Source: an uncultured bacterium
Lineage (GTDB): Bacteria > Patescibacteriota > Minisyncoccia > Phycocordibacterales > UBA9973
Assembly (NCBI GenBank): GCA_903904195.1
Contig: CAIVBM010000045.1
Coordinates: 1-51,812 of the forward strand
Reading direction: 5' to 3'
DNA length: 51,812 nt
Both the position numbers and the translations under genes were made by a program. Below the pieces are notes generated by a model that worked only from the letters and a program-made list of their open reading frames with translations, was not told the DNA's origin and ran no database searches. This document shows, one piece after another, positions 1 to 51,812 of the stretch; position 1 is the first letter of the stretch; the number at the start of each line of letters is the position of its first letter.

Positions 1-111
1 AAGACAAACCCGAGGAGCATCAATTGCGCTCTAGAAAAATATCTGCAATACTACAATCACGAACGTTTGCATCTTGGCTTAAATTTAAAAACGCCTTCCA
101 ATTTTACTTAA
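1..111 (+). mobile_element. 3' end of a DDE (rve-type) transposase/integrase ORF, truncated by the window edge
   Basis: Frame +1 reads ...NCALEKYLQYYNHERLHLGLNLKTPSNFT, then TAA at 109-111. The YNxERxHxxLxxxTP string is the conserved C-terminal tail of IS3/IS481-type integrase-core transposases. Confidence 0.55.
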
Positions 112-156
112 AGTGATTCCAAGCTATTGGTTAGATTACGGCAGAAAAAGGGTAAC

Positions 157-186
157 AAAAAAGCACCTTTTAAAAGGTGCTTTTTT
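157..186. terminator. Bidirectional hairpin terminator (aaaaagcacctttt / aaaaggtgcttttt)
   Basis: Perfect GC-containing stem flanked by an A-run on one side and a T-run on the other. Lies between the transposase fragment (+) and rplL (-). Confidence 0.6.
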
Positions 187-297
187 GTAATACTTTTATA
201 TATTATTTCAATTCAACCTTGGCCACACATAAATTCCTGCTGGAATTTTGCGCAGCCCCCGCCTCGGCGCCGTCGCACCTCCGGCCGAAAAGTTGAG

Positions 298-663
298 CTA
301 TTTAAGCTCAACTTTTCCTCCTGCAGCCTCAATTTTTTTCTTCAAATCGTTAGCCTCTTCTTTCTTCATTCCTGCCTTAAGGGTGGAAGGAGCGGCGTCT
401 ACTAAGTCTTTAGCGTCTTTTAAGCCTAGAGCCAAAGCTTCTTTCACTATCTTCATAACTGCGATTTTCTGATCACCAGCAGAAGTCAACATAACTGTGT
501 AAGCGCTCTGCTCTTCAGCAGCTGGAGCAGCAGCACCGGCACCAGCTGATGCTACAGCAGCGGCAGATACTCCAAACTTTACTTCAATAGCTTTTACAAG
601 CTCATTCAACTCTAAAACTGATGCACTTTCCAAATCTTTTAAAAACGAATCAAATTTTGACAT
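298..663 (-). CDS. rplL: 50S ribosomal protein L7/L12
   Basis: 121 aa. Has the Ala-rich hinge [18 protein letters not shown] and the C-terminal domain [10 protein letters not shown]...[11 protein letters not shown]...[12 protein letters not shown] typical of L7/L12. Confidence 0.97.
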
Positions 664-696
664 AATGTTTTTTGTGTTAATTTTTTAATAATCGTA

Positions 697-786
697 CTCC
701 CCCTCTCCTTTACAAGGAGAGGGCAGGGTGAGGTTCTTAATTGAAGAACCGCCCCTCAATCCCCTCCTTATTAAGGTGGGGAGGAA
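697..786. repeat. GC-rich multi-hairpin repeat element, family A copy 1 (rplJ-rplL spacer)
   Basis: Contains hairpins ctctcctt-tac-aaggagag, ggttcttaattgaagaacc and cccctcctta-tt-aaggtgggg. An inverted copy lies at 11836-11916. Confidence 0.8.
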
Positions 787-791
787 ATTCA

Positions 792-1274
792 CTATTTCTT
801 CTTCCCTACTTCGCCGACTGCAATAGCCAAACGTTGCATAGGGCTCTGGAGTAAGAATGCCAATTTGGAAAGTAATACTTCCCTCGTTGGTATCATTGCG
901 AGTTCCATCATCATTTCCTTACCGACGAATTTTCCTTCGAAAATTCCTCCCAAGATGTTCAAGACTATTCCTTTATGAGCCTTTTGGAAATTATAAACTT
1001 CACGAGGACTTGCTATATCGTCTTTTGAAAACGCAATAGCGACTTCTCCGTCAAGCTTTGGAACTTCACCTTCTGCTTTGCCTTTGAGAGCACGGCCAAG
1101 GAGAGTCTTTCTGGAAACTTTGTAACCCACACCATTTGAACGAAGCTCTCGACGCAATATCGTCTCATCGCTTACTTTCAAACCATGAAAGTTCACGAAA
1201 ACGAGAGACTTGCTTCCTTTTACCGCTACTTCCAAGTCTTTTATTATTTCTTCTTTTTTTGATTTTTGTAACAT
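792..1274 (-). CDS. rplJ: 50S ribosomal protein L10
   Basis: 160 aa. N-terminus KKEEIIKDLEVAVKGSKSLVFVNFHGLKVSDETILRRELR matches the L10 pattern, and the gene lies immediately upstream of rplL. Confidence 0.95.
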   Translation of the reverse strand: MLQKSKKEEIIKDLEVAVKGSKSLVFVNFHGLKVSDETILRRELRSNGVGYKVSRKTLLGRALKGKAEGEVPKLDGEVAIAFSKDDIASPREVYNFQKAHKGIVLNILGGIFEGKFVGKEMMMELAMIPTREVLLSKLAFLLQSPMQRLAIAVGEVGKKK

Positions 1275-1299
1275 AATTTTTGAAAACTTTTTAAATATA

Positions 1300-1380
1300 A
1301 TTTTTGAAGGGGTTTCGAGGCTGACGAGCCGAGAACTTCAGGATTTTTTAAGCTTCAAAAAATCCGTACCGAAAAAAATT
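1300..1380. repeat. Repeat element family C copy 1 (upstream of rplJ)
   Basis: ggggtttcgaggctgacgagccgagaacttcaggattttttaagcttcaaaaaatccgtaccg. A near-identical inverted copy lies at 34626-34705. Contains the palindrome ggatttttt-aagctt-aaaaaatcc. Confidence 0.8.
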
Positions 1381-1406
1381 GATATTTTAAAAGTTTTTAA
1401 TAAACT

Positions 1407-1426
1407 AAAAAAACGGCTTCCGCCGT
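1407..1426 (-). terminator. Weak intrinsic terminator-like hairpin
   Basis: On the minus strand acggc-ggaa-gccgt is followed by a T7 run. The stem is only 5 bp. Confidence 0.4.
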
Positions 1427-1514
1427 CAAAGATATCGACCCACTGAATAGGACTTATCAGAATAAACTTCTGAGCCTATCTTCTTTGCGGTAAATACATA
1501 CTAACACAAACCTT

Positions 1515-1655
1515 TTAATTTGCAACTTCACCCACTTCAGACGAATTTATATCTTGTTTTTTATCTAAATAATTTACAAAAACAACACCGATAATGCCTA
1601 GGATTATCATAAGTGAAAAGACAAACACAACCTTTAAAAAATGCTTCGTTACCAT
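1515..1655 (-). CDS. Small single-pass membrane protein (46 aa), hypothetical
   Basis: Hand translation gives MVTKHFLKVVFVFSLMIILGIIGVVFVNYLDKKQDINSSEVGEVAN*. Below the ORF-track length cut-off, with one clear TM helix and no recognisable family. Confidence 0.3.
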   Translation of the reverse strand: MVTKHFLKVVFVFSLMIILGIIGVVFVNYLDKKQDINSSEVGEVAN

Positions 1656-1675
1656 AGCTAAATTATATCATAATT

Positions 1676-4600
1676 CTAATCTATAGTTTCTGATACCACC
1701 GTTCCTTCTTTGCTATCTCCCCCATATCCACTCCACCCATTCGCCACCGCCTGTCCAGTAAATGAAGATGTCTTATAATAAAGGGCAACTCTACCTCCTC
1801 CTCCAGCTCCATAACACATAGCTGGGCAAAATGTCCCGCCTCCTTTTGCCTGAAAAATTCCGTCACCATCGAGTGTATTTGTAGTTATATAGATACTTCC
1901 ACCACTAGATGTAATATTTCCTCCTGCAGACACTGTACCATTATTAATTAAATTATTTGCTATTAGTCTGATCGCTCCGCCACCACGAGTCAGACTTCCA
2001 TTTCCTCCACTACCAAAATCAACAGGCGCACTAGCAGAACCATAAATTGACGACTCATTACTACCAGAGCCCAACCCACCATAACTTGCGCCTTTCATAT
2101 ATGTCCCTGGGTTCTCTGGATCATATATAGGGCTAGGAGCTCCGAGACCAGTTGCCACCCCATATCCTTTAAAATCAGCCGAAATAGATGAACCTTTTTC
2201 TATATTAATATTGGAAACATTTAGAGCAAGAATTTTTTCAGGAATAATCGTAAGTATTGAATTCCCCATTAACATAAGAGAGTTAGCCATAATTATTTCA
2301 CTGCCTGAAAGAGTCAAAGTTGAAACCCCATCTATTTTAATTGTTGGAATATTTAATACTTGATTATCAGAAAGAGAAAAAAAAGAATTTTTATCAATAA
2401 CTAAATTATTCGCAGTTATATTTACATTATTCTCTGATGTTGCTTTTGTATCATTTAAAATATAAATATTATTAAAGGCAAACGGAGCATCATTGTTTCT
2501 AAATTGCCATGAACCACTTAAATAAGCATCATTTGCTGAACTATCAAAGATACCCATCGTACCCACTTGTCCACAAGAACTAGACCAACCATCGTAACTT
2601 CCACAACCTCCTTTGGCTTCTAAAGTTCCACTAAATGATGACGTTTTATAATACAGAGCAATCCTACCTCCACCACCAGGACTTTTAAAATAATCACCAA
2701 AATGGAGATTACCGCCATTCGCGCGAAAGATTCCATTTCCAGTAAATTTATTTGCAGTTACAAAAATACTACCACCACTAGCAGAGACAGCACCACTAGA
2801 AGAAATAATTCCATTATTAGTAAAAGTATCAGACACTACGATACGTATAGCCCCACCACCAAAACCATTATAAAAATCAGCTCCCCCGCTCCCTAAATCA
2901 ATCGGCTTGGTCGCAGAACCATACAAACTTGAAGTGGAAGCTCCTCCAAAACTAAAACCTCCATAACTTGCACCAACAGAAGGTTCTGAAGAAATTCCCA
3001 AACCTGCACCAGAGTTATAACCTTTTTGATCAGCTGAAATATAAGAACCAGAATTCACATTTAAATTTGAAACAGTAATCTTTACTCCCTTAAATGAATT
3101 TACGGAAAGTGGATCGCCAGCAACAGTCAAAACTGCATTATTTGTAATATTTAAATTATTAAAATAATATTCTCCCGCTGGTAAAGTTGCATTAGAGTCC
3201 ATCGTCACATCACTTTCTGTATTATCAGGAATTCCATTATTATTTAAATCAGAAGAAGATAATGAAATAGAAGGAAAAGCATCTGCGACGTTTACTGTGC
3301 GTGTAGCTGTCGCCGTATTATTATTTTTATCTTTCGCGGTATAAGTAATAACATAATTACCTGCCAACCAATTATTTACTACACCGGAAAAAAAGACATT
3401 TATCGGACCGTCAACATCATCAATGGCTGTGGCTCCCCCATCTATAAAAGCATCACCGATATTTATATTAACTGGGTTGGCACCTATTACAGAAATAGCT
3501 GGTGCAATATTATCAGAAGGCAAAACAGGCTCAACAATCGGCTCTGTATGAACTTCTTCTGGAATTATTATTTCAGCATTTACCCTATTTCCGCTACCTC
3601 CTCCAGCAGGATGTAAAGGATTAGAAACAACCTGAGTTTCTGGCGCAGGTTGCATGGTTGGAATATTTTCTTTTGTATTTATTACTTGCTCTGGTGTTGG
3701 TAAATTTGTTGTGTCTGAAGTTTGAACAATTGCTGAATTTGGAGATACATCAGCAAGACCTTCTATGGCGGAAATGGCTGAAGCAGTATTATTTACAGCT
3801 AAATTTTCATTTTTATTGAATATAGATTGAGCAAAAGAAGAAATAGAAGAAGCAACTGTATTTACTCCTTGAATTACTGCATTACCAACTGCTAGGCTAG
3901 TATTATATATTCCATTTACAATAAAAACTCCGGTGTCATAAGTAAGAACAATTCCATTTTTAACTACATCTGCAGTCGAGTCAGCAACTGCCAGCGCAAG
4001 ACCCTCTATTTTATGTCCGAGAGTTAATTTAGGCGGATTCATGCACGACGCGTTTTCATTTTGGATATTATTTGTTTGAAGTTTATCAAGCGAAGATTGA
4101 ATATCAGAAACAATTCTTGGAGTTTGATACTTTAAATAAATATCAAAATTATGCCCTAAAAAATTATCACCCTGTTGTAAATCAATATGAGCATTTGGTG
4201 GCAATATAGAAAAAATATCACCAGCGACGCCAGCAATAGCTTTATCCGTATCGGAAGTTATATATTTTCCTTCGCCCCCAACATGATCCGCTGGGGTTGC
4301 GACACTGTATACACCCAAAGATTCTGTTGGTATACCACCCTCTTTACCTGCAACTTTGTCATAAAAATTATTTGCATAAAAATTCCCCTGTGAATGACCA
4401 ACGAGAAGAACTTTTTGTGTACTTATCTTATTACTGGCATCATTTAGCATTTCTATTAAATCATAATCTGATTTTTGGCCAAAAAATCCCTGTTTAAAAG
4501 CATCAACAAAATCAAGCGCCCCAGCGATATGGGAGGGATTGAGGAGATATCTATAATTTATACTTTGATTCTTCCAATTAAAACCAAGAACTTTTTCAAG

Positions 4601-4762
4601 TGCTAACATATTTTCCTCTGCTCCTTTATCATTAGTAAGCACTCCATTAATTGTAGTAACTATGTACCCATCCTTAGAACACTTATTAGCAGCGAAAGAA
4701 AAATTGGGTATAAGAAAAATAACAATTAAAAAACAAATAATTTTTAAATTATTTATATTCAC
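1676..4762 (-). CDS. Secreted multidomain protein: N-terminal alpha/beta-hydrolase (lipase-like GHSQG), Ig-like DUF5011-type domain, then two Gly-rich beta-helix modules
   Basis: Signal peptide MNINNLKIICFLIVIFLIPNFSFA. Nucleophile elbow LLVGHSQGNFY. PAISVIGANPVNINIGDAFIDGGATAIDDVDGPIN resembles DUF5011. There are two homologous modules: ISADQKGY...GGGAIRIV...GGGGRIALYYKTSSFSG and ISADFKGY...GGGAIRLI...GGGGRVALYYKTSSFTG. Confidence 0.8.
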   Translation of the reverse strand: MNINNLKIICFLIVIFLIPNFSFAANKCSKDGYIVTTINGVLTNDKGAEENMLALEKVLGFNWKNQSINYRYLLNPSHIAGALDFVDAFKQGFFGQKSDYDLIEMLNDASNKISTQKVLLVGHSQGNFYANNFYDKVAGKEGGIPTESLGVYSVATPADHVGGEGKYITSDTDKAIAGVAGDIFSILPPNAHIDLQQGDNFLGHNFDIYLKYQTPRIVSDIQSSLDKLQTNNIQNENASCMNPPKLTLGHKIEGLALAVADSTADVVKNGIVLTYDTGVFIVNGIYNTSLAVGNAVIQGVNTVASSISSFAQSIFNKNENLAVNNTASAISAIEGLADVSPNSAIVQTSDTTNLPTPEQVINTKENIPTMQPAPETQVVSNPLHPAGGGSGNRVNAEIIIPEEVHTEPIVEPVLPSDNIAPAISVIGANPVNINIGDAFIDGGATAIDDVDGPINVFFSGVVNNWLAGNYVITYTAKDKNNNTATATRTVNVADAFPSISLSSSDLNNNGIPDNTESDVTMDSNATLPAGEYYFNNLNITNNAVLTVAGDPLSVNSFKGVKITVSNLNVNSGSYISADQKGYNSGAGLGISSEPSVGASYGGFSFGGASTSSLYGSATKPIDLGSGGADFYNGFGGGAIRIVVSDTFTNNGIISSSGAVSASGGSIFVTANKFTGNGIFRANGGNLHFGDYFKSPGGGGRIALYYKTSSFSGTLEAKGGCGSYDGWSSSCGQVGTMGIFDSSANDAYLSGSWQFRNNDAPFAFNNIYILNDTKATSENNVNITANNLVIDKNSFFSLSDNQVLNIPTIKIDGVSTLTLSGSEIIMANSLMLMGNSILTIIPEKILALNVSNINIEKGSSISADFKGYGVATGLGAPSPIYDPENPGTYMKGASYGGLGSGSNESSIYGSASAPVDFGSGGNGSLTRGGGAIRLIANNLINNGTVSAGGNITSSGGSIYITTNTLDGDGIFQAKGGGTFCPAMCYGAGGGGRVALYYKTSSFTGQAVANGWSGYGGDSKEGTVVSETID

Positions 4763-4766
4763 TACT

Positions 4767-5399
4767 TTAGTTTAGTAAAGTTTTTAAATCTATATCACAA
4801 CCATCATTAGAAGCAGCATAACTACCAAGATTTCCTTCAAAAACTTTATTTAGATAATTCGTTCTTTGTGTGGTATTAAGCTGAAGATTTTCAACAAACT
4901 TTTCATTCTTATCTGTTTCTGCAATAAATTTTTTCATATTAGATCTAGAAGAAATACTCCAAACACAAATATGAGCCCTACTCTCATTGTCTTCCACAGT
5001 TGCTGTCACTGTATCTTTATTAATGATTGGTAAGGTCATTTGCATTTGTAATACTAGCGCATACTGCAACAGCACTGCCCTAGTTTTCGCAGACTTTGGA
5101 TATACATTGAAGATAGCGAGCTCTACATCATCGCGAATTCCATTATTATTTGCATCAATACCAGCCACAGTCTTATCAGCATCAGCTCCCGGATCCGGAG
5201 GAAGGTTCTTCCCCATAACATCATCTAGTATTAACTTCGTCGCATGAATTTTTGCTACTTCGGCATTTGTTTTATCTAAATTAAAAAGATGCACAACACG
5301 AACAACGACTAAAATAATATATAAACCCAGTAAAATTAAAAAAGCCCACTTAAATATTTTAAAAATCTTGTGAGCCAAAACTCTTTTTATTTTTTCCAT
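4767..5399 (-). CDS. Membrane-anchored hypothetical protein
   Basis: 210 aa with N-terminal TM helix WAFLILLGLYIILVVV. Has a DxNxxGxxDxxE-type loop (DANNNGIRDDVE) reminiscent of Ca-binding motifs. No family recognised. Confidence 0.65.
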   Translation of the reverse strand: MEKIKRVLAHKIFKIFKWAFLILLGLYIILVVVRVVHLFNLDKTNAEVAKIHATKLILDDVMGKNLPPDPGADADKTVAGIDANNNGIRDDVELAIFNVYPKSAKTRAVLLQYALVLQMQMTLPIINKDTVTATVEDNESRAHICVWSISSRSNMKKFIAETDKNEKFVENLQLNTTQRTNYLNKVFEGNLGSYAASNDGCDIDLKTLLN

Positions 5400-5449
5400 C
5401 TATTAATTATACAATTAATAAAGGAATTTCCTAAATAATGTGTGGATAA

Positions 5450-5480
5450 TCAACAAACAAATACCAAGGGCATCCCTTGG
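5450..5480 (-). terminator. Intrinsic terminator after the 63-aa membrane ORF
   Basis: On the minus strand ccaaggg-atg-cccttgg is followed by tatttgtttg. Confidence 0.55.
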
Positions 5481-5501
5481 ATTTGTTACCTCTTCCCCTT
5501 T

Positions 5502-5693
5502 TTAGCGATAACCTAAACCCCAGAGGACGATGAGAACGATGATGAGAATAACGAGAGAAGTGTGCCAGATGTCCCAGTGAGCGTAGATATTTCTTTTCTT
5601 TAGAAAATTTGCAAACATCTCACTCCCCTCCAGAAGAATAAGGAAAGGTAGAATAGCTATTAGATACCAAATTTTGAAAATCAAATCAAACAT
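5502..5693 (-). CDS. Small two-TM membrane protein, hypothetical
   Basis: 63 aa with two hydrophobic helices. Tightly packed, 5 nt from the upstream ORF. Confidence 0.5.
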   Translation of the reverse strand: MFDLIFKIWYLIAILPFLILLEGSEMFANFLKKRNIYAHWDIWHTSLVILIIVLIVLWGLGYR

Positions 5694-5697
5694 AAAT

Positions 5698-6153
5698 TTA
5701 TTTTTGAATCAAAATTGTAGCGACATTTTGAGATGAATCACAATCCACATACCATGTAGCAGGCAAAGCTTCACTAGAAAGCTTTACGATTTGAAAACCA
5801 TAAGCTTTGACATTAAATACGGAACCAGCTCTGACAGTACGGTCCACAGGAGCTCTGTTGTCTATCATGAGATATGAATTATTCTTGAAAGTCATAGCGC
5901 TTGGTTTTGCTTGGCAGGTTTTATCAAGCTGAATTCTGGCATTTTTATATAAAGCTAAAGCTTGAGTGTAATTAATATTCTTTATTGGAACAGCTGTTTT
6001 ACTGTTGTCTGTCACAGTCTGACCTGTACCAGTTGTAACATTGTCCGTAGAAGGATTTTTAAGATACCAGAGACCAAAAAACACTAAAATTAAAACCACG
6101 ATTAACTCTACTACCGCTGTTGATGAACTCCCCCCTCCATGTGATGATGCCAT
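5698..6153 (-). CDS. Membrane-anchored hypothetical protein
   Basis: 151 aa. N-terminal GGGSSSTAVVELIVVLILVFFGLWYL anchor. No family recognised. Confidence 0.6.
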   Translation of the reverse strand: MASSHGGGSSSTAVVELIVVLILVFFGLWYLKNPSTDNVTTGTGQTVTDNSKTAVPIKNINYTQALALYKNARIQLDKTCQAKPSAMTFKNNSYLMIDNRAPVDRTVRAGSVFNVKAYGFQIVKLSSEALPATWYVDCDSSQNVATILIQK

Positions 6154-6206
6154 ATATTATTGATATTATTATAAATAATAAACTTAGATATATTATAGCA
6201 TATAAA

Positions 6207-6236
6207 CAAAAACCCGCCTTTTGGGCGGGGTTTTGT
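6207..6236 (-). terminator. Intrinsic terminator of the 536-aa surface protein gene
   Basis: cccgcc-tttt-gggcggg hairpin. On the minus strand it is followed by tttttgtttat. Confidence 0.7.
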
Positions 6237-6257
6237 TTATCTTAGAACAGATAATCT

Positions 6258-7868
6258 TTATTTAGCTTCTGAAAGCATCGCTGCCTTTGTCTTTGCACCA
6301 ACGAGACCATCAGCCTTTAAGCCATGAGCCTTTTGCCACTGTTTTATAGTAGCAACAGTCTTTGGACCTAGTTTTCCATCTATCTTCAAATTAAGTTTCA
6401 AAATCTTATTCAAAACTTTTTGAAGTTCCTGAACTGAAACACCACTGCTTCCATTTTTAAGGGTAACATTTCCTAAATTGTAAGTAGTAGTTGTCGTAAC
6501 AGTACCAGTATTCCCTGCGCAAGATACGCCGGAAACTGTACTAAAACCTGTTGTACCTAGACATCCAGGTATTGCTACTGGAGTAGTTGTCGTAACAGTA
6601 ACAGTTTGAGTTGGGGTCTGAGTAACAACTGGTGAAGTAGTTACTGTAACTGTTGGATAAACTACTGATGGAGCAGGAGTTGAACTTGTGAAACCACCGC
6701 TACCAATACCACCGGTGATTGGGAAAACAGCAGTGATAACTCCTGCGTTTGCAGAGTTAGTTGCTGTTGCTCTCGCAATAGTGAATTGATTTACGCCTAC
6801 ACCAACAAGAGAATAACCACTTGTAGCTGTAAGAGTAACTGTAGCTGTGTAAACAGTGTTTGGTTGAAATGTCGCATCGTTTGGACTCCATGTGACACCT
6901 CCAGTGTAACCTGTTCCGGCTGTTGTAGTCGTTACAGGAGTAGCACTTGTTTCTGGAGCTGAAACTCCGGCAATAGCTGTAGCTGCGATAGTCGTAGCTG
7001 TAACTGGGAAAACAGCTGTGATAACTCCTGAGTTAATAGGGTTGGTGGCTGATCCAGTTGTACCAGCAACGGTGAATTGATTTGCTGTTATTCCAGTCAA
7101 AGTATAACCACTTGTTACTGTAAGAGTAATCGTAGCTGTGTAAATCGTGTGAGAAGCAAAAGTTGTTGGACTTCCACTCCATACGACTGCACCCGTGTAA
7201 CCTGTTCCCGCTGTTGTAGTCGTTACAGGAGTAGCACCTATTACTGGAACTGTAACTCCAGCAACCGCTCCGGCTCCGAGAGTCTGAACTACTGTAATAG
7301 CTAAACTACCTTTTGAAACTTTGTGACTATTTGCATTGTTAGTTACAACATAACTAATCGTCGTTGCACCACGAGCTACTGCTGTGATTACTCCTGTGGC
7401 TGAAACGATTGTAGCCTTTCCAGTATCACTGGAAGTCCAAGCCATTGTCTCTCCTGTACCTGCTGCTGTAAATCCTGTAGGAGTTACTGTTGATCCACCA
7501 ACTCGCACTTCTCCAATAGTTGGATTAGCGACTGAAGCTGCGGCATAAACTGTAACTGATACAGAGTTAAGATTTCCACTTGTTGAAGCTGTGTAACCGA
7601 TAGTAGTTGTACCCGCTGTCAATGCGACTACAGCTCCTGTGGTTCCATCAACTGTCGCAACCGCTGGAACACTTGATGTCCAACTAGTTGCACCTGCTTC
7701 GGTCGTAGCTGCAGTGGCTGTGGTTGTCTCTCCTAATTGGAGTACACCACTTAAACCAGTGACTGCTGCACCAGCAGTAGCAGAGACTTTAGAAGGAGCT
7801 CCTCCTAAAACCAAAGCCAAAGCTAGGACCATAAAACCTATACTTAAACCTTTTAACATTTTTTTCAT
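6258..7868 (-). CDS. Secreted surface protein with Ig-like repeats and a C-terminal peptidoglycan-binding domain
   Basis: Signal peptide MKKMLKGLSIGFMVLALALVLG. Big_2-like segments. Two tandem modules of about 95 aa (PVTTTTAGTGYTG.V.WS...YTAT.TLT.TSGY.L.G...NQFT...GVITAVFP). C-terminus VQELQKVLNK...IDGKLGPKTVATIKQWQKAHGLKADGLVGAKTKAAM has the PG_binding_1 pattern. Confidence 0.85.
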   Translation of the reverse strand: MKKMLKGLSIGFMVLALALVLGGAPSKVSATAGAAVTGLSGVLQLGETTTATAATTEAGATSWTSSVPAVATVDGTTGAVVALTAGTTTIGYTASTSGNLNSVSVTVYAAASVANPTIGEVRVGGSTVTPTGFTAAGTGETMAWTSSDTGKATIVSATGVITAVARGATTISYVVTNNANSHKVSKGSLAITVVQTLGAGAVAGVTVPVIGATPVTTTTAGTGYTGAVVWSGSPTTFASHTIYTATITLTVTSGYTLTGITANQFTVAGTTGSATNPINSGVITAVFPVTATTIAATAIAGVSAPETSATPVTTTTAGTGYTGGVTWSPNDATFQPNTVYTATVTLTATSGYSLVGVGVNQFTIARATATNSANAGVITAVFPITGGIGSGGFTSSTPAPSVVYPTVTVTTSPVVTQTPTQTVTVTTTTPVAIPGCLGTTGFSTVSGVSCAGNTGTVTTTTTYNLGNVTLKNGSSGVSVQELQKVLNKILKLNLKIDGKLGPKTVATIKQWQKAHGLKADGLVGAKTKAAMLSEAK

Positions 7869-8078
7869 AATCTAATAATAGTTAATTAATAATTTAAAAC
7901 ATTAATAAATTTCTTTCTTAATTACTTATTAATGCCCTTAAGAATGCACTGATAAATAATCAAGACAACAAAAGCGCATTTCGACCCTACCCTAAGAGGA
8001 AGGACGCCAATGTATTCTATTTATTATACAACACCAATAAATAATAGAACATTTTTAACCTGTGTATAACTATAAAAA

Positions 8079-8107
8079 CAAAAAACCCCATCGCGTGAGC
8101 GACGGGG
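8079..8107 (-). terminator. Intrinsic terminator of the 1065-aa surface protein gene
   Basis: On the minus strand ccccgtcgc-tcac-gcgatgggg (one G-U pair) is followed by T7. Confidence 0.7.
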
Positions 8108-8156
8108 CTTCTTGTTTGCTAGTAGATTATTCGACCAATCTAGAAGCGAGTTAACA

Positions 8157-11100
8157 TTAGTTATGAACGCTTGATGTAACTGTACTTGGATAACCAACAG
8201 CGTATGTTGTGTTTGTTATCGTTGTACCACCGGCTACGTCAGACCAACTAAATCCTGTAGAACCAGCCACAAGATGTGTATACATGTATGTGTTTGGCAA
8301 TGATCCACTTGGAGTACCTAGAGAAGTAACAGGAAGTAATACTCTAAATGTTTGTGATTGACCAGCATTCAATGTATATCCACCATCAATTACAACTGTA
8401 ACCGCACAAGTAGCTGAACCATCACAAGCGTCAGAACCTGTTGAAGCTAAGGTTGTATTGTTTACATCCTTAACAGTAGGCTTAGCAGCTGTGAATGTAG
8501 GTGAGCCACCGCCGGAAATTGTAGCTGTAATTGGGAAGCTATTGAGTTTGATAGAACCTGCAGCATCTGCAGTTACCGTAACGTCTATAGCCTCAACTGA
8601 TCCAGTTCCTAGAACTGCGCCAGTTGATGTAGCAACAGTAATCGTAGGCTTTGAAGCAACCAATAAATGAGTAGGAGCAACGTTATGAGAGTTTCCAGCG
8701 TTGGAAACAGTCTGAATCGTTGAACCATCATTAAATGTGTAGCTAGCAAGAGTCAAGATTATTGTACTATTTGAAGCACTTGCAGGACATCCAGAAGAAG
8801 CATTAGCACATACTAGAGAAACACCAACTGGGATGTTTAATCCAGAGTTATCAGCAGGAACTGTGAGGCCTACATTGTAGACTACAGCTGTGCCGGAAAC
8901 GAATTGTGCTGTCTTTCCATTTACTGTTACAGAGGCAATGTTATTGATACTGCCGGCTGAAGAAGTAAATGTCATGTCTTTAATAATCGCACCTCCAATG
9001 TGATTAGAAGTTACGATATTAAATGTTGCAAGATTTCCAATGGTTGATCCACCAATCATGTATTGTGAAGCTGGTGAAGAACCTGAAACTAGTGTTGTAC
9101 CTGTAGCGTTAGCAATAGTTGCAACAGCATCTGTTACACGAACTCCAGACTGTGGAGAAACTGTTGTTGAAAGCTTTGATACAGCACCTTGGTAAGTGAT
9201 TCCCATAGCTGGTGTAACATCCAAAGCTGCAGTACCACCAAGGTCAGCATACAATGCGAATACCTTTGTAGAACTTGGAGCAACTGGAACGGTTACAGAG
9301 AAGCTGTTACCGGAAGCTACTGGATTACCGATAGGTGTACCAATAACTTGACCTGTAGAATCATCTTTTATAGTAAGGTTGGTGATTTGATTGTGACCAA
9401 CAAGACTACAATCTGTAGTGCCAGCGAAAGCCTGACAAGTAGAATTTGTACCATTGAGTGAACCAGGAACGTTAACAACGATGGTATTTACAGTAACACC
9501 TTCAGCTGAAGCTGTTTGAACTGTGAAGGAACCGATCTTTGCTGTTGTGTTTGGAGCTACAGTAGAAGCTGCGAAGCCTGTTGTAGCAGCAAATTGAACG
9601 TTCGTTGATGCAACTGTAAGTGTCTGACCACTAGCACCAGAAAGTGCTGTTGTCTGGCTTGAGCTCATACCCTGAGCTGTACCTGAAGCAACGGCGAAAT
9701 TGATAGTACCAGCAGTAACAGCAGCACCGACATTACCAGTAGTGTTACTTACAATATCTCCTTTCAATTGAACGATAGCAGGTGATCCAGCTGTAACTAA
9801 CAACTGTGAACCTAGGCTACTGAATATAAGAGGAGAACCAGATGTTGCAGTTTGGTTTGAACCAACCTGTCCACCGTTTACATACAAACCAACATTTGAA
9901 AGTGTTGTACCAGGGGTAAATCCACCAGCGAATGTAGGAGTGAAAGTAATACTTGTGATCTTTACATCTTCACCATAAGCAGAAATCTTGAATGAGGACA
10001 AGGTTGTAGCCGTTGTACCAGCAACAAGAGTTGTTATGTTGTTGAATGAAGGATCTTGGTTAACTGTAAGAGTACCTTGGTTGATATTTATCGTTCCACC
10101 GTTAGCATTGATAGTAACAGCATCAGAAGAGTCAAGTGTACTTACGTAAACACCTGCCATTTGTGAATCCTCAACTGAGATATCTGTGCCTTGTTCGAGA
10201 GAAAGATAGAAGTTTCTGTATGCACCGCTTACGATATCTCCATGAACTTCAATCAAGTGTGAACCTGTTGTAAGTGCAAGAGGAGAATTCAAAACGAATA
10301 CATACTGACTATTTGCATTGATGTTTGAGTTTGCAACATTTACTCCGTCAACAAATAGAGCTACGTTTTGTAGTGAATTTGAAGGAGCGGAACCAATCAT
10401 CTTAACAGTCATGGCATGAAGGTTGACAGCGTGTTGAGAGATAGTCAAAGTTCGTGACCATAGGTTTTGATTCATTGATCCAGCGTTGATATATGCAGAT
10501 GCGGGATTCACAGTAACGTTAGTTATTGAGAATTTTGATCCAGCAAGTGTGCTTGTACCAACATACATTTCATTACCCTTTACATTTGTTACTACAGCTG
10601 TATTTCCTGCTGTTGTGTAGCTTGTAAGAGCAACACCGATAGTAGAAGCAGAAGTGATTGAAGCAACGTCAGCCTTTACAGAAAGAATCTTTGAACCGTT
10701 TACTACGATTCCAAGATTATTCATTGTAATGACTCCAGTAGTGTTGAAAGAATAACCACTTGTCACACGAGTAGCTCCATCATAGAGGTAAACGTTTGAT
10801 AGTGTGTTTGAATCTGAAACACCTGTTCGTTGTAATGTAATGGAATTGATTGTGCTAGAACCAGTAAACGTGAAGTGCGCTAGATCTGCACCAGCTTGTC
10901 CTTCAATAACGTAAACAGCTGCTGGGTTGTCTGAAGCAAGTGATACTGCTAAAGGACCAGAGTTATTTACAACTGTACTACCAGAGCATGATGCGCCAGT
11001 AGAAGGGCTGAAGCCTGAAGCTGATGTACATCCTGCTGGAAGACCTCCAGAAGAAACTGTGCCACCTGCTAGAACTGCAGCTGACTTTTTACCGAAGACT

Positions 11101-11354
11101 CCATCAGCTGTTAAGCCGACAGACTTTTGCCAAGCGATGACTGCAGCCTTGGTACCTTTACCAAAGTTACCGTCAGCCTTGACTCCGACAGCTGTTTGAA
11201 GACAAACAACTTGTGCGCCTTTTGAACCGACTCTCAAAGTGCTAGTGATTGAACAGGAAGATGCAGAAGCAGTGTTTATTGCAACAACTCCGGCAAGCAT
11301 AACTGTAAAACCAAAAGCTCCAAGAAAGAATTTTGATTTTAATAAATTACTCAT
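8157..11354 (-). CDS. Giant secreted Thr/Ser/Gly/Val-rich surface protein with an N-terminal peptidoglycan-binding domain
   Basis: Signal peptide MSNLLKSKFFLGAFGFTVMLAGVVAINTASA. LRVGSKGAQVVCLQTAV..ADGNFGKGTKAAVIAWQKSVGLTADGVFGKKS has the PG_binding_1 pattern. The remaining ~950 aa is low-charge, beta-rich sequence (S-layer or adhesin-like). Confidence 0.85.
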   Translation of the reverse strand: MSNLLKSKFFLGAFGFTVMLAGVVAINTASASSCSITSTLRVGSKGAQVVCLQTAVGVKADGNFGKGTKAAVIAWQKSVGLTADGVFGKKSAAVLAGGTVSSGGLPAGCTSASGFSPSTGASCSGSTVVNNSGPLAVSLASDNPAAVYVIEGQAGADLAHFTFTGSSTINSITLQRTGVSDSNTLSNVYLYDGATRVTSGYSFNTTGVITMNNLGIVVNGSKILSVKADVASITSASTIGVALTSYTTAGNTAVVTNVKGNEMYVGTSTLAGSKFSITNVTVNPASAYINAGSMNQNLWSRTLTISQHAVNLHAMTVKMIGSAPSNSLQNVALFVDGVNVANSNINANSQYVFVLNSPLALTTGSHLIEVHGDIVSGAYRNFYLSLEQGTDISVEDSQMAGVYVSTLDSSDAVTINANGGTININQGTLTVNQDPSFNNITTLVAGTTATTLSSFKISAYGEDVKITSITFTPTFAGGFTPGTTLSNVGLYVNGGQVGSNQTATSGSPLIFSSLGSQLLVTAGSPAIVQLKGDIVSNTTGNVGAAVTAGTINFAVASGTAQGMSSSQTTALSGASGQTLTVASTNVQFAATTGFAASTVAPNTTAKIGSFTVQTASAEGVTVNTIVVNVPGSLNGTNSTCQAFAGTTDCSLVGHNQITNLTIKDDSTGQVIGTPIGNPVASGNSFSVTVPVAPSSTKVFALYADLGGTAALDVTPAMGITYQGAVSKLSTTVSPQSGVRVTDAVATIANATGTTLVSGSSPASQYMIGGSTIGNLATFNIVTSNHIGGAIIKDMTFTSSAGSINNIASVTVNGKTAQFVSGTAVVYNVGLTVPADNSGLNIPVGVSLVCANASSGCPASASNSTIILTLASYTFNDGSTIQTVSNAGNSHNVAPTHLLVASKPTITVATSTGAVLGTGSVEAIDVTVTADAAGSIKLNSFPITATISGGGSPTFTAAKPTVKDVNNTTLASTGSDACDGSATCAVTVVIDGGYTLNAGQSQTFRVLLPVTSLGTPSGSLPNTYMYTHLVAGSTGFSWSDVAGGTTITNTTYAVGYPSTVTSSVHN

Positions 11355-11835
11355 ATATTTTTTCTAATTTTCTACGCCGTTAATTAGTTTCGACAAAACT
11401 AAAAGCGTATTTTTTTTCTATCACTATTTTCTATTCGCTAATAAATAATAATGAACTAATAATGCAGCGAATAAATAAACAATGAACAGATGATTACTTA
11501 ACTGAAAACTGAAACAAAATGTAATCTCACAAAACAAGTTTAAGTGTAATGCAAGATAATTTTTATTTAGTTTTCAATGACCTTACCATTTATTTTCACT
11601 AGATTATCCTTTGAGATTTTTTCGACGAAATCGCAAACGAGAATGAAGCAAAATAAATAACAAATTTTATGAATATAGAACACGCAGATTTGCGCAATCT
11701 ATAAACACAATAACATTATAATATATAGCTCTTAAAATGAGCAATATATTATGTGGATAACTCGCCTAAAAGTAAATCTGGGCGAACATATTCCATAGCC
11801 CTATATTATCAGACTTTTAGGGAAAATGCAAGAAT

Positions 11836-11916
11836 TCCTCCCATCCTTGATAAGGAGGGGTTAGGAGAGGTTCTTAATTCACCTCACCCTACCCTCTCCT
11901 TGTAAAGGAGAGGGCT
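11836..11916. repeat. GC-rich multi-hairpin repeat element, family A copy 2 (inverted relative to 697-786)
   Basis: The reverse complement reads ccctctcctttacaaggagagggtagggtgagg...cccctccttatcaaggatgggagga. The end modules differ from copy 1 only by scattered mismatches; the central part differs. Abuts the stop codon of the wHTH gene. Confidence 0.8.
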
Positions 11917-11919
11917 CTT

Positions 11920-12765
11920 TTATTTGATGAAATATCGGCTCCACCTCTTCTCCCCTGTCTTGTAAAGGACACCGTCCTTTATCAAGGACACGAGTTCTCT
12001 TTGTAGTGTTTTTTCGCTAAAAGACGACACTCCATTTATACCACTATTCATTTTAGCCATGATGTCTTTTATGGTAGCGTTGCCTCCGATAATTTTTATT
12101 ATATTTAATATATCTTCTCTTCTTTTTTTCTTTAGAATATCAAAATCTTTAGTCTGTGAAACTATGTTCATTTTATCGGACAAAGCTTTCATGAGAGTAC
12201 TTCCTTTTTGAACACCAATCCTCGTATGTCCTTTATGTCCGATAGAATTTAATTCCCCTCTTGAGGGATGGCTCGCTCGCGAGACGGGGTGGAGAATTCT
12301 TCCACCTCCCCCTGAAGGGTACTCCTCAAGAGGAGAATCTTTTAGAAACTCTTCTATCCAAGTAGGTTTAATACTTACATGTTCATTTATAGAATTCTTT
12401 AATTCAAGAAATTCTTTTTTTAGAATAGCGCAGTTCATTTCTGAGATAAAATTCATAGCAGAAGCAATGCTTAAAAACGCCACAATTTGTTCTATTCTCA
12501 TAATGGACATGCCTGCCCCGTAGGAAGCTATAGGCTTTCCTTCGGGGTCCGATATGATTTCTGTCCCTAAAGCTCTTAGTTTATTCCTTATTGGTTCATC
12601 CTTGTCCATTATGTCCGTTACCATATAAAGCGCAGTAATAAGCTTGTGAGTCTTGGTATATGACCCAGAGTGAAATGTTTTAAATTCATAAGAGGCAGGG
12701 ATAGAAAAGTTGTCCTTTACGATGTCTTTTCCGGAGTCTTTTATATTTTTATCTCCTGCTAACAT
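11920..12765 (-). CDS. Hypothetical protein with C-terminal winged-helix DNA-binding domain
   Basis: C-terminus ILNIIKIIGGNATIKDIMAKMNS...SEKTLQRELVSLIKDGVLYKTGEKRWSRYF is wHTH-like. The start is placed at Met54 of the track ORF (ATG at 12765) because the 5' extension to 12924 runs through a 29-bp inverted-repeat structure. An alternative start at 12924 is possible. Confidence 0.65.
   Translation of the reverse strand: MLAGDKNIKDSGKDIVKDNFSIPASYEFKTFHSGSYTKTHKLITALYMVTDIMDKDEPIRNKLRALGTEIISDPEGKPIASYGAGMSIMRIEQIVAFLSIASAMNFISEMNCAILKKEFLELKNSINEHVSIKPTWIEEFLKDSPLEEYPSGGGGRILHPVSRASHPSRGELNSIGHKGHTRIGVQKGSTLMKALSDKMNIVSQTKDFDILKKKRREDILNIIKIIGGNATIKDIMAKMNSGINGVSSFSEKTLQRELVSLIKDGVLYKTGEKRWSRYFIK
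12253..12338. repeat. Repeat element family B copy 1, in frame inside the wHTH gene
   Basis: attcccctcttgagggatgg...agacggggtggagaattcttccacctccccctgaagggtactcctcaagaggagaatc. Its homologous copy at 49282-49372 is intergenic. Here it is translated as EEYPSGGGGRILHPVSRASHPSRGELN. Confidence 0.75.
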
Positions 12766-12803
12766 CTGTCCATTATATATAGGACAAATAAAAAAGCAAG
12801 ACA

Positions 12804-12954
12804 AAAAAAGCAAAGAGTAGTTTTTAAAATGCAATCTATCTGGCGAAGCTTCGCCAGCGAACTGCTCGTCGCTCAAGAAAATAATAAATGGATTACCATT
12901 TTTATTTTCTAAACTCCTGCGCAAGGCATTTTAAAAACTACTCTTTGCTTTTTT
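12804..12954. repeat. Long perfect inverted repeat: 29-bp arms and a 93-nt spacer
   Basis: Arms 12804-12832 (aaaaaagcaaagagtagtttttaaaatgc) and 12926-12954 pair at all 29 positions, checked base by base. The spacer holds a second hairpin, ctggcgaagcttcgccag. Confidence 0.85.
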
Positions 12955-12982
12955 GCTTATTAAAATGTGTTAAAATACATTT

Positions 12983-15202
12983 ATGGCAAAAAAGAAAAAA
13001 GATGAAGGTAAAGAAAATTATTCTAATCGTAAATCTACAAATGATGCAGGTTTAAAAAGTCAGACGAAACATGGAATCATATCAATAATATTTTTTGTTC
13101 TCGCATTGTTTTTTTTAATGTCCGCATTTGATGTGACGGGTGTCGCAGGTGTATTCACAAAAAACTTTTTTAAAGATGTTTTAGGTAACATTGGATATTT
13201 TTTCCTACCGACATTACTCATCATGTTTGGATACTCCTACATCAAATCCGAAGCACCAAACATAGGATGGAGAAACACGATAGGTGGAATAATATTTTTG
13301 ATTTCAAGTCTTGGCATATTAAACATCTCTGTGAGCAAAGAAGCGGGTGGATTAATCGGAAAGATTTTAGCAGTTCCATTCATTTCACTTTTTGACACTT
13401 ACGCTAGTATTATTTTCCTCGGCGCACTTTTGATAATTTCAATTCTAGTAATTTTTGATGCAAAATTAGACCTCATCCCCTTCTTGAAAAAGATCTGGGG
13501 CTTTATATCAAGAAAAAAGGAAATAGAAGAAGTTGAAGAAGAAGAAGAAGGGGAGGAAGAAGAAAAAGAAGAACCAGAACCTGAAGAAGATGAAGAAAAA
13601 GAAACTGCTGGAGAAAAAATAAAGAAAGCACTCGGAGTCGGAAAGAAAAAAGAAGAGGAAGAGGAGGAAGAAATGCCTATCAAAAAGAGACGTACAGGAT
13701 TGATGTCTACCTACGTCCCTCCCCCACTCAACCTCTTAGAAGAAGATCAAGGTAAACCAAACACCGGAGACATAAAAGCAAATGCAAACATAATAAAACG
13801 AACGCTCGTAAACTTTGGTATTGAAGTAGAGATGGATGAGATAACTATCGGACCGACTGTCACACGTTATGCGCTCAAACCAGCAGAAGGAATAAAACTT
13901 TCTCGCATAGTGGGATTGCAAAACGACCTAGCTCTATCACTCGCAGCACATCCTATACGTATAGAAGCCCCAATTCCAGGCAAATCTTTGGTTGGTATTG
14001 AAATTCCAAATAAATCAAAATCAATCGTCGGTCTCGCCACCCTACTCTCTGATGATAAATTCCAAAATTCACCTAAACCTCTCACGATAGCTTTGGGACG
14101 AAACATTTCTGGTAAAGCAATCTTTGGAAATTTGGCAAAAATGCCACACTGTCTAGTCGCAGGAACTACTGGTTCTGGAAAGTCCGTCACCATCCACTCT
14201 ATAATCACTTCCCTCTTATACAGAAATGGACCAGACGACTTAAAGCTTATTTTAATTGACCCAAAACGTGTTGAGCTCACACTTTACAACAACATCCCTC
14301 ACCTGCTCACCCCTGTTATAACTGAAGCCAAGAAAACGATTCTAGCCTTAAAATGGGCAGCAAAAGAAATGGACCGCCGTTATGACATCTTGGAAGCAGA
14401 ATCCGTCAGAGATATTGAGTCTTATCACAATAATGTTTTCGGAAAGTTAAAAAATAAAACAAAGACAAATGCAGAAGGTGTAGAAACTGAAGTAGAACCT
14501 GATCGCCTACCTTATATCATCATCGTCATAGACGAATTGGCAGATATAATGAGCTCTTATCCTAGAGAACTTGAATCCGCTATCGTACGTTTAGCCCAGA
14601 TGTCTCGAGCTGTCGGTATTCACCTCATACTTTCAACCCAACGTCCAGAAGTAAACGTCATTACTGGACTCATCAAGGCAAACATCCCTGCTCGTGTCGC
14701 CTTAAAAGTATCTTCACAAATTGACTCACGCACTATTTTGGATGCTGGAGGAGCAGAGAAACTCTTGGGTGCTGGTGATATGCTCTATTCTTCTGGTGAA
14801 GCCCAGCCAGAACGTCTACAAAGCGCATTTATTTCAGAAACAGAAGTGAAAAAGGTTGTAAAATATTTAGCAGATGCATATAAAGACGAAATATCTTCTG
14901 AGATAACTCTAACATCCGGTTCAATATCAGCCGATAAAAGTATTTTTGAAAGCTCATTAGAAGATGGAGGAGATGTAGAAGACGATGATGAAATGTATGA
15001 AGAGGCCAGAGCTTGTGTGATAGAAGCTGGCAAGGCATCTACTTCTTATTTACAAAGAAAATTAAAATTAGGATATGCGCGAGCTGCCCGCTTGATGGAT
15101 AAATTAGAAGAACGCGGAGTTATCGGCCCTGGAGATGGCGCAAAACCAAGAGAAGTGTTGGAAAAAATCGAGCGTACAGAAACTGGAGAAAATATGATTT
15201 AA
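12983..15202 (+). CDS. ftsK: DNA translocase FtsK/SpoIIIE
   Basis: 739 aa. N-terminal TM helices and an acidic Glu-rich linker. Walker A is AGTTGSGKSV. Also has IIVIDELADIM, ILSTQRP and a C-terminal gamma wHTH (ASTSYLQRKLKLGYARAARLMDKLEERGVIGP). Confidence 0.95.
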   Translation: MAKKKKDEGKENYSNRKSTNDAGLKSQTKHGIISIIFFVLALFFLMSAFDVTGVAGVFTKNFFKDVLGNIGYFFLPTLLIMFGYSYIKSEAPNIGWRNTIGGIIFLISSLGILNISVSKEAGGLIGKILAVPFISLFDTYASIIFLGALLIISILVIFDAKLDLIPFLKKIWGFISRKKEIEEVEEEEEGEEEEKEEPEPEEDEEKETAGEKIKKALGVGKKKEEEEEEEMPIKKRRTGLMSTYVPPPLNLLEEDQGKPNTGDIKANANIIKRTLVNFGIEVEMDEITIGPTVTRYALKPAEGIKLSRIVGLQNDLALSLAAHPIRIEAPIPGKSLVGIEIPNKSKSIVGLATLLSDDKFQNSPKPLTIALGRNISGKAIFGNLAKMPHCLVAGTTGSGKSVTIHSIITSLLYRNGPDDLKLILIDPKRVELTLYNNIPHLLTPVITEAKKTILALKWAAKEMDRRYDILEAESVRDIESYHNNVFGKLKNKTKTNAEGVETEVEPDRLPYIIIVIDELADIMSSYPRELESAIVRLAQMSRAVGIHLILSTQRPEVNVITGLIKANIPARVALKVSSQIDSRTILDAGGAEKLLGAGDMLYSSGEAQPERLQSAFISETEVKKVVKYLADAYKDEISSEITLTSGSISADKSIFESSLEDGGDVEDDDEMYEEARACVIEAGKASTSYLQRKLKLGYARAARLMDKLEERGVIGPGDGAKPREVLEKIERTETGENMI

Positions 15203-15206
15203 GATA

Positions 15207-15551
15207 ATGAATACAAGTGCAAAAAAAATATTACAAATAATAGGTTTCTCAATATTTTTTCTTTTCATTATCATATACGCTTTTTTTCGCTCTCATGATT
15301 TGCTCTATGGAGTAAAAATAACTAATGTAAATATAACTGACGGAGAAAAAGTCGCAAACAACGTAATTGAGATAAAAGGAAACGCTAAAAACGCTGTAAA
15401 TCTAACACTAAATGGCCGAGAAATCTCTATAAGTGAAACTGGAGATTTTGACGAGACAATTGCCCTACTTTCAGGCTATAATGTGATAAATATAAAAGCC
15501 AAAGATAAGTTTGGATATATTGATGAGAAAAATTATAAATTAATGTACTAA
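15207..15551 (+). CDS. Small membrane-anchored hypothetical protein
   Basis: 114 aa. TM helix ILQIIGFSIFFLFIIIYAFF followed by a beta-rich domain. Lies 4 nt after ftsK. Confidence 0.6.
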   Translation: MNTSAKKILQIIGFSIFFLFIIIYAFFRSHDLLYGVKITNVNITDGEKVANNVIEIKGNAKNAVNLTLNGREISISETGDFDETIALLSGYNVINIKAKDKFGYIDEKNYKLMY

Positions 15552-15637
15552 ATCGACAAGAAATGCTTTTATAAAAGTCCTCGGTTCTCCGGGTCCCAAT
15601 CCCGGCCAGACTATTTCTAAAAGCATTTCTTGTCGAT
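15552..15637. repeat. Perfect inverted repeat: 20-bp arms and a 46-nt GC-rich spacer, in the recA leader
   Basis: Arms 15552-15571 (atcgacaagaaatgctttta) and 15618-15637 pair at all 20 positions. The repeat starts immediately after the upstream stop codon and ends 17 nt before the recA ATG. Confidence 0.85.
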
Positions 15638-15654
15638 AAAGAATAAACAAAGTT

Positions 15655-16695
15655 ATGTTAAAGAAAAAAGAAAAAAAGGAAGACAAGACTGTAGGGATGG
15701 CTGTATTGGACGATACATTAAAGGCAATCCAAACGAAATTTGGCGAAGGAGCAATTATGAAGTTCGGTGATTCACCAAAAGTGGACGTAAACGTCATACC
15801 GACTGGTTCAATCGGCCTTGATATGGCGCTCGGCGTAGGTGGAATACCACGTGGCAGAATTATTGAGATATTTGGACCAGAATCTTCAGGAAAAACTACC
15901 CTCTCCCTCCACATCGTGGCCGAGGCTCAAAAACTCGGTGGCGTCTGCGCATATATAGATGCAGAACATGCGATGGATCCTGAATACACAAAGAAACTCG
16001 GAGTCAACATAAATAATTTGCTCATTTCCCAACCAGACAACGGCGAACAAGCTCTAGAAATAGTGGAGTCATTGGTTAGAACAGGCAAAATAGATGTCAT
16101 AGTCATTGATTCTGTGGCGGCACTCACTCCAAAAGATGAAATAGAGGGAGATATGGGCGCATACCATGTCGGTAAGCAAGCTCGTTTGATGTCTCAAGCC
16201 CTCCGCAAGCTCACTGCCATCGTCGCAAGATCTAAAACTTCCGTTATTTTCATAAACCAGATTAGAATGCAAATAGGCGTGATGTTCGGCAATCCGGAAA
16301 CGACGCCAGGAGGAAAAGCACTGAAATTCTACACTTCTATTCGCTTAGATATCAGAAAAATAGCCCAAATAAAAAAAGGAGAAGAAGTAGTCGGAAGTCG
16401 AACACGAGTAAAAGTAGTAAAAAATAAAGTCGCCGCTCCATTCAAACAAACAGAATTTGATATTATCTACAACGAAGGTATCTCCAGAGAGGGAGAAATC
16501 ATGGCGCTCGGAGAAAAATTCAAAATTATAGAAAAAAGTGGAAATACATATTCCTATACACCAAGCGGTGAAAAAGAAGAGAAAGTAAAACTCGGTGTAG
16601 GTTATGATTCTACTCGCACATTCTTGAAAGAAAATAAAAAAATATCAGACCAAATTCTGAAAGAAATCAGCAAGAAATTTGCCGAAGAAGTCTAA
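15655..16695 (+). CDS. recA: Recombinase RecA
   Basis: 346 aa. Has [24 protein letters not shown] (Walker A), IVIDSVAAL and [22 protein letters not shown]. Confidence 0.97.
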
Positions 16696-17960
16696 AATTT
16701 TAATATTTTAAGAAATTCTTCCTTTTCTTTAAACGGCCCGATGAGCGCCAAGTTTAATTTTTTGTCTTTGAAAATATCTTTTGCTAAAGCTTGAATTTGG
16801 CTGGCAGTAACTTTTCGTATTTCATCTGCCTTTTCTTCTATATTTTTTATTTCTTTTTTCAAAAGTTCCTGTCCGCCATGAAAATTTGCAATATCATCGC
16901 TAGACTCCAGCGACAATTTCATATTCCCTATCAAATATTCCTTAACCTTATTTAATTCTTCAACTCCAACTTTTTCATTTTTTAATTTTATGCATTCATG
17001 TAATACAGCCTTCAATACTTCATCTATTCTTTTATTATCCACTCCAGCAGAAATCTGTAGAAATCCATGATCAATGGAAGCGTCATTGAAAGCTCGAACA
17101 TAATAACCTACACCCATCTCCTCGCGAAGTTTTGTAAAAAGTCTTGAGCTCATTCCACCTCCGAGGATAGTACTGAGGACAGTAAGAACATTATTTTTCT
17201 TATTAAATAAATCATAACTGCGCACACCCAAAACAAAATGTGTCTGATCTGTTTCTTTGAAAGAAACTAAAACTTGTGGGTGTTCTTGCTTTTCTTCCAC
17301 CTTCGCCTTTTTCCCTTTATCACCACGCAAAACTTTTCCAAAAACATTTTTTACTTCTTTCATTACTTCCTTTTCTGTCACCTTCCCTGCCACTATCAGC
17401 ACCGTAGCTTCTGGCAAATAATGTTTCTTTTTATAAGCAACAAAATCATCTCGTTTCATTTCTAAAATATTTTTCTTTTCACCTGCAACATTCCAACCCG
17501 CTGGCTGATCACCATAAAGCAACTTTGTCATCAAGTCCTGCACATGCTTGTTTGGCATGTCTTCATACATATTTATCTCTTCTATTATCACGCCTTTTTC
17601 TTTTTGCATCTCTACCTCAGGAAAAGTAGAATTTAAATAAATATCAGAAATAATATCAAAAATCTTTGTAAAATGCCTAGCATCAGACTTTGCGTAATAT
17701 CCAGTATATTCCTGTGCTGTAAAGGCATTATATTGACTTCCTAGGCCATCAAGCTCTTTTGATATATTTATAGCCTTAGGACGTTTTATAGTGCCCTTAA
17801 AGCACATATGCTCTAAAAAATGTGATATACCGTTCACCCTCTTTTCTTCATATTCAGAACCTGCCTCTACTAAAACGAGTACAGTCACAGTCGGATTGTC
17901 TTTCATGGGTACTGTAATCACCCGCAGGCCATTCTTTAAAACTTTTTTTGAGTATTTCAT
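16692..17960 (-). CDS. M16-family (pitrilysin/insulinase-like) zinc peptidase
   Basis: 422 aa. Inverted zinc motif [10 protein letters not shown] (HxxEH) near the N-terminus, with the typical two-domain length. Confidence 0.9.
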
Positions 17961-17964
17961 AAAT

Positions 17965-18462
17965 TTACATCATTTTAATTTCACTTTTTTCATCAGGAAT
18001 CTCGACTATAACACATTCAAGCAATCTTTCTCCATTTTCTGAAAAAACAATTCTACCTTTAAATTTCTTACCTTCTATAATAAATGGCATAAATTTTTCA
18101 TCCCCAATTATCATTTCATGATATGGAATTTTATTTATATCAAATTCTTTAGGTTCCCCCATCTCTTCTGATTCTTTTGGTTTACCTGAAAATTCATCAA
18201 CTCTATACATATACACTTTCATATTCCGTTCTCCTTTGCCTTCAAATTCAAAATCAACAAAGCCTAATTCTTTACACTTCTCTAATTCAATAACAACTCC
18301 ACATTCTTCTTTAATTTCACGCACCAGACATTCTATTTTAGTTTCATTTTCTTCCACCACACCTCCATATCCATTCCACTTATCAACGCCAAACTTGCGC
18401 TTCTTTTTTGCGAGAATTATTTTCCCATTTTTAAATAAAAAACCCAAAGTACAAAGTATCAT
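17965..18462 (-). CDS. NUDIX hydrolase
   Basis: 165 aa with Nudix box GGVVEENETKIECLVREIKEECGV. Confidence 0.85.
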   Translation of the reverse strand: MILCTLGFLFKNGKIILAKKKRKFGVDKWNGYGGVVEENETKIECLVREIKEECGVVIELEKCKELGFVDFEFEGKGERNMKVYMYRVDEFSGKPKESEEMGEPKEFDINKIPYHEMIIGDEKFMPFIIEGKKFKGRIVFSENGERLLECVIVEIPDEKSEIKMM

Positions 18463-19775
18463 TAATTTATTTTCTCTTTAATGTAATTTCGTAAATCAGC
18501 TACTTTTACTCTTTCCTGTTTACCCGTATCTCTGTCGCGAACGGTCACAGAATTGTCGGTCAATGTATCAAAATCTACCACGATACAAAATGGTGTTCCT
18601 ATCTCATCTTGCCTACGATAGCGCTTGCCGATATTACCGTTATCATCCCATGCCACACGGCCAAATTCAGCTTTTAAAGGAGCGTAGACCTTTGTATTCG
18701 CATATTCTACAAGTTCTGGCTTATTCTTTAACAAAGGAGAAACAGCACATATTACAGGCGCGATAGATGGCTTAAATTTTAAGAATGAACGCACTTCACC
18801 TTCCTTTTCGTCTTCAGCATAAGCTGAAAGGAGTATTGCGAGAACTGCACGATCTACACCAAAAGTCGGCTCTATCACATGAGGTGTTATCTTTTTGCTT
18901 TCCTCTTCGTCCACATAATCTAATTCATGATTCTTTAAATCAAAATCCGTTCTATAAGCAATACCAAAAAGTTCTTTTTTACCAAAAGGAAAATCAAATT
19001 CAAAATCTACTGTCCGGCTGGAATAATGAGCTCTGTCTTCTTTTGGAACTTCAAGCTCATGAACTTTTGCCATATCTATCCCGACTTCTTCCATCCACTC
19101 CAACATTTCATCTTTCCAATATTCAAAATATTTTTCCCAATCTCCCTCCCTTGTAAAATATTCAATCTCCATTTGTTCAAACTCACGAGCCCTAAAAAGA
19201 AAGTCTCGTGGAGTTATCTCATTTCTAAATGCTTTTCCTATCTGCGCCATACCAAAAGGAAGCCTAGGATGGAAAGCATCAACAGTATTTTTAAAATTCA
19301 CAAACATACCTTGTGCAGTTTCTGGACGCAAATATGAAGTAGCGCTAGAATCATCTGATGCACCGACTTTGGTGGCAAACATCATGTTGAATTTCATAAC
19401 AGCACCTAATTTACCTCCGCAATCAGCGCATTTCTTGGTATCTTCAAGCTGGTCCGCGCGGAATTTCTTCTTGCATTTATCGCATTCCACCATCGGGTCC
19501 GCGAAACCAGCCACGTGTCCAGACTTTTGCCAGACTTCTTGGCGCATCAAAATCGCAGCATCAACTCCATACATATCACGGCGTCCATCCACAAACCTCT
19601 TCCACCAAGCTTGTTTGATATTATTCTTTAAAGCTACTCCAAAATGACCCCAGTCAAAAGTCCCCGCTAATCCCCCATAAATCTCAGAGCCTTGGAAAAT
19701 AAATCCGCGTCTCTTGCAAAGAGACACTATTTTCTCCATTAAATTATTCTCTTCTGTATTTTTTTCTTTTTTCAT
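18462..19775 (-). CDS. glyQS: Glycine--tRNA ligase (homodimeric class II type)
   Basis: 437 aa. Has IVSLCKRRGFIFQGSEIYGGLAGTFDWGHFG, FRNEITPR, and a C-terminal anticodon-binding region NGNIGKRYRRQDEIGTPFCIVVD. Confidence 0.93.
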   Translation of the reverse strand: MKKEKNTEENNLMEKIVSLCKRRGFIFQGSEIYGGLAGTFDWGHFGVALKNNIKQAWWKRFVDGRRDMYGVDAAILMRQEVWQKSGHVAGFADPMVECDKCKKKFRADQLEDTKKCADCGGKLGAVMKFNMMFATKVGASDDSSATSYLRPETAQGMFVNFKNTVDAFHPRLPFGMAQIGKAFRNEITPRDFLFRAREFEQMEIEYFTREGDWEKYFEYWKDEMLEWMEEVGIDMAKVHELEVPKEDRAHYSSRTVDFEFDFPFGKKELFGIAYRTDFDLKNHELDYVDEEESKKITPHVIEPTFGVDRAVLAILLSAYAEDEKEGEVRSFLKFKPSIAPVICAVSPLLKNKPELVEYANTKVYAPLKAEFGRVAWDDNGNIGKRYRRQDEIGTPFCIVVDFDTLTDNSVTVRDRDTGKQERVKVADLRNYIKEKIN

Positions 19776-19788
19776 ATTATTTTTATAT

Positions 19789-21738
19789 TTATTCCGTTAC
19801 ATTACCCCCACCTGCTGGAAATGATGTATCACTATCTAATTGTAAACGTAAAGATGGCTTTGTAGACCCTATATCCACATTAGCAAAATCATCGTGTCCG
19901 GTCAAAACTGCACCATTTATTATAATTGGTGTGGTATTAACCTGAGAAAGTGAAGGAGTAAACATAACTTGAAAAGAAACACTGCGAGGAACACCTGTAA
20001 TACCTGCCCCTTTTTGAATTTGCCCAACATTCCAAGTTATTTCTTGAGTAGAAGGGTTAAAAGTCAGATCCTCTGTAGAAGGAGAAACAGTACCCACAAA
20101 ACTCATCCAAGAAGGGATGGAAGAACTAACAACAGCTTTTGAAATATTGTTTGCGGTATTAGAAAGAGACCAAACTACTGTATAAGAAGTTTGTTGCCCA
20201 ACCTTTGGAGGAATGGGGCCGACATTTGCAAATGGTCCAGAATAATAAAGCGCTTTAGTGGTAAAACCAACATCAGAAATAATCCTAACAATTGCTGAAT
20301 CAGTATTGGTCAAATCAGTAGTGTCGTATCCGGAGACTGATTGTTTGCCAGATATAGAAACATCTATATTTACAAAAGGATCAGAAAGCATACCGTTTGT
20401 AGAAGAAAATAAAGGAAGCGAGGAAAGACTAAAACTTACAGAACCAGAGTCACCAGGATTTATTTCACTAAATTCACTCTTGGAACTTTTATCCCAAGTT
20501 ATCATATTAGTGCCTGAATTATAAAAACCCTCTGGAGCATTTATCGTTTTTCTATCAACCGTATTTCCAGAAATCGTCGCCTTAATCTGCAAATCTTCAA
20601 CTTTTGTATCAAGATTGTTTACCCAATTAATCTCTCCTTGAATTGGAGTCTTTGTATTTGTGGCATATTGCGTTTGAGTTACTCCATTTATAGAAATATT
20701 AGCTTCAATAAAAGGTTTCTTTATTGTCACAGAATGTGAAAGAGAATTAAAGACAACATCTATCATGGATTTGTCGGTACTGGATTGTGAGCCACTGGAT
20801 ATGTGAAAACTTTTTTCTTCTCCATCAGAAACACCAACTAATTTACCAGTTACAGAGATATCATGTTCAGCTCCGGGGGCTAAATCACCCAAGCTCCAGA
20901 CATTGTTACCAATAGATGGACGAGGTGTAGATGATATAAATTGAAAACCTGTAGGATAATCAAACTTGAGAAGTATTTTTGAGACAGGCTCTGTGGCATT
21001 TAGTGTGGCCTTTACATTGAAAGTAATATTCTGATTTGGACTTGCAGTATCTGGTGCATCAGCAGAAAGATTTAGAGGTGTAGAATTTATAGTCACTTCA
21101 TAAAGTTTGTCTTTAACGAAAATTGCATTTGAACCCTCTACTCTGTATTCAATAGAAATTTTAAGAGGAATCACGCTTCCCTGTTCTCCAAAAAGAGTCA
21201 CTTTTAGATTTTCATTACGCACAGTTCCAGCAGGAATAGTGCCGAGCGACACTCGAGTGCTCTCTACTTCATTTGATGAACTAGCATCTCCAGTTGATCC
21301 ATTTTTAGGATACTGCATAACCAAATCAGCTAGGTCTAAAGCAGAACTATTTTTATTTGTAATTCCAACAACGAGAGAAAGTGGCTCACCACCAGCAGTG
21401 AAATTGTTTCCAAGAATTGAAATATCAATGTTATCATTTGAAACATTATTGCTTCCGGCAAAAAATACATAAGAACCATAGAGAAGCGCTAAAATGAAAA
21501 AAATTGAAGAGAAAATAAAAAAACTTCTAAAAATAGGCGTTCTCATAAAGAAATTATTTTGATCAAAAGAAGGATCATTCCAAATATTTTTACTTTTTTC
21601 CCATCCATCCGGAATATCCACCTTCTTGATATGAGAAAATCCATCTCTATGCTCTATCTTTGTTTGATAATTCTTGCTAAAAAGCTTGCTTTTGAGTTCT
21701 TCTATTCTGTTTAATTTATCCCCATCATTTAATGGCAT
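19789..21738 (-). CDS. Large single-pass membrane protein with beta-rich extracellular region, hypothetical
   Basis: 649 aa. A cytoplasmic N-terminus, TM helix FFIFSSIFFILALLYGSYVFFAG, then about 550 aa of Ser/Thr/Asn-rich sequence. No catalytic motif recognised. Confidence 0.75.
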   Translation of the reverse strand: MPLNDGDKLNRIEELKSKLFSKNYQTKIEHRDGFSHIKKVDIPDGWEKSKNIWNDPSFDQNNFFMRTPIFRSFFIFSSIFFILALLYGSYVFFAGSNNVSNDNIDISILGNNFTAGGEPLSLVVGITNKNSSALDLADLVMQYPKNGSTGDASSSNEVESTRVSLGTIPAGTVRNENLKVTLFGEQGSVIPLKISIEYRVEGSNAIFVKDKLYEVTINSTPLNLSADAPDTASPNQNITFNVKATLNATEPVSKILLKFDYPTGFQFISSTPRPSIGNNVWSLGDLAPGAEHDISVTGKLVGVSDGEEKSFHISSGSQSSTDKSMIDVVFNSLSHSVTIKKPFIEANISINGVTQTQYATNTKTPIQGEINWVNNLDTKVEDLQIKATISGNTVDRKTINAPEGFYNSGTNMITWDKSSKSEFSEINPGDSGSVSFSLSSLPLFSSTNGMLSDPFVNIDVSISGKQSVSGYDTTDLTNTDSAIVRIISDVGFTTKALYYSGPFANVGPIPPKVGQQTSYTVVWSLSNTANNISKAVVSSSIPSWMSFVGTVSPSTEDLTFNPSTQEITWNVGQIQKGAGITGVPRSVSFQVMFTPSLSQVNTTPIIINGAVLTGHDDFANVDIGSTKPSLRLQLDSDTSFPAGGGNVTE

Positions 21739-21757
21739 CTTGAAATTATAGCATATT

Positions 21758-22354
21758 TTACAAGTGTGTCTCTTTTAAGGCTTTGTTTATATGATGCAAA
21801 ACCTTTGTTCTGTCTTTTGAAACTTCAAATACTAGGTTTTCTTCAAATGGAGACTTGGTAAGATTTTGTAATATTTCATTTTCCCCTATATATCCAAGGT
21901 TATTTAATATTCGCAAAACAATAATAGCCTCTATGTTGAGCAATTCCCCACTGATTTCAGCCTCTTTTGTTTGAGCTTTTTCTAAAATATTTAGACCATT
22001 AAGCAAGTCAATAAAAAGTGTTTCATTTGGCTCTACGCCAGCAAGTAAACGTTTTAATAGTCGCGCGATGTTTGAAAAAACAGCAAAAGTTCCTTTATCT
22101 TTTACCAACTGTTCAAGCTTATTTGTCTTTGACGCATTTGTAAGTCTAAAAATATTTTTACCCTGTACAAGGTCCAGTTTGATATAAGCAAAATCCTGCA
22201 AAACATAACGAAGCTTTGAAGACATCTTTCTCACACCTTGTGCACTGGCGGTAATCATCCCCAAATCACGAGTGAAAATATGAAAATGTTTTCCAGCTTC
22301 CCCATAGCTCCGACTACTTAATATTATTCCTTCTGTGTGATAAATGTGATGCAT
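21758..22354 (-). CDS. recO: DNA repair protein RecO (short form)
   Basis: 198 aa. N-terminal OB-fold pattern HTEGIILSSRSYGEAGKHFHIFTRDLGMITASAQGVRK resembles RecO. Assigned by pattern only. Confidence 0.65.
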   Translation of the reverse strand: MHHIYHTEGIILSSRSYGEAGKHFHIFTRDLGMITASAQGVRKMSSKLRYVLQDFAYIKLDLVQGKNIFRLTNASKTNKLEQLVKDKGTFAVFSNIARLLKRLLAGVEPNETLFIDLLNGLNILEKAQTKEAEISGELLNIEAIIVLRILNNLGYIGENEILQNLTKSPFEENLVFEVSKDRTKVLHHINKALKETHL

Positions 22355-22993
22355 TTAAAATTCTTCTTCTTTATTTTCTTCAAAATTTTTAAAAATAATT
22401 CCTACCTTGCTCAAAAATAATTCTGGAACCTTATAAAAACCACCAAAGTTTTTTAACATACCATCATGCACAGGAAAACAAAATTTTGGTTTTATTTTGA
22501 GTGCATATTTTGTAGCACTTCTAATATTGGCCCACGGACCAGCGACGGGTAAAGCCAAAATTTCAACCGGTTTTTTAGGATTATAAAAAGAATCTCCAGG
22601 ATAAAAAAATCTTTTATCTATAAAAAAAGCAGTGTTTTGAACCTGTAAATAATCTTTATAAATTTCTTCATGTTTGCAATCATGAGCCTCAATCTCTATA
22701 CCTAAAATCTTTTCTGCAACTTTATCATTTAAAACTTGATATTTGATTCCTGCTTCGTTTAATAACTTTCCTACCCCATTATTTGTAACTATTTTTGCGT
22801 CTGGATTATTTGCTAAAACTTTTTTCAAAGATTCAATATGTAAATGATCTCCGTGCTCATGAGTAATTAAAATTAAATCAATATTTTTTTCTTTTATTTG
22901 CTCTTCTACAGTATAAAAACCCGGATCAGTCATTATTTTTCTTCCGTTTGTCTCTATTATCAAACAACAATGACCCAATTTCTTTATTTTCAT
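22355..22993 (-). CDS. MBL-fold metallo-hydrolase
   Basis: 212 aa with LILITHEHGDHL (HxHxDH). Confidence 0.85.
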   Translation of the reverse strand: MKIKKLGHCCLIIETNGRKIMTDPGFYTVEEQIKEKNIDLILITHEHGDHLHIESLKKVLANNPDAKIVTNNGVGKLLNEAGIKYQVLNDKVAEKILGIEIEAHDCKHEEIYKDYLQVQNTAFFIDKRFFYPGDSFYNPKKPVEILALPVAGPWANIRSATKYALKIKPKFCFPVHDGMLKNFGGFYKVPELFLSKVGIIFKNFEENKEEEF

Positions 22994-23026
22994 CTCTCTA
23001 TTTTATCACAAAATTTCTTCCTATTT

Positions 23027-26000
23027 TTATCTTTCAATTTTCACTTTAAATATCAAACTATCTATCTTTACTTCTGACCCATCATTTACTTTTAATTCTA
23101 TTTTTGAAGCAAGCGCAGTTTTTTTCATTTCAGATTCAAATTTTTGAATTAATTTCTTACCCGCATCATTAGTTTCAAACACAAGCGAGATAACATCACT
23201 AGGAGTCAATCCCATTTTCTTTCTCATATCCTGAATTGCGCGTAAAAGTTCACGATAATCCCCTTCTTGTTTTAATTCTGGAGTAATCTCTATATTAAGA
23301 TTTATCTCTGTTTCAAGATTTTTATTTTGTACTATTTCTTTTACGTTTAATTCATCTCTTATAAGCTCAATAAATTCTTTATCTAAGTTAAAATCTTTAA
23401 TTTCGAGTTTAGAAAGTGGTTGACGAACTTTCATGTTTGCTTTCTGACGAGCTTCGAGTCCCAGAGTAACCACCTCGCGAACTATTTTCATTTCTTTAAC
23501 AACTTCAGCATTTATTCTCTTTCCACTTGGCCATTGTGCTAGGTGCACACTTTCAACGTCATTTTCATTTTTCAATTTAAGCCATATATCTTCTGCTGTA
23601 AATGGAGAAAATGGAGCAAGTACTTTAGAAAGAGTCTTTAATACAAAATACAAAGTTACCTTTGCATCTTTATCACCATCCTTTATCCTCTCACGTGAAC
23701 GACGTAAATACCAAGTAGAAAGGTCACCAATAAAATCTCTCATTCCTCGCACCGGTTCAAGTAATTTATAACTATCAAGATTTTCTGTAGAAAGTTTTAC
23801 TAATTCTTCTAGTCTTGCCAAAATCCATTTATCAAGAATATTTTCAGACTTCACTTCATTATTTTTTTCTAAATCTTTATCTCTGTAGAGTTCATAGAAC
23901 GCAAGAACGTTGTAAAGCAAGCTAAAAATTTGCTGATGAAGTAACATAACTGTCTTCTCATCAAAATTCTTTGACTCTCCAGGCTGATTCACAGAATACA
24001 TCCACATACGAAGAGTATCCACGCCATACTTTTCCATCATTATCCATGGATCTACAACATTGCCTAGGGATTTTGACATCTTCTTCCCTTTCGCATCCAA
24101 CAAGTGACCAAGACAAATCACATTCTTGTAAGCTTTTCCACGTCCCATTAAAATTCCAATAGCATGCAGAGTATAAAACCAACCACGAGTCTGGTCTATC
24201 GCCTCACAAATAAAATCCGCTGGGTAGCCCTTGCCTTCTATCCATTTTCTATTCTCAAAAGGATAATGGTCCTGCGCAAATGGCATCGCTCCAGAATCCA
24301 ACCAGACATCCATGACTTCTTTTGTGCGTGTAAGTTTACCTCCACAGCTACAAAATAAAGAAACTTCATCAATATATGGCTTGTGTAAATCAAGCTCATA
24401 ATTTTCATTGTGAGGAATAGGGACAAAATCAAGTTTCTTAATTTCTGCGTTTTTTAAATAACCGGATTTAAATGAAGGACTTTTTAATTGTTCAAAAGTT
24501 AGACCATCAATGATAAATTTTAATGCTGCATATACTTCACAGTGCGAAACAATCAGGATGTTTTTATTTTCATACTTATTTTCAAGTTCATTTATAAAAT
24601 CACCTGCTCTTTTAATAATGTTCGCAAAATTTTCTCCGTCCGCGAATTTTCTAAGCGGATTATTAAAGAAATCCCCATCAAAACAAACCATTACATCTTT
24701 AACTTTTTTCCCATCAAATTCAGAACTTATATCCCATCCACCAATTTTGTCGTCAAAAATAATTTCATCCGAAGAAAATCCTAAAATCTTTGAGGCTATG
24801 GCTGATGTTTCCCTACCACGTTTAAATGGAGAAGAGATTATGATGTCGGGTTTTATTTTGAAAGAATTAATGGCAGTTTTAACTTCTTTTTTTCCTTTTT
24901 CCGTAAGAGAAGAATTTACGCTCGCCTTTTTATTCCAATCTGCATTTTCGTCTGTGACATTGTTGTCCGCCTGACCATGCCTCATTATAAAATATTTATT
25001 CCCAGACTTTTTGGTTTTCTCTTTCAGCTCCGAAATGCTTCCGATGACATCTACTTCCTTACAAGAATCGCAAATCCAGACTGGTAGCGGAGTTCCCCAA
25101 TATCGTTCTCGCGAAATCGCCCAATCTTTTATCTCTTTGAGCCATTCGCCGAAACGCCCTTCCTTTATATGAGCCGGCTCCCAATTTATTTTTTTGTTCT
25201 CGCTGATTAATTGCTTTTTTATTTTCGGTTCCGACATCCTGATATACCAAGAATCTCGCGCGTAATAGATGAGCGCGGTGTGGCAACGCCAGCAATGCGG
25301 ATACGAGTGCTGATAATTTTCTTTTTTAAAGAATAAATTTTTGTCTGTAAGATATTTTATAATATCAACGTCCAAAGTGGGCTTGCCGTCTTTGTCTTTT
25401 TCTTTTACAAATCGTCCTTCAAGAAATCCCGTGCCTTTTATGAATTTCCCTTCCAGATTCACCAGATGATGTTTCGGCAAACCAACCTTTGTTCCCAACA
25501 CGAAATCGTCTTGTCCATACATCACGGCAGTGTGCACGACACCTGTGCCGTCTTCCGTAGTCACAAAATCCGCGCCGTAAACTTTGTATGCTTTCTCCAT
25601 TTTTGATTTCTCCTTTTCTGAAATGGTTTCTGCCATATATGGGAAAAGCGGTTCGTATTCCAAGCCAATCAAATCTTTACCTTTCATTTCCTCGACAATT
25701 TCATACGGCTCGGTGATTACTGACAGCCTTGCCTTTGCGAGAATAAAAAATTCATTACCAGTTTTTATTTTTACATATTCTATTTTTTCTCCAACAGCTA
25801 AGGCGACATTTCCCGGCAATGTCCACGGCGTCGTCGTCCAAGCGAGAATATAAGTGTTGGCAAGAATGTGCTTTTGTCGGGGTGTCTCGCAGGCTGACGA
25901 GCCGAGAGGCAGCGCTCCGGAAGCATCCGGAGACAGCGACCCCGCAGAAGCAGCATTCTTGCTGACACTTACCTTAAACTTCACGTAAACCGACAAATCT

Positions 26001-26629
26001 TTCACGTCTTCGTACCCCTGCGCGAGCTCATGCGAGGAGAGAGCCGTTCCGCACCTCGGGCACCAAGGCACGACTTTGTAATCTTTGTATAATAATTTCT
26101 GCTCGTTTACGGTTTTTAAAACATTCCAAACGGATTCAATATAATCATTGTGATAAGTCACATACGGATTCTCCTGATCCACCCAATATCCGATACGCTT
26201 GGTGAATTTATTCCAGATATCCAAATATTCCCAGACGGACTCTTTGCATTCTTGATTAAATTTAGCGATGCCGTATTCTTCAATCGCTTTTTTGGAATTC
26301 AAGCCGAGCTTTTTCTCCACTTGGAGCTCCACAGGCAAGCCATGCGTGTCCCATCCGCCCTTTCGGCGCACATGAAAACCTTGCATCGTCTTGTATCGCG
26401 GAATTACGTCCTTGAAAGCTCGCGCCTCCAAGTGATGTATCCCCGGCTTGCCATTTGCCGTCGGCGGACCTTCGTAAAAAATATATTCCTTTTTCCTTGC
26501 CCGTCCTTTGGCGTGGCCCTCCGTCTGCTCCAGAGACTTTTCAAAAACTTTTTTTTCCTTCCAAAACTCCAAAACCCGCTCTTCGCGTAAAGCGGCATCG
26601 GATTTGAGATTTTTTTCTTTTTCAGCCAT
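23027..26629 (-). CDS. ileS: Isoleucine--tRNA ligase with an inserted histidine-phosphatase (PGAM-like) domain
   Basis: 1200 aa. Has PPTANGKPGIHH (HIGH), WTTTPWTLPGN (editing domain), KMSKSLGN (KMSKS) and the zinc knuckles WICDSC and CSCGG. A roughly 200-aa block carrying RHGQ...SSPFKRGRETS...VSHCE lies between the knuckles. Confidence 0.95.
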   Translation of the reverse strand: MAEKEKNLKSDAALREERVLEFWKEKKVFEKSLEQTEGHAKGRARKKEYIFYEGPPTANGKPGIHHLEARAFKDVIPRYKTMQGFHVRRKGGWDTHGLPVELQVEKKLGLNSKKAIEEYGIAKFNQECKESVWEYLDIWNKFTKRIGYWVDQENPYVTYHNDYIESVWNVLKTVNEQKLLYKDYKVVPWCPRCGTALSSHELAQGYEDVKDLSVYVKFKVSVSKNAASAGSLSPDASGALPLGSSACETPRQKHILANTYILAWTTTPWTLPGNVALAVGEKIEYVKIKTGNEFFILAKARLSVITEPYEIVEEMKGKDLIGLEYEPLFPYMAETISEKEKSKMEKAYKVYGADFVTTEDGTGVVHTAVMYGQDDFVLGTKVGLPKHHLVNLEGKFIKGTGFLEGRFVKEKDKDGKPTLDVDIIKYLTDKNLFFKKENYQHSYPHCWRCHTALIYYARDSWYIRMSEPKIKKQLISENKKINWEPAHIKEGRFGEWLKEIKDWAISRERYWGTPLPVWICDSCKEVDVIGSISELKEKTKKSGNKYFIMRHGQADNNVTDENADWNKKASVNSSLTEKGKKEVKTAINSFKIKPDIIISSPFKRGRETSAIASKILGFSSDEIIFDDKIGGWDISSEFDGKKVKDVMVCFDGDFFNNPLRKFADGENFANIIKRAGDFINELENKYENKNILIVSHCEVYAALKFIIDGLTFEQLKSPSFKSGYLKNAEIKKLDFVPIPHNENYELDLHKPYIDEVSLFCSCGGKLTRTKEVMDVWLDSGAMPFAQDHYPFENRKWIEGKGYPADFICEAIDQTRGWFYTLHAIGILMGRGKAYKNVICLGHLLDAKGKKMSKSLGNVVDPWIMMEKYGVDTLRMWMYSVNQPGESKNFDEKTVMLLHQQIFSLLYNVLAFYELYRDKDLEKNNEVKSENILDKWILARLEELVKLSTENLDSYKLLEPVRGMRDFIGDLSTWYLRRSRERIKDGDKDAKVTLYFVLKTLSKVLAPFSPFTAEDIWLKLKNENDVESVHLAQWPSGKRINAEVVKEMKIVREVVTLGLEARQKANMKVRQPLSKLEIKDFNLDKEFIELIRDELNVKEIVQNKNLETEINLNIEITPELKQEGDYRELLRAIQDMRKKMGLTPSDVISLVFETNDAGKKLIQKFESEMKKTALASKIELKVNDGSEVKIDSLIFKVKIER
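25876..25955. repeat. GC-rich in-frame insertion inside ileS, related to repeat family C
   Basis: gtcggggtgtctcgcaggctgacgagccgagaggcagcgctccggaagcatccggagacagcgaccccgcag. It shares the 17-mer aggctgacgagccgaga with 1319-1335 and contains the hairpin ctccgg-aagcat-ccggag. Translated as SAGSLSPDASGALPLGSSACETP. Confidence 0.5.
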
Positions 26630-26674
26630 TATTTGCTGATTTTAGCATAGAATCTATATTTTGACACCTAATAC

Positions 26675-26709
26675 TGAAAGCGGGCTCCGGACAAAAGTCC
26701 GAAGCCCGC
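26675..26709 (-). terminator. Terminator hairpin after the GC-rich 126-aa ORF
   Basis: On the minus strand gcgggcttcggac-tttt-gtccggagcccgc (13-bp stem with one mismatch or wobble) is followed by tttcag. Confidence 0.55.
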
Positions 26710-26722
26710 ACCGCAAGATACA

Positions 26723-27103
26723 TCACCCGCTTCCGCAACAAAACCGAATGGATCGAACCAACTCATCTATATTTCCAGGCACGATTCTGTCCGTAATGAT
26801 CGTCCGATATCGGTCAGGCTTCATATCAACCCGCGACCCGACCAAACGAATTCCGCTTTCGGTCTTCGGACGGACAAAATCCCGAACGAAATCCATTCCG
26901 CCTCGGCTCTTCAGCCAAAAATAGACAGGATCTGGATCTTCGGATTCTATCAACACCTGACACTTCAAGAACACTCGGCAGACCAGAGTCAGGTCACGAA
27001 ATGAGGCAAACCACGTCGGCGGACTTATCAGCTGGTCTTGTATCAGAAGTTTCGGCTCGTGGGTGGAAAGAACTAACTGACTGGTGGGCATTAAGTTATA
27101 CAT
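26723..27103 (-). CDS. Hypothetical protein in a GC-rich island
   Basis: 126 aa. Preceded by a canonical AAGGAG 6 nt upstream of the ATG, which the neighbouring housekeeping genes lack. Visibly higher GC than its surroundings. No family recognised. Confidence 0.6.
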   Translation of the reverse strand: MYNLMPTSQLVLSTHEPKLLIQDQLISPPTWFASFRDLTLVCRVFLKCQVLIESEDPDPVYFWLKSRGGMDFVRDFVRPKTESGIRLVGSRVDMKPDRYRTIITDRIVPGNIDELVRSIRFCCGSG

Positions 27104-27185
27104 TGTCGTCTCCTTGGTTGCTTATTCCCGTTTAGGCGTTTGTTGCTTCTTCGTTTTTGAATACTAGACTTAATCGCTAAAAATG

Positions 27186-27217
27186 CAAGGAGCCTAGCAA
27201 GGACGGTCCTTGCTAGC
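27186..27217 (-). terminator. Hairpin downstream of argS
   Basis: ctagcaaggac-g-gtccttgctag palindrome directly after the argS stop. There is no clean T-run, so function is uncertain. Confidence 0.35.
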
Positions 27218-27223
27218 TCACTT

Positions 27224-28939
27224 TTACATCCTCTCCGGTGACTCAATACCAAGGAGATGCAGACCTGTTTTCATTACGAAGGAAAAGGCGAAAGTCAGAG
27301 CCACTTTGTAGGCGGAAGATTTATCTTCTTTTTTCACAATCAAATTGTTACCGTAAAAGCTGTTGAAGGCGCGAGCGACTTCTATTAAATAGCTCGCAAT
27401 ATAATGCGGTTCATATTCTTGACCTGAACGCAAGACAATTTCCGGAAATTTATATAACAATCTTTCCACTTCAAAAATTTCTGACGGAAAAGCATGCGGA
27501 TCCGGTAAAATGTTTTCCTTTTTCGCTTTTTCCAAAACTGAATTTGCTCGAGCGAAAGAATATTGCAAATATGGACCAGAATCCCCTTCGGTAGAGATGG
27601 ATTCTTCCACATTGTAAACGATGTCACTGCCGGATGAAGAACGAAGAATAGAATATTTTATCGCTGACACACCCACCATTTGCGCAACTTTTGCTTTCTC
27701 TTCCTCATCCCATTCCCGCCCAGACATCTTGTCGTCTATGAGAGCGATGGTGTCACGAATGAGAGACTCCCCAGTAATCACATTGCCCTTACGAGAACCC
27801 ATTTTGCCTGAAGCTAAACGCATCATACCGTGAGTGATGTGGAGCATCTTTTTTGCATGTTCAGGATAAATAATAGAAATAGCTTTAGTAACAACTTTCA
27901 TATAATCCGCCTGTTCATTTGCAGTGACGACGATAGACAAATCCATATCTGGATCTGTTTTAAATTTCTCTTCGGCAAGTCCGAGTTCTTTTGCCTCATA
28001 TGTAGGCAATCCTTCTTTGGTAATGAAAACTCTAGTGTGAAGCTTTGAATCATGCTTTTCAGCTTTAAATACAATGGCCCCATCGGATTCTTCAAAAACT
28101 TTACCCATATTATCTTTCACAATATCTCTGCCGATATCTGCCATAGCTGATTCCAAGAAATAGAAATCAAATTTTGTACCAAGAATTTTATACAAGTCTT
28201 CAAATGCATCCATCGTCACCTTGAAACCCCAATCATATATGTCATTTATTTTCTTATCACTTTTTTTGTAAACTTTTTTATTTATTTCATCTATTTCTTT
28301 TTTTGCTTTAGCATCACTTTCATAAGTCTCACTACCCTGCACATAAGCAAGGCCTATATTTCTGGCCTGAAATGCACTAGAACTAGTTTTTTCCTGCAAT
28401 TTTTCATCCTGCAAAAGTCCCCAAATAGCTTTCGCCACATGAAGTCCTACGTCACCCTGATAATTTGCTCGAGAAACATCTGCACCTCCATGTTCTAAAA
28501 TCCTAGCCACTGATTCACCAATCGCATTTGTCATCAAATGACCTATATGAAATGGTTTGAAAGGATTTGGGTCAGTATATTCAACCATTATTTTCTTGCC
28601 AGATAAAATTTTATTTTTACCGACATTTTCTCCATCATTTAAAATTTCTTCTACGCTTCGGCCAAAAAATTTACGAGATAAGTAAAAATTTATAAAGCCT
28701 GCACCGGCAACTTCTACTTTTTCTATATTATTATCCAAATTTAATCTAGATATTTGTTCAACTATCTTTTTTGCTAAATCTTTTGGATTATTTTTCACAC
28801 TTTTTGCGACAGCCATCGCCACATTTGTGGAATAATCTCCATTTTTAAAATCCTCCGGATGTTCCAATGCAATATCACCCACTTCTATCTCTAAATTCTT
28901 TAACACATCTTTTATCAATTTTTTAATTTCTTTTTGCAT
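27224..28939 (-). CDS. argS: Arginine--tRNA ligase
   Basis: Has PNPFKPFHIGHLMTNAIGE (HIGH) and ends with the typical ...GIESPERM. The start is placed at the second Met (ATG at 28939), which abuts the dut stop. The track ORF extends to 28978. Confidence 0.93.
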   Translation of the reverse strand: MQKEIKKLIKDVLKNLEIEVGDIALEHPEDFKNGDYSTNVAMAVAKSVKNNPKDLAKKIVEQISRLNLDNNIEKVEVAGAGFINFYLSRKFFGRSVEEILNDGENVGKNKILSGKKIMVEYTDPNPFKPFHIGHLMTNAIGESVARILEHGGADVSRANYQGDVGLHVAKAIWGLLQDEKLQEKTSSSAFQARNIGLAYVQGSETYESDAKAKKEIDEINKKVYKKSDKKINDIYDWGFKVTMDAFEDLYKILGTKFDFYFLESAMADIGRDIVKDNMGKVFEESDGAIVFKAEKHDSKLHTRVFITKEGLPTYEAKELGLAEEKFKTDPDMDLSIVVTANEQADYMKVVTKAISIIYPEHAKKMLHITHGMMRLASGKMGSRKGNVITGESLIRDTIALIDDKMSGREWDEEEKAKVAQMVGVSAIKYSILRSSSGSDIVYNVEESISTEGDSGPYLQYSFARANSVLEKAKKENILPDPHAFPSEIFEVERLLYKFPEIVLRSGQEYEPHYIASYLIEVARAFNSFYGNNLIVKKEDKSSAYKVALTFAFSFVMKTGLHLLGIESPERM

Positions 28940-28940
28940 A

Positions 28941-29363
28941 TTATTTTTTCCCTGTGCTTCCAAAACTTCCCTCACCACGCGCAGACTCGCTTAACTCTTT
29001 TACTTCTTTTAATTTTGCGATAACCATAGGAATAATCACAAGCTGGGAAACTTTATCACCCTCTTCAAAAGTATAACTCTTGTCTGATAAATTTACTAAA
29101 TGCGTATTGTATTCCCCCCGATAGCCAGGGTCAAAAACCCCACCCATTGTACGCAATCCTGCCTTGGAAATACTGCTTTTATCCATAACAATGGCTCCAT
29201 ACCCATTAGAAAATTCAAGAGCAAAACCATGCCAAATACGACAATGCTCGCCAGGTTTTATTGTTACCGTTTCCATCGCATACATATCCATACCCACATC
29301 CCCGAGATGATGATATTTTGGCAACTTTGCTTTTTCTTTTAATTTTTTAACTTTAATTATCAT
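28941..29363 (-). CDS. dut: dUTP diphosphatase (dUTPase family)
   Basis: 140 aa. Has GDVGMDMYA and GVFDPGYRGE motifs typical of trimeric dUTPases. Confidence 0.85.
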   Translation of the reverse strand: MIIKVKKLKEKAKLPKYHHLGDVGMDMYAMETVTIKPGEHCRIWHGFALEFSNGYGAIVMDKSSISKAGLRTMGGVFDPGYRGEYNTHLVNLSDKSYTFEEGDKVSQLVIIPMVIAKLKEVKELSESARGEGSFGSTGKK

Positions 29364-29370
29364 AAAAGGA

Positions 29371-30063
29371 TTATTTCAAAACTTTTTTAATTTCTTTATA
29401 AATTTCTGTATGAATATTTTCGCGAGTATCGAGTTTACCACCCTTTGTACACTCTATCTTTATCCATCCTCTTTGTGTTTTTGCCAACCAAAGCGCACTT
29501 TTTCTAGAATTTTCAAGAAATTTTTTATCTTTCTCATGTACATCCTGCTTTTTGCCCAGATACGCTCTATTGTTTTTTTTATTTCTTTCACGGATAAGCT
29601 TCAGAACTATGGGAATGGGAACATTCAAATAAAAAACCGCGTCCGGTTTCGGGATTTTAAAAACTTCATATTCCATCTCCGCCAGCCACTTGAGGAAACT
29701 TTCTCTTTTTTTTGTATTCGCGATTTTTCCGCCCTGATGTATCTGATTCGCGCTCGCATATCTGTCCGCAATTACTATATTCCCGTCGGAGAGCCATTTT
29801 TTAATCTTATCTTTGGATTCAAAACGATCGGCAGCATAAAGGACGGAGGCGATTTTCGGATGGATTTTCACGAAATTATAATATTGCTCGGAAAGGCAGT
29901 GGCCGATAAATTTGCCGAAGAAATTAGAATAATATTCCGGAAAATTAACCACCTTCACTTTTCTTCCGTCCTTTTTCAGATGTTTAATTAAAAGACCCGC
30001 CTGCGTCGCCTTTCCGCTACTGTCCGTGCCATCTATCACAATGAGTTTGCCTCGTTTAGCCAT
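29371..30063 (-). CDS. tmk: Thymidylate kinase-like
   Basis: 230 aa. P-loop is IVIDGTDSSGKATQ, followed by DRYASAN. Adjacent to dut. Confidence 0.8.
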   Translation of the reverse strand: MAKRGKLIVIDGTDSSGKATQAGLLIKHLKKDGRKVKVVNFPEYYSNFFGKFIGHCLSEQYYNFVKIHPKIASVLYAADRFESKDKIKKWLSDGNIVIADRYASANQIHQGGKIANTKKRESFLKWLAEMEYEVFKIPKPDAVFYLNVPIPIVLKLIRERNKKNNRAYLGKKQDVHEKDKKFLENSRKSALWLAKTQRGWIKIECTKGGKLDTRENIHTEIYKEIKKVLK

Positions 30064-30109
30064 ATGGAAAATATACCATATTACGCACCAGCTTGCAGTT
30101 TAATGTTTT

Positions 30110-30979
30110 TTACCCCAAGGGTACAGCATCAGAAACGATTTTTTGATTTGGATATTCTTTCCTTAGTTTTTCTACATCTTCTTTCTCCATTTTCCAACCA
30201 ACTGCACCTAAATTTTCTTTTAAATGCTCATTGCTACTAGTCTTGGACAAAGTTAAGACATAAGGTTGGGATATAAGCCAATTAATAGAAATTTGTGCAG
30301 GTGTTTTTTTATATTTATCGCACATTTCCTGAAGCACAGCAGGGATATTTTCTAGTAGATTGCCTTTACCAACAGGTCTCCATGCAACTAAAAATACATC
30401 GTTCTTTTGACAGTAATCTAAAAGTCCTTTTACTTCTGGCTCGCGAAATTCTAAATTGTAGTGGACCTGATTACAGACTATTTTATTTTTTGTATAAGAT
30501 TGTGCTTCTTTTAAATATTTTTTGTCGAAATTTGCTACACCTATATTTTTTACTAGACCCTTAGCCACTAATTCATCTAGGGCCTGCATTGTTTTTCTTA
30601 AATCAAGTTCCGGATTGTGTCTGTGTAAAAGATATAAATCTAAATATGATGTTTGCAATCTTTCTAAGCTTCTTTTACAAGAATTAATAACATTTTCATA
30701 AGCCATGTTTTCTGCATGAACTTTTGAAACAATAAATAATTTTGAGCGGTCATAATTTTTTATAGCTTTACCAACCAAAATTTCTGAATAACCTTCTGCA
30801 TAAGACTCCGCTGTGTCTATATGGGTAATTCCAGAATCTATCGCTAATTTAATTGCTGATATATCTCTATTGTCATCATTATTTGGATCATGTTCATGTC
30901 TTCCCCCCATTTGCCATGTTCCCAGACCAAAAACCGGCATTCCAAATCCAATTTTTAATTTTTTTATTGGTATTTGCAT
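30110..30979 (-). CDS. Aldo/keto reductase
   Basis: 289 aa. Has GLGTWQMGG, HIDTAESY and LDLYLLH motifs. Confidence 0.9.
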   Translation of the reverse strand: MQIPIKKLKIGFGMPVFGLGTWQMGGRHEHDPNNDDNRDISAIKLAIDSGITHIDTAESYAEGYSEILVGKAIKNYDRSKLFIVSKVHAENMAYENVINSCKRSLERLQTSYLDLYLLHRHNPELDLRKTMQALDELVAKGLVKNIGVANFDKKYLKEAQSYTKNKIVCNQVHYNLEFREPEVKGLLDYCQKNDVFLVAWRPVGKGNLLENIPAVLQEMCDKYKKTPAQISINWLISQPYVLTLSKTSSNEHLKENLGAVGWKMEKEDVEKLRKEYPNQKIVSDAVPLG

Positions 30980-30981
30980 TT

Positions 30982-32226
30982 TTACACGAACCTTTTTGGT
31001 ATCGGGAATTTTTTGGCGAGATTTTTAATTTCTTTGTGCACTTTTTCTTTTATTTTTTTGTCATTTTTATTCTTTAGAACAAGAATCATGTATTCAGCAA
31101 TAGCTCTGCATTCCTTTTCTTTGAAACCTCGCGTGGTTATCGCCGGAGTGCCGAAACGGATGCCGGAAGGATCAAGAGGCTTCCTAGTATCCCCCGCAAT
31201 TGAGTTCATATTTAACGTTATGCCGACTTCGTCGAGCACCGTCTGCGCTTCCTTTCCTGTCACGCCCAGAGAGCCGAAAACGTCAGCCAAAATAAGGTGG
31301 TTATCGGTTCCTCCACCGATCATTCGGACTTTATTTTTGCGCAAAACTTCTTCCATAGCCTTGGCATTTTTCAAAATCTGCGCCGCGTATTTTTTATATT
31401 TCGGCATCATCGCTTCTCCGAAGGCCACGGCTTTGGCGGCGATAGTGTGCATATGCGGACCGCCTTGGATTCCGGGGAAAATAGCTTTATCTATTTTCTT
31501 GGCGATTTCTTCGCTCTCACGGGTCAAAATAATTCCTCCGCGCGGACCACGAAGAGTTTTGTGCGTAGTGGAAGTTATGATATCAAAACCATCATCAAAA
31601 GGATTGCGAAGAACGCCTGCGGCGATGAGTCCTGCGATGTGCGCCATGTCTGCCATCGTGATAGCTCCCGCTTCGTGAGCTATCTCCACGAATTTTTTGT
31701 AGTCCAAAGTGCGAGGATACGCGGAAAATCCAGCAATAATCAATTTCGGCTTTGTTTCTAGGGCCACTTTGCGCATATCTTCGTAATCAATTTCCCCCGT
31801 GTCCGGATTTTTCATCTTGTAAGTGACGAATTTATAAATCTTGGCAGGCAAAGTCATAGGATGCCCGTGCGTCAGGTGCCCACCATGTGAAAGGTCCATA
31901 CCCATCACCGTGTCCCCTGGTTGAAGTAACGCCGCATATACGGCCAAGTTTGCCGGAGCGCCGGAATGAGGCTGAACATTCGCAAATTTACAATTAAAAA
32001 GCTTGCAGATTCTCTCTATCGCCAAACGCTCCACGCCATCGGTGAATTCTTGCCCTCCGTAATATCTGCGTCCAGGATATCCTTCGGAATATTTATTGGT
32101 AAACACCGAACCGTTGGCAGTAAGCACATCTTCGGAAACATAGTTCTCCGACGGAATAAGTTCCAGCCCTTCTCTCTGCCTTTTCTCCTCGCCTTTTATT
32201 AACTTTTCTATTTGTTTGTCTCGCAT
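30982..32226 (-). CDS. glyA: Serine hydroxymethyltransferase
   Basis: 414 aa. Has LELIPSENY, GYPGRRYYGG and TSTTHKTLRGPRGG (PLP lysine motif). Confidence 0.97.
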   Translation of the reverse strand: MRDKQIEKLIKGEEKRQREGLELIPSENYVSEDVLTANGSVFTNKYSEGYPGRRYYGGQEFTDGVERLAIERICKLFNCKFANVQPHSGAPANLAVYAALLQPGDTVMGMDLSHGGHLTHGHPMTLPAKIYKFVTYKMKNPDTGEIDYEDMRKVALETKPKLIIAGFSAYPRTLDYKKFVEIAHEAGAITMADMAHIAGLIAAGVLRNPFDDGFDIITSTTHKTLRGPRGGIILTRESEEIAKKIDKAIFPGIQGGPHMHTIAAKAVAFGEAMMPKYKKYAAQILKNAKAMEEVLRKNKVRMIGGGTDNHLILADVFGSLGVTGKEAQTVLDEVGITLNMNSIAGDTRKPLDPSGIRFGTPAITTRGFKEKECRAIAEYMILVLKNKNDKKIKEKVHKEIKNLAKKFPIPKRFV

Positions 32227-32267
32227 TTTATTAGAAATTTGTTATTTAATAATTTTACCATACAAAC

Positions 32268-33140
32268 TTACTTTTTTGCTTCGGGAGCTTTAAATAAAGC
32301 TTCGGCTTTGCCTAATTCATCTATTAATTTAATAACTGAAATCATAATGGGACTGCTTGCATACTTTTTTAAACCTTTTGGATCATTTTTTAGAAAGTCT
32401 ATTGCTTCTTCGTGTGTTGCCTTGCTTCTTTCAACTCTAGCTTGATATTTATCTACAGCCATCAAAGCATAAATGCAATATTTCAGATCATTTGGAATCT
32501 TTTCTTCATCAATTCCGCATGGATTAATCCCTTGAACGACGTGATGGCTAGAGGCTATTTCCACCATTCTTTTACTAAAAACATCTTTGTTTTGATCAAG
32601 AACATCTTTTGTCCAAAATGCATGCATATCAAAAAAATTACGCATTGACATGTCACGAGTTATCCCAATCTTTGATAGATTAGAAATTATCGCTTCTACT
32701 TCATCAGGAAGAAAAATTTTTAGAGTTTCCTCTACTGTTATTTTATTCGGATCTTCTAACTGCCCTACAGAGAACAATTTAATTACTGCCAACTGACACA
32801 ACTGATCATCTGACGATGAAGATTTACCAATATCACTAAAGAAGGAAGCTAAAACAACATCGCATTTTTGTTCTGGTGTTAATTTTAATTTATTTTTCCT
32901 ATTTAAATTATCAAGAGTATTTTCTACTCCCCTTTTTACCATTCTAGAATCTTCATTAAACTTGGAAAAATTCTCAAAAATAACCAAACGATCAAGGATT
33001 TCAGGTGGACATTTTGTAAATCCCAATTTAAAAAGTTCAGCCTGTATCCTATTCCTGGTTTCTTCTTCTGTTTCAACAGGTTTTACAGCTTCCATAACCT
33101 TAGTTTTAGCTGGAGATTTGGCTTCTAAAATCATATTCAT
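32268..33140 (-). CDS. Hypothetical protein, possibly a degenerate HD-domain fold
   Basis: 290 aa. LASFFSDIGK resembles the HDIGK motif with His replaced by Ser. A later SSHHVVQG is present. Weak assignment. Confidence 0.55.
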   Translation of the reverse strand: MNMILEAKSPAKTKVMEAVKPVETEEETRNRIQAELFKLGFTKCPPEILDRLVIFENFSKFNEDSRMVKRGVENTLDNLNRKNKLKLTPEQKCDVVLASFFSDIGKSSSSDDQLCQLAVIKLFSVGQLEDPNKITVEETLKIFLPDEVEAIISNLSKIGITRDMSMRNFFDMHAFWTKDVLDQNKDVFSKRMVEIASSHHVVQGINPCGIDEEKIPNDLKYCIYALMAVDKYQARVERSKATHEEAIDFLKNDPKGLKKYASSPIMISVIKLIDELGKAEALFKAPEAKK

Positions 33141-33152
33141 ATACTAGCATAT

Positions 33153-34001
33153 TTATTTACTAAAACTAAAAGTGGTATTTTTACCGTCAGATTTCATAAT
33201 TATACTACCTAATAAATCTGTTCTAAATATTTTTACACTAAATGAAGCAAGAGTATCAAGTGTCTCCTGGTGAGGATGACCATAGTTATTGTTCTTGCCA
33301 TCAGAAATAAGAGCATAGATTGGAGAAACAGCTTTCACAAATAAAGGAGATGTAGAAGTGCGTGATCCATGATGCCCTACTTTCAAAATAGTGCTAGCGA
33401 GTTGCGCTGAAGTATTTTCTGAGAGAATTATTTTTTCTGTTTTAATATCTGCATCACCTGTCAACATTATGGAAGTTTTTCCGTAAGTTAATCTTGCTAC
33501 CACCGACCCTTCATTTGTGGGCCAGCTTGAAACATCACGATCGGGAAATAAAATATTTATCACAGCACCACCTCCTATATCTAACTTCATTCCCTTCTTC
33601 ACTAAGATGTCTGGGACATTTTGCTTTTTCATTTCTTCTCTAAGGTTTTGATACATCTTTGAATCTGTTAAGGTCCCTGATTCAAAAACTTCTACCACTT
33701 TATAACTTTTTAAAATGTCCAAGAAGCCACCAATATGGTCCGCATCAGGATTGGTAATAATGAGCACATCAATACTCTTATCAAATGGAGACATCACTCG
33801 TGCAAGCGGACCGAGGACACTACGTGCCGGACCTCCATCAAACATGACTTGCGTGCCAGTTGGAGATTCTATAAAAAGCCCGTCCCCTTGACCCACATCA
33901 AGCATCGCAAAAGTGAGACCTCTGTGAGAATCTTGCCAATCTGTTTTTAAAAGAAAAAAAATAGATATCAATAGATAATATTTTTTGCAATTTTCTAACA
34001 T
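33153..34001 (-). CDS. ComEC-type metallo-beta-lactamase domain protein (stand-alone)
   Basis: 282 aa. Has an N-terminal TM helix. DVGQGDGLFIESPTGTQVMFDGG, ITNPDADHIGG and KVGHHGS match the C-terminal MBL nuclease domain of ComEC/Rec2. Confidence 0.8.
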   Translation of the reverse strand: MLENCKKYYLLISIFFLLKTDWQDSHRGLTFAMLDVGQGDGLFIESPTGTQVMFDGGPARSVLGPLARVMSPFDKSIDVLIITNPDADHIGGFLDILKSYKVVEVFESGTLTDSKMYQNLREEMKKQNVPDILVKKGMKLDIGGGAVINILFPDRDVSSWPTNEGSVVARLTYGKTSIMLTGDADIKTEKIILSENTSAQLASTILKVGHHGSRTSTSPLFVKAVSPIYALISDGKNNNYGHPHQETLDTLASFSVKIFRTDLLGSIIMKSDGKNTTFSFSK

Positions 34002-34015
34002 GATATAATACTAGC

Positions 34016-34609
34016 ATGAAAAAATTTCAAGAAATAAAATTTAATATCGGAGCATTAAAAGGAATATCAACGAAAAATATTGAAGAACATTTAAAACTTT
34101 ATGCAGGCTATGTGAAAAACACTAATTTAATTATAGAAAAGATCCAAGAATACTCTATTGATGCCGAAAAGAATGCTTATGTCATAAGTGAATTACATAG
34201 AAGATTTGGTTTTGAATTTAATGGAATGAGAAATCATGAATATTACTTTAAATCATTAGAAGATGGATCAAAACCATTACCAAAAGATTCTCAATTTAAA
34301 AAAGCCCTAGAAAAACAAGCTTCATCGTTTGAAGTAGCCATAACTGAATTCAAAACTCTGGCTATGACTCGCGGAGTCGGTTGGGCAGTTCTTTGTTTTG
34401 ATAAAAAATCAAAACAACTTATTCCTACTTGGATAGACGAACATCATCTAGGACAATTAAATGGACTCGACTGGATTCTGGGTATTGATATGTGGGAGCA
34501 TGCCTTTGTTTATGACTACGCTACATCTGAAAAGAAAAAATACGTAGAAGCATTTTTTGATAATCTAAACTGGGAAGTTATAGAAGATAATTTTAAAAAG
34601 GCTCAGTAG
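34016..34609 (+). CDS. Fe/Mn superoxide dismutase family protein
   Basis: 197 aa. The equivalents of the four metal ligands are present (EEH, FNGMRNHEYYF, DMWEHAFVYDY). Confidence 0.8.
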   Translation: MKKFQEIKFNIGALKGISTKNIEEHLKLYAGYVKNTNLIIEKIQEYSIDAEKNAYVISELHRRFGFEFNGMRNHEYYFKSLEDGSKPLPKDSQFKKALEKQASSFEVAITEFKTLAMTRGVGWAVLCFDKKSKQLIPTWIDEHHLGQLNGLDWILGIDMWEHAFVYDYATSEKKKYVEAFFDNLNWEVIEDNFKKAQ

Positions 34610-34625
34610 AAAATAAAAAAATATA

Positions 34626-34705
34626 AACTTTTTCCGGTACGGATTTTTTAAGCTTAAAAAATCCTGAAGTTCTCGGCTCGACAGCCTCGAAACCCCTCCA
34701 AAAGT
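34626..34705. repeat. Repeat element family C copy 2 (inverted relative to 1300-1380)
   Basis: Over the 62-63 nt core the reverse complement differs from copy 1 by one substitution and one 1-nt indel. Lies between the convergent SOD and comEC genes. Confidence 0.8.
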
Positions 34706-36219
34706 TATATTTCTTTATTTTCTACAAAAAAACTTTCTATACTTCTACCAAATAACTTATAAATAAAATAAGCGTAGATTATTAATGTAAGCAAAAGAGG
34801 AAAATTCGGGAAAGAAAAAGCGGCAAAAGGTAAATTTGAAAAAAAGCTAATCACCCCGAGTTCATAATGCAAAAATAAATATGAAATATATCCAAACGGC
34901 ACAGCAAACATAGATGAAACAAGCCCGACAAAACCAGTGAGGAAACCGAGCAACATTGTAAAAGGAATAAAAGGCAAAATCAACACATTTGCCGGCAAAG
35001 CAACAAGAGAAAAATTACCCATTTTGTAAAGTATAAAAGGAAAAACAAAAATATAAGCAGCACAAGTGACCGTGACTATATCTCTGATTTTAAAACGATC
35101 AGTCACCCATAAGAAATACTTTTCTATTCTGGGAGAAAAGAAAATCACAGCCACAGTCGCGATAAAAGAAAGTTGAAAAGAAACGTCATACACCAAGACA
35201 AAAGGATTTAATAAAATCATAAATACTCCAGCGAGGATAAGTGCACGCGCGACATCATAATTCCTCCCAGTCGCGCGAGCCACCAATGCCAAAATCGCCA
35301 TTATCCCTGCTCGGATTGCTGTGGAACTAGCGCCAGTCATTAAAATAAAAAGTAAAATAGAAAAAATTCCTATACCGATACCTAAATTCTTAGGCAAAAA
35401 AGCAAACAGTTTCATAATCCATTCGGCAACAATAGTCACATTGTAACCAGACAAAGCAACAATATGTATCGTACCTGTATTTACAAAGCTTTGTCGTAAT
35501 GCCTGATCAAAAGATGACTTCTCCCCTAAAATAAGCCCGCCCATCAGAAGTGCTTCTGGACCTTTAATTGCAAAATTCATCTTATCTAAAAATTTTTCTT
35601 TCGCAGAAAACAAAGCGTTTTTAATAAAATTACCATTTCCCCTTGATGTTATTTCAATCTTGGGGAATCCCATCACATACAAAATTCCATCTTTTCTTAA
35701 ATAATTTACATAATCAAATTCTTTTCCTTGATCAGTCGTAAAATTTTCAGGTTTTTCTAATTTTCCAAAAAAATTAATCTCATCTCCATATTTAAAATTT
35801 TCATCAAGACTTGTGGAAAGTAATATATTAGTGGCGGAAAAAGGCCTTGCCTTGGGTTCTATTAAGGCAAAGCCTTGAGGAGCCAAAATTTCAACAATCA
35901 ATTTCTGATTACTCTCTCCAATACTTGGTTCATCAACAATCTTTCCAGATAAAGATATTTTTTGCCCAACTTTTGATTCAAAAAAGTTGGGCGCTGAAAC
36001 ATCAAATATGTGAAACCTAAAAACACCAAAAGAAAACGCCACTATAAAGATAGAAACAATAATGCCCCACTTATCTTTTGAAATGAAAGTAAAATAAAAA
36101 GACAAAACAAAAGCTAAAACTCCCAGCAAAATAATAAAATAAAAATTCAAAAAGAAAAAAGAGCGCAAAAGCACTCCTGTTATAAAACCAAAACATATTG
36201 CATAAAAAATCCTATCTCG
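34705..36219 (-). CDS. comEC: ComEC/Rec2 DNA internalisation channel (membrane portion only)
   Basis: Multi-TM protein with an N-terminal OB/DUF4131-like region and a Competence domain (ALRQSFVNTGTIHIVALSGYNVTIV). The start is placed at ATG 36219, an 8-nt overlap with rnhA. The track ORF extends to 36297. Confidence 0.85.
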   Translation of the reverse strand, partial: RDRIFYAICFGFITGVLLRSFFFLNFYFIILLGVLAFVLSFYFTFISKDKWGIIVSIFIVAFSFGVFRFHIFDVSAPNFFESKVGQKISLSGKIVDEPSIGESNQKLIVEILAPQGFALIEPKARPFSATNILLSTSLDENFKYGDEINFFGKLEKPENFTTDQGKEFDYVNYLRKDGILYVMGFPKIEITSRGNGNFIKNALFSAKEKFLDKMNFAIKGPEALLMGGLILGEKSSFDQALRQSFVNTGTIHIVALSGYNVTIVAEWIMKLFAFLPKNLGIGIGIFSILLFILMTGASSTAIRAGIMAILALVARATGRNYDVARALILAGVFMILLNPFVLVYDVSFQLSFIATVAVIFFSPRIEKYFLWVTDRFKIRDIVTVTCAAYIFVFPFILYKMGNFSLVALPANVLILPFIPFTMLLGFLTGFVGLVSSMFAVPFGYISYLFLHYELGVISFFSNLPFAAFSFPNFPLLLTLIIYAYFIYKLFGRSIESFFVENKEI

Positions 36220-36700
36220 CATTTTTAAGTTCCACTGGACATCCTTCGGCAAAGCTCGTGGCAATGAGGTCCACTCTGTCATTATATTTGTCTCCATTGT
36301 GACCTTTCACATAATTCCATTTAATAGAAAATCCTTGCGTGAGCTCAAAAAGCTCTTCCCAAAGCTCTCGATTCAAAACCGGCTTCTTGGCGGCATTGCG
36401 CCAATTATTTTTCTGCCAATTAAAAATCCATTCAGTGATTCCCAAAATCACATATTTGGAATCGGAAAAAATCTCAATGTTTTGCGTTAGGTCTTGCCTA
36501 ACGCAAATATTTCTTAGATATTTCAGGGCTTCTATCGGCGCGGTCAGCTCCATCTGATTGTTCGTGGCATGCTCTGTCCTGCCGCCAATTTCGATAACTT
36601 TTTCACCAACAAAAAGAATGGCTCCCCAGCCTGCCTTCCCCGGATTCCCCTTCGCCGCCCCGTCTGTATAAATGGTTATTTTTTGTTCTTTTGTCATCAT
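36212..36700 (-). CDS. rnhA: Ribonuclease HI
   Basis: 162 aa. Has IYTDGAAKGNPGKAGWGAIL, TNNQMELTA, IFSDSKYV and VKGHNGDKYNDRVD. Confidence 0.9.
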   Translation of the reverse strand: MMTKEQKITIYTDGAAKGNPGKAGWGAILFVGEKVIEIGGRTEHATNNQMELTAPIEALKYLRNICVRQDLTQNIEIFSDSKYVILGITEWIFNWQKNNWRNAAKKPVLNRELWEELFELTQGFSIKWNYVKGHNGDKYNDRVDLIATSFAEGCPVELKNAR

Positions 36701-38466
36701 GATATATCTTCTATCCTCAATCTTAACTCTTCTCTGCCCCGAAATCTAGACAAATCAAAAGTGGCGAACAGATTCACCGCAAGGCCTTCGGATAAAGTTT
36801 TTTTGAAAGAATCTAGGCCGGAGAAAAAGGAAACGGCTTTGGCTTTGTTTTGATTGGAATCGGAAAATACAATTTCCAGATGCTCGCCGGATCCGTTCTT
36901 GCCAAACTTTTTTATTTTCTCTATCTTTACTCCTTCAAAAAGAAAAACGGGCTTCGGATTCCCTAAGCCAAAAGGTTCCAGCTTTTCTATTTCTTTCCAA
37001 TTTTTCATATTAATATCAGCTAAAGAAAGTTTTAAATCAAACCCCTCCTGCCTCCCCTTATCAGGGGAGGTTCCCGTTTCTCCACCTGATAAGGGGGAGT
37101 TAGAGGGGGTTGTATTTTGGAGTTTAATTTTCTTAAAATTCACCGACAAAGCTTCTTCCAAGAAATGGATTTTATCATTGTGGACAGTGAAACCTCCCGC
37201 CAATTCATGCCCGCCGAAATCCATAAATGATTCGCGGGTTTCCATCATAAGCTCCACGATGGATACAGAGCCGTCGCTTCGGCACGAACCCTTGATGCAG
37301 TCATTTTCATCCTTGCCCCAGACAAAAACCGGTTTTTGATATTCGTCCGAAATCTTCCCAGCCACCAGCCCCAGCACTCCCACGCGCCATTTCGGATTGC
37401 CTATCACTATCACCTCCGTTTCTTTTCTTTTTTCGAATTTTTTATTTACTTCGCGCATGATGCCCGTCACCATTGTTTTTCTTTCGTCATTTATTTTCGA
37501 CAAATGGTCCGCAAGCATCCCTCCTTTCACCACATCCTCTGTCGAGAGAAGCTCATAGGCACGCATCGGATCATCCATCCGTGAAGCGGCGTTTAATCTG
37601 GGCGTCACCATAAAGCCTATGTCGTCTACTGACAAATGCCTTTGGTCAATATTCATTTTCGCCAGAAGTTTTTGCAGGCCTGGGCGGGGAGATTTCTTGA
37701 GAACCTTCATTCCGAAACAAGCGATAGCCCTGTTTTCCCCCAAAAGGGGGACCATATCGGAGAGCGTAGCTAGCCCAGCCATATCCAGCATCCATTTTTC
37801 CGCGCCATCTCTTATTTTAAAATTCTGATTCTCTTTGCCGTATTTTTTTACGAACCCCTGAGCAAATTTAAAAACGACTCCGGCGCCACACAACATTTTT
37901 TCCGGATAGTTGTCTGTTTTCGGATTTAAAATTGCGCAAGCTCGAGGCAAAACTAAGGAGGCAGGCCCCGCCTGAGCTAGGCGGGGTAAATGGTGATCCG
38001 TAATTATCACATCTATGCCGTTAACTTCCGCTTGAGCCACTTCCGCAATAGCGGTGATTCCTAGGTCTACTGTAATTAAAAGTTTCACATTTGATTTTGC
38101 AAATTGTTTTATGGCATCGAGATTCAGCCCATAGCCTTCGGAATTGCGCTGAGGAATGTAAACCCCCACACCAAAATCTTTGGTGTGGGGGTAAACCTCA
38201 ACTGGCACATTTAGCATTTTAAATAAATCGGTAAGAATCACCGCTCCGGGTATGCCATCACAATCATAATCCGCGTAAATGACTATTTTTTCATTCGCAT
38301 CTATCGCTTCAAAGAGGCGGACGCAAGCCTTTTCCATATCTTTCATCAAAAAAGGGTCATGCAAATCCCGCTGATAGCTGGGATTCAAAAAAACGTCGGC
38401 CTGTTCGGCATTCTTGATATTCCTTTTCTCTAGAAGCGACCTCAGTAACTCGCCATACTTTTGCAT
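36697..38466 (-). CDS. recJ: Single-stranded-DNA-specific exonuclease RecJ
   Basis: 589 aa. Has DYDCDGI and VIITDHH (DHH motifs), a DHHA1 GGHELAGG, and PFGLGNPKPVF. It overlaps rnhA by ATGA. Confidence 0.93.
   Translation of the reverse strand: MQKYGELLRSLLEKRNIKNAEQADVFLNPSYQRDLHDPFLMKDMEKACVRLFEAIDANEKIVIYADYDCDGIPGAVILTDLFKMLNVPVEVYPHTKDFGVGVYIPQRNSEGYGLNLDAIKQFAKSNVKLLITVDLGITAIAEVAQAEVNGIDVIITDHHLPRLAQAGPASLVLPRACAILNPKTDNYPEKMLCGAGVVFKFAQGFVKKYGKENQNFKIRDGAEKWMLDMAGLATLSDMVPLLGENRAIACFGMKVLKKSPRPGLQKLLAKMNIDQRHLSVDDIGFMVTPRLNAASRMDDPMRAYELLSTEDVVKGGMLADHLSKINDERKTMVTGIMREVNKKFEKRKETEVIVIGNPKWRVGVLGLVAGKISDEYQKPVFVWGKDENDCIKGSCRSDGSVSIVELMMETRESFMDFGGHELAGGFTVHNDKIHFLEEALSVNFKKIKLQNTTPSNSPLSGGETGTSPDKGRQEGFDLKLSLADINMKNWKEIEKLEPFGLGNPKPVFLFEGVKIEKIKKFGKNGSGEHLEIVFSDSNQNKAKAVSFFSGLDSFKKTLSEGLAVNLFATFDLSRFRGREELRLRIEDIS
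37041..37112. repeat. Near-palindromic GC-rich element, in frame inside recJ
   Basis: acccctcctgcctccccttatcaggggaggttcccgtttctccacctgataagggggagttagagggggt. It has two inverted ctcccc(c)ttatcagg(g/t)ggag units and is translated as TTPSNSPLSGGETGTSPDKGRQEG in a linker. Confidence 0.7.
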
Positions 38467-38498
38467 AGATAGGATTTTAGCATATAATACATAAAGTT

Positions 38499-38852
38499 AT
38501 GGAAAACTGCATTTTTTGCAAAATAGTAAAAAAAGAAATACCGGCAAATAAAGTTTACGAGGATGAAAACTTCTTGGCTTTTTTGGATATCAGACCAATC
38601 GCCCCGGGACATACCCAGATAATACCGAAAAAGCATTATAGATGGGTTTGGGATGTGCCGAATATTGGAGAATTTTTTGAAGTTGCAAAAAAAATAGCCT
38701 TAGCTCAAAAAAAGGCTTTTAACGCGGATATTGTGCGCTCTCAAGTTTACGGCGAAGAAATACCTCATGCTCACATCTGGGTTTGGCCAGAAACCGTCGG
38801 TGACGAAAAAGATTTAAAAGGAAACGCCCAAAAAATCACCCAAGCGCTTTGA
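38499..38852 (+). CDS. HIT-family protein
   Basis: 117 aa. Has CIFCKIV...VYEDENFLAFLDIRPIAPGHTQIIPKKH. The triad region reads PHAHIWVWP (H-x-H-x-W). Confidence 0.88.
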   Translation: MENCIFCKIVKKEIPANKVYEDENFLAFLDIRPIAPGHTQIIPKKHYRWVWDVPNIGEFFEVAKKIALAQKKAFNADIVRSQVYGEEIPHAHIWVWPETVGDEKDLKGNAQKITQAL

Positions 38853-39813
38853 TTTTTTCCTCCAATTTATATGCGTTTCCGTGCAAAAGCATTCCTAAAT
38901 AAGACTGTTTTGATTCTTTTTTAAAATTATCTCTCAATGCTTTCAACATCCTTCTTTTCGTACTCGTCCTCAAAACCCTATGCTTTGGAAAATGCACCCA
39001 ACCCAGAAAATCAACACCAGAAACGATAGTTTTAATGAAAACTTTATCTGGATGCATATTCAATTTTAATTTATTTTCCAAAAACTCTTTCATTTTTTCT
39101 AAAATGTTTTTTAAATATCCCTTATCCTGCGATAAGATAACAAAATCATCCGCATACCTTATGTAATATTTAACTTTTAATTCCCTTTTCACAAACTGGT
39201 CAAATTCATTCATATAGATATTTACCAAAAGCTGGGAAGTCAAATTCCCTAACGGCAACCCTACTCCCGCAAGGCCTTGCCTTGCGGAGAAGCTGTCTAT
39301 CACTTGTGAAAGCAACCAGAGAATATCTGTGTCAAAGGTGGCCTTTGACAGTATTCTCTTTAAGATGTTATGGTCTATGTTTGCAAAGAATTTCCTGATG
39401 TCGCATTTTAAAACCCAGCAGGTTTTCGTGTTATTTTTTGAGACTTTTCTATGAAAATCACGAAATCTGTTTATCGCTTTGTGTGTTCCCTTTTCTGTTC
39501 TGCAGGAATATGAATCATAAATAAATTTTTTATCAAAAATCGGATATAAAATCCTATAGATAGCATGATGAAGAAGCCTGTCTCGAACTGTGGCTTTGTG
39601 TATGTTTCTAGGTTTCGGGTCCGAGATATTAAAAGCATAATATCCCCCGTGCGTATATATTTTGTTTTTCAAATCGCTATGGAGAGACAGAACATTGTCC
39701 ATTAAATGCAATTGAAATTCTTGCATATCTTTTCTATTTCTTTTTCCACATATAAATTCTTTCCAAGCCAAAAGTAAATTATCAACAGAAATTATTTTCT
39801 CAAAATTTACCAT
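38836..39813 (-). CDS. Diversity-generating retroelement reverse transcriptase
   Basis: 325 aa. Catalytic YIRYADDFVIL, plus the DGR-specific motif-4 signature LPLGNLTSQ ([LIV]GxxxSQ). No maturase or endonuclease extension. A TR/VR pair lies adjacent. Confidence 0.9.
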   Translation of the reverse strand: MVNFEKIISVDNLLLAWKEFICGKRNRKDMQEFQLHLMDNVLSLHSDLKNKIYTHGGYYAFNISDPKPRNIHKATVRDRLLHHAIYRILYPIFDKKFIYDSYSCRTEKGTHKAINRFRDFHRKVSKNNTKTCWVLKCDIRKFFANIDHNILKRILSKATFDTDILWLLSQVIDSFSARQGLAGVGLPLGNLTSQLLVNIYMNEFDQFVKRELKVKYYIRYADDFVILSQDKGYLKNILEKMKEFLENKLKLNMHPDKVFIKTIVSGVDFLGWVHFPKHRVLRTSTKRRMLKALRDNFKKESKQSYLGMLLHGNAYKLEEKIKALG

Positions 39814-39877
39814 ATTTATGCTATGATTCTACTTTATTAGATTAAAATATAAAAATTAAAAAAAATGACCAATAAGA

Positions 39878-39887
39878 CCCCCCCCCC
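39878..39887. repeat. Homopolymeric C10 (G10 on the minus strand) tract in the RT/avd divergent intergenic region
   Basis: Counted directly: c at 39878-39887. It lies 65-74 nt upstream of the RT ATG and 30-39 nt upstream of the avd ATG. Confidence 0.9.
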
Positions 39888-39916
39888 ACGAAAATTTTTT
39901 ACCAGTTTTAGAGATT

Positions 39917-40264
39917 ATGAAATCGGCATATATATTATGGCAAAGTTATCTGCCGACGATTCCGAAAACTTCGCGATATACCTTGTCGGAAACGATAGAT
40001 AAATACTTTATTCAAACGATTGAAAGCATTTTAGTCGCAAGTTTTTTGGAAAAACAAGAAAAGCAACCATTTGTCAGAAAAGCCATAATTTCGCTTGATA
40101 CTTTAAAATTTCTTTTATATATACTCTGGGAAATTAAAGCGTTGGATACTAAAAAATATACCGTATTATCCGAACCGCTTGCAGGTGCAGGGAAACAGCT
40201 CGGCGGATGGCATGGACAGCTCATAAAACAAAACTCTCCAGACAAGAAGTCTGGAGAGAAATGA
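39917..40264 (+). CDS. avd: Avd-like four-helix-bundle DGR accessory protein
   Basis: 115 aa, helical and basic. The pattern P.IPKTSRYTLSETID...LDTLKFLLYILWEIKAL..KKY..LSEPL...GKQLGGW matches the four-helix-bundle (Avd / 23S rRNA IVS protein) family. It sits between the RT and the TR, on the strand opposite to both. Confidence 0.75.
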   Translation: MKSAYILWQSYLPTIPKTSRYTLSETIDKYFIQTIESILVASFLEKQEKQPFVRKAIISLDTLKFLLYILWEIKALDTKKYTVLSEPLAGAGKQLGGWHGQLIKQNSPDKKSGEK

Positions 40265-40270
40265 AGAGAG

Positions 40271-40401
40271 TTGCGGGAGGGACCACGCAAACGCACCGTT
40301 GTCGTTCCAGTTGTTGTCGGGGTTAGCCCAATTCGTGTTGAGCCACCTGCCATCGTCGTTACGATTGACACCGAGGAAGTGCGGGTTGCCGTTGACCTCG
40401 A
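40271..40401 (-). repeat. DGR template repeat (TR)
   Basis: 131 nt, collinear with 40788-40918. Of 20 mismatches, 19 are at minus-strand adenines of this copy. In the target frame it encodes the Asn-rich NGNPHFLGVNRNDDGRWLNTNWANPDNNWNDNGAFAWSLPQ. Confidence 0.9.
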
Positions 40402-40664
40402 ATGTGTAAAATGCCTTCCATAACGCCTTTCGGCCACCACCCATCGAACATTTTTTCTTAGGGTTGAATATAATTCGGCATCGCAATGCCCTAGCACTTT
40501 ACACCAAGTATCTTCAATTTTTGAAGTTTCTACATAAACCACTCTATTTTTAACCTTAATCAAAAATACTCTGGATTTATGGATACTGGTTTCGGCAGAA
40601 AGAAACCTTGATCTCTTTCAGACTCGCCTATTCCCTTTTTTAGTATATCAAAATAAAATGTAAA

Positions 40665-40707
40665 CGAAAAAGGCCTCGCGCTCCACCGAAGTGAAAACGC
40701 GAGGACC
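40665..40707 (-). terminator. Intrinsic terminator after the DGR target gene
   Basis: On the minus strand cctcgcg-tttt-cac-ttcg-gtg-gag-cgcgagg (with a UUCG loop) is followed by ccttttt. Confidence 0.65.
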
Positions 40708-40772
40708 TATTTGATTCGAGTTCAGGACTAAGTTCTAAGAATCCAAGCGCCGAAGCACTGATTCTCAAGATC

Positions 40773-41441
40773 TCAGGACTGATTTTCTTGCGGGAGGGAC
40801 CACGCAAACGCACCGTCGTCGCTCCAGCGGTTGCCGGGGCCAGCCCAACTCGCGCTGAGCCACCCGCCACCGCCGCAACAATCGACACCGAGGAAGCGCG
40901 GGTAGCCGTCGACCTCGATGGGTTTGTGAATTCCGACAATCCACAAAAGACCCATCTTCTCCAACTGCTTATCGGAGAAGCACTTGCGGATGATGCAGAC
41001 GGCCTCGGGATGAAGCTCCAGCCACTTGCGCAAGAGGCCTTCAGCCTGAATTGCCTTGGTGGTCCGCTCGGAATCTTTCTTCCAGAAAGTCGCCCTGAGA
41101 GCGACAATCCTGTGAACAAAGCCTGGAGCAGTCGGCCGGAAGGCCTCCGATTGCAAAACTGCTTTGGCATCGTCCGAGAGCTTGATGTCCTGCTCATCGA
41201 AGTATTCAATCCACTGCGGACCTGTCACGCCTTCCGACGGCGGAAGCGTGATGTAGATCAGGTCACCCCTGGTCTCCCATGCGGCCTTGCCGGGGACCGA
41301 CACGACATTCACAGGAAACGGATTCTCTCCGCGACCAACCGCCTTGAGGCGTTCGAGATACTCACTGGCACCTTCGCTGGCCAGTTTCTCGTTGATGTCG
41401 TCAATGACCCCGCGAGCATCTGCATACATGATTTTACTCAT
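40773..41441 (-). CDS. DGR variable (target) protein with C-terminal C-type-lectin-like VR
   Basis: 222 aa with no signal peptide. The C-terminus EVDGYPRFLGVDCCGGGGWLSASWAGPGNRWSDDGAFAWSLPQENQS carries the VR. A strong SD (AGGAAAGGA) lies upstream. The gene is GC-rich relative to the rest of the window. Confidence 0.85.
   Translation of the reverse strand: MSKIMYADARGVIDDINEKLASEGASEYLERLKAVGRGENPFPVNVVSVPGKAAWETRGDLIYITLPPSEGVTGPQWIEYFDEQDIKLSDDAKAVLQSEAFRPTAPGFVHRIVALRATFWKKDSERTTKAIQAEGLLRKWLELHPEAVCIIRKCFSDKQLEKMGLLWIVGIHKPIEVDGYPRFLGVDCCGGGGWLSASWAGPGNRWSDDGAFAWSLPQENQS
40788..40918 (-). repeat. DGR variable repeat (VR)
   Basis: The 131-nt counterpart of the TR. It ends 12 nt (4 codons) before the target gene stop. 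Its 3'-terminal 29 nt (minus sense) are identical to the TR and GC-rich (IMH-like). Confidence 0.9.
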
Positions 41442-41611
41442 GATTTCCTTTCCTCTGCATTTTGCATGTCAGGGTCTCACAACAGTGAGATGACCCGAGA
41501 TGCGCGCCGATATGTTTGATGGTTACGGCGTTCTTTCAAAGCTCTTTTATAAAAAAACCCTAAAAGAACGCCGCAATTTCGCAAGATTTTTAAAGAACTT
41601 TATACCACCGC

Positions 41612-41641
41612 ATTATACTACACTTTATGGCTATTTGTCAA
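41612..41641 (-). promoter_or_regulatory. Sigma70-type promoter facing the DGR target gene
   Basis: The minus strand reads TTGACA - 18 nt - TATAAT, both hexamers perfect. It lies about 170 nt upstream of the target ATG, just after the pgk stop. Confidence 0.5.
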
Positions 41642-41648
41642 CAAAATT

Positions 41649-42713
41649 CTACCCAAGCGCTTTGATGCCGGGGAGAGTTCCGTTTGCCAAGAAATCAAGC
41701 GTTGCTCCGCCACCTGTTGAAACAAAGGAAAAATCTTTTTCCATTTTCATTTCTGAAATTAATGCAACGGTATCTCCCCCGCCGATTATGCTTTCAGCTT
41801 TTGAATCTGCAACTAATTTCAATATTTCTTTGGTGGATTTTCCTCCGCCAGCCTCATACTTGCCGAGCGGACCGTTCCAGAGGATGAGTTTTGATTTTTT
41901 AATGATGGGTTCCAAATTTTTTACCGTTTCAGTTCCAATATCTAGAATAATTTCATCTTTTCCAACTTCGTTTACTTTTTTATTTACCAAATTACCGACT
42001 GATTTCACCATTACATCAACCGGTAAAATGAGTTTCTTGTTTTCTAATACTTTTTTAATATCGTAATTCGAATCGTCAACGAGAGATTGCCCGACTTCGT
42101 AGCCTTTAGCTTTCAAAAAATCATTCGCCAACGCTCCGCCAATGAAAACCTCATCCGCCAGCTCCAGATATTTTTCTATCAAAGGCATTTTGGTGGAAAA
42201 TTTCGCTCCGCCCAAAATGAAAAGGAATGGATGCTTTATTTTACTGAATGCGTGAGATAAATTTTTTACTTCTTCCTCCAGTTGAAGTCCGGCATAAGCG
42301 GGCAGGAGTTTCGGCAGTGAAACAATAGACGCGTGTTCCCTGTGTGAAACCGAAAAAGCATCGTTTACATAAATATCGCCGAGCTTTGAAAGCTTTTCGG
42401 CAAAAGCCGGATCATTTTCGGCTTCGCCGGGGAATTTTCTGACGTTTTCAAAAAAAGTAATTTTATCTTTGGCTATTTTCGATATTTCAAAAAAACGGTT
42501 AATCACCGGCTCGAGGCTTTCAGTGCCATCTTTGCCGAGGTGAGTGATTAAAATAATTTTTGCGCCTTTTTCGAGCAAAAAATTTATCGTCGGTAAGGCG
42601 GCTCGAATTCTAAAATCATCTTCCACCTGCCCGTTTTTTATAGGCACATTGAAATCCACCCTCACTAGAGCTGTTTTACCTTCTATATTTTTTATTTGCT
42701 TGATGCTTCGCAT
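41649..42713 (-). CDS. pgk: Phosphoglycerate kinase
   Basis: 354 aa. Has VRVDFNVPI, ILITHLG and a C-terminal STGGGATLDFL. Confidence 0.95.
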   Translation of the reverse strand: MRSIKQIKNIEGKTALVRVDFNVPIKNGQVEDDFRIRAALPTINFLLEKGAKIILITHLGKDGTESLEPVINRFFEISKIAKDKITFFENVRKFPGEAENDPAFAEKLSKLGDIYVNDAFSVSHREHASIVSLPKLLPAYAGLQLEEEVKNLSHAFSKIKHPFLFILGGAKFSTKMPLIEKYLELADEVFIGGALANDFLKAKGYEVGQSLVDDSNYDIKKVLENKKLILPVDVMVKSVGNLVNKKVNEVGKDEIILDIGTETVKNLEPIIKKSKLILWNGPLGKYEAGGGKSTKEILKLVADSKAESIIGGGDTVALISEMKMEKDFSFVSTGGGATLDFLANGTLPGIKALG

Positions 42714-43459
42714 ATTTTAATTATCTCCACAAACTTTTTAGCATCGAGGCTGGCACGACCGGCAAGCAGTCCGTCAACTCCTCCGTTTTTCAAAAAATCA
42801 GCGCAATCTTTTTCATTAACGGAACCGCCATAAATAATCCTCATCTTTGATGCCTCCGGTCCAAATTTATCGGAAAGTATTTTTCTTATAAAAATAGCCA
42901 TCTCAAGAGAATCGGCAGAAGTTGCGTCTTTGCGATTTACGGTAGTTGAAATCGCCCAAACAGGTTCGTAGGCAATGATAATTTTCGAAACAGAATTTTT
43001 GGAAATTCCGGACAAGCATTCTTCCAATTGCATTTTGACCAAGTTGAAATAACCATGATTTTCATCGCGAATATTTTCCCCCACGCAGAGTATGGGAATG
43101 AGCGAAGCATCAAGCGCTGATTTTATTTTTTTATTTATAAATACATTCGTTTCCCCTTGCGCGCGTCTTTCCGAGTGACCTAAAATAACATATTTGGCCC
43201 CGATATTGTAAAGCATTTGGGCTGAAACTTCACCCGTGAACGCGCCCATGTCGCCATAAAATGCATCCTGCGCACCGAGTTTTATTTTACTCGTTCTTAT
43301 TTTCTTTAATATATCCAAATAAATAGATGGCGGACAGATAGCAATTTCCGTTTTTTTTATAGTGGAAACTTCTTTAGCTACACCAGTAAACAATTTTTCC
43401 GCTTCTTTGGAAGTAAGCGGATTCATTTTCCAATTGGCTATGATCATCTTTTTTGACAT
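42692..43459 (-). CDS. tpiA: Triosephosphate isomerase
   Basis: 255 aa. Has IIANWKMN, ILGHSERR, IAYEPVWAI and YGGSV. Confidence 0.95.
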   Translation of the reverse strand: MSKKMIIANWKMNPLTSKEAEKLFTGVAKEVSTIKKTEIAICPPSIYLDILKKIRTSKIKLGAQDAFYGDMGAFTGEVSAQMLYNIGAKYVILGHSERRAQGETNVFINKKIKSALDASLIPILCVGENIRDENHGYFNLVKMQLEECLSGISKNSVSKIIIAYEPVWAISTTVNRKDATSADSLEMAIFIRKILSDKFGPEASKMRIIYGGSVNEKDCADFLKNGGVDGLLAGRASLDAKKFVEIIKICEASSK

Positions 43460-43486
43460 GAGAAAAGTATATCACAATATGATATT

Positions 43487-44794
43487 TTATTGCGTTTCAC
43501 CCCAAGTACCTACGACCCATCCACCCGATGGACCGCTCTGGAAACTTGGACTAGCTAAACCTTGTTGATAAGTGATATTCGTTCCCCCTGTTGCTGTGAC
43601 GGTTTCCCCGACTGCCGCATTTAAAGAAGCACCACCACTCAAAACGACTGTTCCATTTTGAGCATCTACTGCTATAGCCCCTGCTCCGCCAGTGACACTA
43701 ATAGCCCTCGCACTAGTACTCGTTGAAACAACGAACAAATAACTATTTGGATTTCCAGAACCGAGAGACCCTCCACCATTTATAGTAACTGTGTTATCTG
43801 AAATAATAGTTTCACTATTTAATGCATAACCTGCAGGAAGATTGATATTACCTCCGCCAGTAATAGTTATGGTTCCTACCACCCAAACAGTCCCAGTCAA
43901 TGTAAGAGTTCCCCCTCCATTCACTATTAGATTTCCATTTATTTTACCTGGACCAAAAGTTGCATCATGATAATCAACAGTGCAATTACCTCCACTATAA
44001 CCACCAGGGCATTGAGTTGACCCAGTTATTGTTCCACCAGCAGCAGCTGCAGTTTTCCAAGCTGTTATATCATCATCTGTAAATGGCATAGGCTGAACAG
44101 GAGGAATACCTTTAGAAGTATTGCACACTTTATTATTTTTATTTCCAACCTGACAATACAGATTACCAGCAACACTTCCACCAATTACATTGTATGCCCA
44201 AGCATCTCCTGTTCCGTTAGAACCGACAACCACTGTGCCAGTATAAGGATTACCTACTCCATCTCCAATAAATGAAGCAGTACCAGCAGCGACAGCGGTT
44301 CCTGTAATATGTACACCACTTGAAGCTTGGATATTTCCATTTGAATAAACATTTCCATTTATCGTTGAACCTCCAGACAAAACAAAACCCCCACTATCTG
44401 ATTGAATACCATAATTAAATCCAACTCCAGCACCAGCCTGCAGAGCAACACTTGTTTTCCTTTGTAAACTTCCCACATCTCCGAGAGAAGTGATTTGCTT
44501 ACTGTTACCAAAAGAAGTAGAAATATTTGTCGTTGCAGAATTAGAGCCCAGGGTAAGCGTTTCACTACTACCTATTGTCATATTATTTAATATTCTATAT
44601 ATAGCATCTTCACTTCCTGATTCAGCCAAGAAATATGATTTTTTTGAATTTAAATTTGCGCTAGCGTTTCTAAATTCTCGTACAGAAGGTCCCACAAGAC
44701 CAGAAATTATTGCTAAAGAAATAAAAAGAAAAAAAACAACCGATATCAACATCGCTGCACCTGATTGATTATTTATTTTTATTTTTTTCTTCAT
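43487..44794 (-). CDS. PilX-like pilus-associated protein with Gly-rich beta-helix body
   Basis: 435 aa. The N-terminus QSGAAMLISVVFFLFISLAIISGL resembles the PilX N-terminal anchor, with no Glu5. The remainder is a GG/GT-rich repetitive sequence. It is the last gene of the pilin cluster. Confidence 0.65.
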   Translation of the reverse strand: MKKKIKINNQSGAAMLISVVFFLFISLAIISGLVGPSVREFRNASANLNSKKSYFLAESGSEDAIYRILNNMTIGSSETLTLGSNSATTNISTSFGNSKQITSLGDVGSLQRKTSVALQAGAGVGFNYGIQSDSGGFVLSGGSTINGNVYSNGNIQASSGVHITGTAVAAGTASFIGDGVGNPYTGTVVVGSNGTGDAWAYNVIGGSVAGNLYCQVGNKNNKVCNTSKGIPPVQPMPFTDDDITAWKTAAAAGGTITGSTQCPGGYSGGNCTVDYHDATFGPGKINGNLIVNGGGTLTLTGTVWVVGTITITGGGNINLPAGYALNSETIISDNTVTINGGGSLGSGNPNSYLFVVSTSTSARAISVTGGAGAIAVDAQNGTVVLSGGASLNAAVGETVTATGGTNITYQQGLASPSFQSGPSGGWVVGTWGETQ

Positions 44795-44810
44795 TTTTTC
44801 TTTATAACTT

Positions 44811-45302
44811 TTAGTAACTTCCTCTCAAAACTATTGTATCGTAAAAATCATAAGTGCGAGCCAAAACATCATCATTTGACTTAATGGTAAAAGATACTTT
44901 CACTGCCTGACTTTTTAAGGTATTTACCTTTGTAAAAACAAGGTTATTTATTGATATATTTTGAGGGTTTAGATTTCCTGTTAAAACACTATTTTCAATA
45001 AGTTGTAGGTTTAAACCTGAAAGCAAAAATTCTATGGTTTTATTTGTACCAGTGTTTAACACTAAATCACTCGTACTAATAGAAGTAATACTGTTTGCTT
45101 GACGAATCTCTCGCGACAACCTTTCCATCACGGCCCCACTTAAAGTCAGCTCTGCTTGAATGGTAGTTTCTTTAAATGATTTAGTCATCGTAATCATAGA
45201 ATTTATCACAACCAAAGACATAACTGAAAAAAGAGCAATATAAAAAAGAAGCTCCAGAACCGTAGAACCACTTTTTTTATTTTTTTTCATAAAAATTTTC
45301 AT
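44811..45302 (-). CDS. Type IV pilin-like (pseudopilin) protein
   Basis: Prepilin leader KKSG|STVLELLFYIALFSV, with Glu at +5 after the Gly cleavage site. Confidence 0.75.
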   Translation of the reverse strand: MKIFMKKNKKSGSTVLELLFYIALFSVMSLVVINSMITMTKSFKETTIQAELTLSGAVMERLSREIRQANSITSISTSDLVLNTGTNKTIEFLLSGLNLQLIENSVLTGNLNPQNISINNLVFTKVNTLKSQAVKVSFTIKSNDDVLARTYDFYDTIVLRGSY

Positions 45303-45787
45303 TATGAGAATATATTTAATATATAAAATTGTAAGGTCTTTGAAACTAAAACTCCCCCCTCCTTCCAGGACACAGTAACAGTAACTAATTTTGTCCCGTT
45401 ATCAACGGTGCCCCCAGATGTAACTATATCTTTTGTGGTATTGTCACGATTTACATTAGCAATAGTTAGACTTCGAGCAAAAATCCCCACAACACCGTCA
45501 CTAGATGTAGTAGTCAAACTCCATGTGCCTGAAGAAAATTTTGGATAATAAGTTGTCCCAGATGTTAAACTAGAAATATTACTCCAAGCATTATCGCGTA
45601 CTATACGAACTGCTTCAACACCTTCTTCTAACAAGAAATCTGCTTGTGTGGAATGAAAAGCCTGACTAGAAACATAAATAGACTTTTGAGCAACTGCTGT
45701 CATAGCTAAAATAGAAACAGAAATGATTGAAATAGCCACGAGTACTTCAACTGCCATAAATCCACGAATTTTGTTTGTTTTTTTCAT
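45302..45787 (-). CDS. Type IV pilin-like (pseudopilin) protein
   Basis: Prepilin leader KIRG|FMAVEVLVAISIISV, with Glu at +5. Confidence 0.75.
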   Translation of the reverse strand: MKKTNKIRGFMAVEVLVAISIISVSILAMTAVAQKSIYVSSQAFHSTQADFLLEEGVEAVRIVRDNAWSNISSLTSGTTYYPKFSSGTWSLTTTSSDGVVGIFARSLTIANVNRDNTTKDIVTSGGTVDNGTKLVTVTVSWKEGGVLVSKTLQFYILNIFS

Positions 45788-45791
45788 TTAC

Positions 45792-46250
45792 TTAATTTGA
45801 GCTCACAACACCAGTCGCATATATTGTAACAATTTTAGAATAATGAGTAGAAGAAATAGTAACTGTGCCAGTAGTGTTTGGCGCACCAGTAAGACGATTA
45901 AAATAAACATTACTTCCACTGTTTAAGAGAGAAATATTAGAGATATTTGCCGGTGCTGTAATACTGGTAATTTCATTATTTGTCGTATCAAGAGCAGAAT
46001 AGCTTGTCCCCTTAAAAATTACTATTTTATCTGATTGAAAATACACACCGTATTGTGAAGAATTAAGAGAAGAAAGAGTCTCTGCGCGCGCTTTGTCTAT
46101 AGAAGACAGAACATCTGCAACGGTGGACTTGAGAACTTGATTCTCTCTGATATTTGAAAATTGAGGAATTACAATCATCAGTAAAACGCCAAGCACAGCA
46201 ATCACTACCATTATTTCTACTGCTGTCATGCCTCGTTTATAATGATTCAT
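45792..46250 (-). CDS. Type IV pilin-like protein
   Basis: Prepilin leader YKRG|MTAVEIMVVIAVLGVLL, with Glu at +5. It is the first pilin gene after pilC. Confidence 0.8.
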   Translation of the reverse strand: MNHYKRGMTAVEIMVVIAVLGVLLMIVIPQFSNIRENQVLKSTVADVLSSIDKARAETLSSLNSSQYGVYFQSDKIVIFKGTSYSALDTTNNEITSITAPANISNISLLNSGSNVYFNRLTGAPNTTGTVTISSTHYSKIVTIYATGVVSSN

Positions 46251-46251
46251 T

Positions 46252-47469
46252 TTAATTTATACTACCTAGTATTGAGTAAAGAGGTGAAATCATAGAAATA
46301 GCAAAGAAACCAACAGCTCCACCGATGACAAGCATCAAAACTGGCTCAATAATTGTGGAAAGATTTTTAGTTTTATTTTCAATTTCTGCTTCATAAAACA
46401 AGGCGACTTCCAAAAGCATTTCAGACAACTTTCCTGTCTCTTCTCCGACTTGAATCATTTCCGACATCATCACAGGATAGAGATCCTCGTGCGCACAAAA
46501 AGCTTCCGAAAATGGGGCACCTTTTTCTATGCCAACTTTTGCTTCATCTAAAATCTCTTTGTAATAAATATTCTGAACTATATCTTCAGTTATCTCCACT
46601 GCACGAGTTATAGAAACTCCTGCAAGTAATAAAGAAGACATCGTACGAGCAGTACGAGCAGTATTTAATTCTTTCGCTAAATTTCCGATAATAGGAAGCC
46701 TCACAACTATATAATCAATATACTTGCCCATAAATTTAGCACGAAAGAAAAGATATAATCCACCAACAATACAAAATAATAAGACAAAAGTTAACAATAA
46801 ATTATTTGAAAAGAAATTACCAAAGAAAATGAGAACTTGAGTAGCAAAAGGTAAATCAACTCCAAGTTCTTTGAAGGTGCTAGCCAAAGTCGGCACCACG
46901 AAAGCAAACATTAAAATACCAATCACAATCATCGCAGAGAAAATAATTCCTGGATAAATAAGAGCACCGGTTATTTTTTTAGTTAATGAATGTGATTTTT
47001 CCAAGTTTGCTCCGATATCAGAAAGCGCATCTGCAAGATTTCCAGATTCCTCCCCTGCTTTTGTCATTGATATAAAAAGTTTTGAAAAAACATCAGGAAA
47101 TTTTGAAAGCCCAGATGATAATGTCTCACCAGAATTTATATCACCAGAAAGAGACGTCAAAATATTATCAAGCTTTGGATTTTTGGTTTGTTTTTTTAAA
47201 ACTGATAATGCTCTATATAATGAAAGCCCAGCCCTGAGCATCCCACTTAAATTTTTTGTTAAAATAATCTGCTCATTTACTTTCACTTTAGAAAAAATAC
47301 CAGTGAACCCCGATAATTTATCTAAAAAACCTTCACCCTTTTCGGTAATTGATAAAGGAATACTTCCCATAGAACGCAAATCATGTGCAAGAGCAAAACG
47401 ATCTTTTGCATATTGAACGCCTTCCATTATTCCACCCTCTTTTAATTTTGCTTTATATATAAAAAGCAT
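46252..47469 (-). CDS. pilC: Type IV pilus / T2SS platform protein (GspF/PilC family)
   Basis: 405 aa. Two GspF-type repeats and three TM segments. Follows pilB. Confidence 0.92.
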   Translation of the reverse strand: MLFIYKAKLKEGGIMEGVQYAKDRFALAHDLRSMGSIPLSITEKGEGFLDKLSGFTGIFSKVKVNEQIILTKNLSGMLRAGLSLYRALSVLKKQTKNPKLDNILTSLSGDINSGETLSSGLSKFPDVFSKLFISMTKAGEESGNLADALSDIGANLEKSHSLTKKITGALIYPGIIFSAMIVIGILMFAFVVPTLASTFKELGVDLPFATQVLIFFGNFFSNNLLLTFVLLFCIVGGLYLFFRAKFMGKYIDYIVVRLPIIGNLAKELNTARTARTMSSLLLAGVSITRAVEITEDIVQNIYYKEILDEAKVGIEKGAPFSEAFCAHEDLYPVMMSEMIQVGEETGKLSEMLLEVALFYEAEIENKTKNLSTIIEPVLMLVIGGAVGFFAISMISPLYSILGSIN

Positions 47470-47496
47470 AGTGTTTTACAAAAGCCCCACAACCTA

Positions 47497-49245
47497 CTAT
47501 TCTGAAACCACACGGAACACTTCTTCTAAAGTAGTCACACCCAATACTGTTTGATAAACTCCATCTTCTAGCATTGTCATCATTCCCTCTTTTTTTGCTT
47601 GGATTTCTATATCATCTTGAGATTTTCCAGAAATAATCATTTCCTTAATAGTGGAAGTGACTTTTAAAACTTCATGCATACCGACACGACCCAAATATCC
47701 GTCTTCGTATTCTGCGCTCTTTACTGCTCTATAAAAAGGAATTTTATCCCAAGTATCCTTTGCGCCGACTATTTTTTCATCTTTTAATAAACCAAGCATA
47801 CGATCTAAATCCACGATTTTTGCAAGACTTTTTATTTCGGCGGGAGAAAGAAAATACTTTTCCTTGTTTGGAGTAAGTCTACGCACCAATCTCTGTGCGA
47901 TGATTGTCTTTACTGTCGCTGTAATAAGGAAAGGTTCAACACCCATATCTATCAATCTAGGTATCGCACCAGCAGCACTGTTCGTGTGGATAGTAGACAA
48001 CACGAGGTGGCCAGTGAGCGATGCGTTGACCGCAAGTCCAGCTGTTTCTCTATCTCGGATTTCTCCCACCATTATTATATCTGGGTCTTGGCGAAGGAGC
48101 GAACGAAGTCCATTAGCAAAAGACAGACCTATCTCGGGCTTTACTTGAGTCTGATTAACTCTAGGCATCTGATACTCAATAGGATCCTCAACGGTAGAAA
48201 TATTTACTTCAGGTTTATTTAGAATATCTAGCATCGTATAAAGTGTCGTCGTCTTTCCGCTACCTGTAGGACCTGTGGCTAGAACCATTCCTGTCTTTTG
48301 AGTTAAAGAATTATGTATTCGCTCTAATCCTTCACCATGAAAGCCAAGTGACTCAAGAGAAAATCCATGCGCATTTTCTTTCAAGATTCTCATTACTGTT
48401 TTTTCTCCAAAGAAAGTAGGCAGTGTGGAAACACGGAAAGAAATCTTTTCTCCATCTTGTTCTTTTTTAAATCTTCCGTCTTGAGGTAATCTTTTTTCAT
48501 CAAGTTTTAAATTAGACAAAACCTTGATGCGAGCAGTTATCCCGGCACCAGCATTTTTATCCAGCACCATGGCGTCATGTAAAATACCGTCTATTCTATA
48601 ACGCACGGTAAGGTCTTTTTCTCCTGGTTCTATATGGATATCTGAAGCATTTTGCAAAATGGCATGATCAATAAGAGAATCAACGATCTTCACAACTGGT
48701 AGATCCTCCGCCATTTCTTTGAGTTCTTTTTCAGATTTTTCACCTTCTTCATTTGGAGAAGTTTCAAAACTATTAGATTCTTTTTGAATAATATTCTGAA
48801 ACTCAGCTTGTAAGCTTTTTCTGTATTGCACAAGTACGGCTTTGATAGAAAAAGTGTCAGTAAGTCTAGGTAAAATTTTAAGTCCAGAACGTTTTTTTAT
48901 AAAATCAATAACAGGCAAATCGTCCACATCTAGCATCGCCACCTCAAGGGTGTTATCAACTTTTTTATAAGCAACGATATTATCATTGCGAGCGATTGGC
49001 TCAGGAATCAAAGAGAGAACAGAAAAATCAATCTTTTCATTAGCTAAATTTACGAATGGTATTCCTAAAACAAAAGCTTCTGTTCTTTTTAGATCTGACT
49101 CAGAAATTTTACCTTCAGAAAGTAAAATATTTCCGATTTTTTGTTTTTTTGATTCAGCTTTTTTTTCAGACTCATTAAAATCAGAACGAGAAACAAGCCC
49201 TGAATCTAAAATATGTTTCTTCAACTGTTCCTCATCTATTTGCAT
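47497..49245 (-). CDS. pilB: Type IV pilus assembly ATPase (GspE/PilB family)
   Basis: 582 aa. Walker A is GPTGSGKTTTLY. Also has the Asp box, Walker B MVGEIRD, and a His box GHLVLSTIHTN. Confidence 0.95.
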   Translation of the reverse strand: MQIDEEQLKKHILDSGLVSRSDFNESEKKAESKKQKIGNILLSEGKISESDLKRTEAFVLGIPFVNLANEKIDFSVLSLIPEPIARNDNIVAYKKVDNTLEVAMLDVDDLPVIDFIKKRSGLKILPRLTDTFSIKAVLVQYRKSLQAEFQNIIQKESNSFETSPNEEGEKSEKELKEMAEDLPVVKIVDSLIDHAILQNASDIHIEPGEKDLTVRYRIDGILHDAMVLDKNAGAGITARIKVLSNLKLDEKRLPQDGRFKKEQDGEKISFRVSTLPTFFGEKTVMRILKENAHGFSLESLGFHGEGLERIHNSLTQKTGMVLATGPTGSGKTTTLYTMLDILNKPEVNISTVEDPIEYQMPRVNQTQVKPEIGLSFANGLRSLLRQDPDIIMVGEIRDRETAGLAVNASLTGHLVLSTIHTNSAAGAIPRLIDMGVEPFLITATVKTIIAQRLVRRLTPNKEKYFLSPAEIKSLAKIVDLDRMLGLLKDEKIVGAKDTWDKIPFYRAVKSAEYEDGYLGRVGMHEVLKVTSTIKEMIISGKSQDDIEIQAKKEGMMTMLEDGVYQTVLGVTTLEEVFRVVSE

Positions 49246-49281
49246 ACATATAGTATATCAAAAAATTACAATTTGTGTTTA

Positions 49282-49372
49282 TTCCCCTCTTGAGAGGTGG
49301 ATTTTGTAATCAAAAGACGGGGTGGAAAATTCATCCACCTCCCCCTAAAGGGTACTCCTCAAGAGGAGAATT
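49282..49372. repeat. Repeat element family B copy 2 (intergenic, upstream of pilB)
   Basis: attcccctcttgagaggtgg...agacggggtggaaaattcatccacctccccctaaagggtactcctcaagaggagaatt, in the same orientation as 12253-12338. Confidence 0.75.
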
Positions 49373-50422
49373 TTAATTTTGGATATATATAGGAGTTTTA
49401 TTCTCTGAACACAACAAGGAATCTGTACCATTACCCGAACCAGCGCATATCCATGTCCATCTACTTGGTCTGCTTGTTTTATGCGTACTTGTTCCCGCAG
49501 AACAAAGGTAATGAGTTGTACCACAAACGCCAGAAACATCAGTACCAACAGGACTTATCGTCACTATTGCACTCGTTGGAGATCCTGCCCCATTAACATT
49601 TGAACAAGTTAAGGTATATGTATATGTTCCCTCTGTCGTAAGCACTCCTTGTGATACGTCTGTTCCACTTACTGCTTTTGTTCCTGACCAACTTCCACTT
49701 GCAGTACAAGATGTAGGATTATTTGTAGCACTCCAAGTAAGTTTAGGATTAACATTATCATTTACTGTGCCTGAATTTGGATCAGCTGTGATTGTAACAG
49801 CGGGAACAGATGGAGAAATACATGATGATGAGGCAGTGTCCCAAATAAATGGAGTTGTACATACATTACAATCAGGAGAATTATTTGCACCATTTTGACA
49901 ATTAGAAGAAGGACCAGTAATAACATTATAGAAACTAAGCCAACCCAAAACATCACTACCCCAAGCAAGACCCGTAAATCCATTACCGCTATAATTTATG
50001 CCATATGTTGCACCGGAAAGAGAAATCCATCCATCCCAGCCATCAGTCCTTGATGCAGAATTACAATCATTATTTATCGTACCACTACATGCTCGTGCCC
50101 ATCCTTTTAGATTAGTACCATTTATATTCGCATTCTGGGCTTGTGTACCTGTTCCTGATGGAAAACCAGAAAGTCCACCGAATTTTATCCAGCCAACACT
50201 TGATGACCAAGCATATCCTACGAGTGTACCGTCAGAATTTTTACTTACACCATAATCTATGGTGCTACTAGTATCTGTAGAATTAAAACTTATCCAACCG
50301 ATATTTGATGACCATGCCCAACCAGACATGTTGTGTTCAGTTCCGGCAAAAACCACAAAAGGAAAAATAATAAAAAGAGAAAATGCAAAAACAAAAACGA
50401 TTTTAGTAAAATAAGTTTTCAT
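49373..50422 (-). CDS. Secreted Trp-repeat / Cys-rich protein, hypothetical
   Basis: 349 aa. Signal peptide is MKTYFTKIVFVFAFSLFIIFPFVVFA. Has five GW.WS...GWI.F-type repeats (GWAWSSNIGWISFN, GYAWSSSVGWIKFG, GLAWGSDVLGWLSFY and others), an Ig-like segment and Cys-rich ends. Confidence 0.8.
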   Translation of the reverse strand: MKTYFTKIVFVFAFSLFIIFPFVVFAGTEHNMSGWAWSSNIGWISFNSTDTSSTIDYGVSKNSDGTLVGYAWSSSVGWIKFGGLSGFPSGTGTQAQNANINGTNLKGWARACSGTINNDCNSASRTDGWDGWISLSGATYGINYSGNGFTGLAWGSDVLGWLSFYNVITGPSSNCQNGANNSPDCNVCTTPFIWDTASSSCISPSVPAVTITADPNSGTVNDNVNPKLTWSATNNPTSCTASGSWSGTKAVSGTDVSQGVLTTEGTYTYTLTCSNVNGAGSPTSAIVTISPVGTDVSGVCGTTHYLCSAGTSTHKTSRPSRWTWICAGSGNGTDSLLCSENKTPIYIQN

Positions 50423-50527
50423 GGTCTAATTATACTCCTTGCAAAAAACTGCCACAACACAACTTATCAACAGGGCGGTAGAGCAAAGCTCACTACCCTG
50501 CAGGTAGGTGAGAGTTTATAAAAAAAG

Positions 50528-50556
50528 TTGCGCTAAAACTTATTTTGTGATATTGT
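50528..50556 (+). promoter_or_regulatory. Candidate promoter upstream of nusA
   Basis: TTGCGC - 17 nt - TATTGT, with a TGn extended -10 (tgatattgt). Confidence 0.35.
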
Positions 50557-50567
50557 TTTGATGTATG

Positions 50568-50593
50568 AGTCCTGTCGCAACAGGGCTTTTTTA
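50568..50593 (+). terminator. Intrinsic-terminator-like hairpin in the nusA leader
   Basis: agtcctgt-cgca-acagggct followed by tttttt. No plus-strand gene lies upstream, so this is a leader or attenuator candidate rather than a gene-end terminator. Confidence 0.45.
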
Positions 50594-50617
50594 TTAAAAA
50601 AACGCATATAAATCAAC

Positions 50618-51790
50618 ATGTTAGACTTAAAAACATTTAAATCAGCGTTAGAGCAACTAGAAGAAGAAAGAAAAATTCCAAAAGATAAAATATTGGAAGC
50701 CATAGAACAAGCAATGGCTGCTGCTTACAAAAAAGACTACGGCAAGAAAGGGCAGATAATCCGAGCTAAATTTGACTTGGAAACTGGAAAGACTGATTTC
50801 TATCAAGTAAAAATCGTAGTTGATGAAACTATCGCAATAATAAATAAAATAGGAATAGAAAAAGAAGAAGGTGATGAACGAGTTCACTTTAATCCTGAAC
50901 ATCACATTCTTTTAGAAGACGCAAAAAAAATAAAAAAAGGTGTAGAACTAAACGATGAAATCATATTCCCATTAGAAGCAAAAGATGATTACGGACGTAT
51001 CGCTGCCCAAACTGCAAAACAAGTCATAATCCAAAAGATTCGTGAGGCAGAACGCACATCCATCATTGATGAGTATGGAACAAAAGAAAAAGAAGTCATC
51101 GGAGGCATAGTGCAAAAAGTTGAAAGAGGAAACGTTTACGTTGATTTCAATCGCGCTACAGGTATATTGCCAGTAGAAGAACAAATTCCAGGAGAATTCT
51201 TCCAGAGAGGACAAAGAATAAAGGCTTATCTTTACTCAGTAGAAGACACACCAAGAGGCATCAACCTCCGTCTTTCTCGCACACATCCTAAATTTATAGA
51301 AAAGCTTTTTGCTATAGAAGCTCCTGAAATCCAGAGCGGAATCGTAGAAATAAAATCTACAGCCAGAGAAGCAGGATCAAGATCAAAAATCGCAGTATTT
51401 TCAAATGACGAACACATTGATGCTATCGGCTCATGTGTCGGACAAAAAGGTACCAGAGTAAACACTGTCACCCAAGAATTAGGGGGTGAAAAGATAGATA
51501 TTATTCCTTGGTCAGAAGATCCAAAAGTTTTTGTTTCAAATTCTATCTCTCCAGCAAAAGTTCTTTCTATAGAACTTGATAATGAAGAACATAAAGCTAC
51601 AATAAAAGTAGCTGAAGACCAATTATCACTAGCTATCGGTAAAGGTGGACAAAACGTACGCCTAGCAGCCAAGCTTACCGGATGGAGGATAGACATCAAA
51701 GGTGACGAAACATCTGAACAAACAGATGAAAAGAAAGAAAAAGTTGTAAAAGAAAAAAAGGTTAAAGCTGAGAAAAAGGAAGAAAAATAA
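50618..51790 (+). CDS. nusA: Transcription termination/antitermination factor NusA
   Basis: 390 aa. Has the N-terminal domain, an S1 domain (GIVQKVERGNVYVDF) and two KH domains (GSCVGQKGTRV, AIGKGGQNVRLAAKLTGWRIDI), followed by a Lys-rich tail. Confidence 0.95.
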   Translation: MLDLKTFKSALEQLEEERKIPKDKILEAIEQAMAAAYKKDYGKKGQIIRAKFDLETGKTDFYQVKIVVDETIAIINKIGIEKEEGDERVHFNPEHHILLEDAKKIKKGVELNDEIIFPLEAKDDYGRIAAQTAKQVIIQKIREAERTSIIDEYGTKEKEVIGGIVQKVERGNVYVDFNRATGILPVEEQIPGEFFQRGQRIKAYLYSVEDTPRGINLRLSRTHPKFIEKLFAIEAPEIQSGIVEIKSTAREAGSRSKIAVFSNDEHIDAIGSCVGQKGTRVNTVTQELGGEKIDIIPWSEDPKVFVSNSISPAKVLSIELDNEEHKATIKVAEDQLSLAIGKGGQNVRLAAKLTGWRIDIKGDETSEQTDEKKEKVVKEKKVKAEKKEEK

Positions 51791-51812
51791 AATTATAAAT
51801 TATTATTAATAT

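Follow-up and report, generated by a model that had tools for sequence, protein, structure and literature searches.

A histidine-phosphatase domain nested in the CP3 zinc-knuckle loop of an IleRS2-type isoleucyl-tRNA synthetase from Patescibacteria

Few enzymes have been studied as closely as the aminoacyl-tRNA synthetases (aaRSs), whose editing domains are the textbook example of an accessory catalytic domain. The locus analyzed here raises the question of what another type of hydrolytic domain does inside the catalytic core of an isoleucyl-tRNA synthetase (IleRS) that is the only one visible and presumably essential. The gene lies in a 51,812-nucleotide stretch of DNA from an uncultured bacterium (contig CAIVBM010000045.1; hereafter the window), where an original prediction, made from the letters, had placed a histidine-phosphatase domain inside a full-length IleRS.

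The ileS gene occupies 23027..26629 on the minus strand, and all positions given below within ileS are on that strand. It is uninterrupted over 1200 aa, as originally read, and contains an in-frame palindromic element at 25860..25965. The product matches the TIGR00392 equivalog at 888.3 bits (cutoff 621.4) in two stretches with the insert between them, and its Pfam domains are a tRNA-synt_1 split in two, Anticodon_1 and DUF5915 (PF19302, E=8e-17). Based on the C-terminal DUF5915 and on its best PDB matches, the IleRS2 structures 1ILE and 8C8U (P. megaterium), the protein belongs to IleRS2 (type-2). It has in common with these enzymes the Rossmann fold, CP1, CP2, a four-Cys CP3, the anticodon domain, DUF5915 and KMSKS, and it is 64-71% identical to its best 120 Patescibacteria homologues. 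The next-best NCBIfam matches are MupA and MupB, both under their exception cutoffs. IleRS is known to tolerate an added catalytic domain in NF040702 "ileS_w_GNAT", where the addition is an N-acetyltransferase; the accessory domain differs here, and the window protein is no member of that family (304 bits, where 1999 are required).

Most of the synthetase motifs that had been called intact are indeed so. The KMSKS loop (aa 850-854, 24068..24082) is present in 121/121 sequences, and W264, T265, T266, T267 and W269 of the editing-domain motif WTTTPW (aa 264-269, 25823..25840) are invariant across 121 sequences. Alignment to 1ILE recovers all four cysteines of the CP3 zinc knuckle, with C520-x-x-C523 (25061..25072; Tt C461/C464) just before the insert and C760-x-C762 (24344..24352; Tt C502/C504) just after it; the zinc motif in CP3 has been described for T. 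thermophilus IleRS (PMC7191050). About 30 residues before the insert lies the CP2-CP3 linker, IKDWAISRERYWG (aa 500-512, 25094..25132), the yeast equivalent of which lines the tRNA-A76/reveromycin pocket (PMC7955072). The motif that had been misread is the class I signature, which is not HIGH but the non-canonical G63-I-H-H (26432..26443), found as GIHH in 102/121 homologues. The window enzyme is in this respect like the G/AXHH form described in IleRS2, which is functional and defines a hyper-mupirocin-resistant subclass (PMC10485003).

Between the two halves of the zinc knuckle, PF00300 (His_Phos_1) matches aa 547-720 (24470..24991) with E=6.3e-19 and 68.8 bits (gathering score 21.7). This match, which had been proposed as a check on the prediction, establishes the nesting, and the coordinates 24410-25010 and both flanking motifs that had been assigned to the insert are correct. 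With its linkers, the PhoE/PspA-like domain extends over aa ~542-745 (24395..25006). In the 1ILE alignment, Tt residues 432-482 match up to 'ELKEKTKK' and those from 488 onward match from 'LDLHKPY', so that ~204 residues take the place of ~5 residues of the 1ILE zinc-knuckle loop in CP3. IleRSs without the insert close with '...ELEKLS' joined directly to 'DLHKHF', supporting these boundaries. An AF2 model of the insert alone (pLDDT 88.7, pTM 0.87) indicates that it folds independently, a point that had been proposed as a check. The full-length AF2 model (pTM 0.52, with the Rossmann core at pLDDT below 50) is unusable for inter-domain geometry, owing to the shallow alignment of close relatives.

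Used as a Foldseek query, the insert model matched 4ij5 and 1h2e with probability 1.0 and TM 0.71. Several small branch-1 phosphatases are similar in fold and size, at TM ~0.7: PspA (4IJ5), PhoE (1H2E), GpgP Rv2419c (4PZ9), CobC and HFP (9MMH). The insert family has their RHG...R...E...H set and their 'GES' and 'SSP..R..T' motifs. It differs from them in its position inside an aaRS or in an operon with one, where they are free members of metabolic pathways, in its unconserved cap and, in the window copy, in a missing Glu. The cap is ~32 aa long and its length is conserved, while across aa 641-664 no residue attains 70% conservation among 131 inserted copies. Cutoffs for the specific PspA, PhoE, CobC and SixA families are not reached by the insert (PspA, 41 vs 350; CobC, 40 vs 163; SixA, 22 vs 74.5), nor by its free-standing relatives, and so no substrate specificity can be transferred to it. 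The inserts are also near neutral, with a mean net charge of -0.4, so electrostatics give no hint of RNA binding, and no basic surface suggestive of it was seen. Because the insertions fall in conserved sites of an essential gene and the junction reads S542 ... H740-N741, we considered an intein or another self-splicing or mobile in-frame element. The fold is His_Phos and not HINT, HN is followed by Glu (PHNENY) in place of a Cys/Ser/Thr +1 nucleophile, and flanking repeats are absent, which led us to reject this candidate.

The nested form is widespread. The PF00300 insert is present in 120/120 of the best homologues, and the insert with its junction motifs occurs in at least 587 GTDB species-representative Patescibacteria genomes, one of them a single-amplified genome (SAG); the exact window protein is found on 5 contigs. 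Far from being rare, the insert-bearing form is the usual IleRS across a large Patescibacteria clade. A word-indexed homology search with the insert alone returned 3 weak matches because the insert diverges too fast to share 5-mers, whereas full-length and profile searches succeeded. Apparently split ileS genes at three related loci (L012, L026 and L038) were considered and set aside; in L012, the sole one checked, the split is a masked N-run with no biological basis. The suggestion that no such IleRS had been described stands as far as our literature searches go: they found no description of a phosphatase-bearing IleRS, and text searches of the IleRS phylogeny and structure paper (PMC10485003) and of a 2026 IleRS-evolution preprint found no mention of it. 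The architecture is nevertheless common in Patescibacteria and already Pfam-annotated in public protein collections, although NCBI gives these proteins no more precise name than 'class I tRNA ligase family protein', which makes the finding relevant to annotation.

We consider an assembly chimera, a pseudogene, or a glycolytic phosphoglycerate mutase (dPGM) fused by accident, taken jointly, to be very improbable explanations. The ORF is intact, in agreement with the original view that this is not a pseudogene, and the arrangement recurs in hundreds of independent assemblies and in the SAG, contrary to the chimeric junction that had been named as a possible refutation. A mutase origin draws some support from the free-standing relatives, for which the archaeal dPGM is the best sub-threshold NCBIfam match (102 bits, cutoff 225), but a dPGM cutoff is never reached: the insert itself scores 42.6 bits vs 225 (NF038349) and 18 vs 316. 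After the catalytic Glu, the insert family reads E-[WLF]-x-x-G as opposed to the mutase-type E-R-x-Y, and against dPGMs the insert model gives TMq 0.61-0.68 and rmsd 5-9 Å, with short phosphatase-type members fitting better.

Related lineages carry the phosphatase as a separate gene. The free-standing phosphatases P0229, P0255 and P0240 are each encoded immediately 5′ of an ileS that lacks the insert, a Rosetta-stone link between the two, and in sister lineages the gene order is argS-hisPhos-ileS-...-recO, with a hisPhos of ~190 aa. We considered whether the 594-bp argS-ileS gap (26630..27223), which contains a hairpin at 26674..26709, is a decayed copy of this gene, and rejected it; hmmsearch --max found nothing there, and DNA similarity to other loci was limited to two matches of 31-37 nt at the ileS-proximal end, in loci L004 and L030. 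The window contains no tRNA or Rfam feature at the gathering score, the gap has none at E<=1, and a T-box-like leader was not found. Other IleRSs hold 2-4 intact phosphatase copies at three loops (sites A, B and C), namely CP3, post-DSG and post-KMSKS, all of which cluster around KMSKS in the second Rossmann half. Copies at each site and in tandem arrays all carry RHNREERH, the full catalytic set. Such multi-copy and multi-site forms are spread over several contigs, the longest of 1.06 Mb, and P0227 and P0250 have an orthologous tandem pair in common. The copies at sites A, B and C are mutually ~30-40% identical, and identities this even cannot separate independent capture from intragenic duplication. 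An HD phosphohydrolase gene lies directly 3′ of ileS and is C-terminally fused to IleRS in some lineages; its domain matches generic HD models only. A downstream MBL-fold gene was rejected as a conserved partner, being present in only 9/71 loci, and PADLOC gave no meaningful match for the insert, HD, MBL or free-standing phosphatase.

We are close to certain that the ORF is a housekeeping IleRS of the IleRS2 type, from a Paceibacteria/Nomurabacteria-like bacterium, with a PhoE/PspA-type phosphatase nested in the CP3 zinc-knuckle loop directly after the CP2-CP3 linker. The nested domain descends from, or has common ancestry with, the free-standing ~190-aa phosphatase, and the phosphatase-ileS association is old and selected.

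To examine the active site, we counted conservation in an alignment of 121 sequences (A2) and in 80 independent species loci. The RHG motif, R550-H551-G552 (24974..24982), holds the predicted phospho-acceptor H551; R604 (24818..24820) is the second phosphate-pocket Arg, in SSPFKRGRETS; and H696 (24542..24544) is the second catalytic His, in LIVSHCE. In A2, R550, H551, S600, R604, R674 and H696 are each conserved in 121/121 sequences, N557 in 119/121 and E631 in 118/121, and all eight are found in 80/80 species loci. The insert is 36% identical to its relatives as compared with ~81% for its flanks. A near-invariant active-site set in the relatives of so fast-diverging an insert suggests that catalysis is under selection.

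The window copy departs from this pattern. It had been credited with the full catalytic signature, which holds for RHG, R604 and H696 but fails at the general acid/base Glu of the superfamily (E83 in PhoE, E89 in dPGM), where the window has G631 (codon GGA, 24737..24739). In an alignment with PspA, G631 faces the catalytic Glu, and among the 121 sequences only the window copy and one relative (P0005) have Gly here, a lineage-specific loss. The acid loop of this lineage has drifted nearby as well, with K628 for R and S635 for G. Given G631 and the drifted loop, the window insert is probably slow, inactive or limited to phosphate binding.

What, then, would the intact members of the family act upon? 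The original prediction had offered a phosphorylated nucleotide by-product, an alarmone or a phosphorylated partner, and each is still a candidate. Our preferred guess, a tentative one made by analogy, is that the insert removes a phosphate blocking the 3′ end of tRNA-Ile. It would work in cis as a phosphomonoesterase on a substrate presented by IleRS and not picked by its own cap, since the cap lacks conserved residues and the insertion site in CP3 adjoins the A76-pocket linker. The CP1 editing domain works on the mobile CCA end, and the flexible end could visit the phosphatase pocket in the same way. The substrate would be a phosphate-blocked 2′/3′ end of tRNA-Ile, either a 3′-phosphate or an opened 2′,3′-cyclic or 3′-pyrophosphate end. 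H551 would take the phosphate, held by R550, R604 and H696, Glu631 would protonate the leaving 2′/3′-O, and aminoacylation of the repaired end would follow. In the E. coli CCA-adding enzyme, an HD domain acts as both a 2′,3′-cyclic phosphodiesterase and a phosphatase, and HD-type hydrolases undo tRNA 3′-pyrophosphorylation by RelA/SpoT-homologue toxins; the HD partner could provide the corresponding diesterase or pyrophosphatase step. In its fullest form, which we regard as possible but doubtful, the hypothesis gives IleRS in a large part of the Patescibacteria a third catalytic site besides synthesis and editing. There the phosphatase, in some lineages with HD, would check the phosphorylation state of the tRNA-Ile CCA end and restore it ahead of charging, targeting a 3′-phosphate, a cyclic phosphate or a toxin-added pyrophosphate.

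Known systems offer partial precedents for tRNA-end repair. In class Ia aaRSs, CP1 is likewise a hydrolytic domain in a Rossmann-fold loop and a second site served by the CCA end, but the insert has an unrelated fold and chemistry (a predicted phosphomonoester as opposed to a mis-acylated ester), another insertion point and a clade-restricted distribution. The HD domain of CCA-adding enzymes and the small alarmone hydrolases are phosphohydrolases that restore a 3′-OH, and here an HD protein adjoins or is fused to IleRS; the His_Phos insert, in contrast, comes from a different superfamily, and the activities of both domains linked to IleRS, HD and His_Phos, are predicted ones. Against tRNA-end repair, it offers no explanation of why tRNA-Ile specifically would require mending, and the window gene has evidently been kept with a copy that lacks the acid/base Glu.

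Other observations that count against repair favor a tethered small-molecule phosphatase, which we consider nearly as likely. The domain would then act on a nucleotide or metabolite (AMP from IleRS, 2′/3′-NMPs or dNMPs) in salvage or pool housekeeping, with no action on tRNA, and fusion to IleRS would secure co-expression or local product removal. The closest characterized relatives of the insert, whether solved or curated (PspA, PhoE, GpgP, CobC and the riboflavin-pathway HFP), use small molecules; the charge is near neutral; the conserved cap length is what a small-molecule site would lead one to expect; and the neighborhood is rich in nucleotide enzymes, with thymidylate kinase (tmk, 29371..30063) near ileS in the window and dUTPase, Nudix, HAD and YfbR-like HD genes near related ileS loci. 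However, conserved specificity residues are absent outside the phosphate pocket, and the destruction of AMP would be of no obvious benefit to a salvage-dependent organism. With hisPhos and ileS already in order, co-expression would favor an end-to-end fusion, yet the domain is nested in three loops in up to 4 copies.

Two further readings fit parts of the data, and we consider both unlikely, the second a little more so. In one, the domain is a non-catalytic module, at least in the window lineage, serving as a structural spacer or as an element that binds phosphate (the tRNA 5′-P or backbone). The loss of the acid/base Glu in the window copy and P0005 while the R-H-R-H pocket is kept, the drifted K628 and S635, and a multiplication of copies typical of binding modules are all consistent with this. 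The net charge near zero speaks against it, and the full catalytic set in 118/121 relatives, 80/80 loci and every multi-copy form, retained at ~35% identity, is hard to account for without catalysis. The other has the domain act as a protein phosphatase that strips an inhibitory phosphate from a partner protein or from IleRS itself, such as one placed near the KMSKS/ATP site by a Hip-type kinase toxin. HipA/HipT kinases phosphorylate and inactivate class I aaRSs, and the histidine phosphatase superfamily includes the protein phosphatases PGAM5, Sts-1 and SixA. The gathering of all insertion sites around KMSKS and a cap compatible with a macromolecular substrate would suit such a role, but SixA-type similarity is far under its cutoff, the neighbors of ileS in the window and in related loci include no evident kinase or toxin, and PADLOC adds no candidate.

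Nesting at three loops in up to four copies, a split-gene counterpart and an active site kept intact across hundreds of species together are a strong comparative-genomic signal of functional partnership between phosphatase and synthetase. The natural Glu-to-Gly variant in the window offers a ready comparison for recombinant-protein tests. Should a nucleotide be the substrate, the architecture would show ultra-reduced symbionts bolting metabolism onto the translation machinery. If instead the tRNA end is the substrate, it would represent a new step of translation quality control or repair, or of anti-toxin defense, built into an aaRS.

The window's ileS is an uninterrupted ORF of 1200 aa (23027..26629, minus strand) that scores 888 bits against the IleRS equivalog of NCBIfam (cutoff 621). 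Pfam reports tRNA-synt_1 split in two, Anticodon_1, DUF5915 and, nested within, a histidine-phosphatase domain (His_Phos_1, PF00300) at aa 547-720 (E=6.3e-19, 68.8 bits against a gathering score of 21.7). Residues 432-482 of T. thermophilus IleRS (1ILE) match the window's enzyme up to 'ELKEKTKK' and the match resumes at 488 ('LDLHKPY'), so that an insert of ~204 residues (aa ~542-745; 24395..25006, minus strand) stands for ~5 residues of 1ILE. The Pfam nesting and this alignment agree with the insert coordinates and flanking motifs of the original prediction. The insertion site is bracketed by C520/C523 and C760/C762, which align with Tt C461/C464/C502/C504, the zinc-binding motif of IleRS subdomain CP3 (PMC7191050). 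CP3 comes directly after the CP2-CP3 linker ('...DW.ISR.RYWG'), whose yeast equivalent forms part of the lining of the tRNA-A76/reveromycin pocket (PMC7955072).

The enzyme that carries the insert belongs to IleRS2. Its class I signature motif, GIHH (aa 63-66; 26432..26443, minus strand), is of the G/AXHH rather than the HxGH type, a form linked to mupirocin hyper-resistance in IleRS2 (PMC10485003). The HIGH motif had been called intact, which needs qualifying because the motif is present in this non-canonical form. GIHH occurs in 102/121 homologues, VLHT in 10 and GTHH in 4, with ALHH, GVHH and PLHS in the rest; VLHT and PLHS fall outside even the G/AXHH pattern and may merit attention. In a more divergent IleRS (locus L012, 3536-6055), which shares ~45-50% identity with that of the window, the phosphatase occupies the same position, the signature motif is canonical HYGH and all four CP3 zinc-knuckle cysteines are lost ('WISD-SH', 'VDESGEE'). 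Since this enzyme keeps the insert, the nested architecture needs neither zinc binding nor a GXHH motif.

PF00300 is present in 120/120 best homologues of the window's IleRS (64-71% identity), drawn from separate JGI, ENA, NCBI and Logan assemblies labelled Nomurabacteria, Paceibacteria, Parcubacteria or Minisyncoccia. When one genome per GTDB species was scanned by pattern, at least 587 had the insert with its junction motifs, one of them a single-amplified genome, and the exact protein of the window is recorded on 5 contigs. These counts rule out a chimeric junction or pseudogene for practical purposes and, with the uninterrupted ORF, bear out the earlier view of a real fusion. One related contig (L001, ENA ERZ1286166 contig_1231) is syntenic, but argS, ileS and their neighbours are broken into many 50-150-aa ORFs and the phosphatase portion is split off as a 150-aa 'protein' of its own (P0001), most likely through an indel-rich assembly and not through true gene fission.

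Across 121 aligned IleRSs the insert is the fastest-evolving portion of the enzyme, with 36% mean identity to the window versus ~81% for the Rossmann segments on both sides. R550, H551, G552, S600, R604, R674 and H696 are nevertheless found in 121/121, T608 in 120, N557 in 119 and E666 in 117. In independent species-representative loci, R550, H551, N557, S600, R604, E666, R674, H696 and a Glu at column 631 are present in 80/80, G552 in 78/80 and T608 in 72/80. At the sequence level, this pattern demonstrates purifying selection on the predicted catalytic constellation. Modelled by itself with AF2, the insert gives a confident phosphatase fold (pLDDT 88.7, pTM 0.87), in line with the original prediction. 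The model superposes at TM ~0.7 on PspA (4IJ5), GpgP (4PZ9), PhoE (1H2E), CobC and the riboflavin-pathway HFP (9MMH), short phosphatase-type members of the superfamily whose fold it resembles. We assign the insert to histidine phosphatase branch 1 and to none of its curated specific families. Neither it nor its free-standing relatives reach any curated NCBIfam family cutoff, and specificity is therefore not transferable to it. A dPGM mutase was ruled out by score, by the residues following the catalytic Glu and by architecture. Together these data establish the domain's identity, its nesting site and its conservation across the clade.

The window's own copy departs from this pattern. Column 631, identified as the general acid/base Glu by the PspA alignment and the family motif L-x-E-x3-G-x-[FW]-[ED]-G, is Glu in 118/121 homologues and Gly in the window (G631, codon GGA, 24737..24739, minus strand) and in P0005, a close relative from another assembly. 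Conserved neighbours are also changed in the window (K628 for R, S635 for G). On this alignment the window's insert is an atypical, Glu-less form in which one defining residue of branch 1 is absent. The full catalytic signature claimed earlier is thus not quite correct for this copy; the RHG, second Arg and second His stand, but the acid/base Glu does not. The phosphatase of this sub-lineage retains its phosphate pocket, with catalysis probably impaired.

A search of 1.84 billion representatives with an insert profile returned 332 proteins at E<=1e-30. Besides IleRSs, the top matches included complete free-standing proteins of 189-210 aa (160-180 bits) without the IleRS junction motifs. Three of five such genes looked up (P0229, P0255, P0240) lie directly 5' of an insert-less ileS encoding 931-984 aa; the other two are near recO (P0264) or adjoin proS (P0207). 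At locus L082 the phosphatase gene stops at 5570 and ileS begins at 5572. Split loci have the order argS-hisPhos-ileS-...-recO, the synteny of the window, and insert-less IleRSs close cleanly at the nesting site ('...ELEKLS' running straight into 'DLHKHF'). The two genes are thus adjacent in some lineages and fused in others. As judged from these sequences, the free-standing and nested forms make a classical Rosetta-stone pair, strong evidence that phosphatase and IleRS would act together.

Multi-copy forms of this IleRS are real. Mapping by domains and motifs on representative matches placed copies at three sites: site A, that of the window, between WG.P.P/CxxC and D.W.DSG (occupied by a tandem pair in P0227, P0250 and P0257); site B, between D.W.DSG and DQxRGWF (P0170 copy 2 and copy 1 of P0200 and P0213); and site C, between KMSKS and the anticodon-binding domain (copy 2 of P0200, P0213, P0221 and P0265). 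Site A is empty in P0200 and P0213, and P0124 has four phosphatase copies. Integration has therefore occurred at multiple sites. Nearly all copies have R-H-N-R-E-E-R-H at eight catalytic or core columns, the exceptions being Ala at the Asn column in P0124 copy 3 and Gln at the E666 and R674 columns in P0170 copy 1. The B+C form is represented by six distinct sequences on contigs of up to 1.06 Mb, with the precomputed architecture tRNA-synt_1/His_Phos_1/tRNA-synt_1/His_Phos_1/Anticodon_1/DUF5915, and the tandem form by at least nine contigs. Each copy of the tandem pair in P0227 has an orthologue in P0250 (52%, 45%), while two copies in one protein share only 22-27%; these are therefore old, maintained architectures. 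On the 1.06-Mb contig, the B+C gene (P0200/P0397; L094 6001-10260) sits in another context, with adenylosuccinate synthase, DAHP synthase and an SLH protein.

A second phosphohydrolase behaves likewise, either fused to IleRS or encoded beside it. A generic HD domain (PF01966) is C-terminal in 7/121 homologues (P0027, P0031, P0044, P0082, P0113, P0116, P0119; ~1330 aa), apparently in place of the final ~50-75 residues of DUF5915. Its free-standing counterpart (~213 aa) is abundant in the clade, directly 3' of ileS at L090 (6001-6642) or in the order ileS-HAD-HD, with a HAD-family phosphatase between, at L092/L093 (5393-6642); no HD homologue was found in the window. Between ileS and recO lies a variable cassette of small HD, HAD, MBL and PNPOx-like hydrolases. 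In the window this slot holds an MBL-fold gene (Lactamase_B_3, UPF0173-like; 22355..22993, minus strand) that starts 34 bp past the ileS stop and has a highly similar counterpart at the same place in L012. As a conserved ileS neighbour it was rejected, with only 9/71 related loci carrying one. Translation and nucleotide genes surround ileS, including a class II aaRS (tRNA-synt_2b with HGTP_anticodon; 18462..19775), argS (27224..28978) and thymidylate kinase (29371..30063). As is typical of Patescibacteria, large surface proteins (DUF11, Ig-like, PG-binding) are encoded nearby. Neither a tRNA gene nor an Rfam match was found in the 51.8-kb window.

Two further elements flank or interrupt ileS. 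Just before the editing-domain WTTTPW, a GC-rich in-frame block (25860..25965, minus strand; aa ~222-257; protein '...SAGSLSPDASGALPLGSSACETPRQKHI...') has a GC of 0.57-0.59 against ~0.33 locally. It forms a long near-perfect hairpin at the DNA/RNA level with terminal inverted repeats GCAAGAATG...CATTCTTGC (dG -53.6 kcal/mol, z = -5.5; 0/200 shuffles equally stable). Conserved as protein in ~1/3 of the 121 homologues and missing in others, including P0005, it has the look of an in-frame palindromic insertion that recalls the Rickettsia palindromic elements; the window has no second copy. The argS stop and ileS start are separated by 594 bp (26630..27223; GC ~0.50 in a ~0.33 genome) versus only 32 bp in L012. 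This gap occupies the place of the free-standing phosphatase gene in split lineages, and a relic of that gene was ruled out by a negative hmmsearch --max. It has no Rfam match and resembles the other loci only in two stretches of 31-37 nt (in L004 and L030) on the side nearest ileS. As minus-strand RNA it folds more stably than each of 100 shuffles (z = -3.5), with a strong GC hairpin (26674..26709) at its end, ~45-80 nt before ileS begins. It may represent a structured leader, an attenuator or an unknown ncRNA.

We tentatively speculate that the phosphatase acts on a substrate that IleRS brings to it, with the 3' end of tRNA-Ile as the most plausible candidate, in a form of tRNA-end healing. 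This would fit a domain that is nested, instead of joined by an easy N-terminal fusion, in three loops that surround the A76 pocket and KMSKS, and that has an HD hydrolase recruited alongside. A substrate held by the host is also suggested by the cap (aa 641-664), in which no residue attains 70% conservation among 131 inserted copies. Precedents exist: the mobile CCA end of tRNA serves CP1 editing, and tRNA 3'-OH ends are regenerated by HD domains. Against tRNA-end healing can be set a phosphatase for nucleotides or metabolites, a doubtful but possible reading: small molecules are the substrates of all characterised relatives, the inserts are neutral in net charge with a conserved cap length, and tmk, dUTPase, Nudix and HAD genes lie in the neighbourhood. 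That the domain is a non-catalytic module is unlikely overall and likelier for the G631 lineage, and a protein phosphatase is slightly less likely still.

Full-text literature searches on IleRS or other aaRSs with a histidine phosphatase or phosphoglycerate mutase, or in CPR/Patescibacteria, turned up no account of this architecture, as the original prediction had supposed, and neither the 2023 IleRS phylogeny paper nor the 2026 IleRS-evolution preprint mentions the architecture. The sequences are public and Pfam-annotated, under the NCBI name 'class I tRNA ligase family protein' only. The nested phosphatase is thus confirmed as an observation, while its first interpretation is supported only in part, given the Glu and the HIGH motif. 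What emerges is an undescribed combination of known parts, evidently under selection; a specialist would find a phosphatase nested in IleRS surprising, and the question it raises is open to direct testing.

Follow-up and report, generated by a model that had tools for sequence, protein, structure and literature searches.

A Patescibacteria diversity-generating retroelement with a structured RNA around its template repeat and a C10 tract in avd

The locus described here raises two questions: whether a reverse transcriptase (RT) gene lying near an imperfect repeat represents a diversity-generating retroelement (DGR), and whether such an element is able to operate. [quoted passage not shown] We analyzed the whole 51.8-kb stretch of DNA in which it resides (the window). 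Its central features are the following.

38836..39813, minus strand: DGR reverse transcriptase, 325 amino acids, RT domain only
40271..40401, minus strand: TR, 131 nucleotides with 32 adenines
40773..41441, minus strand: target gene, 222 amino acids, with the VR at its 3' end
40788..40918, minus strand: VR, encoding target residues 175-218

A repeat search returned the TR/VR pair as a single direct repeat of 131 nucleotides, with 85% identity and an offset of 517. Compared base by base, the repeats align without gaps over 131 nucleotides with 20 mismatches, and 19 of these lie at TR adenines on the minus strand, exactly as previously claimed; by the hypergeometric distribution, at least 19 of 20 mismatches would fall on A with a probability of 1.8e-13. 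The adenine mismatches, read from TR to VR, comprise 16 A>G (previously counted as 15), 2 A>T and 1 A>C. The sole remaining mismatch, already noted as a C/T difference, is a C>T change that converts CGT to TGT (Arg to Cys). Adenines number 32 in the entire TR and 28 from the first to the last mismatch, and the figure of 30 given earlier for the variable part should read 28 or 32, depending on the definition used. All but one of the 32 occupy codon position 1 or 2, and the TR contains 9 AAC and 2 AAT codons; the translations quoted earlier for the two repeats are correct. The first two bases of the VR complete codon 175, and its complete codons are 176-218. The preliminary description was also right that the final 29 nucleotides of TR and VR are identical, and that the VR ends 4 codons short of the target stop. 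No additional VR-like copy occurs anywhere in the window.

The RT carries both LPLGNLTSQ and YADD, in agreement with the LGNLTSQ and YADD motifs reported before, and is devoid of a maturase or endonuclease part. It matches Pfam RVT_1 (1e-27), and its best PDB match is 8ub7_A (5e-43, 150.7 bits); the highest-scoring group II intron RT in that search reached 4e-23 (85.4 bits). The active-site numbering of 8ub7_A (D215/D216) agrees with that of the Bordetella DGR RT, bRT (bioRxiv 10.1101/2023.10.23.563531), and, judged by sequence, bRT is the closest relative of the window RT. A chance or ordinary segmental duplication beside a group II intron-type or retron-type RT gene might be considered, in that the best NCBIfam model for the RT is group_II_RT_mat (5.7e-44, 150.7 bits versus a cut-off of 300) and no DGR-specific RT family in NCBIfam was returned for the protein. 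However, this reading is refuted by the adenine-specific mismatch spectrum, by bRT as best structural relative, by the presence of an Avd homologue, and by cassettes in 8 further related loci, whose own TR/VR pairs have between 9/10 and 21/21 of their mismatches at A. The missing maturase domain also speaks against it, as does the lack of a match to any Rfam family, group II intron or other, and we regard it as vanishingly improbable. The locus is therefore a DGR, as had been claimed on the basis of the adenine-specific pair, RT and Avd.

The target gene and its flanks contain three further elements.

41612..41641, minus strand: sigma-70-type consensus promoter TTGACA-18-TATAAT (12/12 match), upstream of the target
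40722..40782, minus strand: long imperfect inverted repeat with a UUCG loop, beginning 6 nucleotides downstream of the VR
40662..40707, minus strand: intrinsic-terminator-like hairpin after the target (GGUCCUCGCG...CGCGAGGCC, then a U-tract)

The target gene has a GC content of 58%, compared with 38% for the window. Its predicted product has no signal peptide and no transmembrane segment by hydropathy and composition, and its sequence matches nothing in Pfam, NCBIfam or PDB. The lack of a signal peptide, previously taken to imply an intracellular protein, is thus upheld and resembles CPR DGR targets; it does not imply a location, and for those targets, which also lack signal peptides, an intracellular location is an open question (PMC8144416). 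The target family comprises 1454 clusters at 50% identity (E <= 1e-3), and the hypervariable columns of its alignment are the VR columns; some members are orphans with neither TR nor RT nearby. AF2 models of the target are confident (pLDDT 88 for the whole protein, 93.5 for residues 100-222), and Foldseek searches with them gave no significant match. The CLec fold expected earlier was therefore not confirmed, and the modelled fold appears only weakly C-type-lectin-like, the sole whole-domain resemblances being weak and to folds of that type. Downstream of the VR, the RNA of positions 40655-40800 folds with z = -3.7. The inverted repeat at 40722..40782 does no better than shuffled sequences as single-stranded DNA (z = -0.85), and 9/9 relatives have a hairpin of different sequence at the equivalent position. 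It fits the GC-rich inverted repeat described downstream of the IMH (PMC5758913).

The region between the target gene and the TR, and the nucleotides just beyond the TR, carry features suggestive of a separate RNA.

40642..40650, minus strand: extended -10 promoter-like element TGaTATACT, directly past the U-tract of the target-gene terminator
40402..40635, minus strand: structured 5' domain of the DGR RNA, with covariation, conserved in 9 loci
40635-40588, minus strand: P1 of the 5' domain
40581-40533, minus strand: P2 of the 5' domain
40520-40504, minus strand: conserved single strand AAAUUGAAGAUACUUGG of the 5' domain
40504-40493 with 40415-40404, minus strand: P3, a long-range helix ending 3 nucleotides before the TR
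40490-40477, minus strand: P4 hairpin of the 5' domain
40464-40439, minus strand: P5 of the 5' domain
40259..40270, minus strand: conserved CUCUCUUCAUUU, directly 3' of the TR and kept in almost all loci
40225..40258, minus strand: 3' stem-loop of the DGR RNA (10-bp stem 40258-40234, loop UUCUU, then UUUUGUUUU)

We infer that the TR is embedded in an RNA of ~410 nucleotides that has its own promoter, a ~235-nucleotide 5' domain, and a 3' hairpin followed by a U-tract. RNAalifold assigns 58 pairs to the 5' domain, 35 of them with compensatory changes. An nhmmer search with this domain returned 73 matches, covering ~70 of 80 avd-anchored loci and all on the strand opposite avd. Among 63 aligned sequences, 97.0% of cells are paired, where shuffles give 80.6% and slid controls 36-51%, and double changes occur at 46 of 56 pairs; the 658 double-change cells compare with 174 +/- 18 in shuffles, none of 500 of which reaches the observed value. 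The predicted ~235-nucleotide domain is thus strongly supported by covariation. The 3' stem-loop, which overlaps the final avd codons in antisense, begins at a constant distance past the TR in 9/9 loci and, across 48 loci, shows compensatory changes at 7 of 9 stem pairs with 93% of cells paired. A terminator scan finds that it resembles an intrinsic terminator; if the hairpin fails to terminate, the RNA may run on through antisense avd. Upstream, TGnTAnAAT recurs at the position of TGaTATACT in nearly all 63 aligned loci. The elements at 40642..40650 and 41612..41641 would act as promoters for the DGR RNA and the target, respectively, the promoter and terminator assignments being consensus matches only. 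We also propose that CUUCAUUU (40266-40259) pairs with AAAUUGAAG (40520-40512) of the 5' domain. In this helix 87% of cells are paired, GC>AU compensations occur at only two pairs (in 4 and 7 sequences), and one position is mismatched in the window. A search for a Bordetella-like TR:Sp priming duplex gave results that were inconsistent between loci.

The remaining component, avd, lies on the strand opposite to RT, TR and target, an orientation missed in the preliminary description.

39865..39877, plus strand: avd start codon and short conserved leader (MTNK-T), upstream of the homopolymer tract
39878..39887, plus strand: C10 homopolymer, G10 when read on the RT strand, within the 5' portion of the avd coding sequence
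39869..40264, plus strand: avd body reading frame

The avd body is open from just past an in-frame TGA (39866-39868) and matches Pfam bAvd (2.9e-8) and NCBIfam DivGenRetAVD (2e-13), both under curated cut-offs. Gene callers place its start at an internal ATG (39917), giving 115 amino acids; that this annotated start is not conserved likewise went unnoticed before. With C10, the body is shifted to +1 with respect to the leader ATG; C9 or C12 would be in frame. Because of the tract, the conserved start is out of frame with the body, and ordinary translation of the consensus therefore cannot yield full-length Avd.

The tract is the only G/C run of at least 7 in the window, and 50 of 51 G/C runs of at least 8 in 248 kb of related loci are the avd tract. 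Among 68 related loci, 53 carry a tract at the equivalent position, C7-C12 in length and with homologous leaders 5' of it; 10 of these 53 have the leader ATG in the avd frame, and the other 43 have it out of frame (29 in the +1 and 14 in the -1 frame), counts that do not equal independent events since the loci share phylogeny. The tract of both L029 and L039 is C9, which places the leader in frame with avd. Relatives whose Avd is 85-93% identical to that of the window have tract lengths of 8-12 and represent all three frames, and L036 and L038, with 100% identity in the aligned avd core, differ by a 1-nucleotide indel in the tract remnant.

An alternative that we judge unlikely is that the DGR is constitutively competent, with Avd made from ATG 39917 and the tract being part of the RT promoter or 5' UTR, or functionless. 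An ATG does stand at this position in the window, where a weak AGAG lies ahead of it, and in some relatives, and a truncated 115-residue Avd might be made and suffice. Moreover, the tract is C10 in every same-strain contig that crosses it. In distant relatives, 13-20 nucleotides separate the G-tract from the RT start codon downstream of it, and the 5' end of RT is overlapped in antisense by the avd leader; the RT gene could then account in part for the conservation of the leader, and RT expression could be what the tract affects. However, the codon aligned with 39917 in 59 relatives is Met in just 9, the others being I (17), L (14), V (12), and T, C, A or S. Just 5' of 39917, the LLPVL(E/Q)K segment has a protein-coding substitution pattern in these 59 relatives: over 7-8 codons, LLPVLEK shows third-position variation, an invariant Pro and conserved Leu, and is therefore translated in the avd frame. 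In 12 of 15 tract-less relatives the leader ATG opens a continuous leader-plus-Avd ORF, for which ~1 in 3 would be expected by chance. Of the 43 out-of-frame loci, 39 lack any canonical start codon (ATG, GTG or TTG) in the avd frame within the stretch that separates the tract from the last stop before it. Comparison among relatives thus indicates that the true avd start is 39865 and that 39917 is not a conserved start.

The VR alleles bear on whether the element has been active. At least 8 assemblies or runs supply nine same-strain loci that share 99.9-100% identity with the window, and their VR is identical wherever covered. A contig of a sibling assembly (P0001) encodes the window target outside the VR and differs at 13 VR residues, exclusively at A-templated codons; all 11 differences between its VR and the TR are reachable by A>N. 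In another pair of sequences (P0017/P0175), differences are also confined to the VR. The P0001 allele indicates that diversification has occurred in the population, albeit not frequently at the consensus level. The static VR together with one A-templated variant makes activity look episodic, plausibly gated by the avd C tract. The earlier assessment of a complete, apparently active element thus holds as to RT, Avd, TR and target, and is qualified by the out-of-frame avd start and the static VR.

The uniform VR, seen in at least 9 same-strain contigs, might instead mark a recently inactivated, fossil DGR with a frameshifted avd and a frozen VR, P0001 then being an older allele. The out-of-frame avd leader, the one non-adenine TR/VR mismatch, and the orphan target-family members would accord with such a history. 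Yet the RT and avd body ORFs are intact with catalytic motifs kept, and the TR retains 32 adenines, almost all at codon positions 1-2. Intact, conserved but out-of-frame avd genes in 43 related loci are unlike independent decay, and the identity of P0001 outside the VR means that the alleles separated very recently. We consider inactivation improbable, more so than constitutive competence.

The explanation that we favor, and consider probable as a whole, is a B3 DGR with a separate TR RNA and a tract-gated Avd. Transcription of the target would begin at the gene's own consensus promoter and end at 40707-40662, and the extended -10 promoter directly behind this terminator would drive a separate non-coding RNA of ~410 nucleotides, composed of the ~235-nucleotide 5' domain, the TR, and the 3' hairpin with its U-tract. 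Helix P3 would join the 5' domain to the nucleotides directly preceding the TR, and the 5' domain would probably also pair with the downstream flank (AAAUGAAG : CUUCAUUU). Pairing on both sides would hold the TR as a closed loop, perhaps a functional analogue of the downstream Sp clamp on both TR ends in Bordetella, with the scaffold mostly 5' of the TR, unlike the Bordetella DGR RNA. RT and Avd would copy the TR into cDNA, misincorporating opposite adenines, and the cDNA would replace the VR; ~20 variable codons could yield ~1e18 peptides. Avd synthesis would require a frame change inside the C10 tract, either by phase variation, with the DNA slipping to C9 or C12, or through slippage of RNA polymerase or the ribosome. 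The switch would be off or low in the consensus genome, which fits a uniform same-strain VR with one variant allele in the same population.

The element is a chromosomal DGR of the CPR/Patescibacteria type with architecture B3 (target-VR, TR, reversed avd, RT), and no feature separates it from CPR B3 DGRs or from DGR clade 2. The hosts are Patescibacteria here as well, with relatives in Saccharibacteria, Paceibacterota, Parcubacteria and Kerfeldbacteria. Sequence comparisons indicate that the avd C tract and the 5' RNA domain are clade-wide features. We found no description of either in the literature searched, outside which lies Paul et al. 2017 (Nat Microbiol), reportedly the primary description of CPR DGRs. 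In gene order and in the reversal of avd the element follows the CPR B3 DGRs of Wu et al. [quoted passage not shown] The small target with no recognizable transmembrane segment or Pfam domain is shared with 'DGR clade 2' of Roux et al. 2021 (PMC8144416).

The Bordetella phage BPP-1 DGR (mtd-avd-TR-brt) shares a homologous RT (5e-43), an Avd homologue, adenine-specific mutagenesis, a GC-rich 3' end identical in TR and VR, and an inverted repeat after the VR. The stem-loop a few nucleotides after the TR occupies the position of the Avd-binding stem-loop (bioRxiv 10.1101/2023.10.23.563531), and the sequence just upstream of the TR lies in a duplex (compare cPRT Stop), although the partner strand is 5' of the TR in the window and 3' of it in BPP-1. 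Unlike in BPP-1, the window avd is on the other strand and is not the source of the RNA upstream of the TR. The target differs as well, in that it is no phage tail fibre and lacks a demonstrable C-type lectin fold. The window has ~235 nucleotides of conserved structure before the TR and ~47 nucleotides from the TR to the terminator-like U-tract, whereas Bordetella has a 140-nucleotide Sp region after the TR.

The avd tract also resembles the phase-variation contingency loci of Campylobacter, Neisseria and Bordetella (PMC8355987, PMC2831843, PMC1891110), which have G/C runs of 8-12 in the 5' coding part. Its length likewise varies between close relatives across three frames, and it is the sole such run in the region. 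In contrast to those loci, tract-length variation is known here from comparison between relatives, and out-of-frame states are over-represented (43/53) with a +1 bias (29 versus 14), which could instead reflect transcriptional or ribosomal slippage on CCC-C proline codons. A further difference is that the gene under control, avd, itself belongs to the mutagenesis machine.

A single direct repeat of 131 nucleotides (40271-40401 and 40788-40918, offset 517, 85% identity) was recovered by a repeat search of the window. When the two copies are read on the minus strand as template repeat (TR) and variable repeat (VR), they differ at 20 positions, 19 of which are TR adenines (16 A>G, 2 A>T and 1 A>C). 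The lone non-adenine difference is a C>T change that converts CGT to TGT. Given 32 adenines in the 131 nucleotides of the TR, at least 19 of 20 mismatches would fall on A by chance with p = 1.8e-13. The VR lies at the 3' end of an open reading frame (40773-41441), in whose frame 31 of the 32 TR adenines occupy codon positions 1 or 2 and the TR contains 11 AAY codons (9 AAC and 2 AAT). The preliminary description had reported this same pair, with 19 of 20 mismatches at TR adenines, and is correct apart from small miscounts: its 15 A>G changes are 16, and its 30 adenines are 28 or 32, depending on the definition.

The final 29 nucleotides of TR and VR are identical, and the VR ends 4 codons ahead of the target stop. 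This common 3' boundary is GC-rich and IMH-like, and an inverted repeat follows the VR alone, the hairpin downstream of the TR being a different one. An IMH/IMH* sequence difference in the style of Bordetella was not seen, as TR and VR are the same to the last base. No additional VR copies were found in the window by matching to the non-A positions of the TR on both strands.

Features of the retroelement in the window
41641-41612, minus: predicted target promoter, matching the sigma-70 consensus at 12/12 positions
40773-41441, minus: target gene, 222 amino acids
40782-40722, minus: long imperfect hairpin with a UUCG loop, beginning 6 nucleotides past the VR
40707-40672, minus: strong terminator-like hairpin and U-tract after the target (terminator scan and RNA fold)
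40650-40642, minus: conserved TGnTAnAAT element, directly past the target terminator
40504-40493 paired with 40415-40404, minus: helix P3, ending 3 nucleotides ahead of the TR
40258-40234, minus: 3' hairpin of 10 bp, followed by UUUUGUUUU and antisense to the last avd codons
39917-40264, plus: avd as annotated (bAvd 2.9e-8, DivGenRetAVD 2e-13, each below its curated cut-off)
39878-39887, plus: C10 tract between the reverse transcriptase gene and the annotated avd start, the sole G/C run of at least 7 in the window

The minus-strand ORF at 38836-39813 encodes a reverse transcriptase (RT) of 325 amino acids that matches RVT_1, contains both LPLGNLTSQ and YADD, as in RTs of the DGR lineage, and has no maturase, endonuclease, or other extra domain. 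In a PDB sequence search, its closest solved structure is 8ub7_A, an RT of 328 amino acids (5e-43, 150.7 bits), ahead of the best group II intron RT (4e-23). The catalytic aspartates of 8ub7_A are D215/D216, in agreement with the numbering of bRT (bioRxiv 10.1101/2023.10.23.563531), and by sequence the Bordetella bRT is thus the best match to our RT among solved structures. NCBIfam returned no DGR-specific RT family for this protein, and its group II and retron models score far under their cut-offs. With no maturase domain in the RT and no intron or msr/msd RNA detected in a scan of 38000-42500 against Rfam at E <= 1, which gave no relevant family and one chance miRNA match, we rejected a group II intron or retron as the identity of the element. 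The gene order, TR followed by reversed avd and then RT, with an adjacent upstream target, is that of the B3 architecture of CPR DGRs (Wu et al. 2018, PMC5758913). We conclude that the element is a genuine DGR, typical of the CPR clade.

The hairpin past the VR occurs at this position in all 9 loci compared, with a different sequence in each relative. An inverted repeat downstream of the IMH is known for DGRs (PMC5758913), and the post-VR hairpin of the window fits that element. We also considered a DNA cruciform and rejected it, as the single-stranded DNA fold is no better than that of shuffled sequences, whereas the RNA fold is good. Between the target promoter and the target start at 41441 is a leader of ~170 nucleotides that contains another inverted repeat with 27-nucleotide arms (41523-41576). 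This repeat could be an attenuator or the pgk terminator; Rfam gives only a chance miRNA match there (E = 0.15).

The target protein has no sequence match in Pfam, NCBIfam, or PDB. Among 5.8 billion clustered proteins it has 21 close homologues, and a profile search at E <= 1e-3 extends the family to 1454 clusters (50% identity), of which 1004 reach E <= 1e-10, with lengths of 115 to 262 amino acids among the 150 matches listed. No Pfam family is shared among 114 sampled members, and a profile of these 114 has no relatives in PDB. The family alignment shows conservation over the N-terminal 175 residues and hypervariable columns in the VR. The target lacks a hydrophobic segment (maximum 19-residue Kyte-Doolittle mean 0.73), and in this respect resembles CPR targets of clade 2, which carry no recognizable transmembrane or other domains and are possibly genuinely non-membrane-bound (Roux et al. 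2021, PMC8144416). The target is also GC-rich (58%, compared with 38% across the window and 33-37% in the RT and avd genes). This excess is not confined to the VR, since the remainder of the gene has 55% GC, and an offset of +8 to +15 points is also present in six related loci (L001, L006, L009, L012, L016, and L019).

A test for a C-type lectin fold had been proposed for the modelled C terminus of the target. AlphaFold2 gives a confident model (pLDDT 88 for the whole target and 93.5 for residues 100-222), with a predicted beta-alpha-alpha topology followed by four strands and the VR on the last strands. Foldseek searches with the full model against PDB and BFVD, and with the domain model against PDB, yielded no significant match and nothing at E < 0.08. 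The only whole-domain similarities, weak and at E > 1, are to C-type-lectin-like folds (convulxin, TM 0.36; rhodocetin, 0.41; TSG-6 Link module, 0.46/0.60). A compact, divergent C-type lectin fold is plausible for the predicted structure.

Approximately 235 nucleotides after the TGnTAnAAT element are conserved in all of the first nine loci, distant ones included, and RNAalifold predicts 58 pairs on these nine, 35 of which have compensatory changes. An nhmmer profile of this 5' domain (40402-40635, minus strand, helices P1 to P5) gives 73 matches on ~70 of 80 avd-anchored metagenomic loci, always on the strand opposite avd. Among 63 sequences, 97.0% of cells form standard pairs, compared with 80.6% in shuffles and 36-51% when partners are slid by 1-3 columns. 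In the same set, 46/56 pairs have changed on both sides, and 658 double-change cells are observed, compared with 174 +/- 18 in shuffles (0/500 reach the observed number). Insertions in some loci are within hairpin loops. Covariation is strong evidence that the template RNA carries a structured 5' domain, for which Rfam has no family. A naive ORF scan would call a gene of 106 amino acids across the TR (40166-40486, minus strand). Because this ORF has no family match and lies where the RNA structure covaries, it should not be annotated as coding.

On the other side of the TR, a conserved CUCUCUUCAUUU follows immediately. Its CUUCAUUU is complementary to a conserved single-stranded AAAUGAAG of the 5' domain, and this putative helix is paired in 87% of cells. 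Two of its pairs show GC>AU compensations, and the window has one mismatch in it. The 3' hairpin begins at the same offset in all loci, and 7/9 of its pairs covary. We infer a separate DGR RNA of ~410 nucleotides, from ~40635 to ~40226, with most of its scaffold 5' of the TR; its promoter, terminator, and priming site are putative. We also looked with RNAduplex for a Bordetella-like priming duplex between the TR 3' end and Sp, together with a Stop duplex between upstream and downstream sequences. The partners differ between loci, and this search was therefore dropped in favour of alignment-based covariation.

Several related loci have unusual arrangements of this RNA. L011 (903-1206) carries two insertions of one sequence of ~27 nucleotides, CAGTAGGTCATTCT[A/G]CTGAATGA, one in the terminal loop of P1 and the other in that of P4. 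The insert could represent a small mobile hairpin or an extra module for protein binding. L019 (~5050-5120) has a 69-nucleotide insertion with a 13-bp hairpin directly past the U-tract of the DGR RNA, bounded on both sides by TTTTGT in a manner resembling a target-site duplication. A 63-kb contig, L053, carries two copies of the 5' domain ~2.1 kb apart (641-880 and 3002-3249), which could represent two template RNAs or two cassettes.

The avd gene is on the strand opposite to RT, TR, and target, and its product has no match in a sequence search of PDB. Homology to Avd is present, albeit with scores under the cut-offs, and the conserved start is placed out of frame with the gene body by the C10 tract. 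The leader ATG at 39865 opens MTNKTPPPRKFF..., whereas the avd frame has a TGA at 39866-39868 and then reads PIRPPPHENFLPVLEI-MKSAY.... A hypothetical C9 tract would join leader and avd as MTNKTPPHENFLPVLEIMKSAY, a form that matches two relatives with C9 (L029 and L039) and two without a tract (L006/L030, MTDKIPHGKFLPVLEIMKSAY). As in phase-variable contingency loci, the leader ATG of the window is separated from the avd body by a homopolymer, and the reading frame depends on its length.

State of the avd tract in 68 loci with sufficient upstream sequence (related loci, not independent events)
53/68 loci: C7-C12 tract at this position (mode 9-10)
10 loci: tract present, leader ATG in frame with avd
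29 loci: tract present, avd out of frame with the leader ATG (+1)
14 loci: tract present, avd out of frame with the leader ATG (-1)
15/68 loci: no tract
12/15 loci without tract: continuous leader and Avd ORF

These tracts account for 50 of the 51 G/C runs of at least 8 in 248 kb of the loci. From the last stop up to the tract, the avd frame contains none of ATG, GTG, or TTG in 39/43 out-of-frame loci. The window's internal ATG at 39917 might yield a truncated Avd. Its aligned codon in relatives encodes I, L, V, M, T, C, A, or S, and it is therefore not a conserved start; the LLPVL[E/Q]K codons between the tract and this annotated ATG have a coding-type substitution pattern in relatives. The comparative evidence for this anatomy of an interrupted avd is strong. 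As judged from consensus sequences, ordinary translation cannot give full-length Avd in most such elements, even though their avd is conserved and intact in other respects.

The tract is most simply read as a slippage switch, whose mechanism we can only surmise. It could act by phase variation of the DNA, which is favoured by the mixture of frames and tract lengths. Alternatively, RNA polymerase or the ribosome could slip on the CCC-C proline codons, and the excess of +1 states might favour this version. The tract shows signs of mutability: relatives with Avd 85-93% identical to that of the window have lengths of 8 to 12 and all three frames, and a 1-nucleotide indel in a decayed tract separates two loci (L036 and L038) with 100% identical avd cores. 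Within the strain of the window, a search with the exact target and Avd proteins found no other tract length, all consensus contigs being C10. Four contigs terminate within the tract. Many independent assemblies also break at or beside it, several contigs starting or ending inside (39865-39940 in the window; L021, L024, L025, L026, and L111; also L044, L061, and L102), and contig breaks there are compatible with either length heterogeneity or poor read coverage of the G/C run.

It is also possible that the tract acts on RT and that the RT gene drives conservation of the leader. In favour of this alternative, the avd leader of distant relatives overlaps the RT 5' end in antisense, with the G-run 13-20 nucleotides upstream of the RT start. 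RT and avd overlap head-to-head in eight loci (L054, L068, L072, L079, L085, L056, L046, and L084), where each start codon is antisense to a conserved His codon of the other gene: the RT ATG to one in the avd leader, and the leader ATG to one in the RT N terminus.

Taking the slippage switch together with the RNA, we propose that mutagenesis by DGRs of this CPR clade is under a stochastic switch, a C8-C12 tract in avd, and uses a TR scaffold that is mainly a 5' domain of ~235 nucleotides with its own promoter. We hold this combined model tentatively, at slightly short of an even chance. Full-length Avd would be made only after a +/-1 change in the tract between the avd start codon and the body, whether by DNA slippage or by slippage of RNA polymerase or the ribosome. 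Since full-length Avd would need such a change, most cells would keep the retroelement silent, and rare cells would diversify the target. Our literature search, of incomplete coverage, found no link of DGRs or Avd to homopolymer tracts, frameshifts, or phase variation.

Eight related loci have TR/VR pairs of their own, with between 9/10 and 21/21 mismatches at TR adenines. Nine further loci, drawn from at least 8 assemblies or runs, represent the strain of the window, being 99.9-100% identical to it and having the same VR where it is covered. In a sibling assembly (ERZ1426829), the protein P0001 equals the window target outside the VR and differs at 13 VR residues in a protein-level comparison; A>N changes can account for each of the 11 differences between P0001 and the TR. 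A second pair, P0017/P0175, also differs only in the VR. These pairs indicate that diversification is recent in these populations, while the dominant allele is stable across samples. The element had initially been called complete and apparently active. It is complete as a parts list, and activity is borne out only to the extent that a second, A-compatible VR allele exists. In the consensus genome avd is out of frame, and the VR is stable across samples.

Relatives of the target occur on contigs titled Saccharibacteria, Paceibacterota, Parcubacteria, Kerfeldbacteria, and Patescibacteria. The DGR of the window is flanked by housekeeping genes, with recJ and a HIT-family gene on one side and pgk and tpiA on the other; related cassettes are in other contexts, such as beside clpB. 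Some family members have neither TR nor RT in the flanks fetched (L003-5, L007, L013-15, and L018), and are either orphan targets or targets served in trans. The genes next to them are, for instance, murB or trmD, and L003-L005/L010 are on a 282-kb contig of Paceibacterota. The VR-equivalent segment of one target-family protein, P0016, looks degenerate. In L017, 12/12 TR/VR mismatches are at A. Its avd is recognizable in the C-terminal half alone, an unrelated open frame having taken the place of the N-terminal half, and no RT with Y[AMV]DD was picked up over ~2.2 kb downstream from the end of the TR.

Finding a DGR in a CPR genome is ordinary in itself: the group is enriched in DGRs, and this one has the standard gene order and a standard small target without recognizable domains. 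The 5' RNA domain and the homopolymer interruption of avd are, on comparative grounds, clade-wide features documented here, and neither was found in Rfam or in the literature searched, the coverage of which was incomplete. If real, the avd switch would be a simple way for cells to limit the cost of a hypermutator. Tract length modulo 3 would then be an ON/OFF marker readable from sequence, which could be correlated with VR turnover in metagenomic time series. The covarying 5' domain is a ready model for finding DGR RNAs in CPR bacteria, and the target family, which comprises at least 1000 clusters (50% identity), is absent from Pfam, and has a structure predicted with confidence, offers a handle on a possible intracellular role of CPR DGR targets.

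The model of the 5' domain also makes it possible to ask if the architecture of the Bordetella ribonucleoprotein has been conserved or permuted. In Bordetella, an Avd-binding stem-loop lies just 3' of the TR, and a 140-nucleotide downstream Sp has two pairing partners: the TR 3' end, in priming, and the nucleotides that directly precede the TR, in the cPRT Stop (bioRxiv 10.1101/2023.10.23.563531). The window likewise has a stem-loop after the TR. However, the strand that would clamp both TR flanks, which is the downstream Sp in Bordetella, is upstream of the TR in the window. By this analogy, the DGR RNA of the window's clade would correspond to that of Bordetella in rearranged form.

Follow-up and report, generated by a model that had tools for sequence, protein, structure and literature searches.

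A run of ten C at positions 39878–39887 is read here, with moderate confidence, as an intragenic contingency repeat that switches Avd, and hence a diversity-generating retroelement (DGR, a system of targeted mutation with avd as its accessory gene), on and off. The run lies in a stretch of 51,812 nucleotides, called the window in this text, which as assembled would be in the OFF state. A random on/off switch is the most likely explanation because ultra-small bacteria related to the host have retained a tract here whose length differs between them.

DGR locus

The genome analysed comprises 679 kb in 54 contigs, with 37% GC and a completeness of 95.5%, and the window is its contig C45. The features of the locus are as follows:

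38836..39813, minus strand: DGR reverse transcriptase (RT), 325 aa, RVT_1 match with E 1e-27, start ATG at 39813
39814..39864: AT-rich stretch of 51 nt, the probable true gap between the start codons of the divergent RT and avd
39865..39867, plus strand: probable true avd start ATG, 13 nt 5' of the tract; homologues start at the equivalent ATG
39865..40002, plus strand: 45-codon ORF of the C10 state (MTNKTPPPRKFF...), with the avd N-terminus MTNKTPPP and then off the avd frame
39878..39887, plus strand: C10 homopolymer, placed at codons 5–8 of the long avd ORF (Thr-Pro-Pro...)
39888..39916, plus strand: segment from the tract to the annotated 'Met1', reading (H)ENFLPVLEI in the avd frame, start of Avd helix 1
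39917..40264, plus strand: avd as callable from the assembly, 115 aa from an internal ATG, bAvd PF22296 match with E 2.9e-8
40271..40401, minus strand: template repeat (TR), 131 nt aligned to the variable repeat (VR)
40773..41441, minus strand: target gene, 222 aa, containing the VR at 40788-40918 (minus strand)

The locus is a complete DGR with an RT, an Avd accessory gene and a TR/VR pair with adenine-specific mismatches (20 of the 131 aligned positions differ, 19 of them at TR adenines). It is a CPR-type DGR with the layout TR-(avd)-RT. The placement of avd between TR and RT in inverted orientation corresponds to the 'B3' architecture, which a passage of the main DGR survey assigns to 90% of CPR DGRs (PMC5758913). 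The bAvd match of the window scores 34.6 bits, under the Pfam cut-off of 40, and that of P0002, a close long form of the protein, scores 41.7. Extension of the Pfam match into the leader did not improve the score. An Rfam scan of positions 38000–42000 (E ≤1) returned a spurious miRNA match only. The VR at 40788-40918 was identical in the window and in two assemblies from different samples (L021 and L022), despite 19 past mutations at TR adenines.

Rarity and assembly support of the C run

The sequence-only reading had singled out the C10 run as exceptional in this genome, and both its position and its rarity were borne out. The G/C runs of the genome number 24 at length 6 and one each at lengths 7, 8, 10 and 11, and no A/T run exceeds length 9. 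The run in avd is one of two G/C runs of at least 10 in the genome and also one of its two longest homopolymers. A first-order Markov model predicted 0.15 such runs genome-wide vs the 2 observed. For G/C runs of at least 7, it predicted 17.5 vs 4 observed, and runs of 7–9 are about four-fold depleted against the Markov expectation. The C10 run in avd therefore exceeds chance expectation.

The second long run is a C11 on another contig (G000:C33:23530-23540) and is intergenic. Read on the minus strand, it is a G11 that stops 37 nt before the start codon (ATG) of an ORF of 119 aa (MKQDLENLEK...). No reading frame joins through this tract. It may be a second contingency repeat, of the promoter type.

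An error in the homopolymer length was checked against independent records. Two ENA assemblies of the same population (L021 and L022) are 100% identical to the window over 3.3 and 1.9 kb, and both carry C10. The length is thus not an assembly slip of a single record. An exact-RT look-up of the window's population returned C10 as the only tract variant, the remaining contigs ending at the tract. Contig ends in three independent assemblies of this population lay inside the tract (L130), 7 nt before it (L131) and 13 nt before it (L022). Such breaks are suggestive of a variable homopolymer in the assembly graph, and low coverage gives the same picture.

Translation start of avd

As assembled, the run carries one C too many for the avd frame. 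The ATG at 39865 opens an ORF of 45 codons that overlaps the annotated avd ATG (39917) in another frame, just as had been described from the sequence alone. When the run was replaced in silico by C9 or C12, this ATG was joined to avd (MTNKTPPHENFLPVLEI-MKSAY...) and the product MTNKTPP(P)HENFLPVLEIMKSAY... reached 132 or 133 aa. The gain of 17 residues that had been proposed for C9 and C12 was reproduced in this way, and it agrees with the Avd N-terminus of relatives. C8 or C11 gave stubs of 14–15 aa, and C10 gave 45 aa. A single-unit change of the tract toggles between a full-length and a truncated product.

In each of the 24 loci of the first set that carry a tract, no stop interrupts the avd frame when it is followed upstream across the tract. 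From the tract to the conserved helix-1 motif, 15 of these 24 held no ATG, GTG or TTG, and five close-relative contexts likewise had none of these codons between the tract and helix 1. Across 42 unique close loci, 23 have ATG at the codon equivalent to 'Met1', 16 have an Ile codon and 3 a Leu codon. The preceding eight codons read K-(I/F/L)-L-P-V-L-E-I in these loci and show a coding periodicity, with entropies of 0.42, 0.10 and 0.97 at the three codon positions. Synonymous and non-synonymous differences stood at 2429:1012 in the avd frame vs 312:3387 and 2:3627 in the other two. Coding constraint on this segment, which runs from the tract to 'Met1', is confined to the avd frame. Translation must therefore set in no later than the tract.

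A protein search with the upstream-extended avd returned dozens of matches that were 80–96% identical, 127–136 aa long and started 5' of the tract. They begin with M-T-N-K-T-P-P at the ATG equivalent to 39865. Many of them begin with MTNKTPPHGKFLPVLEIMK..., for example P0002, P0007 and P0024, which is almost exactly the predicted C9 product. Examples of the N-termini are MTNKTPPHGKFLPVLEIMKSVY... (P0002), MQNKTTEKTPPVWKILPVLEIIK... (P0021) and MPPPPKLLPVLEIMK... (P0041). Because proteins of 80–96% identity start 5' of the tract, the predicted C9 product is the ordinary Avd of the clade. An ATG 7–25 nt upstream of the tract recurs across the close loci (at least 77% Avd identity).

An AlphaFold2 model of P0002 had a mean pLDDT of 72.5. 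Its residues 1–8, among which the tract-encoded prolines fall, are disordered with a pLDDT below 50, and its helix 1 comprises residues 11–31. The internal Met of the window would correspond to a position seven residues into this helix, and the 115-aa form is without 17 residues, among them the first 7 of helix 1. Alignment A2 shows no variation at L12 and L15 of the missing segment and a conservation of at least 90% at P13, V14 and E16.

Taken from the comparison of relatives and from this model, the tract is placed inside the avd ORF and not in an intergenic control region. The relatives put the avd start at the ATG at 39865, so C10 would form codons 5–8 of avd. With ten units the run is beyond the length of about 7 from which a homopolymer can slip. 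With this start, the true RT-avd gap is 51 nt (39814–39864). The 103-nt RT/avd intergenic region in which the sequence-only reading had located the tract was therefore an artefact of the internal-ATG call.

Conservation of the tract in related loci

The RT was searched in 61 genomes, which were that of the window and 60 relatives, and orthologues were found in 31, this genome counted. A first comparison used 20 fetched loci including the window's own (L001). RT and avd were divergent in all 20, and between them stood a C9–C11 run in 17, a (CT)n repeat in L013 and neither in the remaining two. Further paralogues with an RT identity of at least 48% had C7–C12, and those with an identity of 40% or less had no tract. 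A further 90 loci came from two collection scans with Avd, and the final count was made over 89 unique sequence contexts. A C6–C12 tract was present in 77 of the 89 (87%), spread over several families, and carriers reached down to about 48% RT identity to the window. The tract is thus retained in orthologous DGR loci, where its general absence would have spoken against the earlier proposal. The distance from the tract to the Met1-equivalent codon was 23–30 nt in close loci. This conserved position, held against the base composition, indicates that the tract is probably maintained by selection.

The repeat of L013 (G055:C1) occupies the codon position of the poly-C. Translated in the avd frame it gives S-L-S-L, and a shift of -1/+2 separates it from the frame of the upstream ATG. 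The replacement argues that a slippery repeat matters, rather than proline codons or a C-specific binding site. In L043–L045 (AAGATCCCTCAC) and in L059/L104 (AAGACCCCCTCAC), the tract is interrupted by point changes. L043–L045 are locked in frame and give the protein P0004, which was found on 13 contigs.

These data bear on the view that the run has no function and arose by chance, through an error of assembly or as a mutation that recently disabled a decaying avd. The avd of the window is indeed out of frame, its VR is identical across three assemblies of the population, and contigs from other assemblies end at the tract or close to it. Against this, a tract stands at the same codon position in 87% of the unique related loci of several families, independent assemblies agree on C10, and G/C runs of 7–9 are depleted in the genome. 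The out-of-frame loci also keep the upstream ATG and a conserved leader peptide. The comparative data have largely refuted this explanation, and we regard it as highly improbable.

Tract length and reading frame

The tract lengths of the 77 loci were C6 in one, C7 in four, C8 in five, C9 in 38, C10 in 24, C11 in four and C12 in one. The frame state was scored for each unique locus from the ATG reading into the tract. Twenty-five loci were in frame (ON), 42 needed the loss of one C or the gain of two, which is the state of the window, and nine needed the gain of one C or the loss of two. One tract-bearing locus had no upstream ATG.

Several loci share a flank and differ in length. The flank atgactttaagtg occurs with C9 (L064/L069, OFF), C10 (L065/L110, ON) and C11 (L066/L111, OFF), and the flank ...gagaaga with C8 (L048, ON) and C9 (L047/L049/L102 and L070, OFF). 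The closest pair that differs in length is L064 and L065, C9 vs C10, with 98.4% identity over 2.4 kb. The two also differ by a 16-nt indel, a patch in avd and ten VR positions. As far as assembled sequences can tell, both ON and OFF alleles exist among relatives with otherwise conserved flanks. Nearest neighbours differed in tract length in 32 of 38 cases, vs 68% expected by shuffling, and the length carries no phylogenetic signal. The phase-variation reading thus kept its frame argument and gained a length polymorphism of C6–C12, and it lost the placement of the tract in a control region.

On the other hand, tract length is the same within every pair of at least 99.4% identity, among them four samples (L093–L096) that all carry an identical C10. 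The consensus length is thus stable over short divergence. Several of the pairs may represent the same population. The ON share of 33% equals that expected without selection on the frame. The 42:9 asymmetry of the OFF states is not predicted by a simple ON/OFF random walk, and it may reflect a mutational equilibrium at 9–10 regardless of frame. C9 is found in at least 14 unique contexts of a large sub-clade whose spacer measures 30 nt, though C8 or C11 would be in frame. An internal ATG as a compensating start was considered and rejected: among close relatives (at least 77% Avd identity), 16 of 30 OFF loci and 7 of 11 ON loci have ATG at that codon, which is thus no more frequent in the OFF state.

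Possible recoding of the out-of-frame state

The skew toward one OFF state raises the question of programmed recoding in place of switching at the DNA level. The state with one extra C would then be read into full-length Avd at a low, constant rate, by +1 slippage of tRNA-Pro on the CCC run or by an RNA polymerase that drops one C, and the tract would be a throttle on Avd dosage and not a switch. In this regard, 42 of the 51 out-of-frame loci are in the one state that a +1 shift rescues, this state persists through a whole sub-clade (the C9 contexts with the 30-nt spacer), and near-identical loci keep a stable tract length. A single tRNA-Pro (UGG) was found among 40 tRNAs (ARAGORN), and CCC is the rarest Pro codon with 9.5%. 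The reading of CCC-C by tRNA-Pro(UGG) is a known +1 slippery combination. Some subgroups also have strong hairpins directly after the tract (z -3.2 to -4.2), with a compensatory change in L014/L017.

Fixed recoding sites, however, are normally near-universal in a family. A near-universal out-of-frame arrangement was not observed here: 25 of 76 loci, one third, are in frame, some with the same flanks as out-of-frame loci, and nine are in the other wrong frame, which a +1 shift cannot rescue. The zero frame after the tract has no stop codon and no consistently rare codon. The subgroup of the window has no hairpin after the tract (z +0.5), and the (CT)n that substitutes for the run in L013 is not a ribosomal slip site. 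TrmD is present in the genome, and the EF-P match is weak. Recoding by itself is therefore judged unlikely, although it is the most serious of the competing explanations.

The hairpins were found 0–3 nt 3' of the tract, over coding sequence, in L003, L004, L007, L011, L012, L014–L017 and L023. The stem AGCGCC/GGCGCT is changed to AGTGC/GCACT in L014/L017, and this compensatory change costs an Ala-to-Val replacement. A downstream hairpin as a universal partner of the tract was rejected from the z of +0.5 in the window's subgroup, the hairpins being real elsewhere.

The reverse transcriptase side

The tract could also serve the RT on the opposite strand. Its G run would there be the spacer of a promoter, an upstream element or a site similar to a Shine-Dalgarno sequence, and changes in its length would adjust how strongly the RT is transcribed or translated. 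The G10 does lie 65–74 nt upstream of the RT ATG (39813), as the earlier reading had it. In many relatives the G run ends 4–13 nt before the RT ATG, which is a Shine-Dalgarno-like spacing, and in some a TAnnnT hexamer follows the G run. The distance from the tract to the RT ATG is nevertheless unconserved, ranging from 4 to 64 nt between loci with 64 nt in the window, while the position relative to avd is conserved at 23–30 nt before the Met1-equivalent codon in close loci. The RT-strand promoter match nearest the RT start, TTTATA-16-TAGAAT at 39853–39826, is no more than an agreement with the consensus and the only one found between the tract and the RT start. It falls entirely within the 51-nt gap and excludes the tract. 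The coding constraint and the called N-termini explain the tract without any role for the RT.

The promoter-spacer and Shine-Dalgarno roles were rejected because of the distance of 4 to 64 nt and the position of the promoter match. For the same reasons, the idea that the tract tunes the promoter geometry of the RT did not hold. A -35-like TTGCCA/TTACCA after the tract was also rejected, because the spacing to a -10 is unconserved and the variation amounts to synonymous coding change. A role of the tract for the RT is thus very unlikely.

Proposed mechanism

In the on/off switch that we favour, translation of full-length Avd would start at the ATG at 39865, pass through the tract, which would encode Pro-Pro in a disordered leader, and enter helix 1 (FLPVLEI...). 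The frame would be set by the tract length. C9 or C12 would give an Avd of 132 or 133 aa as in relatives. The C10 state would stop after 45 codons and leave at most the 115-aa protein from the internal ATG, minus two turns of helix 1. Slipped-strand mispairing at replication would add or drop C's in a cell without detectable MutS/MutL. Lineages would in this way flip Avd, and thereby cDNA synthesis and mutagenic retrohoming, between ON and OFF. We infer that the length would change at the DNA level within populations, that these changes would be reversible, that a truncated or absent Avd would disable the DGR, and that the switch would be adaptive.

Neither MutS_V (PF00488) nor the MutL DNA_mis_repair domain (PF01119) had a match in the genome, which is 95.5% complete, and the controls matched. 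The repair background is permissive in that no MutS/MutL was found, in an incomplete genome where absence is not proof. As for Avd itself, a study of the only DGR reconstituted in vitro states that the RT-Avd complex and the DGR RNA together are necessary and sufficient for its cDNA synthesis (PMC6182149). If RT-Avd is required for cDNA synthesis, the target gene should be frozen in the OFF state. L047 and L102, two OFF loci that are nearly identical, were compared for VR change, and because their VRs do not differ the comparison was uninformative. The identical VR in the window, L021 and L022 fits this expectation and proves nothing. The requirement for Avd is known from the phage BPP-1 only, which counts against the switch. 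The internal ATG in the window might also allow a shortened Avd to be made and to function.

A combination of switch and throttle, in which slippage moves the frames and the state with one extra C still yields a trickle of full-length Avd, is a tentative proposal that we hold to be rather improbable. The trickle would arise from a +1 slip of the lone tRNA-Pro(UGG) or from polymerase stuttering. If this combination is true, the repeat would set the rate of targeted hypermutation in steps, and in loci with a head-to-head overlap of RT and avd a single tract would control the two genes together. In L005, L020, L026–L029 and L032, no ATG for the RT lies after the G run and ahead of the conserved N-terminus, and the RT frame passes through GGG codons to an upstream ATG. 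RT and avd would in that case overlap head to head on one tract, and both would be shifted by a change in its length.

Relation to known systems and biological meaning

Intragenic poly-G/C contingency loci with translational phase variation by slipped-strand mispairing are known from Campylobacter jejuni, Neisseria, Haemophilus and Helicobacter. The avd tract shares with them a G/C homopolymer of about 8–12 near the 5' end of an ORF, with a modal length of about 9, a length polymorphism that sets the frame and the retention of the tract against the base composition. Campylobacter and Helicobacter are not known to have MutS/MutL-type repair, and the host studied here resembles them in that none was found. 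Unlike in these loci, the gene encodes a hypermutation accessory protein in place of a surface or modification function, the hosts are Patescibacteria with a free-living or episymbiotic habit, and switching is read from consensus assemblies. A 7C tract in glpK of Mycobacterium tuberculosis undergoes reversible frameshifts, in which the gain or loss of one C toggles the protein. The single intragenic C run and the toggling by one C are common to both cases, whereas the glpK tract is shorter, belongs to a metabolic gene and was demonstrated experimentally.

In insect endosymbionts, polymerase slippage at poly(A) tracts rescues frameshifted genes. Those tracts and the one in avd are both long coding homopolymers with in-frame and out-of-frame alleles among relatives. 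The endosymbiont tracts, however, are scattered and follow the A/T composition, whereas the C run in avd goes against the composition and stands at one fixed codon position. With regard to +1 frameshifting of tRNA-Pro at CCC-C, the lone tRNA-Pro(UGG) must read CCC here.

An RVT_1 RT, a four-helix protein of the bAvd type and a TR/VR pair whose differences are adenine-specific are common to this locus and the prototype DGR of the Bordetella phage BPP-1 (avd-TR-brt). No avd repeat tract is described for BPP-1 or in passages of the DGR surveys, and those of the main survey make no mention of the tract (PMC5758913). A full-text literature search found no report of phase variation, a homopolymer, frameshifting or slipped-strand control in a DGR, and no report of phase variation in CPR/Patescibacteria. 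The mechanism would be of the classical poly-G/C contingency type, and the controlled gene and the organisms would be new.

In roughly two thirds of the related loci, avd is split or given a wrong start by gene callers, so surveys that score DGR completeness will be biased. To our knowledge, no natural system diversifies proteins to a greater extreme than DGRs, and next to nothing is known of their control by cells. Patescibacteria carry a large share of the known DGRs, and the tract is a widespread feature in this group. If the tract is a heritable random switch of the on/off or dosage kind, a population would hedge between a diversifying state and a frozen receptor.
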